Origin: an uncultured Lentisphaeria bacterium
GTDB taxonomy: Bacteria > Fidelibacterota > UBA8477 > JABMPR01
Length of the DNA: 64,000 bases
Reading direction: 5' to 3'
Assembly (NCBI GenBank): GCA_964469505.1
Contig: CAYXZO010000001.1
Location: 37,402 to 101,401 of the forward strand
Positions within the stretch are counted from its first letter, which is position 1, and every line of letters begins with the position of its first letter. The translations under genes were made by a program, and so were the position numbers. The notes below the pieces were generated by a model. The model searched no databases and had not been told where the DNA came from. It worked only from the letters and a program-made list of their open reading frames with translations. Below are positions 1-64,000 of this stretch, piece by piece.

Positions 1-694
1 CTTCCAGATACTTCTCCAGCAACTCATCGTCATACGCAGCGGCTTCCTCGATGAGTAGATGGCGATATTTCTGGACTATATCCACCATATCTTTTGGGAT
101 TTCACCATAATCGAAGCGGGCTCCCAGAGTACTCTCATTGTAGAGGATGGACTTCATCAGCAGCAGGTCCACGATACCCGTGAACAACTCGCCCGAGCCG
201 ATAGGTAAAACAATGGGCACCGGATTGGCGCCCAGGCGTTTTTTCATCATGTCCAGCACATTGTAAAAATCGGCGCCCATCCGGTCCATCTTATTAACGA
301 AAGCAACGCGGGGGACGCCGTATTTATCGGCTTGGCGCCAAACGGTTTCACTCTGGGGCTCAACCCCGCCAACGGCACAGAATAAACCTACCGCACCATC
401 CAAAACCCGTAAGGAGCGTTCAACCTCGACGGTGAAATCCACGTGACCGGGAGTATCAATGATGTTGATTCGATGGCCAGCCCAGAAACAGGTCGTGGCA
501 GCAGAAGTAATTGTTATGCCCCGCTCCCGCTCCTGTTCCATCCAATCCATGGTGGCGGAACCCTCGTGCACCTCACCGATGCGGTGGGTCCTACCGGTAT
601 AGAAAAGGATGCGCTCGGTAGTAGTAGTTTTACCGGCATCAATGTGGGCCATGATGCCAATGTTGCGAACCTTATGTAGAGGAGTCGGTTTCAC
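1..694 (-). CDS. fusA: Elongation factor G, N-terminal part (5' partial; C-terminus lies beyond window start). GTG start at 692-694.
   Basis: Reverse-strand translation from GTG gives [71 protein letters not shown], the canonical EF-G G1 motif. AAGGAAG SD lies 6 nt upstream. It sits directly downstream of rpsG as in str operons. Confidence 0.9.
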
Positions 695-708
695 GGCTTC
701 CTTTTCTA

Positions 709-1173
709 TTACCTAAAATGAGCAAAAGCCTTGTTGGCTTCCGCCATCCGGTGAGTATCTTCACGTTTCTTAATGGCTCCGCCTTCATTATTAGCGGCCG
801 CAATCAGTTCGGCCGCTAATTTCTCCGCCATAGACCGCCCCGAACGGGCCTTGGCGTAGCTGATAATCCAGCGATAAGCAAGGGCATATCGTCGTTCTGG
901 CCGTACTTCCACCGGAACCTGGTAGGTGGCCCCACCGACACGCTTGGAACGCACCTCAATTACAGGAGCCACATTTTCCACCGCTTTCTTGAAGAATTCC
1001 AGGGGATCACTTTTGGTACGCTGCCTGATCCGTTCAAAAGCAGTGTAGACGATTCGTTCCGCTAAGCCCTTTTTGCCCCGGCGCATCACATAGTTGATGA
1101 ACTTGGCGACCATTACATCGTTGTAAACCGGATCCGGGGCGATTTTACGTTTTTCAGGTCGTTTTCTGCGCAT
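709..1173 (-). CDS. rpsG: 30S ribosomal protein S7
   Basis: 154-aa ORF with S7-like sequence (…[34 protein letters not shown]…). It lies 14 nt downstream of rpsL and 14 nt upstream of fusA. Confidence 0.95.
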
Positions 1174-1187
1174 ATTCCTCTCGGCTA

Positions 1188-1565
1188 TTACTGCTGTTTA
1201 GGTCGCTTGGCTCCGTAGCGGGAACGACTGGTTCTACGCTGTTCCACTCCCGCTGCATCCAGGGTTCCACGGATTATGTGGTAACGCACGCCCGGCAGGT
1301 CTTTCACTCGCCCGCCCTCGATGAGGACGATGGAGTGTTCCTGCAAGTTATGGCCTTCCCCCGGAATGTAAGCGGTTACCTCGATTCCGTTGGTAAGACG
1401 CACTCTAGCCACCTTCCGCAGTGCGGAATTCGGTTTCTTCGGCGTTGTCGTATAAACACGTGTGCAAACCCCGCGTTTCTGGGGGTTACCTTTCAGGGCC
1501 GGGGCTTTCTTCTTCTTGGTAATGGAGCGTCGCCCCAGCCGCACTAACTGATTAATTGTCGGCAT
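1188..1565 (-). CDS. rpsL: 30S ribosomal protein S12. The listed ORF extends to 1592, but the MPTINQLVR start at 1565 is the conserved one.
   Basis: [13 protein letters not shown]…[58 protein letters not shown] is near-universal S12. GGGAG SD lies upstream of the internal ATG. Confidence 0.95.
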
Positions 1566-1627
1566 GCGTTCTCCCTTTAAAAAAGCCGCCAATTATAATT
1601 TTCGGCACCTGGGCAGTCAAGGTCAAT

Positions 1628-5893
<4,266 letters not shown>

Positions 5894-5905
5894 GGGAGAT
5901 CCTCC

Positions 5906-8900
5906 CTACTTTAATTCCACGTCCAGCCCCAGGCCTTTCATTTCCCGGAGCAAAACATTGAATGATTCAGGTGTCCCGAAGTCGGGCATGTTATGGCCCT
6001 TCACTATGGCGTTATACACCTTGGAACGGCCTTCCACATCGTCCGACTTCACGGTGAGCATTTCCTGGAGAGTGTAGGCGGCGCCGTAGGCTTCTAGCGC
6101 CCATACTTCCATCTCACCGAAACGCTGCCCACCGAACTGAGCCTTACCACCCAACGGCTGCTGGGTGATGAGGGAATAAGGACCGGTGGAACGAGCGTGC
6201 ATTTTGTCATCCACCTGATGCACCAGTTTCATCATGTAGATCTCACCGTAAGCCACGGGACTCTGGATGAACTCACCGGTGCGGCCGTCGATCAGCTGAG
6301 CTTTGCCGGTTTCAGGCACTCCGGCCTTCTTCATCCATTCCAGAATCTCTTCATGAGTAGCCCCGTTGAACACCGGGGTTTCGAATTTCACGTTGAGAAG
6401 TTTACCTACCCATCCCAGCATAGTTTCATACAACTGCCCCAGGTTCATTCGGGAAGGTACCCCCAAGGGATTCAGGACGATATCCACCGGTTTGCCATCG
6501 GGAGTGAAGGGCATATCCTCTTCAGGCACGATGGCCGCCACTACACCTTTGTTACCGTGGCGTCCAGCCATTTTGTCACCTACCCGAATCCGACGCTTGG
6601 TGGCGATTTGAACCTTAGCCAGCTTGATCACGCCGGGTTGCAGATCATCACCGACCTTGATCTTGTAAACTTCATTTTCGTAACGCTGATCAATTTTCAG
6701 ACGCAGACGCTGATAATTATCCAGCAGTTTTACTACCTTGCCGTTGATTTCGTCATCTTCGCAGATGGGATGCTCCAGATCGACCCGGTCCCAATTAACG
6801 TGGGCAATATGCTCCTTGGTGAGCACAGTACCTTTCTCGATCTGAACCCGGCCGCCAGTATCCTGAATGCCGGCGCTGATCTGCCCTTGGAGCAGGGAAT
6901 TGAGCTTCTCATTGCGTCGTTTGGTCAGTGAAGCTTTTTCCTGCTGGACTTTTTGTTTCAGTTGTTCCAGCAGCTTCTTCTCTTCATCCCGGGATTGACG
7001 ACCTTTTCGAGTGTAGAGCTCGGTTTTGATAACCACTCCGCTCATACCCGGTTCAGCCCGTTTGGAAGCATCCTTAACATCCCCGGCTTTTTCTCCGAAG
7101 ATAGCTTTGAGCAGCTTCTCTTCCGGTGTGGGATCGGTTTCACCTTTAGGTGTTACCTTACCGATAAGAATATCATTGGGCTTGACTTCCGCACCGATAC
7201 GGATGATGCCATCTTCCGTGAGGTTTCGGGTGGCTTCCTCTGAGACGTTTGGGATATCCCGGGTCAGTTCCTCTTCACCCCGCTTGGTCTCACGTACTTC
7301 CAGCTCCACTTGTTTAATGTGAATGCTGGTGAAGACGTCATCTTTCAGGATACGTTCGGAAAGAACAATGGCGTCCTCGAAATTGAGACCCCGCCAGGGC
7401 ATGAAGGCCACCGTTACGTTGCGTCCCAAGGCCAGCTCACCCTGGGCCGTGCTCATCCCGTCAGCCAGTATGTCACCCGGATTGACTTTCTGACCCGCTT
7501 TAACTACCGGACGCTGATTAATGCAAGTGTCCTGGTTGCTGCGGACGAATTTTTTCAGCTTATAACGAACGATTCCGGGTTCTTCTTCCAGGGAAGTGGC
7601 TTCGTCGATGCGCTGACTCACCTTGATAACGATCTCGTCGGCGCTTACGCTCTTAACTACGCCCTTGACATCGGAAATCACTAACGCCTTTGAATCCCGA
7701 GCCACAATCCGCTCGAAACCGGTGCCAACTATAGGCGGCTCGGGCCACAATAACGGAACAGCCTGCCGCTGCATGTTGGAGCCCATTAGGGCCCGGTTGG
7801 CGTCGTCGTTTTCCAAGAAGGGGATGCAGGCTGCTGCCGCCGAAACGATTTGCAGAGGCGAAACGTCCATGTAATCCACTTCGGTAGCGGGAACCATGGG
7901 GAAGTCACCTCTGATACGTACCTGTATGCGGTCATCCGTGAAATGCCCATCTTCCGACAGGGGTGTATTAGCCTGGGCAATTTTCAGGCGATCTTCGTCA
8001 TCGGCGGAAAGGTATTGGATTTTCTTGGTAACCCGTGCTTTACCGTTGCTCACCACCACTTTACGGTAGGGAGTTTCGATAAAGCCCAGCCGGTTGATTT
8101 TGGCGTAAGTGGAAAGGGAAGAAATCAAACCGATGTTGGGACCTTCCGGTGTCTCGATGGGACACAGACGTCCATAGTGCGTGTAGTGCACGTCACGCAC
8201 TTCGAAACCGGCCCGCTCACGGGTCAGGGCCCCCGGCCCCAGGGATGAAAGACGACGTTTATGGGTTATTTCCGCCAAGGGATTGGTTTGATCCAAGAAC
8301 TGGGAAAGCTGATTGGTACCAAAAAAGGAGTTGATGGCAGCGGTAATAATGCGCGAGTTGACTAGATCTACCGGCTTCAGCTTCTCAGTGTCACGACTAT
8401 TCATTCTTTCGCGGATAGTGCGGGACATCCGGGCCAGAGCCACGGAGAATTGGTTCCCCAATTGCTCACCCACTGTCCGCACCCGCCGATTACCCAGGTG
8501 ATCAATATCATCGGTTCCCCGGGTCCCTTTACGCATCTCGATGAGATACTCGGTGGTACGGATCAAATCTTCCGGTTGCAGGGTGAGCTGATCCAGCGGA
8601 ACGTTTACGCCGAACTTTTTGTTCATGCGGTAACGCCCCACCTCTCCCAGATCGTATTTCTTGGGATCGAAGAAGAGGCGGGCCAGGAATTTCTCAGCCA
8701 GATCCAGGTTCGGCGGTTCGCCGCCCCGCATTTCCGAATAGAACAGCCGCAACGCTTCGTTGGTGCTGGTAGTGGGATCTTTGGCCAGGGTGTTGCTGAG
8801 AAGCTCGTACTTCAGATCCTGTGGATCGGTGACTACCTGAACACCCGTAATCCCAGCCTTCTTGAGTTCGCGCACCTTTTCCCGGGTGAGCTTTTCACCG

Positions 8901-9679
8901 GCTTCCAATAGAACTTCGCCGGTTTCCTTATTCACCACATCCACTGGGACTTCAGTGTCGTAATACTTCTTCAGCCCCACATTGTCAGCCAGGCGCAGTT
9001 CTTTCAGGATTCCAAAAGCATTCAGAATATCTTCGTTGGAAGAGTATCCGATGGCTCGGAGTAACACGGTCAAGGGGAACTTGCGCCGACGGTCGATGAT
9101 GGCATAAATGGCATCGTGGATGTCGGTGGTAAGATCCAACCAGCTACCCCGGAAAGGTATAATCCGCGCCGAGTACAGCTTGGTTCCGTTGGGGTGGGTC
9201 TTCTGTTCGAAGAAAACTCCAGGAGAACGCTGGAGCTGTGAAACCACCACCCTTTCGGCTCCGTTGATGATGAAGGAGCCTTTGGGGGTCATATATGGAA
9301 TATTACCAAAGAATATATCTTCCTCGATATGGTCCACCCATTTACCGGGTTGACCTTCCTCGGAAACATGCAGAATCAGCTTAACCTTCAGGGGCACAGA
9401 GTAGGTCACGCCCCGTTCCAGGCATTCTTCGATGGAATAGCGCGGTATCCCCAGAGAGTAGGAAACATACTCCAAAAGGTAGTTACCGTGGCTGTCCTCA
9501 ACGGGAAATACGGACTGGAAAATAGCTTCCAGACCTTTATTTTCCCGCAGCCGGGGGGGTACGTCTTCTTGTAAAAACTCCCGCCAAGAATCCAACTGGA
9601 CATGGAGCAGCGGGGGCAGCTCCAGTCCCGGATCTACTTTAGCGAAAGAGTAGCGTTTTACTAGAGATGTGGGAGACAA
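5906..9679 (-). CDS. rpoB: DNA-directed RNA polymerase beta subunit (start codon TTG at 9677-9679)
   Basis: 1257-aa ORF with conserved rpoB blocks (…GPGALTRERAGFEVRDVHYTHYGRLCPIETPEGPNIGLI…, …GEMEVWALEAYGAAYTLQEML…). GGAGGTG lies 7 nt upstream of the TTG. Confidence 0.96.
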   Translation of the reverse strand: MSPTSLVKRYSFAKVDPGLELPPLLHVQLDSWREFLQEDVPPRLRENKGLEAIFQSVFPVEDSHGNYLLEYVSYSLGIPRYSIEECLERGVTYSVPLKVKLILHVSEEGQPGKWVDHIEEDIFFGNIPYMTPKGSFIINGAERVVVSQLQRSPGVFFEQKTHPNGTKLYSARIIPFRGSWLDLTTDIHDAIYAIIDRRRKFPLTVLLRAIGYSSNEDILNAFGILKELRLADNVGLKKYYDTEVPVDVVNKETGEVLLEAGEKLTREKVRELKKAGITGVQVVTDPQDLKYELLSNTLAKDPTTSTNEALRLFYSEMRGGEPPNLDLAEKFLARLFFDPKKYDLGEVGRYRMNKKFGVNVPLDQLTLQPEDLIRTTEYLIEMRKGTRGTDDIDHLGNRRVRTVGEQLGNQFSVALARMSRTIRERMNSRDTEKLKPVDLVNSRIITAAINSFFGTNQLSQFLDQTNPLAEITHKRRLSSLGPGALTRERAGFEVRDVHYTHYGRLCPIETPEGPNIGLISSLSTYAKINRLGFIETPYRKVVVSNGKARVTKKIQYLSADDEDRLKIAQANTPLSEDGHFTDDRIQVRIRGDFPMVPATEVDYMDVSPLQIVSAAAACIPFLENDDANRALMGSNMQRQAVPLLWPEPPIVGTGFERIVARDSKALVISDVKGVVKSVSADEIVIKVSQRIDEATSLEEEPGIVRYKLKKFVRSNQDTCINQRPVVKAGQKVNPGDILADGMSTAQGELALGRNVTVAFMPWRGLNFEDAIVLSERILKDDVFTSIHIKQVELEVRETKRGEEELTRDIPNVSEEATRNLTEDGIIRIGAEVKPNDILIGKVTPKGETDPTPEEKLLKAIFGEKAGDVKDASKRAEPGMSGVVIKTELYTRKGRQSRDEEKKLLEQLKQKVQQEKASLTKRRNEKLNSLLQGQISAGIQDTGGRVQIEKGTVLTKEHIAHVNWDRVDLEHPICEDDEINGKVVKLLDNYQRLRLKIDQRYENEVYKIKVGDDLQPGVIKLAKVQIATKRRIRVGDKMAGRHGNKGVVAAIVPEEDMPFTPDGKPVDIVLNPLGVPSRMNLGQLYETMLGWVGKLLNVKFETPVFNGATHEEILEWMKKAGVPETGKAQLIDGRTGEFIQSPVAYGEIYMMKLVHQVDDKMHARSTGPYSLITQQPLGGKAQFGGQRFGEMEVWALEAYGAAYTLQEMLTVKSDDVEGRSKVYNAIVKGHNMPDFGTPESFNVLLREMKGLGLDVELK

Positions 9680-9711
9680 AGGACACCTCCGTTTTTAAGG
9701 TTGCAATTGTA

Positions 9712-9745
9712 CATAATCCCGCCCAGCAAGCTCGGCGGGATTATG
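9712..9745 (-). promoter_or_regulatory. Perfect 12-bp-stem hairpin (cataatcccgcc / ggcgggattatg, 10-nt loop) in the rplL-rpoB spacer. Candidate attenuator or RNase III processing site.
   Basis: The inverted repeat is read directly from the sequence. Its position matches the known rplL-rpoB attenuator region of other bacteria. No U-tract follows it. Confidence 0.4.
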
Positions 9746-9767
9746 CCCAACGTGTCGTTCGGGGTGT

Positions 9768-10145
9768 TTACTTGATGGAAACAGTGGCTCCCGCTTCTTC
9801 CAGTTTTTTCTTGAGCTCTTCCGCTTCGGCTTTGGAAACCCCTTCTTTGACTTTGTTGGGAGCGTTGTCCACCAGAGCCTTAGCTTCTTTGAGCCCCAGA
9901 TCGGTGACCTGTCTGACCACTTTGATGACGTTAATCTTCTTATCGCCCGCAGATTCCAGAATTACGTCGAATTCGGTCTTTTCTTCCGCTTCCTCAGCCG
10001 GGCCGGCAGTGGCGGCGGCGGCCACAGCTACTGGAGCGGCGGCGGTCACACCGAACTTCTCTTCGATAGCGGAAACCAGGTCTGAAATCTCCAGCATGGT
10101 AGCTTTTTCAAGATAAGTTAGGATGTCTTCCTGGGTTATTGCCAT
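9768..10145 (-). CDS. rplL: 50S ribosomal protein L7/L12
   Basis: 125 aa with an Ala/Val-rich hinge ([22 protein letters not shown]) and a conserved C-terminal domain (…[51 protein letters not shown]). Confidence 0.95.
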
Positions 10146-10166
10146 GAGTACCTATCCTCCTGGATG

Positions 10167-10694
10167 TTAGTTACGTTTTTCCTGCAATTGATGTAAGACG
10201 TTCACCAGGTTACGCATGGGGGCTTGGAGCACTCCCACCAGATTTTGCATTGGTGCCTGCAGCACCCGGGCGAACATGCCTAAAAGCACTTCCCGCGGCG
10301 GCAGATTGGCCAATCGTTCAAAATCTTCACCTGGCAGGCGACGTCCTTCAATTACTAATCCTTTGACGGCTGGGAGTTTTTTCTCTTTTCCCTCAGCTTT
10401 TAAAAATTCTTTGAGTATCCTTGCAGGGGCAGTGGGTTCATCATACCCCAGGGCAATGGCAGTGGGCCCTTGGAGAATATCGCTCAAATCACCCAGCCCT
10501 ACTTCTTTAGCAGCAATGGCAGTCAGCGTGTTTTTTACCACCCGGTATTCAACTCCGGCTTCATGGAGGCGGCGGCGCAGAATGTTGATCTCATCCACCG
10601 TAAGTCCCATGTAATCGGTGAAATAGATCCCCGCCGCTTCCTCGAGCTTGGTGGTTAATTCTTGTACCTGGGCGACGTTTTTCTTGTTCGGCAT
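10167..10694 (-). CDS. rplJ: 50S ribosomal protein L10
   Basis: 175-aa ORF between rplA and rplL with L10-like sequence. It starts only 15 nt after the rplA stop. Confidence 0.92.
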   Translation of the reverse strand: MPNKKNVAQVQELTTKLEEAAGIYFTDYMGLTVDEINILRRRLHEAGVEYRVVKNTLTAIAAKEVGLGDLSDILQGPTAIALGYDEPTAPARILKEFLKAEGKEKKLPAVKGLVIEGRRLPGEDFERLANLPPREVLLGMFARVLQAPMQNLVGVLQAPMRNLVNVLHQLQEKRN

Positions 10695-10709
10695 GTTATC
10701 CTCGTCTCA

Positions 10710-11417
10710 TCACCGTTGCGCAGTTACCGTGGAGCGATCAATTCGAATCCCGGGCCCCATACTGGAGCTCAAGGTAATCCGCTTCAGATACTGACCCTTA
10801 GCCGTGGCCGGCTTTAACGCCAATAGCGTTTGAACCAGTGCCTGGGCATTCTCCATCAGCTTTTGTTCATCGAAAGAGGCCTTGCCAATGATGGTGTGGA
10901 CCACACCGTGACGATCGGTGCGAAATTCGACCCGACCTGCTTTGCTGAGCCGCACCGCTTCCGCCACATTATTGGTAACTGTACCGCTCTTGGGGTTGGG
11001 CATCAAACCCCGCGGCCCCAGGATGCGCCCCAGCTTTCCCACCTCCGGCATGCTATCGGGGGTGGTAATTACCACATCGACATCGGTCCAACCCTGTTTG
11101 ATTTTCTCGATATACTCTTCGAAGCCCACGTAATCAGCACCTGCTTCGCGAGCCTCATCGGCCTTAGGACCTTTAGCCAGGACCAGTACCCGCACTGGCT
11201 TGCCGGTTCCATGGGGCAGGGTGACGGCCCCTCGCACCATCTGGTCTGAATGACGGGGATTCACCCCCAAGTTAACAGCCATTTCGACAGTTTCGTCAAA
11301 ATTGGCGTTGGCACATTCTTTTACCAGGCGCAGGCCCTCGAGCAAGGGATACTCTTTGGTACGATTGATTTTCTGCAGTAGTTCACGCATTCTCCGCGAG
11401 CGTTTCATCCGCGCCAA
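10710..11417 (-). CDS. rplA: 50S ribosomal protein L1
   Basis: …[40 protein letters not shown]… matches the L1 family. It starts 6 nt after rplK. Confidence 0.93.
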
Positions 11418-11423
11418 ACCTCC

Positions 11424-11849
11424 TTATTCCACCACTGTCAAGCCCATGCTCCGGGCGGTGCCTTCGATAATGCGCATGGCTTGCTCCAGAGTGTGGGCGT
11501 TCAAATCGGGCCGCTTTATGGTGGCGATTTCCTTAATCTGCTCTTTGGTTACTTTGCCGACTTTTTCCGAGTTAGGTGTGGCCGAACCTTTTTCTATCCC
11601 GGCCGCTTTTTTCAGTAACACCGCCGCTGGGGGCGTCTTGGTGATGAAACTGAAAGAGCGATCAGCGTAAACCGTAATGACCACCGGAATTATGAGCCCC
11701 TGATCTTTAGCGGTCCGGGCATTAAAAGCTTTACAAAACTCCATGATATTCACCCCTGCCTGTCCTAATGCAGGACCAACCGGTGGTGAAGGGTTAGCCC
11801 CACCAGCAGGGATCTGAAGCTTAATCTGAGTTACGACCTTTTTCGCCAT
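11424..11849 (-). CDS. rplK: 50S ribosomal protein L11
   Basis: [44 protein letters not shown]… is the canonical L11 N-terminus. Confidence 0.95.
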
Positions 11850-11864
11850 AATGCGACCTTCTAC

Positions 11865-12398
11865 TTACTTTTCCAATTCAACCTGGAGAAAATCCAGCTC
11901 CACCGGGGTAGGACGACCGAAGATGGAAACTTCCACCTTTACCTTCTGTTTGGTCTCGTCCACATCTTTGACAAACCCGGTGAAATCCACAAAGGGCCCA
12001 TCGATGATTTTAATGGGATCCCCAACTTTGAAAGTGGTGCCGATAACTTCCCGACCGTCGCGCTGCTCCACTTCACCCAGAATCCGACGCATCTCCTCAT
12101 CTTTAAGGGGAGCCGGTTCACCCCGGGGACCGACAAATGAAATCACGCCGGGGATATTCTTAATGAGGTGCCGCGTAGTGGGAGTCAGCTCCATTTGGAT
12201 CATGATGTAGCCGGGAAAGAAAACCTTGTTACGGACGAACTTTTTGCCCCCCCGCATCTCAATTACGTTCTCAGAGGGCACCAGTACGTTGGGAATCTGG
12301 TCCTTAAGTCCCGCCAGCTCCGCTTCTTTCAGAATCAGATCGCGGACCTGTTTCTCTTTTCCCGACAAACAACGCAGACTATACCACTTCAAAGCCAT
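11865..12398 (-). CDS. nusG: Transcription termination/antitermination factor NusG
   Basis: 177 aa with an NGN domain and a C-terminal KOW (…FKVGDPIKIIDGPFVDFTGFVKDVD…). It lies between secE and rplK. Confidence 0.92.
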   Translation of the reverse strand: MALKWYSLRCLSGKEKQVRDLILKEAELAGLKDQIPNVLVPSENVIEMRGGKKFVRNKVFFPGYIMIQMELTPTTRHLIKNIPGVISFVGPRGEPAPLKDEEMRRILGEVEQRDGREVIGTTFKVGDPIKIIDGPFVDFTGFVKDVDETKQKVKVEVSIFGRPTPVELDFLQVELEK

Positions 12399-12399
12399 A

Positions 12400-12591
12400 T
12401 TAGCGTCCCATAATGAGATTTAATACCAGAGTGGAGAAGATTTTATCAAAGATGAACATAATCAGAGCCAACAGACCAGTAAGACCAAGCACGATCCACG
12501 TCGAGTTCTTTAGCTCCTCAAAAGTAGGCCAGGAGATCTTCTTGAACTCGAACTGCACTTCCTGAAAGAACGTCTGCAATTTTTTAATCAT
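12400..12591 (-). CDS. secE: Preprotein translocase subunit SecE
   Basis: 63-aa single-TM protein (…WIVLGLTGLLALIMFIFDKIF…) immediately upstream of nusG and after tRNA-Trp, the classic secE position. Confidence 0.85.
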   Translation of the reverse strand: MIKKLQTFFQEVQFEFKKISWPTFEELKNSTWIVLGLTGLLALIMFIFDKIFSTLVLNLIMGR

Positions 12592-12625
12592 GGCCGCTAA
12601 ACTCCACCCTTAAAACTGACTGTCG

Positions 12626-12698
<73 letters not shown>

Positions 12699-12714
12699 GT
12701 GCATGGCTGGAATG

Positions 12715-12879
12715 TCACTTGGTCTCTTTGAAGATGACGTGTTTGCGAGCAATAGGATCGTATTTCTTGTACTCCAGCCGTTGCGGATGCTTTTGTTTAT
12801 TCTTAGTAACTGTATATCGGTAGCCGGTTCCAGCCGTACTCTCGAGCTGCACGATTACCCGTTTGCTTTTTCCTGCCAC
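12715..12879 (-). CDS. rpmG: 50S ribosomal protein L33 (GTG start). Absent from the ORF track because it is under 60 aa.
   Basis: Hand translation gives [54 protein letters not shown], which matches L33 (…[27 protein letters not shown]…). It lies between tuf and tRNA-Trp as in many genomes. Confidence 0.85.
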
Positions 12880-12894
12880 AGCTCAAGCCCTCGT

Positions 12895-14088
12895 TTATTC
12901 CAGTATTTCAGTAACAACGCCGGCCCCCACGGTGTGACCGCCTTCACGAATGGCGAAACGCAGTTCTTTCTCCATCGCCACCGGCGCTATCAACTCCACC
13001 GTCAGGTTTACATTATCTCCCGGCATCACCATCTTGACATCTTCCGGCAACTCTACCACACCCGTCACATCCGTGGTCCGAAAATAAAACTGCGGCCGAT
13101 ATCCATTGAAAAACGGCGTGTGACGACCACCTTCCTCTTTCTTCAAGATGTACACCTCGGCCTTGAACTTCTTGTGCGGCTTCACACTACCAGGCTTGGC
13201 AACCACCATCCCGCGACGCAACCAATCCTTATCTATACCACGCAACAATAATCCCACATTGTCGCCTGCCTGACCAGTGTCCAAAATCTTCCGGAACATC
13301 TCCACTCCCGTCACCACAGTCTTCTTCGGCTCCGGAACTAAACCAACTATCTCTACCTCATCACCAACCTTGATAATTCCACGCTCAATTCGACCTGTAC
13401 CTACTGTACCACGACCCGTAATACTGAACACATCCTCAACCGGCATCAAAAACGGCTTGTCAATGTCACGTACTGGCTCCGGTATGTAATTGTCGATCGC
13501 ATCCAACAACTCCTGAATGCTCTTCGTCTTCTCCGGATCTTCCGGATGCTGCAACGCTTCCAACGCACTACCACGAATTACCGGTACTTCATCACCAGGA
13601 AACTCATACTCATTCAACAAATCCCGCAACTCCATCTCCACCAAGTCCAACAACTCCGGATCATCAACCTGATCAACCTTGTTCATATATACCACTATCG
13701 ATGGCACATTCACCTGACGCGCCAACAACACGTGCTCACGGGTCTGAGGCATCGCTCCATCAGCCGCACTCACCACCAGTATCGCCCCGTCCATCTGGGC
13801 CGCACCCGTGATCATGTTCTTGATGTAGTCCGCGTGACCAGGACAGTCCACGTGGGCGTAATGACGCTTGTCCGTCTCATACTCCACATGGGCCGTCGCT
13901 ATCGTAATTCCCCGCTCACGCTCCTCCGGCGCATTGTCTATCGAATCAAACGAACGAAACTCACTCAATCCTTTCCGCGACAAATAAGCCGTGATCGCCG
14001 CCGTCAACGTCGTCTTACCGTGGTCCACATGACCAATCGTCCCTACGTTTACATGCGGCTTCGTCCGCTCAAATTTCTCTTTTGCCAT
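12895..14088 (-). CDS. tuf: Elongation factor Tu
   Basis: 397 aa beginning [33 protein letters not shown]…, with DCPGHADY and NKVD motifs. Confidence 0.97.
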
Positions 14089-14137
14089 CAGTATCCTCCA
14101 TTCAACCTAGTTGTGTTCAAACCCGGGTGGGGAGTAG

Positions 14138-14210
14138 AGCTCGGGAGCGGACTTGAACCGCCGACCTTCTCCTTACCAAGGAGGTGCTCTACCGACTGAG
14201 CTACCCGAGC
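14138..14210 (-). tRNA. tRNA-Thr (anticodon GGT)
   Basis: The reverse complement reads GCTCGGGTAGCTCAGTCGGTAGAGCACCTCCTTGGTAAGGAGAAGGTCGGCGGTTCAAGTCCGCTCCCGAGCT. The acceptor stem is GCTCGGG/CCCGAGC. It sits 49 nt upstream of tuf. Confidence 0.85.
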
Positions 14211-14257
14211 ACAAGGGACAATGAAAATGCCCCGGAACGGGGCAACACACTGTCCGT

Positions 14258-14331
14258 TGGAGCGGGTGATGAGAATCGAACTCACATCACCAGCTTGGAA
14301 GGCTGGGGTTCTACCATTGAACTACACCCGC
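14258..14331 (-). tRNA. tRNA-Gly (anticodon TCC), CCA encoded
   Basis: The reverse complement reads GCGGGTGTAGTTCAATGGTAGAACCCCAGCCTTCCAAGCTGGTGATGTGAGTTCGATTCTCATCACCCGCTCCA. Confidence 0.85.
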
Positions 14332-14381
14332 GGGTTCCAACAGCAATTTGGTATTGCCTCCCCACCATTGTAAAAAAGCTG

Positions 14382-14465
14382 TGGGCCGGGATGGATTCGA
14401 ACCACCGTACCCATTACGGGAGCAGATTTACAGTCTGCCGCCTTTAACCACTCGGCCACCGACCC
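14382..14465 (-). tRNA. tRNA-Tyr (anticodon GTA), long variable arm
   Basis: The reverse complement reads GGGTCGGTGGCCGAGTGGTTAAAGGCGGCAGACTGTAAATCTGCTCCCGTAATGGGTACGGTGGTTCGAATCCATCCCGGCCCA. It has a class II variable arm and a GGTTCGAATCC T-arm. Confidence 0.8.
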
Positions 14466-14475
14466 AGTTCCCAGG

Positions 14476-14548
14476 AGCCAAGGAAGGGACTCGAACCCCC
14501 GACCGGCGGTTTACAAAACCGCTGCTCTACCAACTGAGCTACCTTGGC
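14476..14548 (-). tRNA. tRNA-Thr (anticodon TGT)
   Basis: The reverse complement reads GCCAAGGTAGCTCAGTTGGTAGAGCAGCGGTTTTGTAAACCGCCGGTCGGGGGTTCGAGTCCCTTCCTTGGCT. Confidence 0.85.
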
Positions 14549-14570
14549 CGACTCTGTTAAAAAGCCGCAG

Positions 14571-14606
14571 AATTTAACTTTCACTATCTGGAAGGCAACA
14601 TTTTTT
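14571..14606 (-). promoter_or_regulatory. Candidate sigma-70-type promoter for the tRNA-tuf operon (TTGCCT-N16-TAAATT), with an upstream A-tract
   Basis: The minus-strand sequence is …gcgaaaaaatgTTGCCTtccagatagtgaaagtTAAATTctgcggctttttaacagagtcg, followed by tRNA-Thr(TGT). This is a pattern match only. Confidence 0.3.
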
Positions 14607-14822
14607 CGCCTGCCTACTAGCAGTTAATTCAAACGGATCTAACACAACGACAGGCCCAAGATACTTTAACTGAATCGGAGAGAACAATTGTCTATTTCCG
14701 CTGGTCAATCTTGAAAGAAGATACCAGTGCATACACTGTCTGCCTGGCCGAGCCGGAAAAAGCATCTGCAGGCGATCTCCAGCACCAGTTTTACCGGAAA
14801 TATGTCAGACTTTATTTATACC

Positions 14823-15023
14823 CTAATTACGTTGTCTATTTCCCATTTTCTTTCTTAGGACTTGATATATCAGTGCGAAAGTCCCGGCGAAAGCAATCAC
14901 TGAGCTCCAGTTAATCTGTCCCTGCAGGAGATAAGTGACTATCGCCCAACCAGTTGTAGCCACGGCGGTAATAAACACCAGGAACCAGGGCCCCTGCGGG
15001 TCTTTGATGCTTTTCTTATCCAT
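14823..15023 (-). CDS. Small hypothetical membrane protein (66 aa, two predicted TM helices)
   Basis: The ORF lies 20 nt downstream of the cysS stop, co-oriented. It has hydrophobic segments WFLVFITAVATTGWAIVTYLL and VIAFAGTFALIYQVL. No homolog was recognised. Confidence 0.35.
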   Translation of the reverse strand: MDKKSIKDPQGPWFLVFITAVATTGWAIVTYLLQGQINWSSVIAFAGTFALIYQVLRKKMGNRQRN

Positions 15024-15043
15024 TCAAGCGTTACTACCTGCTG

Positions 15044-16453
15044 TCAGCGCTTACGCCACTTGGGCCCTTGAGGTGTGTCCAGCACCTCAATACCCTGTTC
15101 CCTAAGGCGGTCTCTAAGAGCATCTGCTGCGGCGAAATCTTTTCTCTTACGGGCTGCCTCACGCTCTGCCAGCAAGGCTTCAATAGCCGCTACGTCTAGC
15201 TCCTCTTCCCGGACCGGACGTAAATCAAAAACCCCAAACACATGTTCCAATCGCTGCAAATATTCTTTTGCCCGCCGTTTACCTTCCGCGCTCAACGTCC
15301 CCTGGTTGAGGCGCCGGTTAGTTTCCCGGACAAAATCGAACAGCGCCCCCACTCCGGCAGAAATATTCAAATCATCGTCCATTACTTCCTGGAAATGCCC
15401 TTCCAGCTCCGCCACATATTCTCCATCGTCCTCAGCTTGCGAGGGCGGATCATATTCTTTCAGCGTGTCGGCAAAAATCCATAACCGCTCCAGGGTCCGC
15501 CGAGCCTCGTCTGCCGCCTCCAGCCGAAAATTCAATTTCTGGCGATAATGGGTGGTTAGCAGCATCCAGCGAATGACCGCTGGCTCAAGCCCCTTTTCCA
15601 ACAAATCCCGCAACAGATAGAAATTGTTCAGGGATTTACTCATCTTGCGTCCATCAACCAGCAAATACTCGGCGTGCAGCCAGAAATTGACGAATGGTTC
15701 CCCTGTGGCACACTGGCTCTGGGCGATCTCATTCTCGTGGTGTGGAAAAATATTATCCACCCCCCCGCAGTGGATGTCGAAGTGTGGACCTAATAGCTCC
15801 GTGGACATCACCGAACATTCGATATGCCATCCCGGTCGCCCTTTACCCCAGGGCGAATCCCAGGCCACTTCCCCATCCTCCGGTTTCCAGGCCTTCCAGA
15901 GGGCAAAATCTTGAATATCCTCTTTTTCGTACTCGTCGGCAGCTACACGCTCGCCCCGCCGCATGTTAGCCGGGTCCAATCGAGCCAGCTTCCCGTAATC
16001 GGGGAAAGAAGAAATATCGAAATAAACACTACCGTCCTCCGCCCGGTATGCGTGTCCCTTCTCCAACAAAATTTTCACCATTCGCTGCATCTGCGGGATG
16101 TAAGCAGTAGCTTCGGGATAATGATGTGCCGGTTGAATGTTGAGAATCTTCAAATCCTCAAAAAACGCACGCTTGTAAAACCGGGTGAATTCTTCCAGCG
16201 CCTGCCCCTGTTCTCGACTGCCCCGAATGGTCTTATCATCCACATCAGTCAAATTCATGACCTGGGTAACGCGATACCCCCGATACTCCAAATAGCGGCG
16301 CAACAAGTCTTCAAAAATGAAGGTGCGAAAATTCCCGATATGGGCATAGTTGTACACTGTAGGTCCACAGGTGTAAAGCCTTACATGCCCCGGCTCTAAA
16401 GGCTTGAACTCCTCTTTGCGTCGCGTTAGTGTATTATAAAATCGTAAAGCCAT
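15044..16453 (-). CDS. cysS: Cysteinyl-tRNA synthetase
   Basis: 469 aa with HIGH (YAHIGN) and KMSKS motifs and a zinc-binding CGP…C pattern typical of class I CysRS. Confidence 0.95.
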   Translation of the reverse strand: MALRFYNTLTRRKEEFKPLEPGHVRLYTCGPTVYNYAHIGNFRTFIFEDLLRRYLEYRGYRVTQVMNLTDVDDKTIRGSREQGQALEEFTRFYKRAFFEDLKILNIQPAHHYPEATAYIPQMQRMVKILLEKGHAYRAEDGSVYFDISSFPDYGKLARLDPANMRRGERVAADEYEKEDIQDFALWKAWKPEDGEVAWDSPWGKGRPGWHIECSVMSTELLGPHFDIHCGGVDNIFPHHENEIAQSQCATGEPFVNFWLHAEYLLVDGRKMSKSLNNFYLLRDLLEKGLEPAVIRWMLLTTHYRQKLNFRLEAADEARRTLERLWIFADTLKEYDPPSQAEDDGEYVAELEGHFQEVMDDDLNISAGVGALFDFVRETNRRLNQGTLSAEGKRRAKEYLQRLEHVFGVFDLRPVREEELDVAAIEALLAEREAARKRKDFAAADALRDRLREQGIEVLDTPQGPKWRKR

Positions 16454-16456
16454 TAC

Positions 16457-17377
16457 TCAGGTTCTCCTGGTTGAAGAGTACTTCGCCAGGCTTAATTCCA
16501 CCAGCTTTTTCATCAATGCTGGGAAATCCATCCCCGCGGCCCGGGCCGCCATGGGGAACAAACTGGTTTCCGTCATCCCCGGCAGAGTATTGATCTCCAG
16601 CAGCCAGGGTTGCCCTCCCTCGTCCAAACGAAGATCTACCCGGCCGTAAACCTGAACCCCCAGCGCCTCCATGGCCTGGCCCGCCAACTCCTGAATCCGC
16701 TGTGTCAATTTTGGCTCCAGCTCGGCGGGACACTGGTAACGACTCAGGCCTTTGGTGTATTTGGATTGGTAGTCATACAGCTCATGCCCCGGGAAAATTT
16801 CCACGACGGGTAGGGCTTCTCCCCCCAACACCGCCACCGTAAGCTCTCGGCCGGGAATGAATTTTTCGTAAATTAACCGGCGATACTTACCCGAGACCTT
16901 CTCAGCTTTTTTTAGATCCTCCTCCACCCGAATTACCGACAATCCGAGAGTAGATCCCTCATTATCTGGCTTGATTACAAAAGGCAGATTCAATTCCCCC
17001 CTGGCCAGTGCTGTCCCGGGTTCGTGATCGTGCACCTCCCAGGCTGCGGTGGGCAAATTCTCTCTGGCGAAAATAGCCTTGGAAAGGGATTTATGGAATG
17101 CCCGGACACTGGCGGCAGCATCAGCTCCGGTGTATGGAATACCGTACTGTTCCAGAAACGATTGCAGCAATCCATCCTCACTGCGCCGACCGTGAAATCC
17201 CAGTACGAGCAAGTCGTACTTCGATGACCAATGTTCCAGAATGGTGAATTCGTCCTGCAGAATCAAGCGGTGGACCTGGTAGCCGGCCTGTCTCAAGGCT
17301 CGCTCCATAGCCGCTGTGGTTTTCAGCGAAACTTCCGCTTCACCACTGCTGCCACCACCTGCCAATAAAATCTGCAT
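16457..17377 (-). CDS. ddl: D-alanine--D-alanine ligase
   Basis: 306-aa ATP-grasp protein (…HGRRSEDGLLQSFLEQYGIPYTG…, …VDLRLDEGGQPWLLEINTLPGMTETSLFP…). Confidence 0.88.
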   Translation of the reverse strand: MQILLAGGGSSGEAEVSLKTTAAMERALRQAGYQVHRLILQDEFTILEHWSSKYDLLVLGFHGRRSEDGLLQSFLEQYGIPYTGADAAASVRAFHKSLSKAIFARENLPTAAWEVHDHEPGTALARGELNLPFVIKPDNEGSTLGLSVIRVEEDLKKAEKVSGKYRRLIYEKFIPGRELTVAVLGGEALPVVEIFPGHELYDYQSKYTKGLSRYQCPAELEPKLTQRIQELAGQAMEALGVQVYGRVDLRLDEGGQPWLLEINTLPGMTETSLFPMAARAAGMDFPALMKKLVELSLAKYSSTRRT

Positions 17378-17426
17378 TCTGCTGGTCCTTTCTAACTCGC
17401 GACTCTATTAATCAATATAGGGTATT

Positions 17427-19052
17427 TCACAAAAATCTTCCCAGATCTGCCAGCCACCCTCGCGGCCCCTGTCGCATGAAAGAAATCAGTAGCATGCCAC
17501 TGATCAGTAATAAGCTCCCTACTTGTAAGAAGCTCGGGCTGGAGAAAGCCGCTGTGGGGACGTGGACTGATCCATAAAAAAGTTCCGTTACCCCCCCGGC
17601 CATAGCTGCGAATAGCCACATTAGCCCCGCCAATTGTAGTACTTTCTTCCAGCCCCACCGGGCATGAACGTGGTTTAAAAAACGCCATCCACAGGCAGAG
17701 GCTGTGATCAAGAAAGCCATTACGGCCCCTGGCGACCATCCCCAATGGAGCAACACTGCTGCCAGAAAGGTGGCGCCGGCTGCATTCCAGAACAAAGGAA
17801 TGCCCACTAAAGCGCCTAAACCAATCCATAGCCAGGTTGGCAGGCTCTGCGAAACTATTCCCACATCCACTGGTGCCAGCGCCGCCGCCAGAAATACACC
17901 TCCCACTAACCATGGTCCCACATGATCCACCATTTCATGCCAGAGAAAAGGCCAGGTAGACGAACCCGGAGCTATTTCAGCCACTTCCGTTGGAGCTTCA
18001 CTCGCCTTTTTGTCCAGGTATACCCAGCTGCCGCTGACCAGAATCAATGTCACCACTACCAGCACCAACCGCCAGAGAGTCAATCGCCAGCCCAACAATG
18101 GCAGACTCAAGGCAAAAACCTCCGCTCCCACCGCGGGTGTTAATAACGCCGCTTGCATTAGGCGTGGTTTTACCGCAAGCTCGCCGGAGATAAAGCGGCA
18201 CGGACAGGAGGGATAAAAAATGCTACGCAATAGAGCACCCAGCTGCCCCACCGCTCGGCTCGAAGCGGATAAAAACAGCCACACCACCAGGAAAGTTACT
18301 GCAAAACCCACCAATACCGCTGGGGATACTTGTAACGCCGTACGCCACACCAAATCGGCATACGGCGAAGGTTCTTCCAATCCCCCCAGATGGGAAACAG
18401 CAACCAGTAAACCGATTGCGAGTAAAGCCCCCAGGGACTCCAGCGGAGGCACTCGCTTTTGACCATGCTGCCGATGCAATAAAATGTGGAGCAGCGAACC
18501 CGTGACCACCGCTTGAAAAATCAGTAATAGCCCGGCCTGCTGAACCTCCAAAGCCTGGCCTAAGAAGAAATATCCTCCTACGGTGGCTGTGGCCATACAG
18601 CCCAACAGTAACAAAATCCAGCGTAAGGCCAGGAAAGGTCGCAAAGCCCACCACACCAGCAACCCTACCGGGAAACGGTGTAAGACTACCCCCCATGCTA
18701 AATATCTACTTACCACCCCCTTCCCGGGCTCCGCCAAGGCGGCGCCATCGAGCAGGGTGTGAGCTACTATGCCTCCTAGTGCCAGCAATAACACCGCCAG
18801 ATGAGCCTGTCGCCGCACCTGATGGAGCGCATACTCCGCCAATCCCGGAAGCAAAGCGCCCAGCATAATTAACACTAACGCCCAGAGTTTAAGCTCGTGA
18901 AAAACATCAGGCAGCAAATGAAACAGCACCAGGCCGCCCACAGAGAAGAGGATGAAACCATCCAGGAAAGAATTGGCCCCTGGCCGTGTTTGGACCCGAT
19001 CCGCCACCAGCGGTCCCAGGAACAAGGACAGGATGGCGGCCGCCAGCAGCAT
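17427..19052 (-). CDS. Polytopic integral membrane protein of unknown function, possibly a transporter. The N-terminal half has His/Asp/Glu-containing TM motifs reminiscent of metal permeases.
   Basis: 541 aa, extremely hydrophobic with more than 12 predicted TM segments. Motifs include HLLPDVFHEL, VAHTLLDGAALAEP and a CPC in a predicted loop. Its start lies 2 nt after the lgt stop. The family was not confidently recognised. Confidence 0.55.
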   Translation of the reverse strand: MLLAAAILSLFLGPLVADRVQTRPGANSFLDGFILFSVGGLVLFHLLPDVFHELKLWALVLIMLGALLPGLAEYALHQVRRQAHLAVLLLALGGIVAHTLLDGAALAEPGKGVVSRYLAWGVVLHRFPVGLLVWWALRPFLALRWILLLLGCMATATVGGYFFLGQALEVQQAGLLLIFQAVVTGSLLHILLHRQHGQKRVPPLESLGALLAIGLLVAVSHLGGLEEPSPYADLVWRTALQVSPAVLVGFAVTFLVVWLFLSASSRAVGQLGALLRSIFYPSCPCRFISGELAVKPRLMQAALLTPAVGAEVFALSLPLLGWRLTLWRLVLVVVTLILVSGSWVYLDKKASEAPTEVAEIAPGSSTWPFLWHEMVDHVGPWLVGGVFLAAALAPVDVGIVSQSLPTWLWIGLGALVGIPLFWNAAGATFLAAVLLHWGWSPGAVMAFLITASACGWRFLNHVHARWGWKKVLQLAGLMWLFAAMAGGVTELFYGSVHVPTAAFSSPSFLQVGSLLLISGMLLISFMRQGPRGWLADLGRFL

Positions 19053-19053
19053 A

Positions 19054-19905
19054 TTAAGCTCCAGTGGTGACTTGCTTATGGCCTAGATACCAGATCAGTC
19101 CGGCTCCAATCAACATCAGGAAGCACAACACCTGGCCCATGGTGAAATAATTGAACAAAACAAAGCCCAACTGAGGGTCGGGTTGGCGGAAGAATTCAAT
19201 GAAGAATCGTACGAAACCGTAGCCAAAAACATAAGCGCCGGACAGAAAGCCGGGGAAATAATTGCGTTTCCGCAGGTTCCACAGCACGACAAACAGAAAG
19301 ATGCCTTCGAAAAATGCTTCGTAAAGCTGAGACGGATGGCGCAACAATCCATCCCCTGCCAGGGGGAAGTACATCCCGATGGGAGCCGTGGTTACCCGCC
19401 CGTATAATTCTCCGTTGATGAAATTCCCCAAGCGGCCGAAGGTGTAGCCCAGCGGGATTGCCGGGACGAACAAATCAGTTAGCTCAAAAAAGCGCATCCC
19501 ACGTTTACGAACAAAAATAATCCAGGCAACGATGACCCCCAGCACGCCGCCATGGTAAGACATACCGGAAATACCCACAAAACGCCAGTGGCCGCCTATC
19601 TTCGCGAAAGGCATAATAATGCTCAGTGGATGACGCATGAATTCGGAGAAGCCGTAAAACAAAACGTATCCTAACCGGCCGCCAATTATCACTCCCAGCA
19701 CCGCATACATCACCGCGTCGCCCACAAATTCACGTGAATAGGGCAGTTTTTCCTGGGTGATTCGCCGACTAACCAACCAATACACCAGCGTAAAGGCCAC
19801 CAGATACATGGTACCATACCAGCGTAGTGGGAAATTTCCGATGGTGAATATCACCGGGTCCATATGGCTCGGTAAATGTTGCCACCAGTACTTGAAACTG
19901 TTCAT
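19054..19905 (-). CDS. lgt: Prolipoprotein diacylglyceryl transferase
   Basis: 283 aa with the Lgt signature region (…HWRFVGISGMSYHGGVLGVIVAWIIF…) and a conserved FGRLGNFINGELYGR block. Confidence 0.9.
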   Translation of the reverse strand: MNSFKYWWQHLPSHMDPVIFTIGNFPLRWYGTMYLVAFTLVYWLVSRRITQEKLPYSREFVGDAVMYAVLGVIIGGRLGYVLFYGFSEFMRHPLSIIMPFAKIGGHWRFVGISGMSYHGGVLGVIVAWIIFVRKRGMRFFELTDLFVPAIPLGYTFGRLGNFINGELYGRVTTAPIGMYFPLAGDGLLRHPSQLYEAFFEGIFLFVVLWNLRKRNYFPGFLSGAYVFGYGFVRFFIEFFRQPDPQLGFVLFNYFTMGQVLCFLMLIGAGLIWYLGHKQVTTGA

Positions 19906-19989
19906 ATGGGATGGGAAGTTATTTCACGAAAGGGTGGAACCAAGAATTTCTAATATCTGTGTTTCCTGGAATGCGTCACAACGCTGCCG

Positions 19990-20170
19990 CTTTTTGGTAC
20001 GCCAATTATGTAGCACGGCATGCCGTGCCCCTACGAATTAATTGTTATACCACCCAACGGGCGACCGGCCGGTCGGCTCTACCATCACATTCCCCCCCCG
20101 TGCGGCCCGGCCAAACGTTCGTTGTTATCATTCATCACCTGGTTTAAATTCACCACCGTAAATGTAAATC
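19990..20170 (+). pseudogene. Decayed partial copy of the adjacent RAYT gene (HxH-to-mid region), immediately 5' of the intact gene. Contains the REP-like palindrome (imperfect, 20060-20076) and a second 16-bp perfect palindrome, gcacggcatgccgtgc, at 20013-20028.
   Basis: About 105 bp (20059-20165) aligns at roughly 85-90% identity to 20459-20562 inside the RAYT CDS. Conceptual translation reads …ARHAVPLRINCYTTQRATGRSALPSHSPPVRPGQ…, mirroring intact MPNHIHGIVWIVDNVGATGRSPLPSHYPPRGPAK but frameshifted. Confidence 0.45.
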
Positions 20171-20173
20171 GTT

Positions 20174-20827
20174 ATGGGTGAATACGATTCTCACCGTCAC
20201 CACCGGCGGTCAATTCGCCTGAAGGGATACAATTACACCCACCCGGGGGCGTACTTTGTTACCATCTGCACATATGAACATAGCTGTTTGTTTGGCCGGG
20301 TAGTTGATGGAAAAATGCGGTTGAATGGATATGGTGAAATGGTGCGGGATGAATGGTTCCGGTCGGTAAATATCCGGTCGGAAATCGAATTATATCCCGA
20401 TGAATTCGTGGTCATGCCCAACCACATTCACGGCATTGTGTGGATTGTGGACAACGTAGGGGCGACCGGCCGGTCGCCCCTACCATCACATTACCCCCCG
20501 CGCGGCCCGGCCAAACATTCGTTGTCATCATTCATCGCCGGGTTTAAATCCGCCGTCACCAAACGCATCAACCGCCATCGCCATACCCCCGGTGGGGTCG
20601 TCTGGCAACGGAATTATTACGAACATATCATTCGCACCGAATTGGCCTTGAATGCCATCCGGCAATACATTCGGGACAACCCCCTGCGCTGGCATTTAGA
20701 TCAATATAACCCCAACGCCACGGGTAACGATCCAATGCCTGACCACCTGGGGCGCTTGACATCGGACAACAGGCATCCTTACACGAAAACACCGAACCTT
20801 TATCCAGGGGAAGAAACCATGCCGTGA
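20174..20827 (+). mobile_element. REP-associated tyrosine transposase (RAYT) / IS200-like Y1 HUH transposase
   Basis: 217 aa with YFVTICTYEH…, the HUH motif NHIHGIVW and C-terminal GGVVWQRNYYEHIIR carrying the catalytic Tyr, all typical of RAYT/IS200 TnpA. It is the only plus-strand gene here, between divergent host operons. Confidence 0.85.
20461..20478. repeat. Perfect 18-bp palindrome GGCGACCGGCCGGTCGCC (REP-like hairpin) located inside the RAYT coding sequence
   Basis: Read directly from the sequence. An imperfect copy lies at 20060-20076 upstream of the gene. Confidence 0.8.
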
Positions 20828-21070
20828 CCATCGGTAGGGAACACCGTACTGAACAGCTAAAAACTTCCTACATCTCAATAGCAAATCGTAACGGCATACT
20901 ACAAGCAACCGTGCCCCATAGAACGGGATCGCACGTTACACGTATCCGTGGTAGCATTTTTCTCAAAAAAAGAGGGAATAAAAACAAAACACGCCAAACC
21001 GTGGCGCGACAAAACAACAACCTTGTTGCCTCACCTGGCGGGAGCTATAACCCTAACCCTGCCCCTCGGT

Positions 21071-21643
21071 CTATTGATCAGATTTTTGTAAACCGTTTCC
21101 TGCTATCCGGACTATTCCCAGCGCAATGATCACCCCCAAAGCCCCCAGCGCCAGAATCCATTTGGTCGAAGCGTAAAGACTGGCTAACGGTACCACACCA
21201 GGGGACACCACCGGGTAGGTGTGAAGCAAATACAAATGGCAGGCATTCTCCAACATGTCCAGGGCCCCGGCCAGCAAAGGAACCGTTAGCAACCAACGGA
21301 ACCAGGGGCGACCATTCCATTGGAAAGGCCGGGCGGTTTTGTATAACCACGTGGTTAGTAACAACGCATACAGCGCCGCGTACAGGTAATCTAACCCCAG
21401 GGCCCACACCCATTGATGGCGCACCTCAGCTGGCAATTTCGCTAAAACCGCAGCGGCTCGCTCACCGGTGAAGGCGAATTGCAAATCCAGCACTCCCACC
21501 CCCAGTTGTCGCTGCAGTTGCCAGTCACCAAGGTAGAGATAGCCCATCACGGGAATAATCAAAATCCACAGGATCAGATAGGCCCATGGTCGCTCGTCGA
21601 ACCAGCGGGCTACTACCAGACCTAAATTCATTTGCCCCGCCAC
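21071..21643 (-). CDS. Hypothetical membrane protein (190 aa, about 5 TM)
   Basis: Hydrophobic ORF overlapping the stop of the upstream enoyl-CoA hydratase gene by 16 nt. No family was recognised. Confidence 0.55.
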   Translation of the reverse strand: MAGQMNLGLVVARWFDERPWAYLILWILIIPVMGYLYLGDWQLQRQLGVGVLDLQFAFTGERAAAVLAKLPAEVRHQWVWALGLDYLYAALYALLLTTWLYKTARPFQWNGRPWFRWLLTVPLLAGALDMLENACHLYLLHTYPVVSPGVVPLASLYASTKWILALGALGVIIALGIVRIAGNGLQKSDQ

Positions 21644-22416
21644 CGGGGTTTGCGCTTGGCCAGAAAGGCTTCCAGCGCTTCACGGCGATCGGCGGTCTCG
21701 ATAATACCCTGGTAGAACTGACTCTCCATTTCCAGGCCTTTCTCCAACATAGGAGTAATTTCCGCCCGTAGGGCCTTTTTGGCCTGCCGCAGGGCCACCG
21801 GCGCTCCTTGCGCCAGTTCCTCCACCAGTTTCTGGAATTCAGCCTCGAATTCTTCTGGCGGGAAAACCCAGTGGATTACCCCGTCTGCCAGCGCTTCGCG
21901 GGCAGAGAAGCGTCGACCAGAGAGAATCCATTTTCCAGCGCGGGAAAGTCCCAGCTTCCAGCGGCTCAGTTGGGTCCCCCCCGCACCGGGAATCACCGCC
22001 AGTCGTACCTCGGTAAAACCCAGTTGGGCCGTCTCTGAGGCCGCTACCAGATCCGCTGCCAGCACGAATTCCAGGCCGCCCCCCAGCGCCGGTCCCTGGA
22101 CCCCCACCACCACCGGTTGCGGCAGTTTCCACCAGGCGAAAACCATGCGCTGGATGTCCTTCACCACTGTCGCCACTTGATCTTCAGGGATTTGACGCCT
22201 CTCTTTCAAATCCGCACCGGCACAAAACGCTTTGCCCGCAGCCGTCACCGCCACTAACCAGACATTATCGTCAGCCGCCAGCGCCGTGGCCATGCTGGTC
22301 AGCTCCGCCACCATTTGTCGACTCAGGGCATTAACCGGGGGATGATTGAGCCGTACCCAGGCCACATGGTTCTCCAGGCGGTATTCCAGGTTTTGATAAG
22401 AATTCTCGGAGCTCAC
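21628..22416 (-). CDS. Enoyl-CoA hydratase/isomerase (crotonase superfamily)
   Basis: 262 aa with …AAGKAFCAGADLKERR… and …GPALGGGLEFVLAADLVAASE… crotonase signatures. Confidence 0.85.
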   Translation of the reverse strand: MSSENSYQNLEYRLENHVAWVRLNHPPVNALSRQMVAELTSMATALAADDNVWLVAVTAAGKAFCAGADLKERRQIPEDQVATVVKDIQRMVFAWWKLPQPVVVGVQGPALGGGLEFVLAADLVAASETAQLGFTEVRLAVIPGAGGTQLSRWKLGLSRAGKWILSGRRFSAREALADGVIHWVFPPEEFEAEFQKLVEELAQGAPVALRQAKKALRAEITPMLEKGLEMESQFYQGIIETADRREALEAFLAKRKPRWRGK

Positions 22417-22766
22417 GGCATCTCCGGCAATTCTGGAGGTAAGGTGAAATCGTCTGGAACTTCCAGCTCAAGACGCAACATGGCCTGACCGTGGGTTTTG
22501 CCCTGGGCGTCATTGAGCAGGCTCTCGCTGCCACCGCCCCCCAAAGAATCATGGAGAATGAAATTCAACGCCAGCAGATTTGGGAGTTCATAGCGTGTAA
22601 CTTCACCTTTCACCAGGGTGCCGAAATGCGCTTTTACCCGTTCAGGGGTTAATTGAGCCACACCTAACTCATAAGCCTCGGGAGTGTAGAATATTACTCC
22701 CACATTGGAATTGGGACCTTTATCACCAGAGCGGGCATGGGCCAATCGTTCCAGTTTCACCTTCAT
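22413..22766 (-). CDS. Small conserved protein of the type that accompanies AtuA/DUF1446 (DUF4387-like)
   Basis: 117-aa ORF overlapping both neighbours by 4 nt. Its size and position match the DUF1446/DUF4387 gene pair. The family assignment is from memory. Confidence 0.55.
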   Translation of the reverse strand: MKVKLERLAHARSGDKGPNSNVGVIFYTPEAYELGVAQLTPERVKAHFGTLVKGEVTRYELPNLLALNFILHDSLGGGGSESLLNDAQGKTHGQAMLRLELEVPDDFTLPPELPEMP

Positions 22767-24139
22767 AAGCTCACCACCTCCACCCGCGGGTTAATGAACT
22801 TTTTGGGAATCAATGCCGGCCAGAAAGCCACAATTTCCTGAGGCTTGGGCCGCCCACCAGCAAAACCGGTGACTCCCGGCGGACCGTTGGTGATTACTGG
22901 CGCCAGCTCCATGCCGAATCGGGCCACTTTTTCCCGGTCCTGATCTCTCACGCTCAGACGCACCACCACCTCGTTGATCTGCGGCGGCAGGGGCACAATG
23001 TCTCCATGGCAGGAAGAAACTCCCAGGAATTCGGTATGGGTGGCTTCGTATTCATACCCGGCCCGGGCCAGGCGTTCCCAGATGATTTCTGCCACTTTCC
23101 TGGCTTTGCTGTAAGCCCGGGGACCGGAAACGGTCAGTTGGCCGGATGCTTTATAGCCCGCAAAATAGCTCAATGAAACTTTGTAGAATTCCGTGGGAGC
23201 ACGGCCTTTCACGCCGGTCACCCGCACCCGATCCTGGCTCTCCTCCTCCAGTCGCACGGTGGTGAAGTCCACCACCACCTCCGGGGAGATGTAATTCTGC
23301 GGATCACCCATTTCATACAGCATCTGTTCGGCAACGCTCATCCGATTTACCAGCCCGCCCGTGCCGGGGTGTTTGGTGATGCGAAACTCTCCGCTGGCTT
23401 CCATCTCGATTATGGGATAACCAATTCCAGCGTAATCGGGCACTTCCCACCAGCGGGAGTAATTGCCACCAGTGCACTGGGCGCCGCATTCGGTGATATG
23501 TCCAGCCACGGTACCGGCGGCCAGTTTGTCGTAATCGTCCAGAGACCAGCCGAAATGGTAGATCATGGGGCCCAGGGCCAACCCCGGGTCAGTCACGCGC
23601 CCTGTGAGGACTATCTGCGCCCCCTGGTCCAGGGCCTGGGCCACCGGCTCCGCCCCCAGGTACACGTTGGCCGAAAGGACCTTATCCCGATAGGGTTCGA
23701 ACGACTCACCGGTCTCCATATTGCGGAAATCCACGCCTTGAGCCATGAGTTCACCCAGGCGGTCCAGAATATCATCACCCGTCACCAGCCCCAGTTTCAG
23801 ATCGCGGATGTTCTGCTTCCGTGCCGTTTCAAACAAAGCTTCCGCCGCCGCCGGAGCATTCACGCCCCCAGCGTTGGCGATCACTTTGATATCCCTTTCC
23901 AGGAGAGTAGGCAGCAGCTTACCCATCAGAGGCACAAAGTCCCGGGCATAGCCCCGTTTAGGGTCCTTTAACTTTTGCCGCTGCATGATGGAGAGTGTCA
24001 CTTCAGCCAGGTAATCCATAGTGAGGTAATCCAGCGGCCCTCTCTCCACCAGGTGGATCGGGGCATCCACCGAATCACCCCAAAACCCCTGGCCGTTGCC
24101 AATGCGGATTGCTCGTTTAGTTCCCCCAGTGTCTGGCAT
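22763..24139 (-). CDS. AtuA-like protein (acyclic terpene utilisation family, DUF1446)
   Basis: 458-aa ORF starting MPDTGGTKRAIRIGNGQGFWGDSVDAPIHLVERGPLDYLTMDYLAEVTLSIM…, which resembles the AtuA N-terminus. It lies in an operon with a carboxyltransferase and an enoyl-CoA hydratase. Confidence 0.7.
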   Translation of the reverse strand: MPDTGGTKRAIRIGNGQGFWGDSVDAPIHLVERGPLDYLTMDYLAEVTLSIMQRQKLKDPKRGYARDFVPLMGKLLPTLLERDIKVIANAGGVNAPAAAEALFETARKQNIRDLKLGLVTGDDILDRLGELMAQGVDFRNMETGESFEPYRDKVLSANVYLGAEPVAQALDQGAQIVLTGRVTDPGLALGPMIYHFGWSLDDYDKLAAGTVAGHITECGAQCTGGNYSRWWEVPDYAGIGYPIIEMEASGEFRITKHPGTGGLVNRMSVAEQMLYEMGDPQNYISPEVVVDFTTVRLEEESQDRVRVTGVKGRAPTEFYKVSLSYFAGYKASGQLTVSGPRAYSKARKVAEIIWERLARAGYEYEATHTEFLGVSSCHGDIVPLPPQINEVVVRLSVRDQDREKVARFGMELAPVITNGPPGVTGFAGGRPKPQEIVAFWPALIPKKFINPRVEVVSL

Positions 24140-24230
24140 AGCTAAGCTTCCTGTATTTCTTTCTCTTTATTTGTAAGAACGTTTACCACGCGGCGCAATT
24201 TGCGTCACTTCCCGCTCGAAGGAACGCTGG

Positions 24231-25913
24231 TTAAACCTGCAAAACGCCGAAGTTGGGTGCCGGTAGCTTGGTCTGGTGCGCGCACAGCTCCAAAGAACGA
24301 ATTAATACTTCCCGCGTGTCTTCCGGATTGATGATTTCATCCACCCACAAGCGGGCCGCGGCGTAGCGGGGGTCACTTTGTTTGCGATAGACCTCTTTGA
24401 TTTCTTCTAAAATCTTGTTTTTGGTTTCCTCGTCGGGATTTTTCATCTTGGCCAGCCGGATTTGGGCTAAGGTATTGGCCGCTTGAGCACCTCCCATCAC
24501 GGCAATACGCGCCGTGGGCCAGGCATACATGAAGCGCGGTTCATAGGCGCGGCCGCTCATGGCGTAATTACCGGCACCGTAACTACCACCAATTACCACT
24601 GTAATTTTCGGGACAATGGAATTAGCCACGGCCTGCACCATTTTGGCTCCGTCCTTGGCAATGCCCTCCCATTCGGCTTCCCGTCCCACCATAAAACCGT
24701 TTACGTCATGTAGGAAAATCAAGGGAATGCGGTCCTGATTGCAGTTCATGATGAAACGGGCGGCTTTATCGGCGGAATCGTTGTAAACCACTCCCCCCAT
24801 CTGGATTCTACCGGTGGCCGTCTTTACCGGAATGCGCTGATTGGCCACGATTCCCACCGCGAAACCGCCGATCCTGGCATGACCACACAGAATTGTTTTA
24901 CCATACTCAGCTTTGTATTCTTCAAAAACCGAATCATCCACGATCCGCCCGATGATTTCCCGCATGTCGAACGACCCGCCATCAGGGGGTACGATGCCAT
25001 ACAAATCTTCCGCCGGCCAGCGGGGTGGCTTGGCCTCGATGCGATTGAAAGGAGCTTTCTCAGGCGGTGGCAGAAGACTTACCAGCTTGCGGACCCGTTC
25101 AAGAGCCGCTTTATCATTGGGTTCATGGTAGTCGGCGGTTCCCGAGATGGCGTTGTGGGTGGTGGCTCCTCCCAGAGTTTCGATATCGATATCCTGCCCG
25201 ATGGCGGCTTTTACCAGCGCAGGACCGGCCAGGAACAGGCTGGAGCCTTCCACCATGATGAACTTGTCGCACATTACCGGCAGATACGCGCCACCGGCCA
25301 CACAGGGCCCCATAACTACAGCGATCTGGGGCACCCCCATAGCGGATAACCTGGCATTATTGAAAAAGATGCGTCCGAAATGGGCCTCATCGGGGAATAC
25401 CTGATCCTGCATGGGGAGAAAAACCCCTGCCGAATCCACCAGGTAGATTATCGGTAGGTGGTTTTCCAGGGCTATACGCTGGGCCCGGAGGGTTTTCTTG
25501 AGGGAAACCTCGAAATAAGCCCCGGCTTTCACGGTGGCGTCATTGGCCATGATTACCACATCCCGGCCAGCAACTTTGCCGATACCGGTGACTACTCCAG
25601 CCGCCGCTGGAGAGCCCCATTCAGGATACATTTCCCAGGCGGCGAACAACCCGAATTCGAAAAACGAGGTGCCGGGATCGATTAGCTTGGCAATGCGTTC
25701 TCGCGCTGTGAGTCGATTTTTGGCATGTTGTCGATCGATGGCTTTCGGTCCACCTCCCCGGCGTAACTCGCGGCGTTCTTCTTCCAGGGCGGCCACCAAT
25801 TCTTGCATGTAGCGACGGTTGGTTTCGAAACTGGTCCGCGGCCACTTTTCACTGGAGGTGCCGCAGATTGCTACAGGCGCAGGACTAACCTGGGGATTAA
25901 GATTCTCTGACAT
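24231..25913 (-). CDS. Acyl-CoA carboxylase carboxyltransferase (beta) subunit (methylcrotonyl-/geranyl-/propionyl-CoA carboxylase beta family)
   Basis: 560 aa with two carboxyltransferase half-domains (…VANQRIPVKTATGRIQMGGVVYNDSADKAARFIMNCNQDRIPLIFLHDVNGFMVG…). Confidence 0.88.
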   Translation of the reverse strand: MSENLNPQVSPAPVAICGTSSEKWPRTSFETNRRYMQELVAALEEERRELRRGGGPKAIDRQHAKNRLTARERIAKLIDPGTSFFEFGLFAAWEMYPEWGSPAAAGVVTGIGKVAGRDVVIMANDATVKAGAYFEVSLKKTLRAQRIALENHLPIIYLVDSAGVFLPMQDQVFPDEAHFGRIFFNNARLSAMGVPQIAVVMGPCVAGGAYLPVMCDKFIMVEGSSLFLAGPALVKAAIGQDIDIETLGGATTHNAISGTADYHEPNDKAALERVRKLVSLLPPPEKAPFNRIEAKPPRWPAEDLYGIVPPDGGSFDMREIIGRIVDDSVFEEYKAEYGKTILCGHARIGGFAVGIVANQRIPVKTATGRIQMGGVVYNDSADKAARFIMNCNQDRIPLIFLHDVNGFMVGREAEWEGIAKDGAKMVQAVANSIVPKITVVIGGSYGAGNYAMSGRAYEPRFMYAWPTARIAVMGGAQAANTLAQIRLAKMKNPDEETKNKILEEIKEVYRKQSDPRYAAARLWVDEIINPEDTREVLIRSLELCAHQTKLPAPNFGVLQV

Positions 25914-27132
25914 TGGCTAAACGTTGCTCCATATCTTCTTGAAAATCATGACCTGTGTCGAACCCCACGATACGGTAGCGAATACGCCCTTGACCATCAA
26001 TAATCAGGGTAGTCGGTATTCCCTGAACGCCAAACACCATGGCGGCTCCATTATGAAAGGCTACGGGGAAGGTGTAACCATTCTCCTTGATAAAAGGCCG
26101 TACTTTAGCCGTATCCCGATCTACGGAAGCCGCCACAAAAACCAGGTCTGCATCCTGGGCATGGGTTTGATAGAATTTTTGAAATTCAGGTAGTTCTCGC
26201 TTGCAGGGCCCGCACCAGGTAGCCCAGAAATCCAGAATCAGGATTTTGCCTTTAAGTTTCGCGGGTGAAATCTCCTGTCCGGCAAAAGTAGTCATGGAAA
26301 AATCAGGGGCCGGCTCGTTAATCAATTCACCTAGTAGCTCCTCACGCCGTTTTTCCCGAAATGAGTCTCGTAACTGGCGCAGGTAAGTTACGGCATCAGC
26401 TTCGGGATGCAGCTTAGTATAGGTCGCGGCCGTCAGGTGCGCCAGATCAGCTTGCTGGGGCGCCAGTCCCCAGGCCTGGACAAAATCAGCCAACGCCTTT
26501 TCAGCTTGTCCCCGTTTCAGATAAATCTGTCCACGCCGTTTCAAGGTAGCGGAAAAAGGCATATAACTTATGGCCTTCCGATAGTCCTCCAGCGCTCGAT
26601 CGATGTCTCCCGTAAGTTCATAAACCAGTCCCCTGGTATCCAAAAAGGTAGCAGCCGATTCCACAAAATTACTTCGGGTAGTATCCAAGACATACAGGCT
26701 ATCAACGGCAAAGCTTGCCAATTTGAGGGCAGTCTTCAGGTTAAAAGTATCTTGAGCTGTACGCCAGGCAAAAGCGTTGGCAGCTTGAACTCGATCTTCC
26801 AAGCGCAAAATATGCCCCGGCGGGTAGGTCATAATTATTTGTGCCAGTTTATCAATGGGCTCAGGGTCTCGTTCATTTAGAGCACGGGTGAAAATCAGAT
26901 TCCACGAAGTAATGGCCCGGGGATCGTATTGATAATCATCCAGCAATTCCAGGGCAAAAGGTTTCCAATCCTGGTATGACATTGAGGTGCGCAACGTGTC
27001 GTTGAGCACCCGTAAACGGGCGGGCGAAGGTTCCGGTTTTTTACTGCAGGCCGCTACCAGAAGCACTCCTGCCACCAGCAACCACCCGCGAAACTTAATC
27101 TTCATCATTATTTCCTTTCTGTTGAAGCCCAA
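25897..27132 (-). CDS. TPR-repeat lipoprotein with a C-terminal TlpA-like thioredoxin domain (thiol-disulfide oxidoreductase)
   Basis: Signal peptide with lipobox (LLVAAC). TPR-like helical repeats. C-terminal …ILILDFWATWCGPCKRELPEF… with a CxxC redox motif. The start codon is uncertain (several Met near the N-terminus). Confidence 0.8.
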   Translation of the reverse strand: MGFNRKEIMMKIKFRGWLLVAGVLLVAACSKKPEPSPARLRVLNDTLRTSMSYQDWKPFALELLDDYQYDPRAITSWNLIFTRALNERDPEPIDKLAQIIMTYPPGHILRLEDRVQAANAFAWRTAQDTFNLKTALKLASFAVDSLYVLDTTRSNFVESAATFLDTRGLVYELTGDIDRALEDYRKAISYMPFSATLKRRGQIYLKRGQAEKALADFVQAWGLAPQQADLAHLTAATYTKLHPEADAVTYLRQLRDSFREKRREELLGELINEPAPDFSMTTFAGQEISPAKLKGKILILDFWATWCGPCKRELPEFQKFYQTHAQDADLVFVAASVDRDTAKVRPFIKENGYTFPVAFHNGAAMVFGVQGIPTTLIIDGQGRIRYRIVGFDTGHDFQEDMEQRLANVRES

Positions 27133-27286
27133 AGGTAGGTCACCATTTCAGCCCAAATTAGCGCAGTAGAGGTTAATGACAAAAAGAATCGCCACCATAC
27201 TCAGGACAAAAGAATTCCATTGATTCATCGCAAAAGGAGGGAAACCTTGTAAAACGGCCCTGAAACGAAGTACTTTCCCTATTACC

Positions 27287-28498
27287 ATGGTATATCAGCG
27301 ATTATTATTCAAACTCATCTTATCCAGTATTATTTATCAATTCTTCCTCAGCCAAACTATGGCCTGCCGTATGTGGGCCGCGGCCCGCTACGATACCGCT
27401 GCGTTGAGTATTACTTATCTACAGGCTGAAATAAGCGAGTTACGGCGACAGGGTGGAGGAGATAATTACTGGCCATACGACAACCTAGACGGTTGGAGTC
27501 TGGCGGGCTATGTCGCTGCAGATAGCGCCTGGATAACCCGTTCCGCGATTCCCGCCGCTCAGGATTCCAACTATGCCACCCAAAGTGCTTTTTTACTCCA
27601 GGCGGTTCCGACGAATCTATACCTGGGCCATGTGCGCACAGCCACCAGCGGAGCTCAAAACGTTCCTAATCCACATCCGTTCACTTTTCGGGATAGTTCG
27701 GGCCAAGTCTATCTTCTGGCTCATAACGGAACACTTGACAAAGAAACTTTACGCGATCTGATCGGGACCGATTGGTTGCAGCAACATCCACCTCAAACTT
27801 TTGGTCATGGCGCCTGGGACGATACCGGTTGGCCCTACGTGGTGGATTCGGAACTTCTTCTGCTCTGGATTATGCAGAATATAGAATCCGTTCAGGGAAT
27901 GGTTCTCGAAGGGATGCGGCAAGCACTTCAGGTTTTGGAAGAAATAGAGCCTTGGGCGGATAAAAACATCATTTTCGGTGATTCTGAGCGTTGGTACGCT
28001 TATCGCTCACCTGGTGGTCCGGATCTGTATTATCTGCCCGCCGGATACTCGGGACATTACGCCGTTATGAGCACTCCTCCGGATACTGGAGTCGCCGCTG
28101 CCTTGCCCTGGACTGAGATCCCCGACGGTGCTTTGGTGTATTTCAACGCCAACGAAGGGCCAGTGGTGCTCACTGATTTCGCCTCTCCAGTGGCGGCAGC
28201 TTCAACCAGTATTGTTTCCAACGAAGACATAGAATTAACCATCTATCCCTCCCCGACAAACGGCCCCCTTTCCATCAGGTGGGCAATCCCCGACAATGGA
28301 CCTGCGGAGTTCACCCTTTATTCTTTGCTGGGTTATAAGCTGCTCATAATAACAACCAATAGGATTAGTGAACAGGGACAATTGGAATTAGATCTTACTA
28401 ACCTCCATCGGGGGAAGCTATTACCGGCCGGGGTCTATATAATTCAACTTCGCACCACCCGTAGGGTAATTTCGCGAAGTATCGTAATTACAAGATAG
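27287..28498 (+). CDS. Secreted class-II glutamine amidotransferase-like Ntn-hydrolase (YafJ/EgtC-like) with a T9SS C-terminal sorting domain
   Basis: N-terminal signal peptide ending …LSQTMA followed by CRMWAAARY…, which resembles the MCRxLAY Ntn Cys1 motif. The C-terminal roughly 80 aa (…ELTIYPSPTNGPLSIRW…GVYIIQLRTTRRVISRSIVITR) match the Por secretion tail. Confidence 0.7.
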   Translation: MVYQRLLFKLILSSIIYQFFLSQTMACRMWAAARYDTAALSITYLQAEISELRRQGGGDNYWPYDNLDGWSLAGYVAADSAWITRSAIPAAQDSNYATQSAFLLQAVPTNLYLGHVRTATSGAQNVPNPHPFTFRDSSGQVYLLAHNGTLDKETLRDLIGTDWLQQHPPQTFGHGAWDDTGWPYVVDSELLLLWIMQNIESVQGMVLEGMRQALQVLEEIEPWADKNIIFGDSERWYAYRSPGGPDLYYLPAGYSGHYAVMSTPPDTGVAAALPWTEIPDGALVYFNANEGPVVLTDFASPVAAASTSIVSNEDIELTIYPSPTNGPLSIRWAIPDNGPAEFTLYSLLGYKLLIITTNRISEQGQLELDLTNLHRGKLLPAGVYIIQLRTTRRVISRSIVITR

Positions 28499-29023
28499 CT
28501 GCGACCTTTATCCGGTAAGAAACACTGTCAAGGGGCCAATATTTTGACTGCCAAGACACCAGATAGGAAAATCAAGCAAGATTGGACATCAACAAGATGG
28601 CATCAGGAATAGATCATTCATTTATGATTTATATACCTATTAATAAGCTAGTGTGCGGATTGAATTATCAACATTCAGTTTAGATTTATTTAATCAGCAT
28701 TTTAGCAGTCAGTGCAAAAATTTGATACGTCCATTTTCATCACAACAATTGATATAGTTAATGATTATTGCTAAACATAAACAGGGGCAAACAGTAAAGG
28801 GCGTGTTCTAAAAAATCCTATATCCCTGGTGACAGCTCTACGCTGAGATAATTTATTGAAATGGTATTACTACCCATCGGAGTCTAAGATGGTAGTCAAA
28901 TTCATTAATGATTTGGAGAAGCCGGAGACTATTGATCTGAACTTGTTATACGCCCGCTAATTATTACATAGATTTAATTTGAGTTTTCCCCTTTTCCCTG
29001 ATATATCGGTGTGTGGGTTCAGA
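28499..29023. other. About 525 bp of AT-rich non-coding spacer (GC far below the flanks) at the edge of the polysaccharide locus
   Basis: Compositional shift visible by eye. No ORF of 60 aa or more. Confidence 0.6.
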
Positions 29024-30709
29024 CTACCAATCGAAATATATTTTCAAACGAGCGGCCAAATCCCGACTTTCGAACTCATACGTCAATTCTAGTTGCCCCA
29101 CCCATAAACGAGTAAACCAGAAATCTATGCGACTGCCTATACTGGTTGTCGTGTTCCAGGGACTGAGCAGAAAAGGGGTATTTTCGTCCAGCGTCCTGTC
29201 TCTCAAATCATAATTGTCCGTTTCATGACTTCCCAGTCCGGAGCCTTTATCTAAGCGTGAAACTTCCAAATGCCATAACCCTCGAGATCCGAGCCACCGA
29301 TCGTAAAAAATTACAAAATGCCTGCTGTTGGGCCCAAATCGATATCCCAGGGGGTGACCACCGGAGGTGAAACTTAACAAAGAATCATCATGGGTAAATA
29401 CCCAAGGACGGGCAAGAGTGAACTCGCCTCCCAGGTCCCAGCGCGCTGAAGAAGCAACGTACCACAACCCGCCTTGGAAGATGAATTTATTACCCCACCA
29501 AGGTTTCAGCAATTCCAACCAGTTTAATTCGTCCCACAGAAAGGTTCCATATATCTCCCATCCCTTGAAATTGCGCCAGCGTCCCTCGAGAGCCATTAAC
29601 ACATTATCCCGGTCGCCTTGGTTGTGTTCTTCCGACCAGAATATGTTCACTGGTAGGAGGTAACCTAATTCGAGAAAGCGCCGGGCATAAACCACCATTT
29701 CAGTGAAAGCGATGGTAGTGGAGGGAGTCAAATCCCATTCGAATCGGTGGGCCGCCAGGCGTTTATAGGGGACCAATGAATCTCGTCGGGAAGGATCAAA
29801 CGGTACCAAGGCCCCTTGTATGCTCTGAAAACGAAAACCGCGATAGCTGGTCTGGATTGTGGCAAAGGGGTAGGCTAGAGGTTCAGCACTCAAAATTACG
29901 GGATTTAGCGGAGAGAAACCCCATTGCAGCGGTCGTTTCTCGAGGCCGATGGTAAAGCGGGGCCCATGGTATATTAGCCCCGCATAACTTCGATCCCACA
30001 CCAACCAGGGCAGGCTGCTATCCTGTAGAGTAAACCCCTGCTTATGTTCAGGAGGTAGAGGAAGATCAGAATCGGATTTTTGGGAAAGGCGATAAAGCTG
30101 GTAATCGCTGTAAAAGCTGATACCCGGTAACCACTGACCGGCTATTCTTAGTCGATCCCAATAAAAGGGACGCGCTTGGCCATTGATTATTTCTACTAGA
30201 AATGATTCCCGCCAATCGGCCCAAAGGTGTAAATCATCGCTGGCGAAGGTCCCCAAATGAGGTTCAGGCGTACGAAGTCCCTGCTGCAAATCCCAGGCTT
30301 TTAACATCTTTTGCCAGGCAGCTTTGCGCCAAGGACCACTAATTCCAGATTCCCAGGTGCTCCAATCAAACTCCGCTTGAAACCGGGATAAAAGATGGTG
30401 TTCAAACGGATCAAGCTGGTTTCGGTATCGGCCCAGTTCGTTTAAGGCTTTTAAAACCTCACTCCATGAGTAGGGTCTGTTGCCAATATTCAATTTTGAG
30501 ATTCGGCCCCGTACCATTTCCTGCCTTATAAAAAAGCCAGCTGGATGGGTAAAATCCAAAGGGACGTCCTGTCCCTGTGCACTGATTGCAATGAAGAAAA
30601 AGAGAAGCGGGATTCTGGAGCTGACTAACCCTGAATTGGGCAAAGTATTCCTGTAATGGAAAACCCGATGCAAAACTGCTCGAAGCGGTCGTAATTGTCG
30701 CATATGCAT
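29024..30709 (-). CDS. Putative outer-membrane protein (signal peptide; C-terminal aromatic residue), possibly a capsule-assembly (Wzi-like) or porin-like barrel
   Basis: 561 aa with N-terminal …RIPLLFFFIAISAQGQ signal and C-terminus …LELTYEFESRDLAARLKIYFDW. Trp/Tyr-rich and beta-strand-like. It is first in the polysaccharide locus. The Wzi assignment is speculative. Confidence 0.5.
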   Translation of the reverse strand: MHMRQLRPLRAVLHRVFHYRNTLPNSGLVSSRIPLLFFFIAISAQGQDVPLDFTHPAGFFIRQEMVRGRISKLNIGNRPYSWSEVLKALNELGRYRNQLDPFEHHLLSRFQAEFDWSTWESGISGPWRKAAWQKMLKAWDLQQGLRTPEPHLGTFASDDLHLWADWRESFLVEIINGQARPFYWDRLRIAGQWLPGISFYSDYQLYRLSQKSDSDLPLPPEHKQGFTLQDSSLPWLVWDRSYAGLIYHGPRFTIGLEKRPLQWGFSPLNPVILSAEPLAYPFATIQTSYRGFRFQSIQGALVPFDPSRRDSLVPYKRLAAHRFEWDLTPSTTIAFTEMVVYARRFLELGYLLPVNIFWSEEHNQGDRDNVLMALEGRWRNFKGWEIYGTFLWDELNWLELLKPWWGNKFIFQGGLWYVASSARWDLGGEFTLARPWVFTHDDSLLSFTSGGHPLGYRFGPNSRHFVIFYDRWLGSRGLWHLEVSRLDKGSGLGSHETDNYDLRDRTLDENTPFLLSPWNTTTSIGSRIDFWFTRLWVGQLELTYEFESRDLAARLKIYFDW

Positions 30710-31137
30710 ATTTTTCTTTTCCAGTCTGAGTTTACAATGAAAAAATCACTTTCACGAGAAAAGGTATAGGGATAAACATGCGCAAAGCAAAGGCTGGTTT
30801 ACTATTGGGATTTGACACTGGCATGTTAGGTGTCATTCCGATGCTGCTTCAAGGTTTCGACTCGTATGCCAATCAATCAGCGTTTTTTTGCTGAGTCTCC
30901 ATCGGCATATTTCTTTCTGTAACGAATGTCGACTTGAAATTGGTCTTTAAGGGGTGGTTTTAACTGGCTTAGTTCTGTTGCCCCCGATCTATGTTATCTG
31001 GCCCCAAGATCAGGATGCTCAAATTCCACTGCTGATTTCTGCGCTGTTTTTAGGAGGAGCCTTAGGTTACTTCGTAGAAAATGGAGTGATCCTTTACCTA
31101 AAGGGTAAAACTCAGGCGATCTCCGTGCTACAGATTC

Positions 31138-32208
31138 CTACTCCAACCCGAAATGATTTTTTAAAATCGCTGCAATCCGAGAGGCGGCTTGCCCATCTCC
31201 GTAATGCGGATGCCATTTCTTGGCTCTGGGAGGATTATTGATCAATTGGATAAGACGGTCCCAATCTGAAAAGACCAGAGTATTCCAGCCATCGGCCACG
31301 GTTTCTTTCCATTCAGTTTCAGTCCTGAGTGTAATACAAGGCACTCGATGAAGATAGGCTTCTTTCTGGACACCGCCAGAATCGGTGAGAATCACCGCGG
31401 CGTTCTTTTCAAGTTTGAGCATATCCAGATACCCTACTGGATCTAAAAAGCGAATGGTGGGATGATCAGCCAATTTCTCAAGCGGAATCAGCTTCCGGGT
31501 ACGAGGATGAACCGGAAACAGAACCGGTTTTTCAGCCTTCTCCAAAGCATGCAATAGTATTGACAAGCGTTTGGAATCGTCGGCGTTTACCGGGCGATGG
31601 ATCGTCATCAAAACATAGCCCCCGGCAGACAATCCGTATTTGTCCAGAATCTTGCTTTTTGTCTCTGCTACTTGCGAATAGTGATACAGGGCATCCACCA
31701 TAACATCGCCGGTCAGGTAGACTCCGCGCTCCAGCCCTTCTCTACGGAGATTATCTACCGCTTCCTGGCTGGGGCAGAATAGAAATTCAGCCAGAACATC
31801 AGTGACTACCCGATTAATCTCCTCCGGCATTCTTCGATTGTAAGAGCGCAAGCCGGCCTCTACGTGGGCAACTGGTATGTGTAGTTTCGCCGCAGCAAGA
31901 GTCCCTCCAATGGTGGCATTGGTGTCCCCATATACTAGAACAAGATCCGGCTTCTCTTTAAGCAATACTTTCTCAACCCGTACCAGGGTGGCGGCTGTTT
32001 GCTCGGCTTGCGTGCCAGATCCCACTTCCAGGTCGTAATCCGGGCGGGGGATTTCCATTTCATCGAAAAATATGCGGGCCATCTGGGGATCATAATGTTG
32101 GCCGGTGTTGACCATTATCTCTTGAAAGCCAGCTTTCCGTAGGGCTCGGGAAACCACGCTAGCTTTTATGAATTGTGGACGGGCGCCGGTGATGGAAACT
32201 ATCTTCAT
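31138..32208 (-). CDS. wecB: UDP-N-acetylglucosamine 2-epimerase (non-hydrolysing)
   Basis: 356 aa beginning MKIVSITGARPQFIKASVVSRAL…, with …VLVYGDTNATIGGTLAAAKLHIPVAHVEAGLRSYNRRMPEEINR… (canonical WecB). Confidence 0.9.
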   Translation of the reverse strand: MKIVSITGARPQFIKASVVSRALRKAGFQEIMVNTGQHYDPQMARIFFDEMEIPRPDYDLEVGSGTQAEQTAATLVRVEKVLLKEKPDLVLVYGDTNATIGGTLAAAKLHIPVAHVEAGLRSYNRRMPEEINRVVTDVLAEFLFCPSQEAVDNLRREGLERGVYLTGDVMVDALYHYSQVAETKSKILDKYGLSAGGYVLMTIHRPVNADDSKRLSILLHALEKAEKPVLFPVHPRTRKLIPLEKLADHPTIRFLDPVGYLDMLKLEKNAAVILTDSGGVQKEAYLHRVPCITLRTETEWKETVADGWNTLVFSDWDRLIQLINNPPRAKKWHPHYGDGQAASRIAAILKNHFGLE

Positions 32209-32257
32209 TGCAGTAATAATTGCCCTATGAGATACTATTGTTTACTTCGTATCGTAA

Positions 32258-33472
32258 TCATCTCTCTGGTTGCCAAACCGTGTAATTCTTGCCTTTGAGG
32301 AAATCCACCCAACCCATGATCATGGCAGCCAACATTCCCGCCGCGTAGCTTAGTCTTTTACCGCCAGGGGTTAATCTTTGATAAACATCATTTCTACGGA
32401 CAATGAAAAAACCGAATAGTTCAAAAGATAGCATAAAAAAGAAAGCTATTTTTGATAAAACTCCCGGCGCGGCAAGAGTGGTTAGCATCAATAATTGGTA
32501 CCAAAGTGGTATTAACCAGCGTAATAACTTATGGCTAATAAATATGAACTTAAATTGAATGGGAGCTGTACTTATCTCTTTTCTGAAAGCCCATATTGAA
32601 GTTAAGCTGCGTGCCAGGATTCGCCGGTGTCGTCTGTATTCCACATCAATTCTACCGGTAGATTTCTCGTAGCACACTGCGGAGGGTTGATACACACTTT
32701 TATATCCTTTAAGTACCACGAACACCGGAACCATCAAGTCATCCATGGCAAAATCAGGTAAGAATTCATAGCATTCTCTGCGCACTGCGTAAATGCTGCC
32801 ATTGGCACCGATGGTTGAGAAAAATTGGCTTTCCTGTTTTTTCAGCCATCGTTCCCATGACCAGTATTGGGCCTCTATATCATCATCATATCGATCGTTA
32901 TCATTAGGAATAAGTTTTAATTCGCCACAGACAGCACCGACATTAGGATCTGCAAACGGTTTTACTAATTCCTTAAGCGCATTTTTTTCGTACATGCTAT
33001 TTGCATCGGAAAAAACCAGTATAGGGCTATTGCTTAGCTTCACGGACTCATTACGGGCAATAATTTTACCTGCGTGCGTGTCCGTTTTTATTAGCTTTAC
33101 CGCTGGAAAGAATCCTTCAACAATTTGATTTGTCCGGTCAGTGGACCCATCCGTTGCCACATATATATTTAGCTTTTCTCTAGGATAATTTAACTCTAGC
33201 GTATTTCTTAACTTTTTTTCAAGGATTTCTTCTTCGTTGTATGCTGCGATAAGGAAATCCATTTCTGGTGTTTCGTCGGACGCGCTAACCTTGGCGCCAT
33301 TTTTTTTACGTGTTTTTCTAATGGATTGCGCTAAGTATATCACCATTGGATATACAAGTATCGGGTAAGCCATAAACAATCCGATAATGAATACTAGCGC
33401 GGAAATCATTTCTGGAATTAGTTGATTTTTCTCATCAAATTCGTTAACCACTCTCTGTGGTGATTTATGCAA
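32258..33472 (-). CDS. Family-2 glycosyltransferase with flanking transmembrane segments (synthase-type, HasA/PgaC/chitin-synthase-like)
   Basis: 404 aa with an N-terminal TM, a GT2 core (…FLIAAYNEEEIL…YVATDGSTD…VFSDANS…) and C-terminal TM helices. The gene is AT-rich. Confidence 0.75.
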   Translation of the reverse strand: MHKSPQRVVNEFDEKNQLIPEMISALVFIIGLFMAYPILVYPMVIYLAQSIRKTRKKNGAKVSASDETPEMDFLIAAYNEEEILEKKLRNTLELNYPREKLNIYVATDGSTDRTNQIVEGFFPAVKLIKTDTHAGKIIARNESVKLSNSPILVFSDANSMYEKNALKELVKPFADPNVGAVCGELKLIPNDNDRYDDDIEAQYWSWERWLKKQESQFFSTIGANGSIYAVRRECYEFLPDFAMDDLMVPVFVVLKGYKSVYQPSAVCYEKSTGRIDVEYRRHRRILARSLTSIWAFRKEISTAPIQFKFIFISHKLLRWLIPLWYQLLMLTTLAAPGVLSKIAFFFMLSFELFGFFIVRRNDVYQRLTPGGKRLSYAAGMLAAMIMGWVDFLKGKNYTVWQPER

Positions 33473-33552
33473 TATCTTCGCATGTAATATTTACCAATAA
33501 TATCAGCACAAACCGATATTTCTTTTTTCATATTTCGCACTTAAAAGTGCTA

Positions 33553-35007
33553 TTATCTGGTAATCTGATAGATCAGCAACAATAGTGATGTTATATTTCC
33601 TATGATCGTGGTATAAGTGGATATTCTTTTTAAGTAGTAGTCAAAATCGCGGTAAGGAGTCCTGGGGACCCATATAAAATCGCCAGATTCAATCTTATAG
33701 TTATTTTTCCCGTCTGTCATATCTATCCACGCTCGTGATTTACTCTTTATTAAGTATACCTTTTCTTTAGCTCTCTTGCCTAATCCTCCCGCTTGCGCGA
33801 TATAATATTTATAATCAGCGCCAGGCTTATACTTTATATACCCCGGCGTCATTACCTGCCCGTACACATAAATCATATCACTCTTTGTGGGAATGATTAT
33901 CACATCGCCATCTTTCACAATGAAAGTGCTGCTCGGGGAGTTTGGATTCTTCAAATCCCTGAAATCGATTGAAGCAATCGCATGGAGGTTCCTAAGAAGA
34001 TTGTCCGCGATGAAGTTCAAAGAGTCCTGAGGATCCACATCCGCCATTCGCTCCATTAGCAATAAATCTATGTTAGTGCTCAATAAATTAACTCTAAATG
34101 TCCTGTCTCGGTCCTTATACAGCGAACTATATATGCCGTAATTAGCGAACGCAAATGGATCTCGAATCAATTCGGCATTTAACAAATCCGCATTTTCCCT
34201 GAAGCCACCAGCTTTATTTATCACTTCCCACAACGTCGTGTTGTCTTTGGAAATAAAAATATACCCAGGCCTATATACCTCGCCTAGTACCAGAACCTTG
34301 TAATCTCTCCTGTTAGTTTCATCAGCCACGATCCGAATTCTATCACCTCTTTTTAAAACGAAATTTAGACTGTCAACAGGTATCCTAATTGTTCTACTTT
34401 CTTGTCCGTTATAGCTAAGCCTTTCTATAACTGCATATTTTATATCATCGTAAGATTCATTAACCCCCCGCGCAAAAAGCAATGCATCAGACAATTTGTC
34501 GCCATCAATGAACTGGAATTTGCCAGGCTTATTCACCGCGCCTTCCACCTCGATGAAACTCCTCTCCATATCTAGAGGAGGAAATATTATAACATCACCA
34601 TCTCTTAAATAAGGATTGTAGCGATAATCCGCGGTGAGCCTGAATTTTTTTAAGTCAATTATCTGCTTACTACCATCCTGGTGAACTAATTTTATGCCAC
34701 GTAACGCATAGTCGCCAAACATTCGCACGACTTTATTGTAATCACTGTAAGTTTTGGCCGAGCTTAGCATTTCGTTCTTAGCTTTATTAAAAATTCTTGT
34801 AACAAACTCATCTACCCGCTCATTAACAAAAGCCCTGAATGATCCATTGGCAATGAATTCGCCTCCAATTGTCACACTTATCGTATTTTCACTCGCAATA
34901 TCTAGCGAACTACTGCCTATTACTTGAGAATAACAAACGACCGAACTACCCAAAAGGAACAATATAGAGAAAACCAAAGGCACAATTATCGAACGCTTCT
35001 CATTCAT
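33553..35007 (-). CDS. Polysaccharide export protein (Wza-like; Poly_export plus multiple SLBB domains)
   Basis: 484 aa with a signal peptide and repeated soluble-ligand-binding beta-grasp motifs (…LRDGDVIIFP…, …LKRGDRIRIV…, …VKDGDVIIIPT…, …IESGDFIWVP…). AT-rich. Confidence 0.75.
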   Translation of the reverse strand: MNEKRSIIVPLVFSILFLLGSSVVCYSQVIGSSSLDIASENTISVTIGGEFIANGSFRAFVNERVDEFVTRIFNKAKNEMLSSAKTYSDYNKVVRMFGDYALRGIKLVHQDGSKQIIDLKKFRLTADYRYNPYLRDGDVIIFPPLDMERSFIEVEGAVNKPGKFQFIDGDKLSDALLFARGVNESYDDIKYAVIERLSYNGQESRTIRIPVDSLNFVLKRGDRIRIVADETNRRDYKVLVLGEVYRPGYIFISKDNTTLWEVINKAGGFRENADLLNAELIRDPFAFANYGIYSSLYKDRDRTFRVNLLSTNIDLLLMERMADVDPQDSLNFIADNLLRNLHAIASIDFRDLKNPNSPSSTFIVKDGDVIIIPTKSDMIYVYGQVMTPGYIKYKPGADYKYYIAQAGGLGKRAKEKVYLIKSKSRAWIDMTDGKNNYKIESGDFIWVPRTPYRDFDYYLKRISTYTTIIGNITSLLLLIYQITR

Positions 35008-35149
35008 ATTGGCACCTATTATTTAATGTGGTATCTAGCGAATATGTAGTATTTATCATAATTATTATTTATCCAATCCTCGCCCACATAAAACAAAGCA
35101 TTTTTAGTCAGTTCGACTCTAGCAGAAATAGTAGTCTTACCATAAATAT

Positions 35150-36484
35150 CTATTCATTATTTAATGATAATTTAGAGGCCCCCAAACGAATTATCCTATC
35201 ACTGTTAATTCTCCTTGTAGCATTTCGGGTATCGACTACTAATTTCGAATGCTTCACAATCCACTCCCAATCATAACGGGAATGGTTGGTGGTAATTACC
35301 ACACAATCCTGATTTTCCAATATCTCTTCGCTTAATTCAATCGACTTAATTTCACGGCCATTGAATTTAACTTGAGGCACATAAAAATCGTGATAACTGA
35401 CAATAGCCCCTTTACTGAGCAGTATTTCGTGTATATCCAGAGCCGGGCTTTCCCGTACATCATCAATATCAGGCTTATAAGCCATACCCAATAGCAATAC
35501 TCGGGAACCTTTAATACTTTTCTCGCTCCGATTTAGACCCTCTCCCACCAGATCAACCACATAGTAGGGCATTTCGGCATTAATTTCACTAGCCAACTCG
35601 ATAAATCTCGCCCGATAGTTTAAAGTTTTCATTTTCCATGACAAGTAATGGGGATCGATGGGGATACAATGACCACCAAGTCCGGGACCAGGCGTGAATT
35701 TCATAAACCCAAACGGCTTAGTGTTAGCGGCATCTATTACTTCCCAGACATTGACCCCCAGCTTGTCAGCCATTAGAGCCATTTCGTTAGCCAACCCGAT
35801 ATTGATGCTACGGAAAGTATTCTCGAGTAATTTAGTCAGCTCTGCGGCCTCCGGGGAAGAAACTGGCACCATCTGATCAATAACTTGTTCATACAGTGCT
35901 AAACCAAGCCTTAAGCAATTAGGGGTAACTCCCCCCATTATTTTGGGGGTATTCTTGGTATTAAACCTTTTATTTCCGGGGTCGACCCGTTCCGGAGAGA
36001 AGAGTAAAAATACATCCTCACCAACTTTCAGGTCCTTGCTTTCTATTGCAGGGAGCAAAAGTTCACGAGTTGTACCAGGGTAAGTAGTGCTTTCTAATAC
36101 TACCAGAAAATCACGATGTACATATTTTCTAATCTGCTCGGCAACCTGCAGCAAGTAGGATACATCAGGATCTTTGGTTTTATTTAAAGGAGTTGGTACC
36201 GCAATGGCCACCGCATCCATCCGTTCTAAATCGGCATAATTAGTGCTGGCGGACAGCGTGCCCTGCTTTACCAAAATCCTCAAGCGGGAATCATCCACAT
36301 CCTGGATATAATTTTCCCCCCGATTGATTTGCTGAACTCTGGATACATTAATATCTAGCCCAATGGTTCGAAATCCAGCAGCCGCAAATTCAACCGCCAA
36401 TGGTAATCCGACGTACCCTAACCCAATAACACCAACTGTAATCTCCTTATTTTCTATTCGCTTGAGAAAATCCTGAATTGCCAT
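35150..36484 (-). CDS. UDP-N-acetyl-D-mannosamine/glucosamine 6-dehydrogenase (WecC/WbpA family nucleotide-sugar dehydrogenase)
   Basis: 444 aa with …ITVGVIGLGYVGLPLAVEFA… Rossmann motif and a catalytic-Cys region …GPGLGGHCIPIDP…. Confidence 0.85.
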   Translation of the reverse strand: MAIQDFLKRIENKEITVGVIGLGYVGLPLAVEFAAAGFRTIGLDINVSRVQQINRGENYIQDVDDSRLRILVKQGTLSASTNYADLERMDAVAIAVPTPLNKTKDPDVSYLLQVAEQIRKYVHRDFLVVLESTTYPGTTRELLLPAIESKDLKVGEDVFLLFSPERVDPGNKRFNTKNTPKIMGGVTPNCLRLGLALYEQVIDQMVPVSSPEAAELTKLLENTFRSINIGLANEMALMADKLGVNVWEVIDAANTKPFGFMKFTPGPGLGGHCIPIDPHYLSWKMKTLNYRARFIELASEINAEMPYYVVDLVGEGLNRSEKSIKGSRVLLLGMAYKPDIDDVRESPALDIHEILLSKGAIVSYHDFYVPQVKFNGREIKSIELSEEILENQDCVVITTNHSRYDWEWIVKHSKLVVDTRNATRRINSDRIIRLGASKLSLNNE

Positions 36485-36498
36485 TTCGATAATGCCCC

Positions 36499-37515
36499 CT
36501 AATCTCGTTCCAAATATTGTCGTTTGTAATACTCCAGGTACTCACCTGATTTTAGGGGTTCCCACCAGCTACGATGTTCTACATACCACTTGATTGTATC
36601 TTTCAATGCTTGCTCGAAATCCGTTTTTGGAACCCATCCCAAACTTGCCAACTTGGAGCTATCTAAAGAATAGCGCCGATCGTGTCCAGGCCTATCAGCG
36701 ACATATTTAATTAAGCTTTCCGGCTTCCCAAGTTCTCGCAAAATAAATTTGGTGATGAAAATGTTCTCGCGCTCATTTCCACCGGCAATATTGTAAACTT
36801 CACCATTTACACCTCTATCGAGCAAGAAATACAAGGCTTCACAATGATCTTCTACGAAGAGCCAATCCCGGATATTCTTGCCGTCACCATACAACGGTAA
36901 AGGTTTATCCTCAAGCGCATTGGTGACGAACAAAGGTATCAATTTCTCTGGATATTGATAAGGCCCGAAATTATTACTAGCACGACTGATTATTACAGGC
37001 AATTCATAGGTGGCAAAATAAGAATATGCCAAACGGTCCGCACCGGCTTTGGAGGCGGAATAGGGATTTCGAGGCATAAGAGGATCGGTCTCTTTGAATG
37101 ACCCCTCAGTAATGCTCCCATATACTTCATCAGTAGATATCTGCAAGAATCGCTCAACCCCGTATTCGCGCGCTGCTTCCAATAAAACATAAGCACCAAA
37201 AATATCGGTGCGGATGAAATCTTCTGGATTTCCGATGGAACGGTCAACGTGGCTTTCAGCAGCAAAATTGACTACGTGCGTAAAACGATGTTCCTGAAAT
37301 AAACTCTTCACTAATTCCTTATCGGCAATGTCGCCCTTAACGAAGGTATAACGCGGATCATCTGCTACATCTGCCAGATTAGCCAGATTTCCAGCATAAG
37401 TCAATTTATCCAGGTTGACTAACCTGAATGGCTCATTCTGCCGCAGCAGAAATCTAATGAAATTGCTGCCAATGAATCCGGCACCTCCAGTAATTAGGTA
37501 TACTCGCTCTTTCAT
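36499..37515 (-). CDS. rfbB: dTDP-glucose 4,6-dehydratase
   Basis: 338 aa beginning MKERVYLITGGAGFIGSNF…, with a YSASKA catalytic motif. Confidence 0.9.
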   Translation of the reverse strand: MKERVYLITGGAGFIGSNFIRFLLRQNEPFRLVNLDKLTYAGNLANLADVADDPRYTFVKGDIADKELVKSLFQEHRFTHVVNFAAESHVDRSIGNPEDFIRTDIFGAYVLLEAAREYGVERFLQISTDEVYGSITEGSFKETDPLMPRNPYSASKAGADRLAYSYFATYELPVIISRASNNFGPYQYPEKLIPLFVTNALEDKPLPLYGDGKNIRDWLFVEDHCEALYFLLDRGVNGEVYNIAGGNERENIFITKFILRELGKPESLIKYVADRPGHDRRYSLDSSKLASLGWVPKTDFEQALKDTIKWYVEHRSWWEPLKSGEYLEYYKRQYLERD

Positions 37516-37554
37516 GACACATTAACCCTATACATAGTTAGCCAATCAAGATTG

Positions 37555-38868
37555 TTAAATGGCGCTGCGGCCAATATTGCGATAGCGATAGCCTAACCGC
37601 TTTAACTCCTGAACGCTGAGAACGTTCCGGGCATCAACTATTACTGGTTGGTTCAGAAGTTTTTTGGTATGCTCCAGATCCAATCCGCGTAATTCATGCC
37701 AATCGGTGAGTACGATGGCCGCATCCGCTCCTTGTAAGGCTCCATCCAAAGTGCGGGAAACCGGTAAATCCGGGAAATACAAGCGCCGCATGTTCTCTCC
37801 GGCCAGGGGATCATAACCGATTACTTCAGCTCCCTCCTCTATTAGGCGTTTAATTAAAGGAATCGCCGGAGACTCACGTACATCATCGGTATTAGGCTTG
37901 AAAGCCAATCCCAGGACGGCAATACGTTTGCCCTCAAGATCCGGCAGTAACTCTTTGAGTTTTTGGAAAACCACTTCGCGCTGGTGTTCATTGGTTTCAA
38001 TGGCCGCGGCCACTACTCGGGCCTTTACTCCATATTCCTCAGCGGTGGCTACTAAAGCACGAGTATCCTTTGGGAAACAACTACCACCGAACCCGGGACC
38101 AGGGTGTAAAAATTTAGAACTGATTCGCCCATCCAGCCCCATAGCCCGGGCAATAACATGAACATCAGCACCTACAACGTCAGCCAGATTCGCTATCTCG
38201 TTGATGAATGAGATTTTAACCGCCAGAAAAGCATTGGAGGCATACTTTATAAGTTCCGCGGTGGGGATGTTGGTAATAACCATGGGAGTTTCGTTGATAT
38301 ACAAGGTACGGTATACGCGACGCATGACTTCAGCCGCGCGCTCTGATTCGACGCCCACTACCACCCGGTTGGGGATGAGGAAGTCCCTCACGGCAGAGCC
38401 TTCCCGTAGGAACTCCGGATTAGATACTACGTCGAAGGGATGTGGTTCCGGCCTGTGTTTTTCAATGATGTCTTTGATTTTGTACCCAGTCCCCACAGGA
38501 ACGGTACTTTTAGTGCAGATCACCTTATAGCCATTTAGATTTTCACCAATAGTCTTGGCCACGTCAAAAACGGCACTCAAATCAGCTTCGCCGTTTTCCG
38601 CCGGGGGTGTCCCCACTGCAATGAACACTACTTCTGATTCCTGGATCGCTTTTGGAATATCCAGCGAGAAATGTAGCCTGCCTGCCTGCACATTACGGTC
38701 TACTAGCTCCTGTAATCCATGCTCATATATAGGTAACTTTCCTTGCTGTAAACTTTTGATCTTGCTTTCGTCAATATCCACACATACCACTTGGTTACCA
38801 AAATCAGATAAGCCGGCTCCGGTAGTGAGCCCCACGTAGCCGGTACCAATCATGCAAATTCGGGTCAT
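37555..38868 (-). CDS. ugd: UDP-glucose 6-dehydrogenase
   Basis: 437 aa beginning MTRICMIGTGYVGLTTGAGLSDFGNQVVCVDID…, with …GFGGSCFPKD…. Confidence 0.9.
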   Translation of the reverse strand: MTRICMIGTGYVGLTTGAGLSDFGNQVVCVDIDESKIKSLQQGKLPIYEHGLQELVDRNVQAGRLHFSLDIPKAIQESEVVFIAVGTPPAENGEADLSAVFDVAKTIGENLNGYKVICTKSTVPVGTGYKIKDIIEKHRPEPHPFDVVSNPEFLREGSAVRDFLIPNRVVVGVESERAAEVMRRVYRTLYINETPMVITNIPTAELIKYASNAFLAVKISFINEIANLADVVGADVHVIARAMGLDGRISSKFLHPGPGFGGSCFPKDTRALVATAEEYGVKARVVAAAIETNEHQREVVFQKLKELLPDLEGKRIAVLGLAFKPNTDDVRESPAIPLIKRLIEEGAEVIGYDPLAGENMRRLYFPDLPVSRTLDGALQGADAAIVLTDWHELRGLDLEHTKKLLNQPVIVDARNVLSVQELKRLGYRYRNIGRSAI

Positions 38869-38951
38869 AATCGCTTTCCCCTCAAAAGTTCTACAATGTT
38901 AAAAATCGACTGAATTTAGGATGTCTCTCAAAGGGGACAATGGAAATGCCC

Positions 38952-41015
38952 TCATAAGAGCCCCATCCTTTTCCTTAAAACCCAGGTAGTCACTAACATT
39001 ACAATTAAAACCCACAACCATGCAAACCGGCGAATGCCACGATAAGTCCAGGTTTTCACCACCCTTTGGTATCGCGACGGTGGTTGCCACTCCTTGATGG
39101 TTGAGTCGTTCAAAACCTTGCCATGGGAGATATGCGCCAGCTGATGCAACAAACCAAGGTTAACTCCCCTAGTCAGATTCTCTATATCGACCGGTTGAAC
39201 TTGAGTTGCAAGACTGTCCCTCCCCCACAAGTAGCTGCTGCGGTAAGCTTCCAATTTGATTTGTAAAGGCCCTGCCACACTGGTGAGTAATCGCTGCTCA
39301 TATATTCCAGGAGCAGCTTCGTGCAATACGCTAGGGGCCGACCAATTCAGACCGTTGTTTGAAATGCGTATATTAACCTGGGCCCCCGATAAGGGCCGAC
39401 CCGTAAGGTCTTTAAGTTTTACTATTACCAGATTGTCTCCATTCTGCACCGGCGGATCGGGAACCAGGGTAGTTTCAAGTGGTCGATACCTGCTACGAAC
39501 TAACAGAAACTGTAACAACTTCCTCCAAAAAAGAGCAAATCCTTGACGTTCCGGCGGTTGAAGAAACCAGTGCCAGATATCGGCGGAGTTCACCAGGGCC
39601 AGCGGTAAACGTTTATGTAACACAAGTACGGGGAACGGGGAACCACCGGGATATGACTCCAACAGAACCTCACCATTTATCTGAAAAGAGGAAGGACTTA
39701 ATTTTATGGGGGGTAAACGCCGCCACAACTCTCGGCTAAAATCTCGACTTTCCAGGCGGTACGCCAACCAGAGTGGGGAATCATCTGATCCCACCGGCAC
39801 CACAGCATGAGATAGGCCGGAAGTCTGAGGGGCAGACTTTAGAGATAGCTTACGACTTAAATTGCCGCGTACAGCCCCCCCGGCGGCAATTGCCACTATC
39901 GCCACACCCGAGTCCACCCAGGTCTCAAGTTGCTTCCGGAACCAGTTTCTGGACAAAGACATGGAATCAATATTCAGTACGACCAGATCGGGTTTGACGG
40001 ATTTAAACTGTGGGGGAGCCTGGGCTTCATCCACCAACCACAGGCGGAACCGATAATTCTTAGCTGGCAGAGCTCGCTTAACTGCCCCAATTAATGGACT
40101 TCTTAATCCCGTACAGAACCAGATACGGGGCCGAAGATCTCCCACGTCGATAGTTAAAGATTTCCGGACTCTCAAACCCGTCCGAGGAGCTTCCAACTCC
40201 ACGTTTAATATCTGCTTGCCCGGAGTACTGAACTTAAGGGGGACCTGCAATCTTAAGTGTCGTTCTTTCAGCGAGATATTTTTCTGCCATACTAGCCGCT
40301 CTCCCACCATAATCCTGCCGATGATAAAAGAATCTGAGGGAGCTTGTACCTGGACAAAGAGAGAAAGCCAGATCGTGCTATCGATCGGCAAACTTGTTGG
40401 CAGGTCAATTCTTTCCAGCTTTAGTTCCCGGGCCGGTTGCGGCTCGGAGGGGAGATACGGTAGGAGGGGAACTTTTTTCACCCACGGTTGCTCCAAAGGT
40501 GGGCGCCCAGTATTTATTTGCCCATCAGTCACCAGTACAATAGCAGCAGGATTCAGTTCTGGCGTAGAAATATTCCCGAATGGATCATTCATTTTAGTAT
40601 ACCGACGGCCGAATCTTCGTAAAGTATCCAGCTCCACGGTTTGCCCTTCCAGATTCACAATTTGTATGGGGTGGGAGGCTAAAGTCTGATAAAGATGTTT
40701 GATTCCCGCCAGCACCTTGCGGGGGCCGCCTTGCCAGGCAGTAGCCATGCTCTGTGAATCGTCCACCATCACCCATATCGGCTGAAGTTTGCGCTGACGC
40801 CAGCTCAGCTTAAGGTTCGGGTCCCACCACAACAGTTCCAATATTCCAAAGGCGATAATCGGCAGCCATCGAATGAGAAATCGTAAAAATGAAGAACCAC
40901 GCTGCGGACGGTGGGCCCAAAGCATCCAGGCACCAAAGAGCACCAGTAGTAACAGCGCCAACCAGCCGGTACCATGGAAGTCAGCTTCCAGAGTAAAATT
41001 CGCCAGAGATAACAT
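38952..41015 (-). CDS. Membrane-anchored von Willebrand factor A domain protein (BatA-like)
   Basis: 687 aa with an N-terminal TM pair, a MIDAS-like VMVDDSQSM…VLVTDGQ motif and a C-terminal TM (…FAWLWVLIVMLVTTWVL…). Confidence 0.55.
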   Translation of the reverse strand: MLSLANFTLEADFHGTGWLALLLLVLFGAWMLWAHRPQRGSSFLRFLIRWLPIIAFGILELLWWDPNLKLSWRQRKLQPIWVMVDDSQSMATAWQGGPRKVLAGIKHLYQTLASHPIQIVNLEGQTVELDTLRRFGRRYTKMNDPFGNISTPELNPAAIVLVTDGQINTGRPPLEQPWVKKVPLLPYLPSEPQPARELKLERIDLPTSLPIDSTIWLSLFVQVQAPSDSFIIGRIMVGERLVWQKNISLKERHLRLQVPLKFSTPGKQILNVELEAPRTGLRVRKSLTIDVGDLRPRIWFCTGLRSPLIGAVKRALPAKNYRFRLWLVDEAQAPPQFKSVKPDLVVLNIDSMSLSRNWFRKQLETWVDSGVAIVAIAAGGAVRGNLSRKLSLKSAPQTSGLSHAVVPVGSDDSPLWLAYRLESRDFSRELWRRLPPIKLSPSSFQINGEVLLESYPGGSPFPVLVLHKRLPLALVNSADIWHWFLQPPERQGFALFWRKLLQFLLVRSRYRPLETTLVPDPPVQNGDNLVIVKLKDLTGRPLSGAQVNIRISNNGLNWSAPSVLHEAAPGIYEQRLLTSVAGPLQIKLEAYRSSYLWGRDSLATQVQPVDIENLTRGVNLGLLHQLAHISHGKVLNDSTIKEWQPPSRYQRVVKTWTYRGIRRFAWLWVLIVMLVTTWVLRKRMGLL

Positions 41016-42029
41016 TCAGGCGGAAAAATCCAGCTTTAAGCGGGGGTAAATCTGTAAATCCAGCTCACTGGACAAACCATCTTGGAGCTGTAGATAACCT
41101 GCGTAAGCAATCATCGCGGCATTATCGGTACAAAAACGTAACTCCGGGTAAATGAGTTCCCAACCTTCCTGCTCAGCCGCGGCCTGGAATTGGTCACGTA
41201 AATAACTATTGGCTGCTACGCCCCCCGCCAATACTACCCTTTTTAAACCTGTATCCCGAGCGCACTGAATGGTCGGTTGCAGCAGATTGTCCACGGCAGC
41301 TGCTTCAAATGCTGCCGCCAAGTCGGCTCGATGCGATTCCAAGAGCCGGGTACCATGGCGTTGTACGTAATACAACACCGCGGTCTTCAAACCCGAAAAT
41401 GAGAAATCGTAGCTGTCGCGAAAACGGGTCCGGGGGAAATCGATAAAATGGGGATCACCCTCACGGGCTAGTTTATCCAGCAACGGCCCGCCAGGATATG
41501 GTAACCCTAAAATCCGAGCAGTTTTGTCAAAGGCCTCTCCCGCAGCATCGTCTCGAGTGTGACCGTGGAGACGATAGCGGCGGAAAGCCTGGACCTCCAC
41601 CAACATGGTATGCCCCCCAGAGACCAGCAAACATAAAAAAGGGAAGGGGGGCTGTTTTTGACCGATGAAGTTAGCGAAAATATGACCTTCGATATGATTG
41701 ATACCGAGTAAAGGTTTGTTTAATGCTGCGGCCAACCCTTTAGCGAAACCAACCCCCACCAGCAAAGAACCGGCTAATCCCGGCCCTTGAGTCACGGCTA
41801 TTCCGGTTAAATCTTTCAGGCTAACCCCGGCTTGCTTTAAAGCCTGTTCGGTTACGGGCAGCAAGTGTTGCTCATGGGCCCGCGAGGCAAATTCAGGAAC
41901 TACACCTCCATATGCTTCGTGCACTGCCTGGGCGGCAGTGACATGGGCTAATAACTCCGGGCCTCGGGTTACAGCCGCTGCTGTCTCATCGCAAGAGGTT
42001 TCGATTCCCAACAACAGCGGAGCAACCAT
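41016..42029 (-). CDS. tsaD: tRNA N6-adenosine threonylcarbamoyltransferase
   Basis: 337 aa beginning MVAPLLLGIETSCDETAAAV…, with …GINHIEGHIF… Kae1/TsaD signatures. Confidence 0.9.
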   Translation of the reverse strand: MVAPLLLGIETSCDETAAAVTRGPELLAHVTAAQAVHEAYGGVVPEFASRAHEQHLLPVTEQALKQAGVSLKDLTGIAVTQGPGLAGSLLVGVGFAKGLAAALNKPLLGINHIEGHIFANFIGQKQPPFPFLCLLVSGGHTMLVEVQAFRRYRLHGHTRDDAAGEAFDKTARILGLPYPGGPLLDKLAREGDPHFIDFPRTRFRDSYDFSFSGLKTAVLYYVQRHGTRLLESHRADLAAAFEAAAVDNLLQPTIQCARDTGLKRVVLAGGVAANSYLRDQFQAAAEQEGWELIYPELRFCTDNAAMIAYAGYLQLQDGLSSELDLQIYPRLKLDFSA

Positions 42030-42986
42030 TCAGCGTAGAACGACTTCCACTTTTTCGGGGATTATTTTGGCAATGCGCTGGACACCTTCCGGAGCCTGAA
42101 TGGCCACAGTGTACAGATGAACATCGGGACGCCAAGATTTGCGAAAATCGAAGCTGGCGCTGAAATCCCGGGCTTCCAACTCCAGCAAGCGATCCTGCCC
42201 CCCTTCGGCAACCACATCTACCGTAGCCGGTATTACCACCACTTTATAGCGTGGCGGGACATGTTCAATTTTTACCGGGATATCCTTAAACGTGGCCGTA
42301 CCAATGCTCTGCACATCAACTTTCACTGTTACCTCACTGGGATCCAGTCGCAGCAATTCAGCCGGTGAGACTAAGACTGGCAATTTCAGATTCAAGAATG
42401 TTTCGGCATTTTCCACTAGACGATAAGGAGTTTCCAGTACTCCCAGGGAGCGTACTAGTGAGCGAGGACCGGAAACTTTCACCCGTGGGGGTTCTACCAG
42501 CGGATGCCCCACCACGATATAACCTGGGGCCGGTCTGATTTCCAGATTTGGTTTTACTTCCAGTTCCCGCTCCAGGCTAGCCTCCATACTCACCCAAACC
42601 GTTTCGGGGGCAACCACACCGATAAATTCCAGGTCAAAATCCCGGGGAAGTTTCAGCCGGTCAGGATGGTTCTCTAAATAATCATTCATATCGAAAAAAG
42701 CTGTGCGTTGGACCCGGGATAAGTCGAGTTGCACCACCGCTTCCCGCAAAGAAGGGGAAACGGCCGCCAGGAGCAGGTTTTGTCCCCGCCCCCGGAACCT
42801 CAATCGCAATTCCGATGGCAGGGGGTTAGCTGGGACTTTACCGGACGGCAGATTAACCGCTTGCAGGGGAATGGAAAAATCCCAGAAGAACATCCGGTCA
42901 GTCACTACAAAACCCCAAATTATCACGGCCAGGAAGAGGCTGGTAAGTTTAGCCTGCCAATCCCGGAAAAAATTTCCCGCGGCCAT
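42030..42986 (-). CDS. YbbR-like domain protein (CdaR-like)
   Basis: 318 aa with an N-terminal TM followed by repeated YbbR-like beta modules. The family recognition is moderate. Confidence 0.55.
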   Translation of the reverse strand: MAAGNFFRDWQAKLTSLFLAVIIWGFVVTDRMFFWDFSIPLQAVNLPSGKVPANPLPSELRLRFRGRGQNLLLAAVSPSLREAVVQLDLSRVQRTAFFDMNDYLENHPDRLKLPRDFDLEFIGVVAPETVWVSMEASLERELEVKPNLEIRPAPGYIVVGHPLVEPPRVKVSGPRSLVRSLGVLETPYRLVENAETFLNLKLPVLVSPAELLRLDPSEVTVKVDVQSIGTATFKDIPVKIEHVPPRYKVVVIPATVDVVAEGGQDRLLELEARDFSASFDFRKSWRPDVHLYTVAIQAPEGVQRIAKIIPEKVEVVLR

Positions 42987-43139
42987 GGAATTAATATAGA
43001 CTTTCGCTAGTCACAGCCCAAGTTTACCAAATTCCACCTAAAATCACAGGCCCCGCTTGCAAGGGGCGGGGCCTGTTTTCTATTTGCACACAACCTCGGA
43101 GGAATTCGCTAGGAGCGAACCCTGCCTGAGCAGGAATTT

Positions 43140-45662
43140 CTAGGATTCTTCCCCTGCTTCGCCGGAGGCTTCGCCCTCTTTGTCAGAAGAAGATTTAGCC
43201 TTCTTCCGGGTTTTCTTCTCTTTTACCGGCTCGGCTGGCTCAGATGCTTTATCAGCTTCCGACCCAGTTTCGGTACTTACCTTAGCCGCTGAGGAGTCGG
43301 ATTCTTCACCACCAGCCGTTTCCTTAGCCTCGGTTTCTTTAGCCTTTGATTTGCTCTTAGCGGTTGTGGTTTTCTTCTTTTTGGCGGCCGTTTTCTTTTC
43401 AGGTTCAGCTTCTTCAGTTTCAGTTACGGCTTCTTCTTGGGGTTCTTCTTTTTTAGCGGTGGATTTCTTAGTGGTTCGCTTTTTGGATTTGGTCTTGGTT
43501 TCTGCTTCAGCAGGAGCTTCTTCGGTTTCCGGGGGAGTTTCTTCCTCAGCTTCGGCAGGGGTGCTTTTTTCAGTAGCAGCTGTAGACTCCGCCTCCTCGG
43601 GGCTTTGAGCTTCTTCTTCAGCTTTCAGGGCCTGCACAACTTCTTCAGGTAATTCAATCTTCTCAACGGCTTCCGTCTGCTGTCCACGGAGATACTCTTC
43701 GATTTCGGCCCGTTCCCGATCTTTGATGGCAGCCTCGTGGCTCACCACGATTTTCTTATCGTTGGCGTCCACCCGCACCACTTTGACCTCAACTTCCTGG
43801 CCGATCTCGAACTGCTGCAGAATGTTTTTCCGCTCGCGTTTGCGGAATTCGTTCAAAGGAACGATTCCTTCCACGTCATAATCGGGGAACTCTAGAATAA
43901 TCCCCTTATCCAGCAAACGGATAACCTTGCCCTTATGAACACTGTTGACCGCGAAGTGCTCTTTGATGGCCGGCCATGGATCTTCAGTGACCTGTTTGAT
44001 CCCCAGGGAAATACGATGCTGTTCGGGGTTCAGGTCCAGAATTTTGACCTTCACCCGTTGAGACTTACGCAGCACTTCCCGGGGGTGCCGAACTTTACGA
44101 GTCCAGGACAGATCGGAGATATGGACCAGGCCTTCGATTCCCGGTTCCAGCTCCACGAAAGCCCCGTAAGGCAGGATGTTTTTCACTACCCCTTCATGAA
44201 CCGAGGAAACTACGTAACGTTCCTCGATGGTGCTCCAAGGATCGGGCTGCAAGTCCTTGATACTGAGGGAGATCTTTTGATTCTGCCGATCAACGGAAAG
44301 AACCAGAACTTCCACTTCATCGCCGATCTTGAGCATATCCGAGGGATGCTTGATGTGCTGGGTCCAGGAAAGGGCCGAAACATGGACCAGGCCTTCTACT
44401 CCCTCTTCCAGCTCGATGAAGGCCCCGTACTCCTTTAAGCCGACCACTTTGCCCTTCACCCGGGATCCCGGAGGATATTTCTCTTCCACATGATCCCAGG
44501 GGTGGGGTTGGAGCTGTTTCAGTCCTAGAGAGACCCGTTGGTTTTCCCGGTCGTAGTCAATGATTTTGACTGTGATAGTTTCATCCAGTTTTACGATCTC
44601 CGAGGGATGGTTCACCCGGCCCCAGGAAAGGTCGGTGATATGTAACAGACCATCAACGCCTCCCAGATCGACGAAAACTCCGAAGTCGGTGATGTTCTTT
44701 ACCCGACCTTCGACGATCTTGCCGATTTCCAGATTCTCCAACAAGGCGCGTCGCTTCTCTTCCAGAGCTTCCTTGAGAATCTCTTTCCGGGACAGAACCA
44801 CGTTTTTACGGAAATCGTTTATCTTAACGATTTTGAACTTGAAGGTCTTACCGATATAGCTGTCGAAATCCCTGACGGGGCGCACATCAAGTTGAGAACC
44901 GGGCAGGAAGGCATTCACGCCGTTTACATTGACTACCATCCCGCCCTTGATGCGGCGGGTGATGGTGCCTTCCACCAGTTCACCCCGTTCGTAATGTTTT
45001 TTGATTTCCTGCCAGACCCGCATGAAATCGGCTTTTTTCTTGGAAAGCAGAATCAAGCCGGCGTCATCTTCGATCTGGTCCAGAAAAAGCTCGAGAGTGT
45101 CCCCTACCTGAGGCATTTCATCGGGAGAGAACTCCTCTTTGGGCACCATTCCTTCGGACTTGAAGCCGAAATCCACTATGATCTCTTTCTCACCGATGGA
45201 AATCACCCGGCCTTTCACCAGTGATTTCTGGCTGAAGACCTGCATGGCTTCTTCCATCAATTTCTGGTATGAAGTGGATTCACCCTCCAGGTCCTGCTTC
45301 TCCTCCGGCAAATCCTGGCGTTTGACAATGCGGATCTGCTTGAAAAGCTCGTTCATAGCCGCCCGTTTATCAATTGCGCGGGATTTAGCCGGGGTTTCTT
45401 TCTCGGCTTCCTCCTTAGCCTTTACCTGGGCTTCTTCTTTTTCTTTGACTTCCTTAGAGACAGATTCCGGCTTTGCCGTTTCTGCGGCCCCACTGGTTTC
45501 AGTGGCAGTGGTAGCTGCTTTTGACTCCTCCCCGCCAGTGGAGGGAGTCGCATCAGCGGTTTGCTCCGCGGGCGTCGTCGCGACGGCGTCGGAGTCATTC
45601 AGGACAGCTTCCCCTTTCTCAGTTTTCACTGGGGAAGTATCCTTTTTGGGTTCTTCAGTCAT
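43140..45662 (-). CDS. rpsA: 30S ribosomal protein S1 with long N- and C-terminal low-complexity charged extensions
   Basis: 840 aa with six S1 domains (e.g. …KGRVISIGEKEIIVDFGFKSEGMVP…, …EGRVKNITDFGVFVDLGGVDGLLHITDLSW…). There is an approximately 100-aa Thr/Ala/Glu/Lys-rich N-terminus and an approximately 200-aa KE/AT-rich tail (…KTKSKKRTTKKSTAKKEE…KKKKTTTAKSKSKAKETEAKE…). It overlaps cmk by 4 nt. Confidence 0.9.
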   Translation of the reverse strand: MTEEPKKDTSPVKTEKGEAVLNDSDAVATTPAEQTADATPSTGGEESKAATTATETSGAAETAKPESVSKEVKEKEEAQVKAKEEAEKETPAKSRAIDKRAAMNELFKQIRIVKRQDLPEEKQDLEGESTSYQKLMEEAMQVFSQKSLVKGRVISIGEKEIIVDFGFKSEGMVPKEEFSPDEMPQVGDTLELFLDQIEDDAGLILLSKKKADFMRVWQEIKKHYERGELVEGTITRRIKGGMVVNVNGVNAFLPGSQLDVRPVRDFDSYIGKTFKFKIVKINDFRKNVVLSRKEILKEALEEKRRALLENLEIGKIVEGRVKNITDFGVFVDLGGVDGLLHITDLSWGRVNHPSEIVKLDETITVKIIDYDRENQRVSLGLKQLQPHPWDHVEEKYPPGSRVKGKVVGLKEYGAFIELEEGVEGLVHVSALSWTQHIKHPSDMLKIGDEVEVLVLSVDRQNQKISLSIKDLQPDPWSTIEERYVVSSVHEGVVKNILPYGAFVELEPGIEGLVHISDLSWTRKVRHPREVLRKSQRVKVKILDLNPEQHRISLGIKQVTEDPWPAIKEHFAVNSVHKGKVIRLLDKGIILEFPDYDVEGIVPLNEFRKRERKNILQQFEIGQEVEVKVVRVDANDKKIVVSHEAAIKDRERAEIEEYLRGQQTEAVEKIELPEEVVQALKAEEEAQSPEEAESTAATEKSTPAEAEEETPPETEEAPAEAETKTKSKKRTTKKSTAKKEEPQEEAVTETEEAEPEKKTAAKKKKTTTAKSKSKAKETEAKETAGGEESDSSAAKVSTETGSEADKASEPAEPVKEKKTRKKAKSSSDKEGEASGEAGEES

Positions 45663-46339
45663 GCATTTCCTCCCTTGAATTTGGGCATGGTTTTGATGTT
45701 ACTCACTACGTAAGCGACCTGTTCATCTATGGAAAGGCCAGTTGTATCCAGTACCAGTGCGTCAGGAGCCGGCTTCAATGGTGACAGCGTACGCGAGGAA
45801 TCGTACTCGTCACGGGCGCGAATTTCCTGCTCCACTTCATCCAGGGATTTGTCAATCCCCTTGGCCAGCAATTCTTTTCGGCGCCTTTCTGCCCGGGTGC
45901 GCAGATCCGCCACTAGATAAATTTTCAATTCCGCATCGGGGAAAACCACGGTCCCCATATCCCGGCCCTCAGTAACCACATCATAGTGCCGAGCCAGTTC
46001 CCGCTGGAGCGTAACCATTTTCTGCCGTACCGGTGCCAGGGCACTCACCTGGCTTACCCCCTGAGTCACTTCCGGCAAGCGCAACTCATCGGTAAGCAGC
46101 TGGCCGTTAAGCCTGATCAGCTGCTCGCGTCCCTGATATTCAACCTGGAGGTCCAGCTCGTCTAGGGCCTGGGCAACAGCCTTGGAATCTTGGGGATCAA
46201 TCCCTTTCTGTAAGAAGTAATATGTTACCGCCCGATACATGGCGCCGGTGTCCATGTGCTTAAAACCCAAAGCCTCCGCCACTCCGCGAGCGGTGGTGCT
46301 TTTGCCGGCAGCTGCAGGACCATCTATTGTGACTATCAT
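45659..46339 (-). CDS. cmk: Cytidylate kinase
   Basis: 226 aa beginning MIVTIDGPAAAGKSTTARGVAEALGFKHMDTGAMYRAVTYY… (P-loop). Classic cmk-rpsA pairing. Confidence 0.9.
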   Translation of the reverse strand: MIVTIDGPAAAGKSTTARGVAEALGFKHMDTGAMYRAVTYYFLQKGIDPQDSKAVAQALDELDLQVEYQGREQLIRLNGQLLTDELRLPEVTQGVSQVSALAPVRQKMVTLQRELARHYDVVTEGRDMGTVVFPDAELKIYLVADLRTRAERRRKELLAKGIDKSLDEVEQEIRARDEYDSSRTLSPLKPAPDALVLDTTGLSIDEQVAYVVSNIKTMPKFKGGNA

Positions 46340-46454
46340 ATCGGCCTGAATGAACTGTTTTTGTTAAAGTTGTGCCATTCGTTCTCAAGGCCGCCGAATA
46401 TAGACGACGCCCCCCCGAGAAACAACGCTGGAATGCGACTTTTTTTCACCGAAT

Positions 46455-48167
46455 TCAATATTTTATCCGATAACCTTTGTCTTCGAATTCCAGTACCCAG
46501 TTGACTACCGCCCCGATATCCATCTCTTCCACTGCCGCCAGGAAACGCCGGTTGCGATAGTAGGAAGAAGAATAATCCATGCGGGTCTCGCTACTCATCA
46601 TTTCCTGCATCCGTTTGAAGCGCTCCTGCCAGGTCACCATGTTCTCCCGTCGTAGATCCAACCAGCCCTGGGCGGTCCAGCGGTCAATATTCTCCGGGGT
46701 TACTTCCAGCACCGGCCGACCTTCGAAGTTAGGAATGGAGATATCGGGCCCTCGGAGCAGATTCTTGCCATCGCTGAGCAAAATCGGAGTTCCCACCGAC
46801 AGGATAGTACTTCGGAGGGCGGAATCTTTCAGAATCAACTCTTCCATTTCCCGGGTTAAATCGCTGGGGCGGGCTTTTATTACGGCTTCCAAGCTACCTT
46901 TCAGGCGTTTCAACATATAGGCCTCGTAGAGTAGTTTGGTCAGGCGGGGTGGTCCCAGCAATTCGAACGCCACGCTGTCGCAATCTTTTTCCTTCTCCAA
47001 TTGACGCATTTTCTGCAATGCGGCATACCGCAGCAGTCCCCCACGGTAAGAAGGCGGTAGCACTGCGGCGTCCAGCGCCGCCATTATGTCATGGCCGGTG
47101 TTCCCCCCTTTGATTTCCAACAGGACATTGTCGGCGATTTCTTCGGGGGTGATGAATTCCATCTGACCTTCCGCCGTCAGAACCGCGAACTCGCCCGCCG
47201 AGAAATAACCATTCTCCCCGGCATCTATGTACACCGATTCCAGAACCCGGTCTTCCAGGCGTTCCCAGCTGCATTTGGGACTACGGGACAGGGTGGGCCC
47301 CAACGCAGTTTTCTCCGATGGTCGACAGTCATAGAGGGGAATAGTAGTACCTTTCCGGATTACCTCCCCGTAGCCGATTTTCTTCCAGGCGATGGCGGCT
47401 GCCGGTTTTAGTTCCTTGACTACGGGCGAATTGGGGGTTCTTCCCAGAAGCCACAACAGCATGGTGTGAGCTCCCGCCAGGGAGGATTTACTCATAAGCA
47501 TCTTGGAGGGTCGATCTTCGGAATGGGTGTAAGGAATGTTGAACCCCATACCGCCGGTACCGGTAGTTCCTACCTTCAGATAGAATTCTACCTTCCCCCG
47601 GCGCATGGCTTCGATCAACAATTGCACGTGACGAATCAACTGAGGGATGTAAAGGGTGGCCATAGTGTTTTCGATTTTCCCCAGAAGTTCCTGGGGTACG
47701 TGCTGGGCTTCCCGGGCTTGTTGCAGATCCGTGCGCAGCTCAGCCACCAGCTGATAGATGTTCTGATAGGCAAAGGCGGTGGCGGTATTGATACAGTCGA
47801 TGAGAATTTGAGGCTTGAAGCGATTTATGACCTGAACCAACTTGGAACTGCTGATGATTTCTTCGGTCAGGTCGTCATAAATGTCGTGGATGAGCAGTTG
47901 GACCAGTTTGCGATCTTTGAAAATATCCCGTTTGGGTTTATCGGCCAGTTCCACTCTGACAAACAGATCTCCCCAGTCCACAGAAATACGGGTTCCCTGG
48001 TTGGCCGGGTGATTCACCAGCAGGGCCTGGATTTCCCGCGCTTCCTGTTCCCGTAATGAGGTAAGTATCAATTCCGTGGGGCGTTCTTTGAGAATCTGGC
48101 GGGCAATGGCTTGGCCCACCAAACCCCAACCTCCGAAAATCATCACTCGTTTACCCTGAATATCCAT
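46455..48167 (-). CDS. Conserved hypothetical protein (570 aa) with an N-terminal Rossmann-like dinucleotide-binding motif
   Basis: N-terminal MDIQGKRVMIFGGWGLVGQAIARQIL… (GxGxxG-like). No confident family was recalled. It overlaps the rluB stop by 17 nt and is last in the trpS-scpAB-rluB operon. Confidence 0.55.
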   Translation of the reverse strand: MDIQGKRVMIFGGWGLVGQAIARQILKERPTELILTSLREQEAREIQALLVNHPANQGTRISVDWGDLFVRVELADKPKRDIFKDRKLVQLLIHDIYDDLTEEIISSSKLVQVINRFKPQILIDCINTATAFAYQNIYQLVAELRTDLQQAREAQHVPQELLGKIENTMATLYIPQLIRHVQLLIEAMRRGKVEFYLKVGTTGTGGMGFNIPYTHSEDRPSKMLMSKSSLAGAHTMLLWLLGRTPNSPVVKELKPAAAIAWKKIGYGEVIRKGTTIPLYDCRPSEKTALGPTLSRSPKCSWERLEDRVLESVYIDAGENGYFSAGEFAVLTAEGQMEFITPEEIADNVLLEIKGGNTGHDIMAALDAAVLPPSYRGGLLRYAALQKMRQLEKEKDCDSVAFELLGPPRLTKLLYEAYMLKRLKGSLEAVIKARPSDLTREMEELILKDSALRSTILSVGTPILLSDGKNLLRGPDISIPNFEGRPVLEVTPENIDRWTAQGWLDLRRENMVTWQERFKRMQEMMSSETRMDYSSSYYRNRRFLAAVEEMDIGAVVNWVLEFEDKGYRIKY

Positions 48168-48873
48168 GGGCCTGCTCCTTCAGTTTTGCGATTTCCCCGT
48201 CCTCCAAATAACGCCACCGGCCCACCGCCAGCGCATCCACCCGGATGCCAGCGAAAGCCGCCCGATGCAACCGCTCCACCCGATATCCCAGAGCTTGAAA
48301 CAACCGCTTTACCTCCCGTTTTATCCCCTCCCGCAGCACAAGGCGTACCAGGAACCCATTCTTTTGGGGAGTAACCTCCAACACCTCTCCCCGAGCAATT
48401 TTCCCAGACTCAAGTTCCACTCCGGTGGCAATTCGCTCCAGTTCCTCAGGTGTGGGTCGAGCACGGAGCCATACTTCATATTCTTTTGGCACCTGAAACC
48501 GGGGGTGAGTCAGCAGATGAGCCAGATCGCCCGAATTGGTAAGTAATAACGCCCCGGTGGTATCGAAATCCAATCTGCCGATGGGAAACAGACGGATATC
48601 GGATGGAACCAGATCCATCACCGTCGGTCGTCCGAAGGGATCGGATACGGTGGTAAGATAACCGGCAGGTTTGTGCAAGAGGATTACTACCGTTTGGGTG
48701 GGCAATTTAACCCGATGGCCTTTGAAGAAAACCTCATCCCGACCGATCTCCACCTGCCGGGCCGGGTTGCGCTCCACTTCTCCGTTGACTACCACGAAGC
48801 CGCGTCGGATGAGGGCATCGCAGGTACGACGCGAGGCCACTCCGGCCTGGGCCAGATAGCGGTTCAAACGCAT
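48151..48873 (-). CDS. rluB: 23S rRNA pseudouridine synthase (RluB/RsuA family; S4 domain plus PseudoU_synth_2)
   Basis: 240 aa beginning MRLNRYLAQAGVASRRTCDALIRRGFVVVNGE… (S4 domain), with …LFPIGRLDFDTTGALLLTNSGDL… catalytic Asp region. Confidence 0.85.
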   Translation of the reverse strand: MRLNRYLAQAGVASRRTCDALIRRGFVVVNGEVERNPARQVEIGRDEVFFKGHRVKLPTQTVVILLHKPAGYLTTVSDPFGRPTVMDLVPSDIRLFPIGRLDFDTTGALLLTNSGDLAHLLTHPRFQVPKEYEVWLRARPTPEELERIATGVELESGKIARGEVLEVTPQKNGFLVRLVLREGIKREVKRLFQALGYRVERLHRAAFAGIRVDALAVGRWRYLEDGEIAKLKEQAHGYSG

Positions 48874-48924
48874 GCCTCCCTCCCGCAGAAGGCTATGTTG
48901 AATCGGGGTACCGTTGGACGGGAC

Positions 48925-49482
48925 CTAAAGAAGATTCTCCTCCTCGTTCTGAAACAAGGATTCCGCTTCTTTCAACGGCGGGAGATCGGCCAAAGATTTC
49001 AAGCCGAAATATTGTAGGAATTGAGTGCTGGTGCGGTAGAGAAGAGGTCGGCCGGGCCCTTCATCTCGCCCGGCGATTTCGATCAAATGCCGCTCAAGTA
49101 AGGTTCGTAGGGAAGATTCGGAAGATACCCCCCGGATATTGTCTATTACCGCCCGGGTCACCGGTTGGCGATAAGTAATGACTGCCAAAGTTTCCAGGGC
49201 GGCCTGGGAAAGTCGCAAGCGTTGCCCTTTGTGGTATAGGCGTTTGATATAGGTCTGAAATTCAGGCTTGGTAACGATCTGATAACCGCCGGCCACCTCG
49301 AAAATGGTGAAAGCCCGCTGATCGGTTTCATAATGTTCCTGGAGGGCGGCGATAACCTCAGCCAGGGGTGGCACCTGATCGTCTTCGATTCCCAGCGCCT
49401 GGCGGTAACGCTTTTCCGTAAGGGGTTCGGGAGTGGCAATGAGCAGCGCCTCAACGATGGGTATCACTTCATTCAGCTCCAT
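48925..49482 (-). CDS. scpB: Segregation and condensation protein B
   Basis: 185-aa winged-helix protein following scpA with a 14-nt overlap. Confidence 0.8.
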   Translation of the reverse strand: MELNEVIPIVEALLIATPEPLTEKRYRQALGIEDDQVPPLAEVIAALQEHYETDQRAFTIFEVAGGYQIVTKPEFQTYIKRLYHKGQRLRLSQAALETLAVITYRQPVTRAVIDNIRGVSSESSLRTLLERHLIEIAGRDEGPGRPLLYRTSTQFLQYFGLKSLADLPPLKEAESLFQNEEENLL

Positions 49483-50209
49483 AAGCCACTCCTCTATAAA
49501 GTAGTAAATCTTCGAACATTTTTTTCTGAACCACGCGAACGGTTCGATCCCGCAGACATTCCAATAGGGCCAGAAAAGTCACCACAATAACCAGTCGCGA
49601 CTGAAGTTGTTGCATCAGCTCCAGGAAAGAAAGGGGTTCTTTGGCAGCCAACATATCCAACAAATATCGTTTCTGCTCGGTAACGGTGATCTCCTCAAGT
49701 TGAACCTCGTGGAAGGTTTCCTGTCGGTGGCGTTTGAGCAGATCCTGGAAAGTAGCCATAATGTCGTATAGCTGGACTTCCGCCAATGATTCTTCCGGCT
49801 CCACCGGGTAGCCGGCTTCTACCGGGGCCGGTATACGATAGAAATATCGACTTTGGATATCTTCCTTCAGGGCCAGTTCCTGGGCGGCCTCCTTGAAACG
49901 CTTGTATTCCAGCAACATATTTACCAGCTCGGTGCGGGGATCTTCCACTTCACCCCCCTGCTCATCCTCAGGAGCCGGCAGAAGCATGCGCGCTTTCATT
50001 TTCAGCAAAGTGGCCGCCATCAACACGTAATCCCCGGCGTTGGCCAAGTGGATTTCCTTTGCCTGCTCCACATATCTCAGAAACTTGCCGGTGATTTCCG
50101 CCAAAGGAATGTCATAAATATCAATCTCATCCTTACGGATAAGGAACAACAAGAGGTCCAGGGGACCTTCGAACATTTCTAGTTGAACCCGATAGGGGTT
50201 GAGCGCCAT
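49469..50209 (-). CDS. scpA: Segregation and condensation protein A. The preferred start is the internal Met at 50209 (MALNPYRVQLEMFEGPLDLLLFLI…), because the listed upstream start at 50290 would overlap trpS by 80 nt.
   Basis: ScpA N-terminal signature …FEGPLDLLLFLIRKDEIDIYDIPLAEIT…. The start choice is an inference. Confidence 0.8.
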   Translation of the reverse strand: MALNPYRVQLEMFEGPLDLLLFLIRKDEIDIYDIPLAEITGKFLRYVEQAKEIHLANAGDYVLMAATLLKMKARMLLPAPEDEQGGEVEDPRTELVNMLLEYKRFKEAAQELALKEDIQSRYFYRIPAPVEAGYPVEPEESLAEVQLYDIMATFQDLLKRHRQETFHEVQLEEITVTEQKRYLLDMLAAKEPLSFLELMQQLQSRLVIVVTFLALLECLRDRTVRVVQKKMFEDLLLYRGVAYGAE

Positions 50210-50210
50210 C

Positions 50211-51221
50211 CTATTGGTAGGGAACGAATCCGATTTTGCGGTAAACCTTACGCAGAGTGCGCCGGGCCAAGCTTTGAGCTTCAGCGGCACCCCGTTGGAG
50301 AATTTCCTCCAGATACTTTTTCTCGGAGCGTATTTCCCGATAGCGGGCCTGAAAAGGTTCCAAAACCGCCACCACCAGATCGGCTAATTCCCGCTTTAGA
50401 TCCGCATACCCCCGCCCCTGGAATTTTTCCACCACCTGGGACAATTCCTCCCGGGATAAAGCAGCGTAGATGTTGAGTAAATTAGCCAGCCCTGGTTTGT
50501 TCTCCGGATCGTAAACGACTTCCCGCCCAGAATCGGTGACCGCCCGTTTGATCTTCCGCCGCAACACATCGGGCGGGTCCAACAACGCCAGGTAATTGTT
50601 GGGGTTGGCGTCGGACTTGGACATTTTCTTAGTGGGATCCTGCAGACTCATGATACGAGCACCGGTGGGCGGAATGTAGGGCTCCGGGACTTTAAAAGTA
50701 GGGCCGTAACGGTGATTGAAACGCTGGGCCAGGTCCCTGGTAAGTTCCAGATGCTGTTTCTGGTCTTCACCCACCGGTACCAGATCGGTCTGATACAAGA
50801 GGATGTCAGCGGCCATCAGAACCGGGTAGGTATACAGCCCGGCGTTGATGTTCTCAGCATGGCGGCGAGCTTTATCCTTGAATTGGGTCATACGGTTCAA
50901 TTCGCCCATATGGGTAAAGCACCCTAAAACCCAGGCCAGTTCCGCATGTTGGGGGACGTGGGATTGGATGAAAATGATATTGCGTTCGGGATCGATCCCC
51001 GCCGCCAGGTATTGTGCAGCAAAGGAAAGACAGCGCTGCCTTAAAGCCGCGGGCTCCTGCTGAACCGTAATGGCATGCAGATCGACTACAATGAAGATGC
51101 CCAGATATTTATCCTGCAAAGCCACCCAATTGCGCATGGCCCCTACAAAATTGCCAATGGCCAGCTCACCGGAGGGCTGAATACCGGAAAGCAGAATAGG
51201 ACGTGATTCGGATGTGGTCAT
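50211..51221 (-). CDS. trpS: Tryptophanyl-tRNA synthetase
   Basis: 336 aa with …LSGIQPSGELAIGNFVGA… (HIGH-region variant) and …KMSKSDAN… KMSKS motif. Confidence 0.93.
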   Translation of the reverse strand: MTTSESRPILLSGIQPSGELAIGNFVGAMRNWVALQDKYLGIFIVVDLHAITVQQEPAALRQRCLSFAAQYLAAGIDPERNIIFIQSHVPQHAELAWVLGCFTHMGELNRMTQFKDKARRHAENINAGLYTYPVLMAADILLYQTDLVPVGEDQKQHLELTRDLAQRFNHRYGPTFKVPEPYIPPTGARIMSLQDPTKKMSKSDANPNNYLALLDPPDVLRRKIKRAVTDSGREVVYDPENKPGLANLLNIYAALSREELSQVVEKFQGRGYADLKRELADLVVAVLEPFQARYREIRSEKKYLEEILQRGAAEAQSLARRTLRKVYRKIGFVPYQ

Positions 51222-51232
51222 AGCTGCACCGT

Positions 51233-52093
51233 CTATTTCGATTCCAAGTTTAGTACACGTCGAGCCCCCAGGCAGCGTTTTGCCAGCCGGGGATGATAAA
51301 TGCTGCCGTGGGTGGGATTCAGGGAGTTGATTTTCACAAAACCCGAAGCGTGAATGAAAGCTCCGTCCCCTAAATGCAAGGCCACGTGTGTAATGGTTTT
51401 ACCTTCTTCCTCGGAGAAAAAAATCAGATCTGCTGGTTCCCAACTCTGCCAGTCCCGCCCCAGGTCCTGGCCTACCGTTCCCTGCTGGTGAGAATCCCTA
51501 GGCAATTTAAAGCCGTGCAAGCGAAAGACCGTCTGCACAAAGCCGGAACAATCGAAACCTTTGGGACTGCGTCCGCCCCAGAAATATTGAATACCTAAAA
51601 AACGAAAGGCGGTTTGGAGCAGATCTTCCCGTGAAAGTTGTTGAGGCGGTTGCCAGGGATCATCTTTTAGCCAGCCCTCTTGACCATCGGGTAAGCGAAC
51701 CTGAACCCAGCCGTCCTGGCGATCGACCAAGGGTAAGGGCGAACCGATGGTGATGTCCCGTAGAGCTACGGCATCGGGGTTAGGAGTTTCCCGGATGAAA
51801 TCCCACAGCGCGTTGGGAATAAACATCTCGTGGGCCTCCCAATCCTCCGGTTTAGGGACCACGAAAGCCTTGCGAATCCAGGCTTCATAATCGTCTTCCA
51901 TCCGGACCCGAATCCAATCGGGGATCTCTTCCAGCACCAGCAGTTTCTCACCCAGAAAGGACTGGGAAGTGGTATCGGAAGTAAAGCTGGGCTCGCGATA
52001 GGTAAATGCTACGCTGACGTTGGTGAGCATTTCTTTGTCAGTATGGTAAGGCATAGTTCGCGGCGAATTTACGAGGGCCAGGGGGGAATACAA
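51233..52093 (-). CDS. NlpC/P60 (C40) family cell-wall peptidase with an N-terminal SH3-like region
   Basis: 286 aa with …GGRSPKGFDCSGFVQTVFRLHGFKLPRDSHQQ…HVALHLGDGAFIHAS… (Cys-His catalytic pattern). Confidence 0.8.
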   Translation of the reverse strand: MYSPLALVNSPRTMPYHTDKEMLTNVSVAFTYREPSFTSDTTSQSFLGEKLLVLEEIPDWIRVRMEDDYEAWIRKAFVVPKPEDWEAHEMFIPNALWDFIRETPNPDAVALRDITIGSPLPLVDRQDGWVQVRLPDGQEGWLKDDPWQPPQQLSREDLLQTAFRFLGIQYFWGGRSPKGFDCSGFVQTVFRLHGFKLPRDSHQQGTVGQDLGRDWQSWEPADLIFFSEEEGKTITHVALHLGDGAFIHASGFVKINSLNPTHGSIYHPRLAKRCLGARRVLNLESK

Positions 52094-52310
52094 TACGGAT
52101 TCAATCGGAACAGAGGTAGGAGGAAAGGCAGCTAGATTAAGCTTTTGATACGGACTTTAGACTTGGGACCTAGGACTTAAGATTATCTCTGTCGTCCGCC
52201 GTCGAGCGTGGTGTGACGTCTAATTATATTTCTCAAAAAAACAAAAAAAGAAACTTCCAGGGTTTGTTACTCTGTCGGGTGGAAACAGACGTTATTTATA
52301 ATCAAAGGGA

Positions 52311-52346
52311 CTAAAAACCGGAAGGCGTCCTGATGGGCGCCTTCGG
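52311..52346 (-). terminator. Rho-independent terminator for the upstream OM-barrel gene
   Basis: The minus strand reads ccgaaggcgcccatcaggacgccttccgg followed by TTTTT. This is a GC-rich 11-bp stem about 90 nt after the stop. Confidence 0.6.
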
Positions 52347-52434
52347 CGTTCACTCCCCTTAACCCAAGAAGGAGAACTAAATTAAATCGGATTGTGTATT
52401 AAAAGCTATTACTGGGATAAAATCTTGCCAAGGA

Positions 52435-53655
52435 CTAAAAAGCCACCCGCAGCTCCATAAAGATCTGATCATCATCGGCACTGGCACCGAAAGGTGAACC
52501 GGCTGGGCCGTCAAACAGAATAGCTCCCAACGTAAGGTGGGTGGCATCGGCGATTTCCCGGGTGACGAAGGGCAATAAAAACCAATCCCCATCGTTCTGA
52601 TTGTAAACGCCGATAATTTGTATTTCCGTAAAGCCCCCCAGTTTCCAGCGGGTCACCGTGGACCAGGAATAAGAATCGACCGGATAAGCAGTTAAGACAT
52701 GGGTCGCTCCCAGGGAATCCAGGCGCGCTTGCTCAGCATCCTGATCATACTGCAGATAATGCCGCACGATACCCTGTAAATTGAAAGAGAAGCGGTCGTT
52801 GGGTAACCAATCCCCGCCCAGAACGGCGTACAGATTACTGTTTTTCACCAGGGGGTCCGTGCCGTCCTGATCATCACTGATATTCAGCGCCGCTTCTCCT
52901 TTGAGATCCCAATGCTCTCCCGGCCACACGAAATCGGCTCCCAGCATTTTAATGGGACGATAAACGAATACCGGCTTCATAATATTAATTGGCGGTTGCA
53001 TATGATCAAATTCCGGGAATTTGCGCAAGCCCTGGTAGTAGCAGAAAGAATATCCGATGCGTCCCAGGTCCCGGGCAAAACGAAGTCCCCATTGGGAATG
53101 GGCAAAAGCCGAGTCGCTCACCTCCGGGGCATACGGAAATGGAATCTTATCCGGCACATTGACAGGGGAAAAAACCAGTTCCAGAGTTCCCAGGGAGGGG
53201 TAGAAATCCAATTTTATGGCCGGGATCGGGATGCGGTAGTCTTCCAGGTCCGAGGACATGTTTTGATAATCCCAGGGCACGAAGAGGTCGGTGGGGTTGA
53301 CCCAATCGGCGCGGCCCCAGAAGACGTACTGCTGCCCCACGCGGAGATCGAAAAAGTTGCCGTAGTAATCGATGTACCACTCGGCGGGATAGAAGGTAAG
53401 TCCGCTGCCGCGTTCCGCCAGGGCGCCCCGCTCCGCCAGCATACGGTAGCGCGCCACGAATTCAGCCCGGTAGGCAATCCTCTCGCCGATATTCCCATTG
53501 AAACGCCACTGCACCTGGCTATACAGCCGTTCCCAACGGTCGGTATGGTTGGGATTGGCCGCCGCGTAGCTTTTCAAAAAGCCCCCCACTTCCATTTGGC
53601 CGTAAAGGGCCAGCCGGCTCAGGGCCAGCCAGCCTATTACCAGTCGCTTAAGCAT
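52435..53655 (-). CDS. Outer-membrane beta-barrel-like protein (DUF1302-like). The preferred start is MLKRLVIGWLALSRLALYGQ (53655), abutting the upstream gene.
   Basis: Signal peptide. Tyr/Trp/Gly-rich strands. C-terminal …FMELRVAF aromatic terminus. Co-operonic with the LolA-like and MMPL genes. The DUF assignment is from memory. Confidence 0.6.
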   Translation of the reverse strand: MLKRLVIGWLALSRLALYGQMEVGGFLKSYAAANPNHTDRWERLYSQVQWRFNGNIGERIAYRAEFVARYRMLAERGALAERGSGLTFYPAEWYIDYYGNFFDLRVGQQYVFWGRADWVNPTDLFVPWDYQNMSSDLEDYRIPIPAIKLDFYPSLGTLELVFSPVNVPDKIPFPYAPEVSDSAFAHSQWGLRFARDLGRIGYSFCYYQGLRKFPEFDHMQPPINIMKPVFVYRPIKMLGADFVWPGEHWDLKGEAALNISDDQDGTDPLVKNSNLYAVLGGDWLPNDRFSFNLQGIVRHYLQYDQDAEQARLDSLGATHVLTAYPVDSYSWSTVTRWKLGGFTEIQIIGVYNQNDGDWFLLPFVTREIADATHLTLGAILFDGPAGSPFGASADDDQIFMELRVAF

Positions 53656-53656
53656 T

Positions 53657-54436
53657 TCAGCGCCCTCGTTGCAAATAGCGGGGAGTGAAGAACCTGTCCG
53701 GGATGGGTACATCCACTTTCAAGTTTTCGAAAAGCATGCGGCTCTGATGGTTGATTTGCACATCCCGCATCAGCATATCGGTGGCAAAGGGTGCTCCACG
53801 AATTTCCTGAAATTGCAGGACGGTTAGCACTTTCTTTAACTCCCCCGATTTGTCGTAATACTCGGTATAGAAAACGCTGGAATCGGCCTGGTTAACCCAG
53901 TTGATGTATTTGCTGTAACCGGTGTCCTCCAGTACCTGCCTGGTGCGAGGGCGAGCTTCGATGACCCAGGCCCGCCGACCGTCCCGGTTTTCTTCCCGCA
54001 ACAGATGGTAATTCCAATCCTCCAGTTTGGGAGCCCCCAGATCGTAATAAGTGAAATCACTGGACATGAAATTGCCGCCCCGACCGGAGGAGGCGATCTT
54101 CTTGATCCGTCGCAAAGCGGGCAGGTACAGAAAACGATCGTCGGGTCGGTCGGCATTCTCCAGGGTGAGAAAACCGGTACCCACCACATCCCGGGGATAT
54201 ACAAAGCGCATCAGCATCTTGCTCAGATCGGTGCGAGGGTCGGTTTTGGAAAAGAACTTGATTTTGCGAATCCGCTTTTCTCCGGTACTGGAGATAAGCA
54301 CCAGTTGCATATCGGCTTGCATGCTGGTAATTGTGTTGCGCTGTAGGATGCTCTTCATGATCTCGTAACCCTTGTCGGCGGCGGGTAGGTGCACCACCAG
54401 CACCATAAGCAAGAGCGAAACAATTCTTTTCATCAT
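53657..54436 (-). CDS. LolA-like 'outer membrane lipoprotein-sorting protein' family periplasmic protein
   Basis: 259 aa with signal peptide MMKRIVSLLLMVLVVHLPAADKG…. Its size and composition match LolA-like proteins commonly encoded next to MMPL/RND transporters. Confidence 0.6.
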   Translation of the reverse strand: MMKRIVSLLLMVLVVHLPAADKGYEIMKSILQRNTITSMQADMQLVLISSTGEKRIRKIKFFSKTDPRTDLSKMLMRFVYPRDVVGTGFLTLENADRPDDRFLYLPALRRIKKIASSGRGGNFMSSDFTYYDLGAPKLEDWNYHLLREENRDGRRAWVIEARPRTRQVLEDTGYSKYINWVNQADSSVFYTEYYDKSGELKKVLTVLQFQEIRGAPFATDMLMRDVQINHQSRMLFENLKVDVPIPDRFFTPRYLQRGR

Positions 54437-56805
54437 TACACCTCTTTTATTTGCAAACTCTTGGGTTTCAGGAGGATGAAGACACCGGGCACGATGGTCA
54501 GAGCTCCAAAAGCCGCCGTGAGCATGGTGAGGGTAATCATGGCTCCCATTTCCCGAATGGGTACGAAGGCCGAAGTGGCAATCACCGCGAAACCCGCCGC
54601 CACCACGATGGAGTTGTACAGGATAGCCAGCCCCGACTCACGCATGGTAGCCCCGACCGCGGATTCGTAAGTATGCCCCTCCTTCAGCTTCATCCGGTAG
54701 CGATGGATGAAATGAATGGCATAGTCCACTCCCACCCCGATGGCAATACTGGAAGTAGTCAGAGTCTCTAGGTTGATCTTTATGCCGGTGAAGCCCATTA
54801 CGGCAAAGTTCAAAACTAGGGCGAAAAAGAGGGGTAGAGTGTTGAAAAAACCCACCACGGGTGAGCGGAACATGAAAGTGGTCAGCAGCCAGACCAGAAA
54901 CAGAGAGGTAATGATGCTGTAGAACTGCCCTTTAACGATCATGTCATCCACTACCGTGACCAGCTTGGCCAGCCCGGTGACAGCGGCTTGTACGGAGTCG
55001 TTATTCACATGCTGCTCCAGGTAACGGGAGAGAACATGATCCACCCGCCGCAGGGCTGCCACGTCGTCTGTGTTGAGCATGATGTTCATCTTGCCGTACT
55101 GGTATTTGTAATCCACCAGATTTTCCATGCTGCCGGGTTTGCCGGACATTTCCAGCAGTTGAAGATATTGGGCCACCAATTCACGGCCCGAGACCCGATA
55201 GGTTTTTTCCACTTCCTTCCAAGTGCCATTCTCTTCCACCCATTCGGTTCCGGTTACATTGGTACTCTCAGGCGGAATGCGGTAAAAGGCGGGATCATCG
55301 GCATGGAGCACCTTATTAATGCGCTTGATAAAGTCAGCCAGTGATTGGACGCTGCCCACGTGCGGCTGCCGCAGCGCCAGGTCTTTCAAGGAATCCAGTC
55401 TGGCAAGAAGCAAAGGATCTTTCATAACATCCTCGCGCCGCCCTTCCACCATAACGGCGAAACCAGTGGTGCCGGCGAAGTGCTCATTGACCCATTCCGC
55501 TGCTTCCCGCACCGGGTGGCCTTCAGGAAAACCTTTGATTGAAGAAAAACCATAATCCAACCGGGTGAATCCCCAAACTGCAATGAGGAGGGTGAGTATT
55601 ATAAAAGGCAACATCAGCTGTTTCTCTTTCACCAAGAAATTACCCCAACGCTCCATTAAATCAGCTCCGTTGCGGCGTGCCTTATATTTGCGGAAACGAA
55701 GGGGTACTGGGAGAAGTACTAAAAAAGCGGGGAACCAAGTCAACGTCAATACGAGGGCGAAAAGCACTCCCAGGGCAGTGAATATTCCCAGTGTGGCAAC
55801 CGAGGTAGCTCCCACCGTGCCTAAGGCGATAAAGCCAGCCATGGTGGTTAAAGAGGTCATAATTACTGGTGCACTCATCTCTTGCATGGTTATCTCGGTT
55901 AGCTCGGCTGAAGTGGCTCCCGGCTTTTCTCCTGCATGGTGGTAAAAATGGGAAAGTATGTGAATACTATCCGCCACGGCGATGGCCATGATGAGTATGG
56001 GCAGAATTTCCAGGGCGTGCCCCATGGGAATCTTAAGCAGCGCCAGGAGTCCCATGGTCCAGATCACAGAGAATATGACTACTGATAGCGGCAAGAAAAT
56101 CCCCCGGAAATTGCGGAATATTACGAGAAGCAGCAGGAAAATAATCCCGATGCCGGCCATGAAAAAAATACCCATGTCCCGCTGCATACCCTGGCTCACG
56201 TAATAACTAACCACCGGTTTACCGGTAATGATCACCTTCAGCTTAGTAGTATTGCGAAACTTGTCGATATCCTTGATGAGCTGGGCCACAAATTTAGGGA
56301 CATCGGCTGTGCTTTTCAGGAAAAGCATAATACCAAATGCCTGCTGATCTTTGCTGACCAGATTGCCCAGCGCCAGATCGCTATGAAACAGGTCATAACG
56401 AAAATGTTCGATATCAACGGCGGCCTTAGGCGGCTCTGAAAGGATATCATAAACCTCCATACCTTCGGGAGTTCCTTTGATCACAGAAACATTGGTGGGA
56501 GAAATAACCGAATGAACCGCCGGGTAGGTTTCCAGTTTTTTGGTAAGTTGCCACACGGTTTGGAGATTCTCGGGTGCGAAAATATCATCTCCAGACAAGC
56601 CCACGAAAATGAACTCCTGGGAAGGAAATATTTCCCCCATTTTATCATAGAGACGCTTAGCGGGGATATGTTGGGGCAGCGCCGCAGTGACATCCGGATT
56701 CATTTTTAGATTCCTGATGGCATACCCCAGCCCCAAGGTGATAACAAGATTTATTACAATTAAGGTTTTCGGGAAACGTAACACCAGGCGTATCCAGTGG
56801 TTCAT
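54436..56805 (-). CDS. MMPL/RND-superfamily transporter (HpnN-like, 12 TM with two periplasmic loops)
   Basis: 789 aa beginning MNHWIRLVLRFPKTLIVINLVITLGLGYAI…, with two hydrophobic 6-TM bundles (…AVADSIHILSHFYH… conserved TM4-like region). Confidence 0.85.
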   Translation of the reverse strand: MNHWIRLVLRFPKTLIVINLVITLGLGYAIRNLKMNPDVTAALPQHIPAKRLYDKMGEIFPSQEFIFVGLSGDDIFAPENLQTVWQLTKKLETYPAVHSVISPTNVSVIKGTPEGMEVYDILSEPPKAAVDIEHFRYDLFHSDLALGNLVSKDQQAFGIMLFLKSTADVPKFVAQLIKDIDKFRNTTKLKVIITGKPVVSYYVSQGMQRDMGIFFMAGIGIIFLLLLVIFRNFRGIFLPLSVVIFSVIWTMGLLALLKIPMGHALEILPILIMAIAVADSIHILSHFYHHAGEKPGATSAELTEITMQEMSAPVIMTSLTTMAGFIALGTVGATSVATLGIFTALGVLFALVLTLTWFPAFLVLLPVPLRFRKYKARRNGADLMERWGNFLVKEKQLMLPFIILTLLIAVWGFTRLDYGFSSIKGFPEGHPVREAAEWVNEHFAGTTGFAVMVEGRREDVMKDPLLLARLDSLKDLALRQPHVGSVQSLADFIKRINKVLHADDPAFYRIPPESTNVTGTEWVEENGTWKEVEKTYRVSGRELVAQYLQLLEMSGKPGSMENLVDYKYQYGKMNIMLNTDDVAALRRVDHVLSRYLEQHVNNDSVQAAVTGLAKLVTVVDDMIVKGQFYSIITSLFLVWLLTTFMFRSPVVGFFNTLPLFFALVLNFAVMGFTGIKINLETLTTSSIAIGVGVDYAIHFIHRYRMKLKEGHTYESAVGATMRESGLAILYNSIVVAAGFAVIATSAFVPIREMGAMITLTMLTAAFGALTIVPGVFILLKPKSLQIKEV

Positions 56806-57620
56806 GTTTTCTCCTTGAAGAACGCGTTGAAGATTGTCTCCAGGTGGTCAATCTCCTTGTCCAGATACGTTCGCGAATAGCCACGTAGCAGTTTGGAGCT
56901 CAACCCCAGCAAGAAAGTCCAGATAATCTGAATCATGAGATTGGCATCCTCGGGAGCCATTCGGGGCAGACGAGCGGCGAAAAGACGATTCAGCTCCTGG
57001 TGGTGCAATTCCCGTAGTTCAGCAATTTCCCGGCAATTAAGCAGTTCCTCCGGAGCATGGGTACCCAAAGGCATGAATAGGCGCAAGAAATGAGGGTTTT
57101 GCTCCATGAAGTCCAGGTAGGAATGCATCATGGTGGAGAACAACCGTTCCCGGGGGGTCTGCCATAGAGTTTCCAGCAACCGGCGGTAGTACCGATCTAC
57201 CATCTCACCATGCATAGCGGTGTATATGGCTTCCTTACTGGGGAAGTAATAATAGAGGGTAGCTTTCCCCAGCCTGGCTGCAGCCGCGATTTCCGCCATG
57301 GTGGTATTGCGGTAACCATTTTGGGCAAAGAGACGAAAAGCGGTTTCCAGGATCAGTTGGCGTCGCTGTTCTTTTTCTTGTGCTCGTCTTTCGTGGTGAG
57401 GATTTCGACCGCTTGTTTTATTTTCGACCACTCGGTCGAATAAACATAATTCATCCCGAAACAGCAAGAATTTTTTTCGAAAATCCAGGGCATAATGAGG
57501 GCGTTTTCGAGACGCGTAATCATTCGTCTTTACGTGATTCCGTTCTCCACCTAGCCGCGGCGGAAAGCAACCACCGGCAAACCGTAGGGCGAAATTCATT
57601 TCGCTGTAAAAGTCCTCCAC
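56802..57620 (-). CDS. TetR/AcrR-family transcriptional regulator. The N-terminus is uncertain: the listed start is GTG, and the HTH begins about 85 aa in.
   Basis: HTH …ILETAFRLFAQNGYRNTTMAEIAAAARLGKATLYYYFPSKEAIY… The stop overlaps the MMPL start by 4 nt. Confidence 0.82.
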   Translation of the reverse strand: MEDFYSEMNFALRFAGGCFPPRLGGERNHVKTNDYASRKRPHYALDFRKKFLLFRDELCLFDRVVENKTSGRNPHHERRAQEKEQRRQLILETAFRLFAQNGYRNTTMAEIAAAARLGKATLYYYFPSKEAIYTAMHGEMVDRYYRRLLETLWQTPRERLFSTMMHSYLDFMEQNPHFLRLFMPLGTHAPEELLNCREIAELRELHHQELNRLFAARLPRMAPEDANLMIQIIWTFLLGLSSKLLRGYSRTYLDKEIDHLETIFNAFFKEKT

Positions 57621-57627
57621 AAAGTAG

Positions 57628-57666
57628 TGTTAAACGGTGTTTAAACGACGTTTAATGGTCGTTGAA
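57628..57666. promoter_or_regulatory. Near-palindromic AT-rich motif (gtgttaaacggtgtttaaacgacgtttaatggtcgtt) directly upstream of the tetR ORF. Candidate TetR operator.
   Basis: Contains GTTTAAAC and an AACGAC…GTCGTT inverted repeat. Positional inference only. Confidence 0.25.
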
Positions 57667-57750
57667 TGCCTGATTTACTGAATAACCGGTGCCCGTGGCG
57701 GGGTGCCTACCCCGGCGATGTTCCTCAATACGCGGGTGGGCAGTCCGATG

Positions 57751-57905
57751 TGTCATTGCGAGTGAGTCCCGATCCCGCCCTGGCGGGAGGATGAACGAAG
57801 CAATCCGTCAGATATTTCCATTACACTCTTCCTGCCGCCGGTCCTTTCCGACGAACCGGTACGGATTGCTTCGTCTCCCGATAAATCGGGATCCTCGCAA
57901 TGACA
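57751..57905. repeat. Approximately 155-bp nested inverted-repeat element: outer arms tgtcattgcgag…gatcccg / cgggatcctcgcaatgaca, and inner 13-bp perfect IR cgaagcaatccgt / acggattgcttcg. MITE-like or structured RNA.
   Basis: Arms at 57751-57777 vs 57886-57905 and 57796-57808 vs 57861-57873, read from the sequence. There is also a cccgcc..ggcggg mini-palindrome at 57774-57787. Confidence 0.4.
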
Positions 57906-58223
57906 GGCCGGGAGCCTGGACGGAGTTTGCGGAGGGGTATGGGTTTATTTCGGGTTGTTATTGCCCTCTGCCCTCCGGCGGAGACGGGGCTCGGTTCTTG
58001 GGGCATCATACTGAAGTATGGTGTTGTTTACATTACGGTTCTTTTCCGGGCACAGCCTTACCAACCCTCCCCCAGGCTTACAATCCTGCCCTCCAACCAT
58101 TAATATCTCAATAACCCTCGGATACATAGCTACTTAGCTACATAGATACCCCCACACCCCCTTGCTCCCTCCTCCCTCATCCTTTCCATTGCCTTTTTCG
58201 TGGATTACCGGTAGGCTTAAGGG

Positions 58224-60047
58224 ATGAGCAAAAAATTGTACGTGCTTTTGCTTACGGCATTGCTGGTGACGACTTGCCGGCCAACTGAGCCGCCTTTACG
58301 CTCATGGCGGGATGAGATCGTTTACTTCATCCTGGTGGATCGGTTCCGGAACGGTGATCCCTCCAATGACACTGGAGGTATCCCCGGCAGTCATATTCCA
58401 TACACCGGAGATAATCCTGAAGCTCTGAAAACCTACCAGGGCGGCGATCTGTTGGGCATTATGCAAGAACTGGACAATCTCAAAAGCCTCGGAGTAACGG
58501 CTCTCTGGCTTTCTCCCATCTGGGACAACTCCAACCGTGACTATGTGGGCTGGTGGCCCTATCACGGTTATCAACCGGTGAATTTCTATCAGGTGGAGGA
58601 GCATTTCGGCGATAAAGCCCTGCTTAAAAAATTAGTTCGAAATATCCATGACAAAGGTTTCAAGCTGCTGTGCGACCTAGCCTTGAATCAGACCGCTGCT
58701 GATCATCCCTGGGTGACAGACCAGACGCATCGGGATTGGTTCCACCACGATTCCACCGGCCGGCCCTTTGACATCACGGATTGGAACGACCAGCGCCAAC
58801 TGGAGATGGGCGAACTGCACGGCCTACCCGACCTGGCTCAGGAAAATCCCCAGGTGACCGATACGCTTCTGGCCATCGCCTATCATTGGGCGAAGCTCAT
58901 GGAATGCGATGGTTTCCGCCTGGACGCCGTCAAGCATATTCCCCGCTCGTTCTGGAAACGCTTCAATGCCGAGATACGACAAGCCTTTGGATCTGATTTT
59001 CTGTTACTGGGGGAAGTATTCTGGGGTGAAGCCGAACGCCTGGCACCCTACGCCACAATCGGTTTCAACGCGCTGTTCGATATTCCCGGCTATTACGCCA
59101 TTCACCGGGTTTTTGGACAGGGAGCCTCGGCCAAGCTCCTCTCCCAGGCCCTGCGCCAGAAACACCGTTACTACGGCAACTTGTTGGTGGCCCGCTTGAT
59201 CGACAATCACGACCTGCCCCGCTTCAATACGGGACTGCGTGACCATCCCTGGGAACGGGAACGGCTGGCTTTGGGGTACATTTTAACTCTGCCGGGTCTG
59301 CCGGTGCTCTACTACGGCACTGAAATCGGGATGCCCGGCGCGCCGGTGCTTAATTCCCAAACGGGTGAACCCCAGGATTACCTGAACCGCCTGCCCTACC
59401 CCACTCACTTTTCGTCGGAGCAGCAACGTCGCTGGCAGGACACCCGGCAGCTCATCGAACTGCGCAAAGTACATCCCGCCTTGCGGCGAGGGCGGTTCCT
59501 GGAATTGTACCGGGATTGGGGAGTTTATGCCTACCTGCGGCTCACATCGCGAGAGCATCTGGCGGTATTCATAAACACCGCCGTCACGCCTGAAACAATC
59601 AGAGTGGCCCTGGGTGATTCGTTGAGCATCAGTGGTTTAAATTCTCCGGTTTACGGTTCGGGTCTAGTCAAGTTGCATGATTCAGCCCTGGTGGCCCAAC
59701 TCCCGCCGTTGAGCCTGACGGTGGTTCCCTTCCAGGGGCGCTGCCGGCGCCAGTCCCCCTGGGTGACATTCACCGACCGTTTCACTGGCGATTACCGCCT
59801 GGTGGAACTCTCCTACCCCGCTTCTATCAGCGATACCCTTGCTGTAGCCGGGGACTTCAATAACTGGCAGCCGCAGCCCTATAAGCAGCGCCATCAGGAT
59901 GGCCGAGTCGTAACAACCTTGCCTCTACGGCTTGGCCGTTACCGCTACAAATTCGTGGTCAACGGCAAATGGGTAGCCGATCCCGCTGCGACGGAACGCG
60001 AACGGGATCCTTACGGCGGTTGGAATAGTATTTTGAACGTGCAGTAA
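58224..60047 (+). CDS. GH13 alpha-amylase-family lipoprotein with a C-terminal starch/glycogen-binding (CBM48/E-set-like) domain
   Basis: 607 aa with signal peptide MSKKLYVLLLTALLVTTC. GH13 motifs …DLALNQTAADH…, …GFRLDAVKHI…, …LLGEVFWG…, …LIDNHDLPRF…. C-terminal …AGDFNNWQPQPY…YRYKFVVNGKWVADP…. Confidence 0.9.
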   Translation: MSKKLYVLLLTALLVTTCRPTEPPLRSWRDEIVYFILVDRFRNGDPSNDTGGIPGSHIPYTGDNPEALKTYQGGDLLGIMQELDNLKSLGVTALWLSPIWDNSNRDYVGWWPYHGYQPVNFYQVEEHFGDKALLKKLVRNIHDKGFKLLCDLALNQTAADHPWVTDQTHRDWFHHDSTGRPFDITDWNDQRQLEMGELHGLPDLAQENPQVTDTLLAIAYHWAKLMECDGFRLDAVKHIPRSFWKRFNAEIRQAFGSDFLLLGEVFWGEAERLAPYATIGFNALFDIPGYYAIHRVFGQGASAKLLSQALRQKHRYYGNLLVARLIDNHDLPRFNTGLRDHPWERERLALGYILTLPGLPVLYYGTEIGMPGAPVLNSQTGEPQDYLNRLPYPTHFSSEQQRRWQDTRQLIELRKVHPALRRGRFLELYRDWGVYAYLRLTSREHLAVFINTAVTPETIRVALGDSLSISGLNSPVYGSGLVKLHDSALVAQLPPLSLTVVPFQGRCRRQSPWVTFTDRFTGDYRLVELSYPASISDTLAVAGDFNNWQPQPYKQRHQDGRVVTTLPLRLGRYRYKFVVNGKWVADPAATERERDPYGGWNSILNVQ

Positions 60048-60060
60048 AGGAGCGAGCCAA

Positions 60061-60633
60061 ATGCCTCAAACAGTCGCAGTCAATTCTTTCGTGACGCGTC
60101 AGGTGCCCGGTAGCGGCAAGAGCTACGTTCGTGAAATAACCTTTGCCGACCTGGCTTGTCACGCTGAAGAGTTGTTGAATAATCACCCCGAGCGGGTCGT
60201 GCCGGGATATCGTGACGGGGTGGTACGGGTCAAAGTGGCCCCGGAATGGGTTAAATATTTCGTTTGTCCAATCATCAAGCTGGAGGAAAACACACCTCTT
60301 ATAGCGGAAGTGGCCCGGCGTCGGGAAAATGAAGAGCCTTACATACGCATCAAAGCTCTGGCCGGGGAGCCATTGCCCACCGGCTCGGCGGAGCTGATTC
60401 TGTACCGCCACGACGTGCTGGCGGAAACCGACGAAGCCGAAACCGACGCCGACTGGGAATTGATCGCCTTTCACGCCATACCTGAAGGTCTGGAAGAATT
60501 GCCCATGCATCCGGTGACCATGATGCGGAATCAGTTGGCGCTGCCTGGGGGTACCAAAGGATATTATTCCTCGGAGGAATGGGCTGAAGCGGTGCGTTTC
60601 TGGCAAATGCATGCCATGCTGGAGAAGCCTTGA
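60061..60633 (+). CDS. Conserved hypothetical protein (190 aa), probably co-transcribed with the amylase gene (14-nt gap)
   Basis: Clean ORF with acidic composition. No family was confidently recognised. Confidence 0.55.
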   Translation: MPQTVAVNSFVTRQVPGSGKSYVREITFADLACHAEELLNNHPERVVPGYRDGVVRVKVAPEWVKYFVCPIIKLEENTPLIAEVARRRENEEPYIRIKALAGEPLPTGSAELILYRHDVLAETDEAETDADWELIAFHAIPEGLEELPMHPVTMMRNQLALPGGTKGYYSSEEWAEAVRFWQMHAMLEKP

Positions 60634-60921
60634 TTAAACAAAAACGGCTGTATACGCGATCGATAATCAGTTTATTGTTTTCTTATTCAAGAAAATTTCA
60701 CTGAAGTCGGGGGTTAACAAGGTTGCCCGTTCTAGGGGGGTCATTATGGAGTCGAGGAATTAAGGAGGGAGTTCCGCCCGTGGTGATCGCCGGTTTTTTC
60801 CCAGCCCGTTTTTCGCCCGAGCGCGGAACCCGATATATGGCTGAAGCCGACCGGCGGGGAGTGCGAGGGTTCGATGAAACAATAGGGGCTAAAGCTCCAT
60901 CATCGTTAGGCTTCCTTAGTC

Positions 60922-61002
60922 CACGGGCTGAAGCCCGTGACTAATCAAGATACTCACTAAATCATTCAATATTAATGACTTGCCCCGAGCTTCAGCTCGG
61001 GG
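60922..61002. repeat. Pair of mirror-oriented GC hairpins (cacgggcTGAAgcccgtg and ccccgagcTTCAgctcgggg) separated by about 43 bp of AT-rich DNA
   Basis: Read from the sequence. The loops are reverse complements of each other. This could be REP/BIME-like, a terminator pair, or the ends of a tiny element. Confidence 0.3.
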
Positions 61003-61205
61003 GTTGGGGTATTTCCCAAAAACTTTGGGAACCGGCTACTTATAAAACAACTTGAAACTATCATTGACTGATCCAAAGGTTTGGTTTGCAGAATCAAGCC
61101 TGACAGAAATAAATTCCGGCGAGAAAGTAGTATAACATGCAAATAGATTCCCTTCGAGTAGGATGGCTTCCACGGAATGTTTGTGTAACACTAAAGGGGT
61201 TTTAG

Positions 61206-64000
61206 ATGGCAGGTTACTCTTGCCTTTTAAGGCTTAAAATTGTCCGACAACACGGGAAACTTTTTTTATCACTGGGATCTCTTTTACTGTTGTCGTTCAC
61301 GCTGGCGGGTTGTTTCAGCGCTCTATCCATTATAGGAAGCCGCCGTTCTGCTGATTTACTAAGATGGAAATTTGAAACCAATAATGCTATCCGATGCGCT
61401 CCGGTTCTGGCGGATGACGGCACCATTTACGTGGGGTCTGGTGACCACTACCTTTACGCTCTCAACTCTGACGGCTCCCTTAAATGGAAATTTGAAACCG
61501 GCGAAAGGGTTGATTCTTCCCCGGCCGTTGCTGCTGATGGTACCATCTACGTGGGGTCGTGGGACAATTACCTTTACGCTCTCAACCCTGACGGCTCACT
61601 CAAATGGAAATTTAAAACCGGAGGTTGGGTCAGATCTTCCCCGGCCATCGGCGCCGGCGGTATCATTTACATGGGGTCATGGGACCATTTCCTCTATGCC
61701 GTTAAACCTGACGGTTCCCTTGCATGGAAATTCAAAACCGGCGACAAAGTCGATTCTTCTCCGGCCATCGGCGTCGACGGTACCATCTACGTGGGTTCAT
61801 GGGATCACTGTCTTTACGCTCTCAATCCTGACGGCTCGTTGAAGTGGAGATTTCAAACCGCAGACTTGGTTAAATCTTCCCCGGCCATCGGCGCTGACGG
61901 CACCATCTACGTGGGTTCCGACGATCACTACCTCTACGCCCTCAACCCCGACGGCTCGCTAAAGTGGAAATTTGAAACCGGTGACTGGGTTAGATCCTCT
62001 CCGGCCGTTACCGTCGACGGCACCATCTATGTGGGTTCCGATGATCGCTACCTTTACGCTCTCAATCCCGATGGCTCCCTAAAGTGGAAATTCGAAACCG
62101 GAGGTTGGGTTAGATCTTCCCCAGCTGTCGGCGCCGACAGCGTCGTTTATGTAGGCTCAGCTGACCACCATCTTTACGCCCTCAACCCCACCGGTACCCT
62201 CAAATGGAAATTTGAAACTGGAGCAAAGGTTGGTTCCTCCCCAGCCATCGCCGCCGATAGCGCTGTCTATGTGGGTTCAGATGACCACTATCTTTACGAT
62301 ATCAAATCCAGTAGCTCCCTCAGGTGGATATTTAAACCCATAGCCTGGGTTTACTCTTCTTCCTTCCCGAAAAATAGCAGGACCACCCATGTCGGATCGG
62401 ACAACAGAGATCTCTACGCCATAGCCGACCTCAACGGTAGTCTGGTCCGAAGCTCCTGGCCCAAATTCCACCGGGACCAATTCAACGGAGGTTTTATCGG
62501 AAAAACTACATACACATGCTTTACGACTGAAAAGGCAGCGCCTCTGCTTTCCTCAACGGGCAAAACCATAACTCGACTCCCTATTGCAACAAGCATAACA
62601 ATAGTAAAAGCAGGAAAAAATTACGCCTACGTTCAGGTGGGAGACAACCTGAAAGGCTGGATAAAAAACGGCACTTTCAGTCCGGAAAAGCCGGACATCG
62701 CTCGGCCGTTGATCAGGATAATCGAGAAAAACTTCCAGGAACCCTATCTGTACCTGAAAGGCGTGGCCTATGATGACAAGGCGATTGCCGCCGTGGCCTT
62801 CGCCGGCAAGAACTTGCCCCGGGCGGATTTCGAAGTGGAGCATACTAATTACGGCGACGTTTATCCTTTCGAAGCTCGTCTTTTAATTATGCCCGGCACT
62901 AAGAAGATTTTGCGGGCCCGGGACCACAGCGGTAAGGTAACCGAACTACCCCTGCGTATCGAAGGGCGCCCGGTCTCTTACATACCCGAGCTGACTCAAC
63001 TGGTAACAACCAAGGCCGCCAACCTGCGCTCCGGTCCCAGTCTGCAAGCCAAGGTGCTCAAAACCGTTCCTCCCGGCACCCAACTCCTGGCTCTGGGGCA
63101 TAAAAAGGGTTGGTACATTCTGGAGGGTGGCAGCTGGATTTACCGTAGCGTGGTCAAAAAAATCGAATTGCCGCAAACCTCAACTCCAGGAGCCATAACC
63201 ATTGCCGAGGCAGCGCAGGTTCCCACACCCCCGGATGTGCCGGCCCTCAGCGATGTGGATGTTAAAATTCCTTCAACCCACCAAAAAAGACCTTACGATG
63301 TAGCCCTCATCATCGCCAACGCGAAGTATCAGAGTCAAGATGTGCCTCCCGTGAAATATGCCCTGCGAGACGCTCACGCCATGCGGGATTACCTGGTGAA
63401 AACCCTGGGATTTAAAAAAGAAAACATTCTCTACGTGGAGAACGCCACCTTGGCCAAGATGCGGGAACTGTTGGGGAGCGAGAACAACCCCAAGGGGCGC
63501 CTGTATAATTTTCTGCGACCGGGACGCGGCACGGTTTTCGTGTATTATGTGGGACATGGGGCACCGGATTTGGTGAACAAAGAAGCCTACTTCGTGCCCG
63601 TGGATTGCGCTCCAAATTTCGTCGCCCAAAACGGCTATCCTTTATCGTTGTTCTATGACAACCTCAACCGACTACCGGCCCGGCAAATAACGGTGGTGAT
63701 CGATGCGTGTTTTTCCGGGGGTTATTCGGAGGGCATGCTGATTCGTCAGGCCAGCCCCATATACCTGAGCGTGGAGCAACCTCAAGTTCCGAAGAAAGCT
63801 TTGCTATTTACGGCTGCCAACGGTGACCAGATCGCTTCATGGTATCCGGAGAAAAATCATTCATTGTTCACCTACTTTTTCTTAAAAGGTCTCCAGGGCG
63901 AAGCTGATCTGGACGGAAATGGTAGTATCTTAGCTGGTGAGATGGCGCAATACCTAAAAGACAATGTGCCGTATTTAGCCGGTCGCTTATTCAATCGGGA
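61206..64000 (+). CDS. Lipoprotein with an approximately 9-blade PQQ/BamB-like beta-propeller, two SH3b-like domains and a C-terminal caspase-like (peptidase C14) domain. The 3' end lies beyond the window.
   Basis: Hand translation of the +3-phase frame from ATG 61206 runs to the window end with no stop. It reads MAGYSCLLRLKIVRQHGKLFLSLGSLLLLSFTLAGC (lipobox), then 9× [DGSLKWKFETGxxVxSSPAxxxDGTIYVGSxDxxLYALNP], then …KAANLRSGPSLQAKVLKTVPPGTQLLALGHKKGWYIL…, then …YDVALIIANAKYQ…VFVYYVGHGAP…VVIDACFSGG… (caspase His and Cys). It is not in the ORF track because no stop lies inside the window. Confidence 0.8.
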   Translation, partial: MAGYSCLLRLKIVRQHGKLFLSLGSLLLLSFTLAGCFSALSIIGSRRSADLLRWKFETNNAIRCAPVLADDGTIYVGSGDHYLYALNSDGSLKWKFETGERVDSSPAVAADGTIYVGSWDNYLYALNPDGSLKWKFKTGGWVRSSPAIGAGGIIYMGSWDHFLYAVKPDGSLAWKFKTGDKVDSSPAIGVDGTIYVGSWDHCLYALNPDGSLKWRFQTADLVKSSPAIGADGTIYVGSDDHYLYALNPDGSLKWKFETGDWVRSSPAVTVDGTIYVGSDDRYLYALNPDGSLKWKFETGGWVRSSPAVGADSVVYVGSADHHLYALNPTGTLKWKFETGAKVGSSPAIAADSAVYVGSDDHYLYDIKSSSSLRWIFKPIAWVYSSSFPKNSRTTHVGSDNRDLYAIADLNGSLVRSSWPKFHRDQFNGGFIGKTTYTCFTTEKAAPLLSSTGKTITRLPIATSITIVKAGKNYAYVQVGDNLKGWIKNGTFSPEKPDIARPLIRIIEKNFQEPYLYLKGVAYDDKAIAAVAFAGKNLPRADFEVEHTNYGDVYPFEARLLIMPGTKKILRARDHSGKVTELPLRIEGRPVSYIPELTQLVTTKAANLRSGPSLQAKVLKTVPPGTQLLALGHKKGWYILEGGSWIYRSVVKKIELPQTSTPGAITIAEAAQVPTPPDVPALSDVDVKIPSTHQKRPYDVALIIANAKYQSQDVPPVKYALRDAHAMRDYLVKTLGFKKENILYVENATLAKMRELLGSENNPKGRLYNFLRPGRGTVFVYYVGHGAPDLVNKEAYFVPVDCAPNFVAQNGYPLSLFYDNLNRLPARQITVVIDACFSGGYSEGMLIRQASPIYLSVEQPQVPKKALLFTAANGDQIASWYPEKNHSLFTYFFLKGLQGEADLDGNGSILAGEMAQYLKDNVPYLAGRLFNR
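61355..62440 (+). repeat. Tandem 120-bp DNA repeat (8 well-conserved copies plus 1-2 degenerate) encoding the propeller blades
   Basis: The motif …c(t/a)aa(a/g)tggaaatttgaaaccg… recurs at 61361, 61481, 61601, 61721, 61841, 61961, 62081, 62201 and 62321 with exact 120-bp spacing and high nucleotide identity. Confidence 0.85.

Follow-up and report, generated by a model that had tools for sequence, protein, structure and literature searches.

A Head-to-Head Pair of TGTC-Tagged Hairpin Repeats between Divergent tetR and Amylase Genes and Its Relation to Ssn-Associated Repeats

Introduction

Between a tetR-family gene and a divergently oriented alpha-amylase gene in the DNA of an uncultured bacterium lies a palindromic element of about 155 bp, and the question raised by this locus is whether such an element represents a mobile element, a structured RNA, a regulatory site for either of the neighbouring genes, or none of these. 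An original prediction made from the letters alone had described nested arms that could fold into one long imperfect hairpin, and had considered the architecture typical of MITEs or structured RNAs, with a possible function as an insulator, terminator, or cis-regulatory RNA. Herein, we describe the anatomy of the element, its predicted folding, the repeat family to which its halves belong, and the genes with which this family is associated. Throughout the text, the window refers to the whole 64-kb stretch of DNA that was analyzed.

Results

Anatomy of the Element

Inspection of the locus revealed the nested inverted repeat at 57751-57905 as predicted, with small corrections to the arm lengths. 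The outer arms were perfect over 12 bp, and the longer outer arm that had been drawn extended beyond them only as an imperfect 19-nt pairing (57771-57789 / 57875-57893, 74% complementary). Likewise, the inner arms indeed constituted a perfect inverted repeat, the length of which was 14 bp, not 13 bp. The distances to the neighbouring genes held as well, being 131 nt to the tetR start (57620, with the longest tetR ORF used) and 319 nt to the amylase ATG (58224). The features of the locus are as follows.

56802-57620, minus strand: tetR-family gene (Pfam TetR_N)
57751-57762 and 57894-57905: outer arms, TGTCATTGCGAG and CTCGCAATGACA, perfect over 12 bp
57795-57808 and 57861-57874: inner arms, ACGAAGCAATCCGT and ACGGATTGCTTCGT, perfect over 14 bp
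57751-57808, sense on the plus strand: left repeat unit, both 11-mer cores being the exact family consensus
57751-57754, 57755-57759, 57760-57762 and 57763-57795: TGTC tag, ATTGC, GAG and 33-nt variable insert of the left unit
57796-57799 and 57800-57804: CGAA and GCAAT of the left unit, followed by the tail CCGT
57773-57788, plus strand: distal hairpin of the left unit (variable module), TCCCGC/GCGGGA with the loop CCTG, also given as CCCGCC/GGCGGG
57809-57860: spacer between the units, 52-57 nt according to the unit boundaries chosen
57838-57859: spacer hairpin CCGGT/ACCGG at the element centre
57861-57905, sense on the minus strand: right repeat unit, with the tag TGTC (57905-57902), ATTGC-GAG, the 20-nt insert GATCCCGATTTATCGGGAGA, CGAA-GCAAT and the tail CCGT
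57877-57890, minus strand: distal hairpin of the right unit, CCCGAT-(AA/TT)-ATCGGG, a very common insert type in the family
58224-60047, plus strand: alpha-amylase gene

The element was accordingly described as two inverse copies of one unit with their tags facing outward, each having the layout T-GTC-ATTGC-GAG-insert-CGAA-GCAAT-CC. Both units carried the exact 11-mer cores GTCATTGCGAG and CGAAGCAATCC with T preceding GTC, and were intact at every conserved position. The element was flanked by CCGATG on its left and GGCCGG on its right. A 141-aa ORF over the element region (57689-58114) was spurious and had no Pfam match.

Within the 64-kb window, the 11-mer cores occurred at this one site, and a generic scan of the window for tag, stem, and tail found no second copy, its two other matches being at the level of shuffled sequence. 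Further sequence at the left edge of the window contained no additional copies, and the other contigs retrieved for the organism were identical to or overlapped the window. Contigs carrying this amylase were all identical to the window; the next amylase homologues were about 50% identical and came mostly from Candidatus Marinimicrobia (FCB group).

Predicted Folding of the Whole Element and of Its Units

The proposal that the whole can fold into one long hairpin was borne out, in that the fold of 57745-57911 was far more stable than those of shuffled sequences (z about -7). As controls, 200 dinucleotide-preserving shuffles were folded, and 0/200 were as stable in each of the following three folds.

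RNA, plus strand: MFE -78.2 kcal/mol, z -6.6
RNA, minus strand: MFE -84.3 kcal/mol, z -7.2
DNA, plus strand: MFE -45.4 kcal/mol, z -7.3

Since this stability stems from the DNA palindrome, both strands fold equally. When folded alone as ssDNA, the left and right units (-9.7 and -7.4 kcal/mol, respectively) adopted the same architecture, namely, an unpaired tag, a 5-bp ATTGC/GCAAT stem, a purine-rich internal loop, a distal hairpin, and an unpaired tail. For the whole element in single-stranded form, the long hairpin (-45 kcal/mol) was strongly preferred over the two unit hairpins (about -17 kcal/mol in total), and the tags were base-paired within the predicted long hairpin.

Distribution and Conservation of the Repeat Family

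The family was collected with the pattern GTCATTGCGAG-N(3-33)-CGAAGCAATCC in IMG/VR, which gave at least 120 matches, and with a narrower pattern containing the right-unit insert CCCGATTTATCGGG in JGI metagenomes, which likewise gave at least 120 matches. Among the metagenome matches listed, TCCCGATTTATCGGGA was the commonest insert (70 of 216 units), and the commonest unit was the 27-mer GTCATTGCGAG-CGNAG-CGAAGCAATCC. The family was found to be multi-copy on alphaproteobacterial and cyanobacterial replicons. On a single Novosphingobium resinovorum replicon, the canonical doublet occurred at 40 or more sites, all of them in unannotated intergenic DNA, and further copies, again always in unannotated intergenic DNA, were present on plasmids of Methylobacterium, Methylosinus, Legionella, Aulosira, and Calothrix. 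When all 167 nt of the element were used as the blastn query against plasmids, chance-level fragments of 20-38 nt alone were returned, and the family came into view with the canonical doublet as query. In dozens of metagenome and viral contigs, units matched the right window unit at 90-95% identity over 42-46 nt, and the spacer together with the left insert was unmatched among the roughly 340 loci compared, being unique to this locus.

Units were found singly and in tandem as well as in dimers. Adjacent pairs had a markedly fixed arrangement, 75 being +- (tags out) versus 2 -+, and 96 of the 107 distinct dimers were heterodimers, the type in which the window element is included. In these 107 dimers the spacer had a median of 23 nt (range 5-102), by comparison with which that of the window element is long. 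Furthermore, 22 core positions in the units of viral-contig dimers were each conserved at 88-100%, with Y before GTC; this base was C in 81% of the viral-contig dimers and T in 82% of the window-subtype units. The consensus tail of the dimers was CC-A/G, and the window tail was CC(G) in both units.

The stems showed signs of being maintained as stems. The basal stem covaried (TGC/GCA in 333 cases, TCT/AGA in 19, CGC/GCG in 7, and also TCC, CCC/GGG, and CCT), and insert stems of at least 5 bp were present in 31% of 128 distinct inserts versus 4.6% after shuffling. The sequence of the distal stem was free, as exemplified by CCCGAT/ATCGGG, GCTGAC/GTCAGC, and CCGCG/CGCGG.

The presence of a single copy in the 64-kb window would accord with a chance palindrome having neither family nor function. 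Such an origin is nevertheless of practically negligible probability, given that none of the 200 shuffles folded as well and that identical 11-mer cores in the same arrangement were found in hundreds of unrelated contigs.

Several further observations were made during this comparison. In viral contigs, single units often lay just upstream of ribosome-binding sites with a strand bias of roughly 2:1, and 5' half-copies were seen stacked upstream of complete units. Clustering of ORFs lying up to 600 nt from a unit, across 120 viral contigs, yielded phage structural ORFs and spurious read-through ORFs, and no associated enzyme. Peptides such as ...VIASEAKQS... and ...LLAMT were recognized as spurious, unit-derived products. 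A full-text literature search for 9-10-mers returned primer-type coincidences only.

Target-Site Duplications and the MITE Reading

With regard to the suggestion that the element is a MITE, one part stood and another did not. Because the family is dispersed, multi-copy, non-autonomous, and palindromic, with small elements, the element is MITE-like in the broad sense; the family nevertheless leaves no target-site duplications (TSDs), its apparent terminal inverted repeats (TIRs) are complete units, and its partner is a nuclease. In the strict sense, the element would be a deletion derivative of a DDE-type insertion sequence, mobilized in trans via its TIRs and leaving TSDs. The perfect 12-bp terminal inverted repeats, the length of about 155 bp, the intergenic position, and the multi-copy nature of the family in many genomes are all consistent with such a derivation. 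The TSDs that a MITE had been expected to show were, however, absent: no direct repeat flanked the window element, no excess of direct repeats was detected at any offset or length in 81 other distinct dimers, in which the counts were at or below those of shuffled controls, and a flexible TSD search of 374 elements returned local-repeat artefacts only. In addition, the apparent TIRs fold individually and are also found singly and in tandem, and the ends, which are conserved across phyla, bracket a GIY-YIG nuclease gene (described below), not a transposase gene. We therefore regard a classical MITE as highly improbable.

Signals at the RNA Level

The element had also been thought to be a structured RNA or to serve as an insulator, terminator, or cis-regulatory RNA, and neither proposal gained support. 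In Rfam 15, no relevant match was obtained for 57400-58300 at E<=10 or for the whole window at the gathering threshold, and six loci with canonical units gave no match at E<=1. Neither a terminator-like nor a sigma-70-like site was found at the element, and no T-run was present on either side of the hairpin; the sole terminator-like site in the region, at 58002-58025, was within chance expectation. Moreover, because the element lies upstream of both genes, it cannot terminate tetR or amylase. K-turn, hammerhead, and attC motifs were also considered as candidates and were dropped on inspection, their defining motifs being absent.

An action on a neighbour at the RNA level might take several forms, in that the element could form a 5'-UTR structure, stabilize an mRNA, act as a terminator or insulator separating the amylase gene from the divergent tetR/MMPL operon, or constitute a small structured RNA. 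In line with such a role, the predicted RNA fold is very stable on both strands, REP-type repeats in other bacteria are described as RNA stabilizers or terminators in the text of Di Nocera et al. (PMC3733652), and the single units in viral contigs show the above-mentioned position upstream of ribosome-binding sites and strand bias. Besides the negative results of the Rfam and signal searches, four points weigh against it: the units occur in both orientations relative to genes, the fold stability is a property of the DNA palindrome and is equal on both strands, the spacer and left insert are unique to this locus, and SsnA, the enzyme described in the next section, does not bind RNA (PMC11893778). 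On balance, an RNA-level role appears unlikely.

Association of the Units with Ssn (GIY-YIG) Genes

As Chenal et al. reported (Nat Commun, 2025), the NTS, namely, the oriented dRS3 repeat CGTCATTCCCGCGMAVGCGGGAATCYRG, and related motifs (SRMs) bracket ssnA, a 94-aa single-domain GIY-YIG gene, the enzyme of which was characterized in N. meningitidis (PMC11893778). The hairpin is bound by SsnA as ssDNA only; dsDNA, RNA, and the reverse strand are not bound, and the cut falls a few nucleotides upstream of the tag (PMC11893778). For cutting, the most important positions are the three nucleotides that precede the palindrome; for binding, the most important one is the C directly following it (PMC11893778). 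The binding and cutting of ssDNA only were demonstrated for the Neisseria and Wolbachia enzymes, and in Neisseria the Ssn system reduces transformation by NTS-containing DNA (PMC11893778).

Within the 64-kb window, neither a GIY-YIG regular expression nor tblastn detected an ssn or other GIY-YIG gene, and the same searches of the viral loci detected one ssn gene, which was frameshifted (L045). In viral contigs, the pattern of a unit, N(300-330), and an inverted unit returned arrays and chance matches with no gene between them. In addition, the published SRM string HGTCWYN(0-2)YYVSBRHN(0-5)WNVSBRGN(0-2)RNCYNB had 0 matches in the whole window; it failed to match the canonical 30-nt unit or either of the two window units, and did match the NTS used as a positive control. 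This string is a search device, not a definition of the SRMs.

For a general scan, an alignment of Azospirillum/Neisseria-type Ssn proteins (homologues from annotated plasmids) was searched against species-representative genomes, which gave 80 loci. In most of these, a plus unit preceded the gene by about 30 nt and a minus unit followed it closely, the flanking units being of the form YGTCAT-stem-loop-stem-ATCCA with many different stems. Units of the ATTGCGAG type were found in just 3 of the 80 loci and bracketed the gene in none, the genes in the 80 loci being flanked by other SRM types. Two plasmids, one from Planktothrix (TGTCATTCTGAG...CGAAGAATCTC) and one from Spirosoma (TGTCATCCCGAGGAACGAGGGATCT), nevertheless had ssn bracketed by units of the GAG/CGA design.

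The Ssn clade associated with ATTGCGAG-type units was reached only via the metagenome scan. One metagenome locus (L327) contained a 96-aa GIY-YIG gene at 473-763 (PF01541, E 7e-18), which was preceded by ATTGCGAG-type units and the stop codon of which was abutted by an inverted one; another (L316) contained a decayed ssn between two units. The L327 protein had 7,934 homologues at E<=1e-15, the named sources of which included Ignavibacteria/Melioribacter, Nostoc/Anabaena, KSB1, and Bacteroidota. Ignavibacteria and Bacteroidota, as hosts of this clade, share a superphylum with Candidatus Marinimicrobia. The clade was sampled with L327 and six more independent loci, of which five were retrieved by exact-protein look-up and one was a viral contig. 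The seven loci represented Ignavibacteria, Melioribacter, Anabaena, KSB1, Bacteroidota, and the viral contig, with L336 (gene at 1501-1791) belonging to Melioribacteraceae and L339 (gene at 1501-1788) to Anabaena sp. PCC 7108. As listed below, ATTGCGAG-type units stood on both sides of the 95-96-aa gene in all seven loci (7/7), with 4-11 units in each.

L327, L336, L337 and L342: nearest plus unit ends 3-26 nt before the ATG; nearest minus unit starts 0-4 nt after the stop codon
L335, L339 and L341: nearest plus unit ends 50-113 nt upstream of the gene; nearest minus unit starts 13-70 nt downstream

The clade protein shared 46% identity, over 90 aa, with the SsnA homologue of N. gonorrhoeae, which in turn is flanked by NTS. 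By genomic association, a large Ssn clade was shown to have as its cognate repeat the very common ATTGCGAG-type unit, which escapes the published SRM pattern; this point is modestly new. As a separate observation, ssn cassettes were found inside operons.

The spacer of the window element was also considered as a possible remnant of a deleted ssn gene, because by eye it looked similar to the L327 gene at its 3' end. This candidate was rejected, the local alignment against seven ssn cassettes being within the distribution of shuffled sequences.

Discussion

Identity of the Element

The anatomy of the element and the conservation of its units place it in the superfamily of CGTC/TGTC-tagged REPs and Ssn-related motifs, and its subfamily is tied to ssn genes by genomic association. 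Since the SRM string fails, the stem differs, and no ssn gene is present in the window, the element is filed in this subfamily, whose link to Ssn is a genomic one. The element has the same two ends as the ssn cassette, with a 52-nt spacer replacing the gene, and can thus be regarded as a gene-less derivative or relative of that cassette. Taken together, we consider it quite likely that the element is a gene-less, non-autonomous, head-to-head heterodimer of an Ssn-associated hairpin repeat, which was probably inserted passively between tetR and the amylase gene. Its location between divergent genes, together with the unique spacer and the lack of RNA signals, argues for passive insertion rather than for a regulator; most likely, the element was passively inserted into a long divergent intergenic region and has no dedicated role for tetR or amylase, toward both of which it would be neutral. 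The element accordingly adds a further copy to a repeat class for which an explanation was recently given, and is neither a new RNA nor a classical transposon.

Proposed Action of a Cognate Nuclease

By analogy with the characterized enzymes, the window's own units would be bound and cleaved by Ssn as follows. Whichever strand is exposed as a single strand would carry one unit in the sense orientation, and a cognate Ssn nuclease may bind that sense hairpin and nick the strand a few nucleotides 5' of the tag. Two candidate zones are proposed.

57745-57750, plus strand: candidate Ssn cleavage zone of the left unit, by analogy with N. meningitidis SsnA (PMC11893778)
about 57906-57911, minus strand: candidate Ssn cleavage zone of the right unit, as the mirror of the left zone, likewise by analogy

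If the whole element became single-stranded, the predicted long hairpin would bury the tags, and access would then depend on partial exposure.

A bolder proposal is that units of the form GTCATTGCGAG...CGAAGCAATCC constitute a distinct cross-phylum, phage-borne class of Ssn-associated repeats having a fixed recognition base and an exchangeable distal hairpin and escaping the published SRM string, and that the window copy is an active nicking site, not a relic, in a Marinimicrobia-like genome. We hold this proposal to be doubtful. Were it true, the strand bias, half-copies, and in-operon cassettes might expose how Ssn-linked repeats propagate, or the way in which phages and hosts turn ssDNA nicking sites on one another.

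Implications

Returning to the passive, gene-less Ssn-associated repeat as the preferred reading, the protein partner of this repeat class has been known since 2025, and nothing suggests that the element regulates tetR or amylase. Its value lies in annotation, in that a unit of 27-60 nt recurs in very many genomes and phage contigs, where it creates spurious small ORFs and can be misread as a MITE, terminator, or ncRNA. Furthermore, the subfamily result adds to the known Ssn/target pairs; such pairs were proposed as programmable ssDNA-cutting tools in the Ssn paper (PMC11893778).

Comparison with Known Systems

Classical bacterial MITEs, such as Correia elements, ERIC, and Nezha, possess TSDs and are derived from insertion sequences encoding DDE transposases. 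The window element resembles them in being intergenic, in having terminal inverted repeats, in its ability to fold into one long hairpin, and in its size (about 100-200 bp), and differs in that neither a TSD nor a link to a DDE transposase was found for the element or its family.

REPINs and RAYTs, reportedly described by Bertels and Rainey in 2011 and by Nunvar in 2010, are said to be characterized by a GTAG tag and an HUH tyrosine transposase. The present family is like them in comprising non-autonomous inverted doublets without TSDs and in having a single-copy partner gene that the repeats bracket; the tag is YGTC here instead of GTAG, and the gene encodes a GIY-YIG protein instead of an HUH tyrosine transposase. 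The window element might accordingly be read as a REPIN, that is, a REP doublet mobilized by a RAYT (REP-associated tyrosine transposase of the IS200/IS605 HUH family), as its two inverted and individually palindromic units, its long ssDNA hairpin, and the absence of a TSD would suit such an origin. Apart from the discordant tag, the bracketed gene encoded a GIY-YIG nuclease in 7/7 loci, and the account of Di Nocera et al. states that no tyrosine transposase gene was flanked by CGTC repeats, even in RAYT-encoding, CGTC-positive species (PMC3733652). A REPIN origin is hence very unlikely.

The CGTC-tagged REPs are among the closest counterparts. Di Nocera, De Gregorio, and Rocco (BMC Genomics, 2013) described four families, CGTC-1 to CGTC-4, the first of which corresponds to the Neisseria dRS3 repeat, in Proteobacteria, Chlorobi, Bacteroidetes, Spirochaetes, and Thermotogae (PMC3733652). 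According to the text of that paper, the tag is CGTC and often TGTC or CCTC, the stems almost always begin with A-T pairs, the tail is unpaired and CCA-like, and the published families have continuous stems of 8-9 bp with 4-5-nt loops (PMC3733652). As described there, these repeats mainly form head-to-head heterodimers with the tags outside and spacers of 20-100 bp, some of which contain small stem-loops, lie mostly downstream of genes, and have no associated transposase (PMC3733652). The window element shares the YGTC tag, which is TGTC in both units and unpaired in the single-unit folds, the stem starting with A-T and T-A (ATTGC/GCAAT), the short unpaired C-rich tail, the head-to-head heterodimeric arrangement with a spacer of 52-57 nt and a small spacer stem-loop, the lack of a linked transposase, and, at the level of the family, a distribution over Proteobacteria, Bacteroidetes, Chlorobi, and other phyla. 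It differs in its 5-bp stem, which leads into a GAG/CGAA internal loop and then a distal hairpin, with inserts of 33 and 20 nt, in its tail (CCG versus CCA), and in its position between divergent genes; this comparison with CGTC-1 to CGTC-4 is one with their description in the text of the paper (PMC3733652).

Finally, compared with the SRMs, the window units differ in lacking a continuous palindrome of 8-9 bp (ATTCCCGCG...CGCGGGAAT). Both units otherwise agree with the SRMs as oriented hairpins with a 5' YGTC tag, an AT stem start, and a C right after the palindrome, GTC and this C being conserved at 88-100% in the units of viral-contig dimers. The agreement extends to the many copies and to the unit-ssn-unit arrangement around a single-domain GIY-YIG (cd10448-type) gene encoding roughly 95 aa, a likeness that holds for the subfamily rather than within the window.

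ssn Cassettes Inside Operons

Several cassettes carrying ssn, the gene for the small GIY-YIG ssDNA nuclease Ssn, were found to lie with their repeat units inside operons. In an Azospirillum lipoferum plasmid, the cassette and its flanking units separate sufB from sufC (L126 2483-2776), and in a Melioribacteraceae contig (L336 1501-1791) and a metagenome contig (L337 1501-1791) cassettes with units are situated between or after RND efflux genes. In this placement the cassettes behave as a mobile insertion does. The SsnA homologue of Neisseria gonorrhoeae, with its flanking NTS repeats (the Neisseria Ssn-related motif, SRM), was taken from the PLSDB records NZ_CP119140.1 and NZ_CP119142.1, which at 2.17 Mb each are chromosome-sized though filed in that plasmid collection.

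Single Units and Tandem Arrays

A strand bias was observed among the single units of viral contigs; for example, all 10 units in one contig (L070) were on the + strand, and all 8 in another (L009) on the - strand. On the basis of crude gene calls, 28 viral single units were antisense to both flanking genes versus 13 sense, and many are found directly upstream of an opposite-strand ribosome-binding site, for example ...catctctcacctctt abutting GTCATTGCGAG. Speculatively, this bias might reflect selection against exposure of the cleavable strand.

One single unit is bordered on both sides by an imperfect direct duplication of ~18 nt (ggaggtaaggatatgacc) that takes in both a start codon and its ribosome-binding site and is kept in three related contigs (L219 1321-1357, L222 2055-2091, and L231 884-920). 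This is an isolated case and does not represent a general target-site duplication. In two further loci (L208 3069-3417 and L210 4432-4780), ATTGCGAG-type dimers, of the same unit type as the window element, alternate in tandem with an unrelated second palindromic repeat (TCATCCTTCGAGGCTCGC...CCTCAGGATGAGG); peptides including VIASAAKQS and LLAMT derive from spurious ORFs read through these tandem repeats.

Other Features of the Window

The following features accompany the 155-bp element in the window.

709-5893, - strand, rpsG and rpoC (left end)
12626-14548, - strand, five clustered tRNA genes
57403-57440 and 57630-57666, palindromes resembling operators, in the spacer towards tetR
57689-58114, + strand, 141-aa ORF crossing the element
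58123-58190, three overlapping 11-nt copies, then a C-rich tract

On a contig with an identical rpsG, rpsL and rpoB stand beside rpsG/rpoC. On the tetR side of the spacer lie TTCGACC-ACTC-GGTCGAA, an operator-like palindrome with another one (TTTCGACC) in front of it, and a neighbouring pair of repeats of the TTAAACG-NN-GTTTAA type. As predicted TetR-family binding sites, the operator-like palindromes are more plausible candidates than the 155-bp element. The 11-nt copies (TACATAGCTAC / TACTTAGCTAC / TACATAGATAC) have an 8-nt period and, with the ensuing C-rich tract (ccccacaccccc...ctcctccctc), lie upstream of the amylase gene, 35-100 nt from its start codon. The 141-aa ORF gave no Pfam match, and both it and a 67-aa gene called in the JGI record of the same spacer, just downstream of the element (L121 9677-9880), are probably spurious.

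Stacked Half-Copies Adjacent to Complete Units

Directly upstream of complete units, 5' half-copies consisting of the tag, the left stem arm, and ~7-12 pyrimidine-rich nt were observed in stacks with a period of ~19-25 nt.

Loci with stacked 5' half-copies
L124, 2220-2270 and 2861-2911
L183, 1875-1939
L197, 2207-2272
L128, 2415-2461
L220, L234, and L263, upstream of the unit

Several SRM types show such stacks, including the ATTGCGAG type, in which the half-copy pattern GTCATTGCGRG-N6-20-GTCATTGCGAG was found in 13 cases. No mention of stacked half-copies was found in PMC3733652 or PMC11893778. These arrays look like the mark of recurrent cleavage and copying at the tag.

Follow-up and report, generated by a model that had tools for sequence, protein, structure and literature searches.

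A diverged tandem array of blade-coding units in the gene of a putative extracytoplasmic SH3-caspase protein

Introduction

Highly repetitive beta-propellers form a known class. Membership requires consecutive blades to have a median identity of more than 60%, and the PQQ family is among the lineages listed for it, with 1.7% of the set (Pereira and Lupas 2022, PMC9218822). BamB is absent from the list of repetitive propellers in that survey (PMC9218822). Members of the same blade family have also been designed from the consensus of a natural template, 3hxj, yielding Cake8/Cake9, Scone and Bagel (Mylemans et al.; bioRxiv 10.1101/2021.04.12.439409). Scone has nine repeats and an eight-bladed fold, with one repeat left unfolded; for this Cake/Scone-type family, a bias of structure predictors, AlphaFold included, towards eight blades has been reported (bioRxiv 10.1101/2021.04.12.439409). 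Among natural proteins, the classical examples BamB (YfgL) and YxaL carry a lipoprotein signal and fold into PQQ-like propellers of eight blades. The "PQQ-like" repeats of BamB type are not known to bind PQQ. Repetitive WD40 propellers occur on cyanobacterial STAND, TIR and caspase proteins; as summarized in the survey, these are cytoplasmic, with NTPase domains and near-identical blades (Dunin-Horkawicz et al. 2014, cited in PMC9218822).

Here, we describe an array of 120-bp units in a 64-kb window (the whole stretch of DNA analysed, 64,000 nucleotides). The array is an ordinary member of the repetitive class, and the phenomenon it represents is already known (Pereira and Lupas 2022, PMC9218822). 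As in other highly repetitive propellers derived from single blades, its blade units are in tandem and in frame, and they have been amplified past the number preferred by the fold, with the extra one decaying (PMC9218822; Afanasieva et al. 2019, PMC6805158). Median blade identity is 68% for units 1-8, above the 60% threshold, and about 60%, borderline, when unit 9 is included. The array nevertheless lies at the diverged end of the class, with units sharing 70% of nucleotides and a dS of about 1.2.

Comparison with individual relatives shows both likeness and difference. Sequence identity to the Cake, Scone and Bagel designs is 56-70%, and the eight blades and unfolded repeat of Scone parallel units 1-8 and unit 9; those proteins are artificial, perfectly or three-fold symmetric and stand-alone, whereas the one described here occurs in nature, has no such symmetry and forms a fusion with SH3 and caspase parts. 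BamB and YxaL share its fold and type of signal (Foldseek E-values of 1e-17 to 1e-24), but sequence identity to them is only 21-34%, and BamB lacks the SH3 and caspase parts. The BamB profile TIGR03300 matches partially, at 108.6 bits, far below its equivalog cut-off of 285.2, and PRK11138 reaches 86.5 bits against a cut-off of 423. With the cyanobacterial WD40 proteins it shares a propeller joined to an apoptosis-type effector (caspase); as those proteins are summarized in the survey, it differs from them in its secretion/lipoprotein signal, lack of an NTPase, PQQ-like propeller and old repeats.

Results and Discussion

Nine in-frame units of exactly 120 bp make up the array. They occupy 1,080 bp (61353-62432, + strand) without indels, and each unit of 40 codons encodes one PQQ-like propeller blade. 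The original prediction of tandem one-blade units at this place is borne out by Tandem Repeats Finder (TRF; 61416-62305, period 120, 7.4 copies, 76% matches, score 700), by a repeat search in which every copy starts exactly 120 bp after the last, and by the reading frame. No other array of this kind with period 120 is present in the window. TRF also reported a 240-bp period, which we rejected, as identity at lag 2 (0.743) is not above that at lag 1 (0.751). The features of the gene are as follows.

61206..64000, + strand: first 931 codons of a 949-codon gene (ATG start at 61206; extends past the window end)
61206..61313, + strand: signal peptide with lipobox L-A-G-C (Cys36), read from the translation
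61353..61472, + strand: unit 1 (blade 1), N-terminal, somewhat diverged (59-69% nucleotide identity to units 2-8; blade HMM 55.8 bits; pLDDT above 95)
61473..62312, + strand: units 2-8 (blades 2-8), well conserved (pairwise 63-81% nucleotide and 57-82% amino acid identity)
62313..62432, + strand: unit 9, degenerate, predicted surplus copy (46-57% nucleotide and 28-42% amino acid identity; blade HMM 14 bits)
62433..62492, + strand: C-terminal propeller cap (NGSLVRSSWPKFHRDQFNGG); homologues carry the homologous motif "(S)PWPKFRH" after their eighth unit
63015..63122, + strand: bacterial SH3 domain, amino acids 604-639 (Pfam PF08239, 33.7 bits)
63300..63908, + strand: Peptidase C14 (caspase) domain, amino acids 699-901 (Pfam PF00656, 52.1 bits; NCBIfam NF047832)

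Units 1-8 are predicted to close an eight-bladed propeller. A mixture of well-conserved and degenerate units had been anticipated and is what we find: conservation is high in units 2-8 (blade HMM matches of 82-93 bits, pLDDT above 95), somewhat lower in unit 1, and unit 9 is degenerate. Unit 9 is still a true repeat, with 51% nucleotide identity to the other units against 26 +/- 3% (maximum 35%) for in-frame 120-nt segments taken from the remainder of the gene. AlphaFold was run both with an alignment and without one; pLDDT lies above 80-95 at amino acids 50-369 and falls below 50 in unit 9. In Foldseek, the model matches the designed Cake8 (TM 0.99, RMSD 0.5 Å) as well as 3hxj, YxaL and BamB, and 188 of 252 homologous arrays have eight units. 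These models suggest a closed propeller of eight four-stranded blades, although the predictors may favour eight. Unit 9 is then predicted to be a decayed copy surplus to the fold, with a nine-bladed fold as a possible alternative. This is a natural case of nine amplified units with eight apparently used, paralleling the designed Scone proteins.

The propeller is the N-terminal part of a caspase-like protein. In the 949-aa product, a lipoprotein-type signal is followed by the PQQ-like beta-propeller, the SH3b domain and the C14 caspase domain. PQQ-like propeller profiles score above the Pfam gathering cut-offs (PF13570, 249.6 bits against 133, E = 7e-74; PF13360, 129.3 against 27.6, E = 2e-37), and the caspase profile clears its own of 21.4 (PF00656, E = 9e-14); PF08239 has an E-value of 4e-8. 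The translation contains the caspase motifs YYVGHG and VIDACFSG, and motif inspection points to a putative His-Gly/Cys dyad. AlphaFold places a helix at amino acids 11-34, within the signal-peptide region, and the lipobox indicates that the protein is probably secreted, or at least extracytoplasmic. A sequence search of the PDB with the C-terminal module found no relative.

The units are not near-identical, as had been proposed. Among units 1-8, pairwise identity is only 59-81% at the DNA level (mean 70%) and 45-82% at the protein level, so the array lacks the nucleotide-level near-identity that marks a very recent event. Third codon positions are identical in 52% of comparisons on average; the claim that identity is high even at synonymous positions was thus overstated, while a small excess of shared codons (below) is statistically real. 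The median Nei-Gojobori dS is 1.24, a noisy estimate from 40 codons per pair, with 3 of the 28 pairs saturated, and dN is about 0.23. A neighbour-joining tree of the units is star-like, terminal branches making up 86% of its length. The array is an old single-blade amplification whose copies diverged long ago and are still diverging.

Nucleotide identity alone is a poor guide to the age of such arrays. Identities below about 50% had been proposed as the mark of ancient blades, and units 1-8, at 59-81%, exceed that level; however, the threshold is miscalibrated, because amino acid constraint alone gives unrelated blades of this family 61-67% nucleotide identity. In a matched comparison, values within the array are 0.72 for nucleotides, 0.53 for shared codons and 69% for amino acids, against 62-64%, 0.28-0.39 and 65-69% for blades of unrelated proteins from other organisms. 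Young related arrays elsewhere show 82-89% nucleotide identity, contain exact repeats 47-100 nt long and have same-codon fractions of 0.73-0.94. Since blade protein identity is the same within this protein as between unrelated ones, most of the similarity reflects selection on the family-wide blade consensus, and amino acid identity lends nothing to the proposal of recent amplification. For PQQ-like propellers, therefore, 60-70% nucleotide identity between blades is background from amino acid constraint, and amplification can be dated only by synonymous sites and by the lengths of exact tracts.

Synonymous sites retain a trace of common DNA ancestry. Identical residues in units 1-8 use the same codon in 55% of cases, against 35-37% expected from codon usage (0.55 against 0.35 in simulations based on the codon usage of the window, z = 9.5). 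Permuting the codons of the array itself between positions with the same residue gives a fraction of 0.44, and none of 5000 permutations reaches the observed value. Codon sharing is thus column-specific, beyond genome-wide or array-wide codon usage. For example, CTT encodes the Leu of column 34 in six of eight units, and CTC encodes that of column 37 in all six cases; the host uses each of these codons rarely (9-10%). At the DNA level, every unit finds its nearest match inside the array and not in a foreign blade. Together with the column-specific codons, this upholds the part of the original prediction in which the array was built by amplifying a 120-bp blade-coding unit, and the trace of common ancestry, as read from these codons, is real but weak. 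The third-position composition of the array is odd. A foreign origin was considered and rejected, as the codon-usage score ranks at the 19th percentile among other genes and is no outlier.

The same data bear on whether any amplification took place in this gene. The propeller could instead have come in one piece, by inheritance or acquisition, from an old ancestor with eight or nine blades, with its internal similarity due to consensus selection and codon bias. This would fit the equal amino acid identities within and between proteins, the units whose closest protein neighbour sits in another protein, and the 56-70% identity of the blades to the consensus-designed Cake8 and v31Bagel8. We consider it improbable: the excess of shared codons is column-specific, falls on host-rare codons and, like nucleotide identity, is higher within the array than between proteins, and no propeller from another lineage was found in which blade i matches blade i at synonymous sites.

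Exact tracts shared between units are short. The longest common to two units measures 21 nt, which does not exceed the length seen in codon-column shuffles, and no 25-mer is repeated within the array. On average, longest runs slightly exceed those in the shuffled sets (mean 13.6, shuffled 11.9; p about 0.03). Identity also falls mildly with distance between units, from about 0.75 at lags 1-2 to 0.66 at lag 5, and no two units are closer than 5 and 6 (81% nucleotide identity, dS 0.70). Slow and sporadic gene conversion between neighbours might leave such patterns, in which case divergence was slowed and the residual synonymous similarity stems from later exchanges rather than from the original amplification. 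This too seems unlikely, as no tract exceeds chance length, terminal branches dominate the tree, and adjacent conserved motifs (SSPA, YVGS) account for the excess in run length.

The array is uniform in sequence and copy number wherever it was recovered. Five further independent metagenome contigs show no differences over the 1080 bp of nine units. The protein cluster has three members, one sourced from NCBI, all full-length at 949 aa (P0001, with 3 amino acid differences from the window, P0241 and P0242), and protein searches returned no shorter or longer near-identical match. This is a test of low power, as contigs and cluster members all represent one near-clonal population. Even so, the agreement speaks against a hot spot for copy-number change and, with the absence of repeated 25-mers, against assembly collapse. 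Homologous recombination would have tracts of at most 21 nt as its substrate, and the units now seem to share too little exact sequence for efficient recombination or for confusion of an assembler. No match to the array's unique 5' and 3' anchors came from a metagenome contig collection, which evidently lacks the organism. Protein searches and a genome contig scan found no orthologue of the same architecture; the scan with the full protein gave distant propellers only (an archaeal MAG, 64%; Desulfatiglans, 41%; others), and the nearest RpoB relative is 76% identical.

Recent amplification, or ongoing homogenization by unequal recombination or gene conversion at a site prone to copy-number change and assembly collapse, is largely refuted and very improbable: the exact 120-bp phase without indels, synonymous codon sharing above chance and truly young related arrays elsewhere, which show that the process occurs in the family, are outweighed by the high dS, a nucleotide identity just 6-8 points over that of unrelated blades, the star-like tree, the chance-length tracts and the sameness of the array in the five other assemblies and all three cluster members.

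We regard an old one-unit amplification, followed by independent divergence into an eight-bladed propeller and a decayed ninth copy, as the probable origin. A single 120-bp blade-coding unit would have been multiplied head to tail into nine copies, in what was most likely a single burst, through replication slippage or unequal crossing-over. The copies would then have diverged independently, by more than one substitution per synonymous site, while purifying selection (dN/dS about 0.2) presumably held each blade near the consensus common to the whole propeller family. The resulting eight-bladed propeller may serve the protease as a ligand- or protein-binding module, and the ninth copy, surplus to the fold, would have been left to decay.

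Beyond correct annotation, the importance of the array is small. The sole aspect possibly worth more work is the exchange of repeat domains on a secreted SH3-caspase module that is itself conserved. The nearest relatives of the caspase module bear repetitive WD40 arrays. Tentatively, the secreted SH3-caspase might act as a modular platform on which the recognition domain, at the N-terminus, is repeatedly swapped for newly amplified repeats of unrelated superfamilies (PQQ-like here; WD40, DUF5122 and TPR in the closest relatives). It would then be an extracytoplasmic counterpart of propeller-bearing proteins of innate-immunity type, with the variable blade loop columns 11, 12, 14, 30, 32 and 33 setting target specificity.

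The flanking genes encode an alpha-amylase, a DUF3228 protein, an isochorismatase and QRPTase. Given these neighbours, and with a weak PADLOC caspase match (3e-7) as the sole indication, a role in a defence system was rejected. Rfam identifies five tRNAs only, all distant from the propeller-caspase gene.

Anatomy and predicted fold of the array

The array-bearing open reading frame begins with an ATG at 61206 and remains open through the end of the window. In this frame, the repeats resolve into nine 40-codon units.

61206 onward, + strand: gene for the 949-aa query protein; N-terminus with lipobox LAGC
61353-62432, + strand: array of nine 120-bp units (units 1-9)
aa 50-415: PQQ-like propeller, PF13570 and PF13360 (Pfam)
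aa 604-639: SH3_3 domain (Pfam)
aa 699-901: Peptidase_C14 (Pfam)

Tandem Repeats Finder detects a period-120 array at 61416-62305 (7.4 copies, 76% consensus matches, score 700), alternatively described with a 240-bp period; no other long-period array occurs in the 64-kb window. All copies start exactly 120 apart in an ungapped repeat search, and each of the nine units carries the motif GSLKWKFETGxxVxSSPAIxxDGTIYVGSxDxxLYALNPD. Unit 1 is moderately diverged; conservation is good across units 2-8. Unit 9 shares 51% nucleotide identity with the other units, against a null of 26 ± 3% (maximum 35%) from in-frame 120-nt segments of the rest of the gene; it is degenerate yet clearly homologous to them. 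Repeat searches and reading frame thus bear out the layout of the original prediction: eight good units plus one or two degenerate ones, in exact phase, with one blade per unit.

AlphaFold was run twice, once on a 14-sequence alignment and once on the query sequence alone. In both runs, aa 50-369 (units 1-8) are modeled with high confidence, and unit 9 with the WPKFHRD cap has pLDDT <50. Foldseek aligns the model with the eight-bladed designer protein Cake8 (TM 0.99, rmsd 0.5 Å); other matches are v31Bagel8 (70% identity), 3hxj, YxaL, and BamB. Eight units, with the cap directly after unit 8, are found in 188 of 252 homologous arrays, and in the query the cap is placed after unit 9. Nine units were thus made, of which eight appear to be used. 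The designed Scone proteins, which are built of nine repeats from this blade family, crystallized as eight-bladed propellers with one repeat unfolded; the same paper reports that structure predictors favor eight blades (bioRxiv 10.1101/2021.04.12.439409), and a nine-bladed fold of the query is therefore possible.

Identity to Cake8, Cake9, and v31Bagel8, consensus propellers designed by computation, is 56-70% for the natural query blades, which shows that this natural family lies near its own consensus.

Units are amplified but diverged

The units had been described as near-identical, a description that does not hold for units 1-8.

Divergence among units 1-8 (pairwise comparisons)
Nucleotide identity: 59-81%, mean 70%
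Amino-acid identity: 45-82%, mean 65%
Third-position identity: 52%
Identical residues with the same codon: 55% (codon usage predicts 35-37%)
Nei-Gojobori dS: median 1.24, range 0.70 to saturated, undefined in 3 of 28 pairs
Nei-Gojobori dN: mean 0.23

Synonymous divergence of this order is seen between Escherichia coli and Salmonella orthologues.

A homology search finds matches to the propeller in thousands of PQQ-like propeller proteins, with identities of 40-65%. Using a blade HMM, we excised comparison blades from the top matches. Query blades share 69% protein identity among themselves and 65-69% with blades of four unrelated proteins of differing architecture (P0038, P0016, P0095, and P0115); for several query units, the closest protein neighbor is a blade in another protein. 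Within-protein blade identity has a median of 61% among homologues, 26% of which exceed the query. A nucleotide scale was built on the DNA of four homologues.

Nucleotide-level calibration (nucleotide identity; same-codon fraction; longest exact direct repeat)
Unrelated blades vs. query blades: 62-64%; 0.28-0.39; not applicable
Within the query array, units 2-8: 72%; 0.53; 21 nt
Within four related arrays: 82-89%; 0.73-0.94; 47-100 nt

Unrelated blades of this family are kept above 60% nucleotide identity by amino-acid constraint alone. Because of this constraint, the bound of <50% originally proposed for ancient duplication is miscalibrated for this family, as unrelated blades already reach 62-64%.

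The observed same-codon fraction of 0.549 compares with 0.352 ± 0.021 in codons simulated from window usage (z = 9.5). When the array's own codons were exchanged among same-residue positions, the fraction was 0.436 ± 0.016 and 0 of 5000 permutations reached the observed value; codon sharing is therefore column-specific. Leu at column 34 of the unit is CTT and at column 37 CTC, each just 9-10% of Leu codons in host genes. Every unit finds its best DNA match in another array unit (0.74-0.81, vs. 0.65-0.72 for the best foreign blade). A DNA trace of amplification is thus present and significant, though weak. Column-specific codon sharing and within-array best matches uphold amplification, but the median dS of 1.24 argues against its being recent.

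Third positions in 61353-62312 are 43% C and 13% G (27% and 29% in 26 other window genes), as would fit descent of the codons from a single ancestral unit. The overall codon-usage score of this segment lies at the 19th percentile and is no outlier.

Homogenization and stability

We found no evidence of ongoing homogenization or instability in the unit tree, tract lengths, 25-mers, or five contigs of a near-clonal population. The neighbor-joining tree of the units has a star-like shape, and 86% of its total length lies in terminal branches. The longest identical tract is 21 nt; codon-column shuffles average 22.4, and 62% are equal or longer. Both results speak against the proposed concerted evolution. 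Minimal homology requirements leave RecA-type recombination almost no substrate in such an array. No 25-mer is repeated in 61300-62500, so assemblers with k >= 25 should resolve the array, and the suspected short-read collapse is not borne out.

Five samples each yielded an independent metagenome contig with the gene, and all five contigs show nine units and 0 differences across the 1,080-bp array; these represent one near-clonal population, and exact-protein look-ups return equal-length alleles only. The 90% cluster has three members, each of 949 aa, the homology search returned no near-identical protein of another length, and the contigs break in the spacer ahead of the gene, outside the array. 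Copy-number instability, also anticipated, thus finds no support within this near-clonal population.

In 2022, Pereira and Lupas surveyed beta-propellers with median blade identity >60%, attributed repetitive propellers to continuous amplification from single blades, named the PQQ family among these lineages, and pointed out assembly risks for near-identical arrays (PMC9218822). At a median of 68% for units 1-8, the query array falls within this class by protein identity, at the old, differentiating end of the continuum. The original prediction is thus partly supported: the feature is real and amplified, but not recent, concerted, or unstable.

A propeller on a conserved scaffold

Relatives of the C-terminal SH3-caspase module (62460-63998) align over 95-98% of its length with 37-47% identity. 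In the closest of these (proteins P0121-P0134), the N-terminal domains are WD40, TPR, DUF5122, or none recognized, mostly behind signal peptides or lipoboxes. Given these differing N-termini, the PQQ-like propeller is a lineage-specific module on a conserved scaffold; the databases searched hold no orthologue with the same architecture. Two WD40 versions (P0122 and P0125) also have highly repetitive arrays, in which identity at lag 42 is 62-69%. At the locus of the other propeller-caspase fusion, P0038 (contig L010, 1800-7914), at least three Peptidase_C14 genes cluster in one strand region.

Host and flanking sequence

For RpoB (5906-9679, - strand), the nearest database relative shares 76% identity and named Marinimicrobia/Fidelibacterota share 61-64%, which places the host near this group. 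The host lineage is poorly sampled, and a scan of GTDB species representatives did not contain its genome.

Within the caspase domain, the window and all five metagenome contigs disagree at 10 nt of a 37-nt stretch (63848-63884), with E882G and N884G as the result; elsewhere the 2.8-kb gene matches throughout, save one site in contig L001. The cluster of differences has the look of a brief recombination or conversion tract, or else of an assembly artefact.

A ~600-bp non-coding gap upstream of an alpha-amylase gene (57621-58223), with no Rfam match, contains a perfect 14-nt inverted repeat (57795-57808/57861-57874). Upstream of the array gene, a 572-bp non-coding spacer (60634-61205) contains two GC-rich hairpins at about 60920-60943 and 60983-61003, with no repeat elsewhere in the window and no Rfam match. 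Three contigs (L001, L004, and L005) end or diverge in this spacer. L001 opens with ~70 nt of a diverged copy of the first hairpin element; the element may therefore be dispersed or strain-variable.
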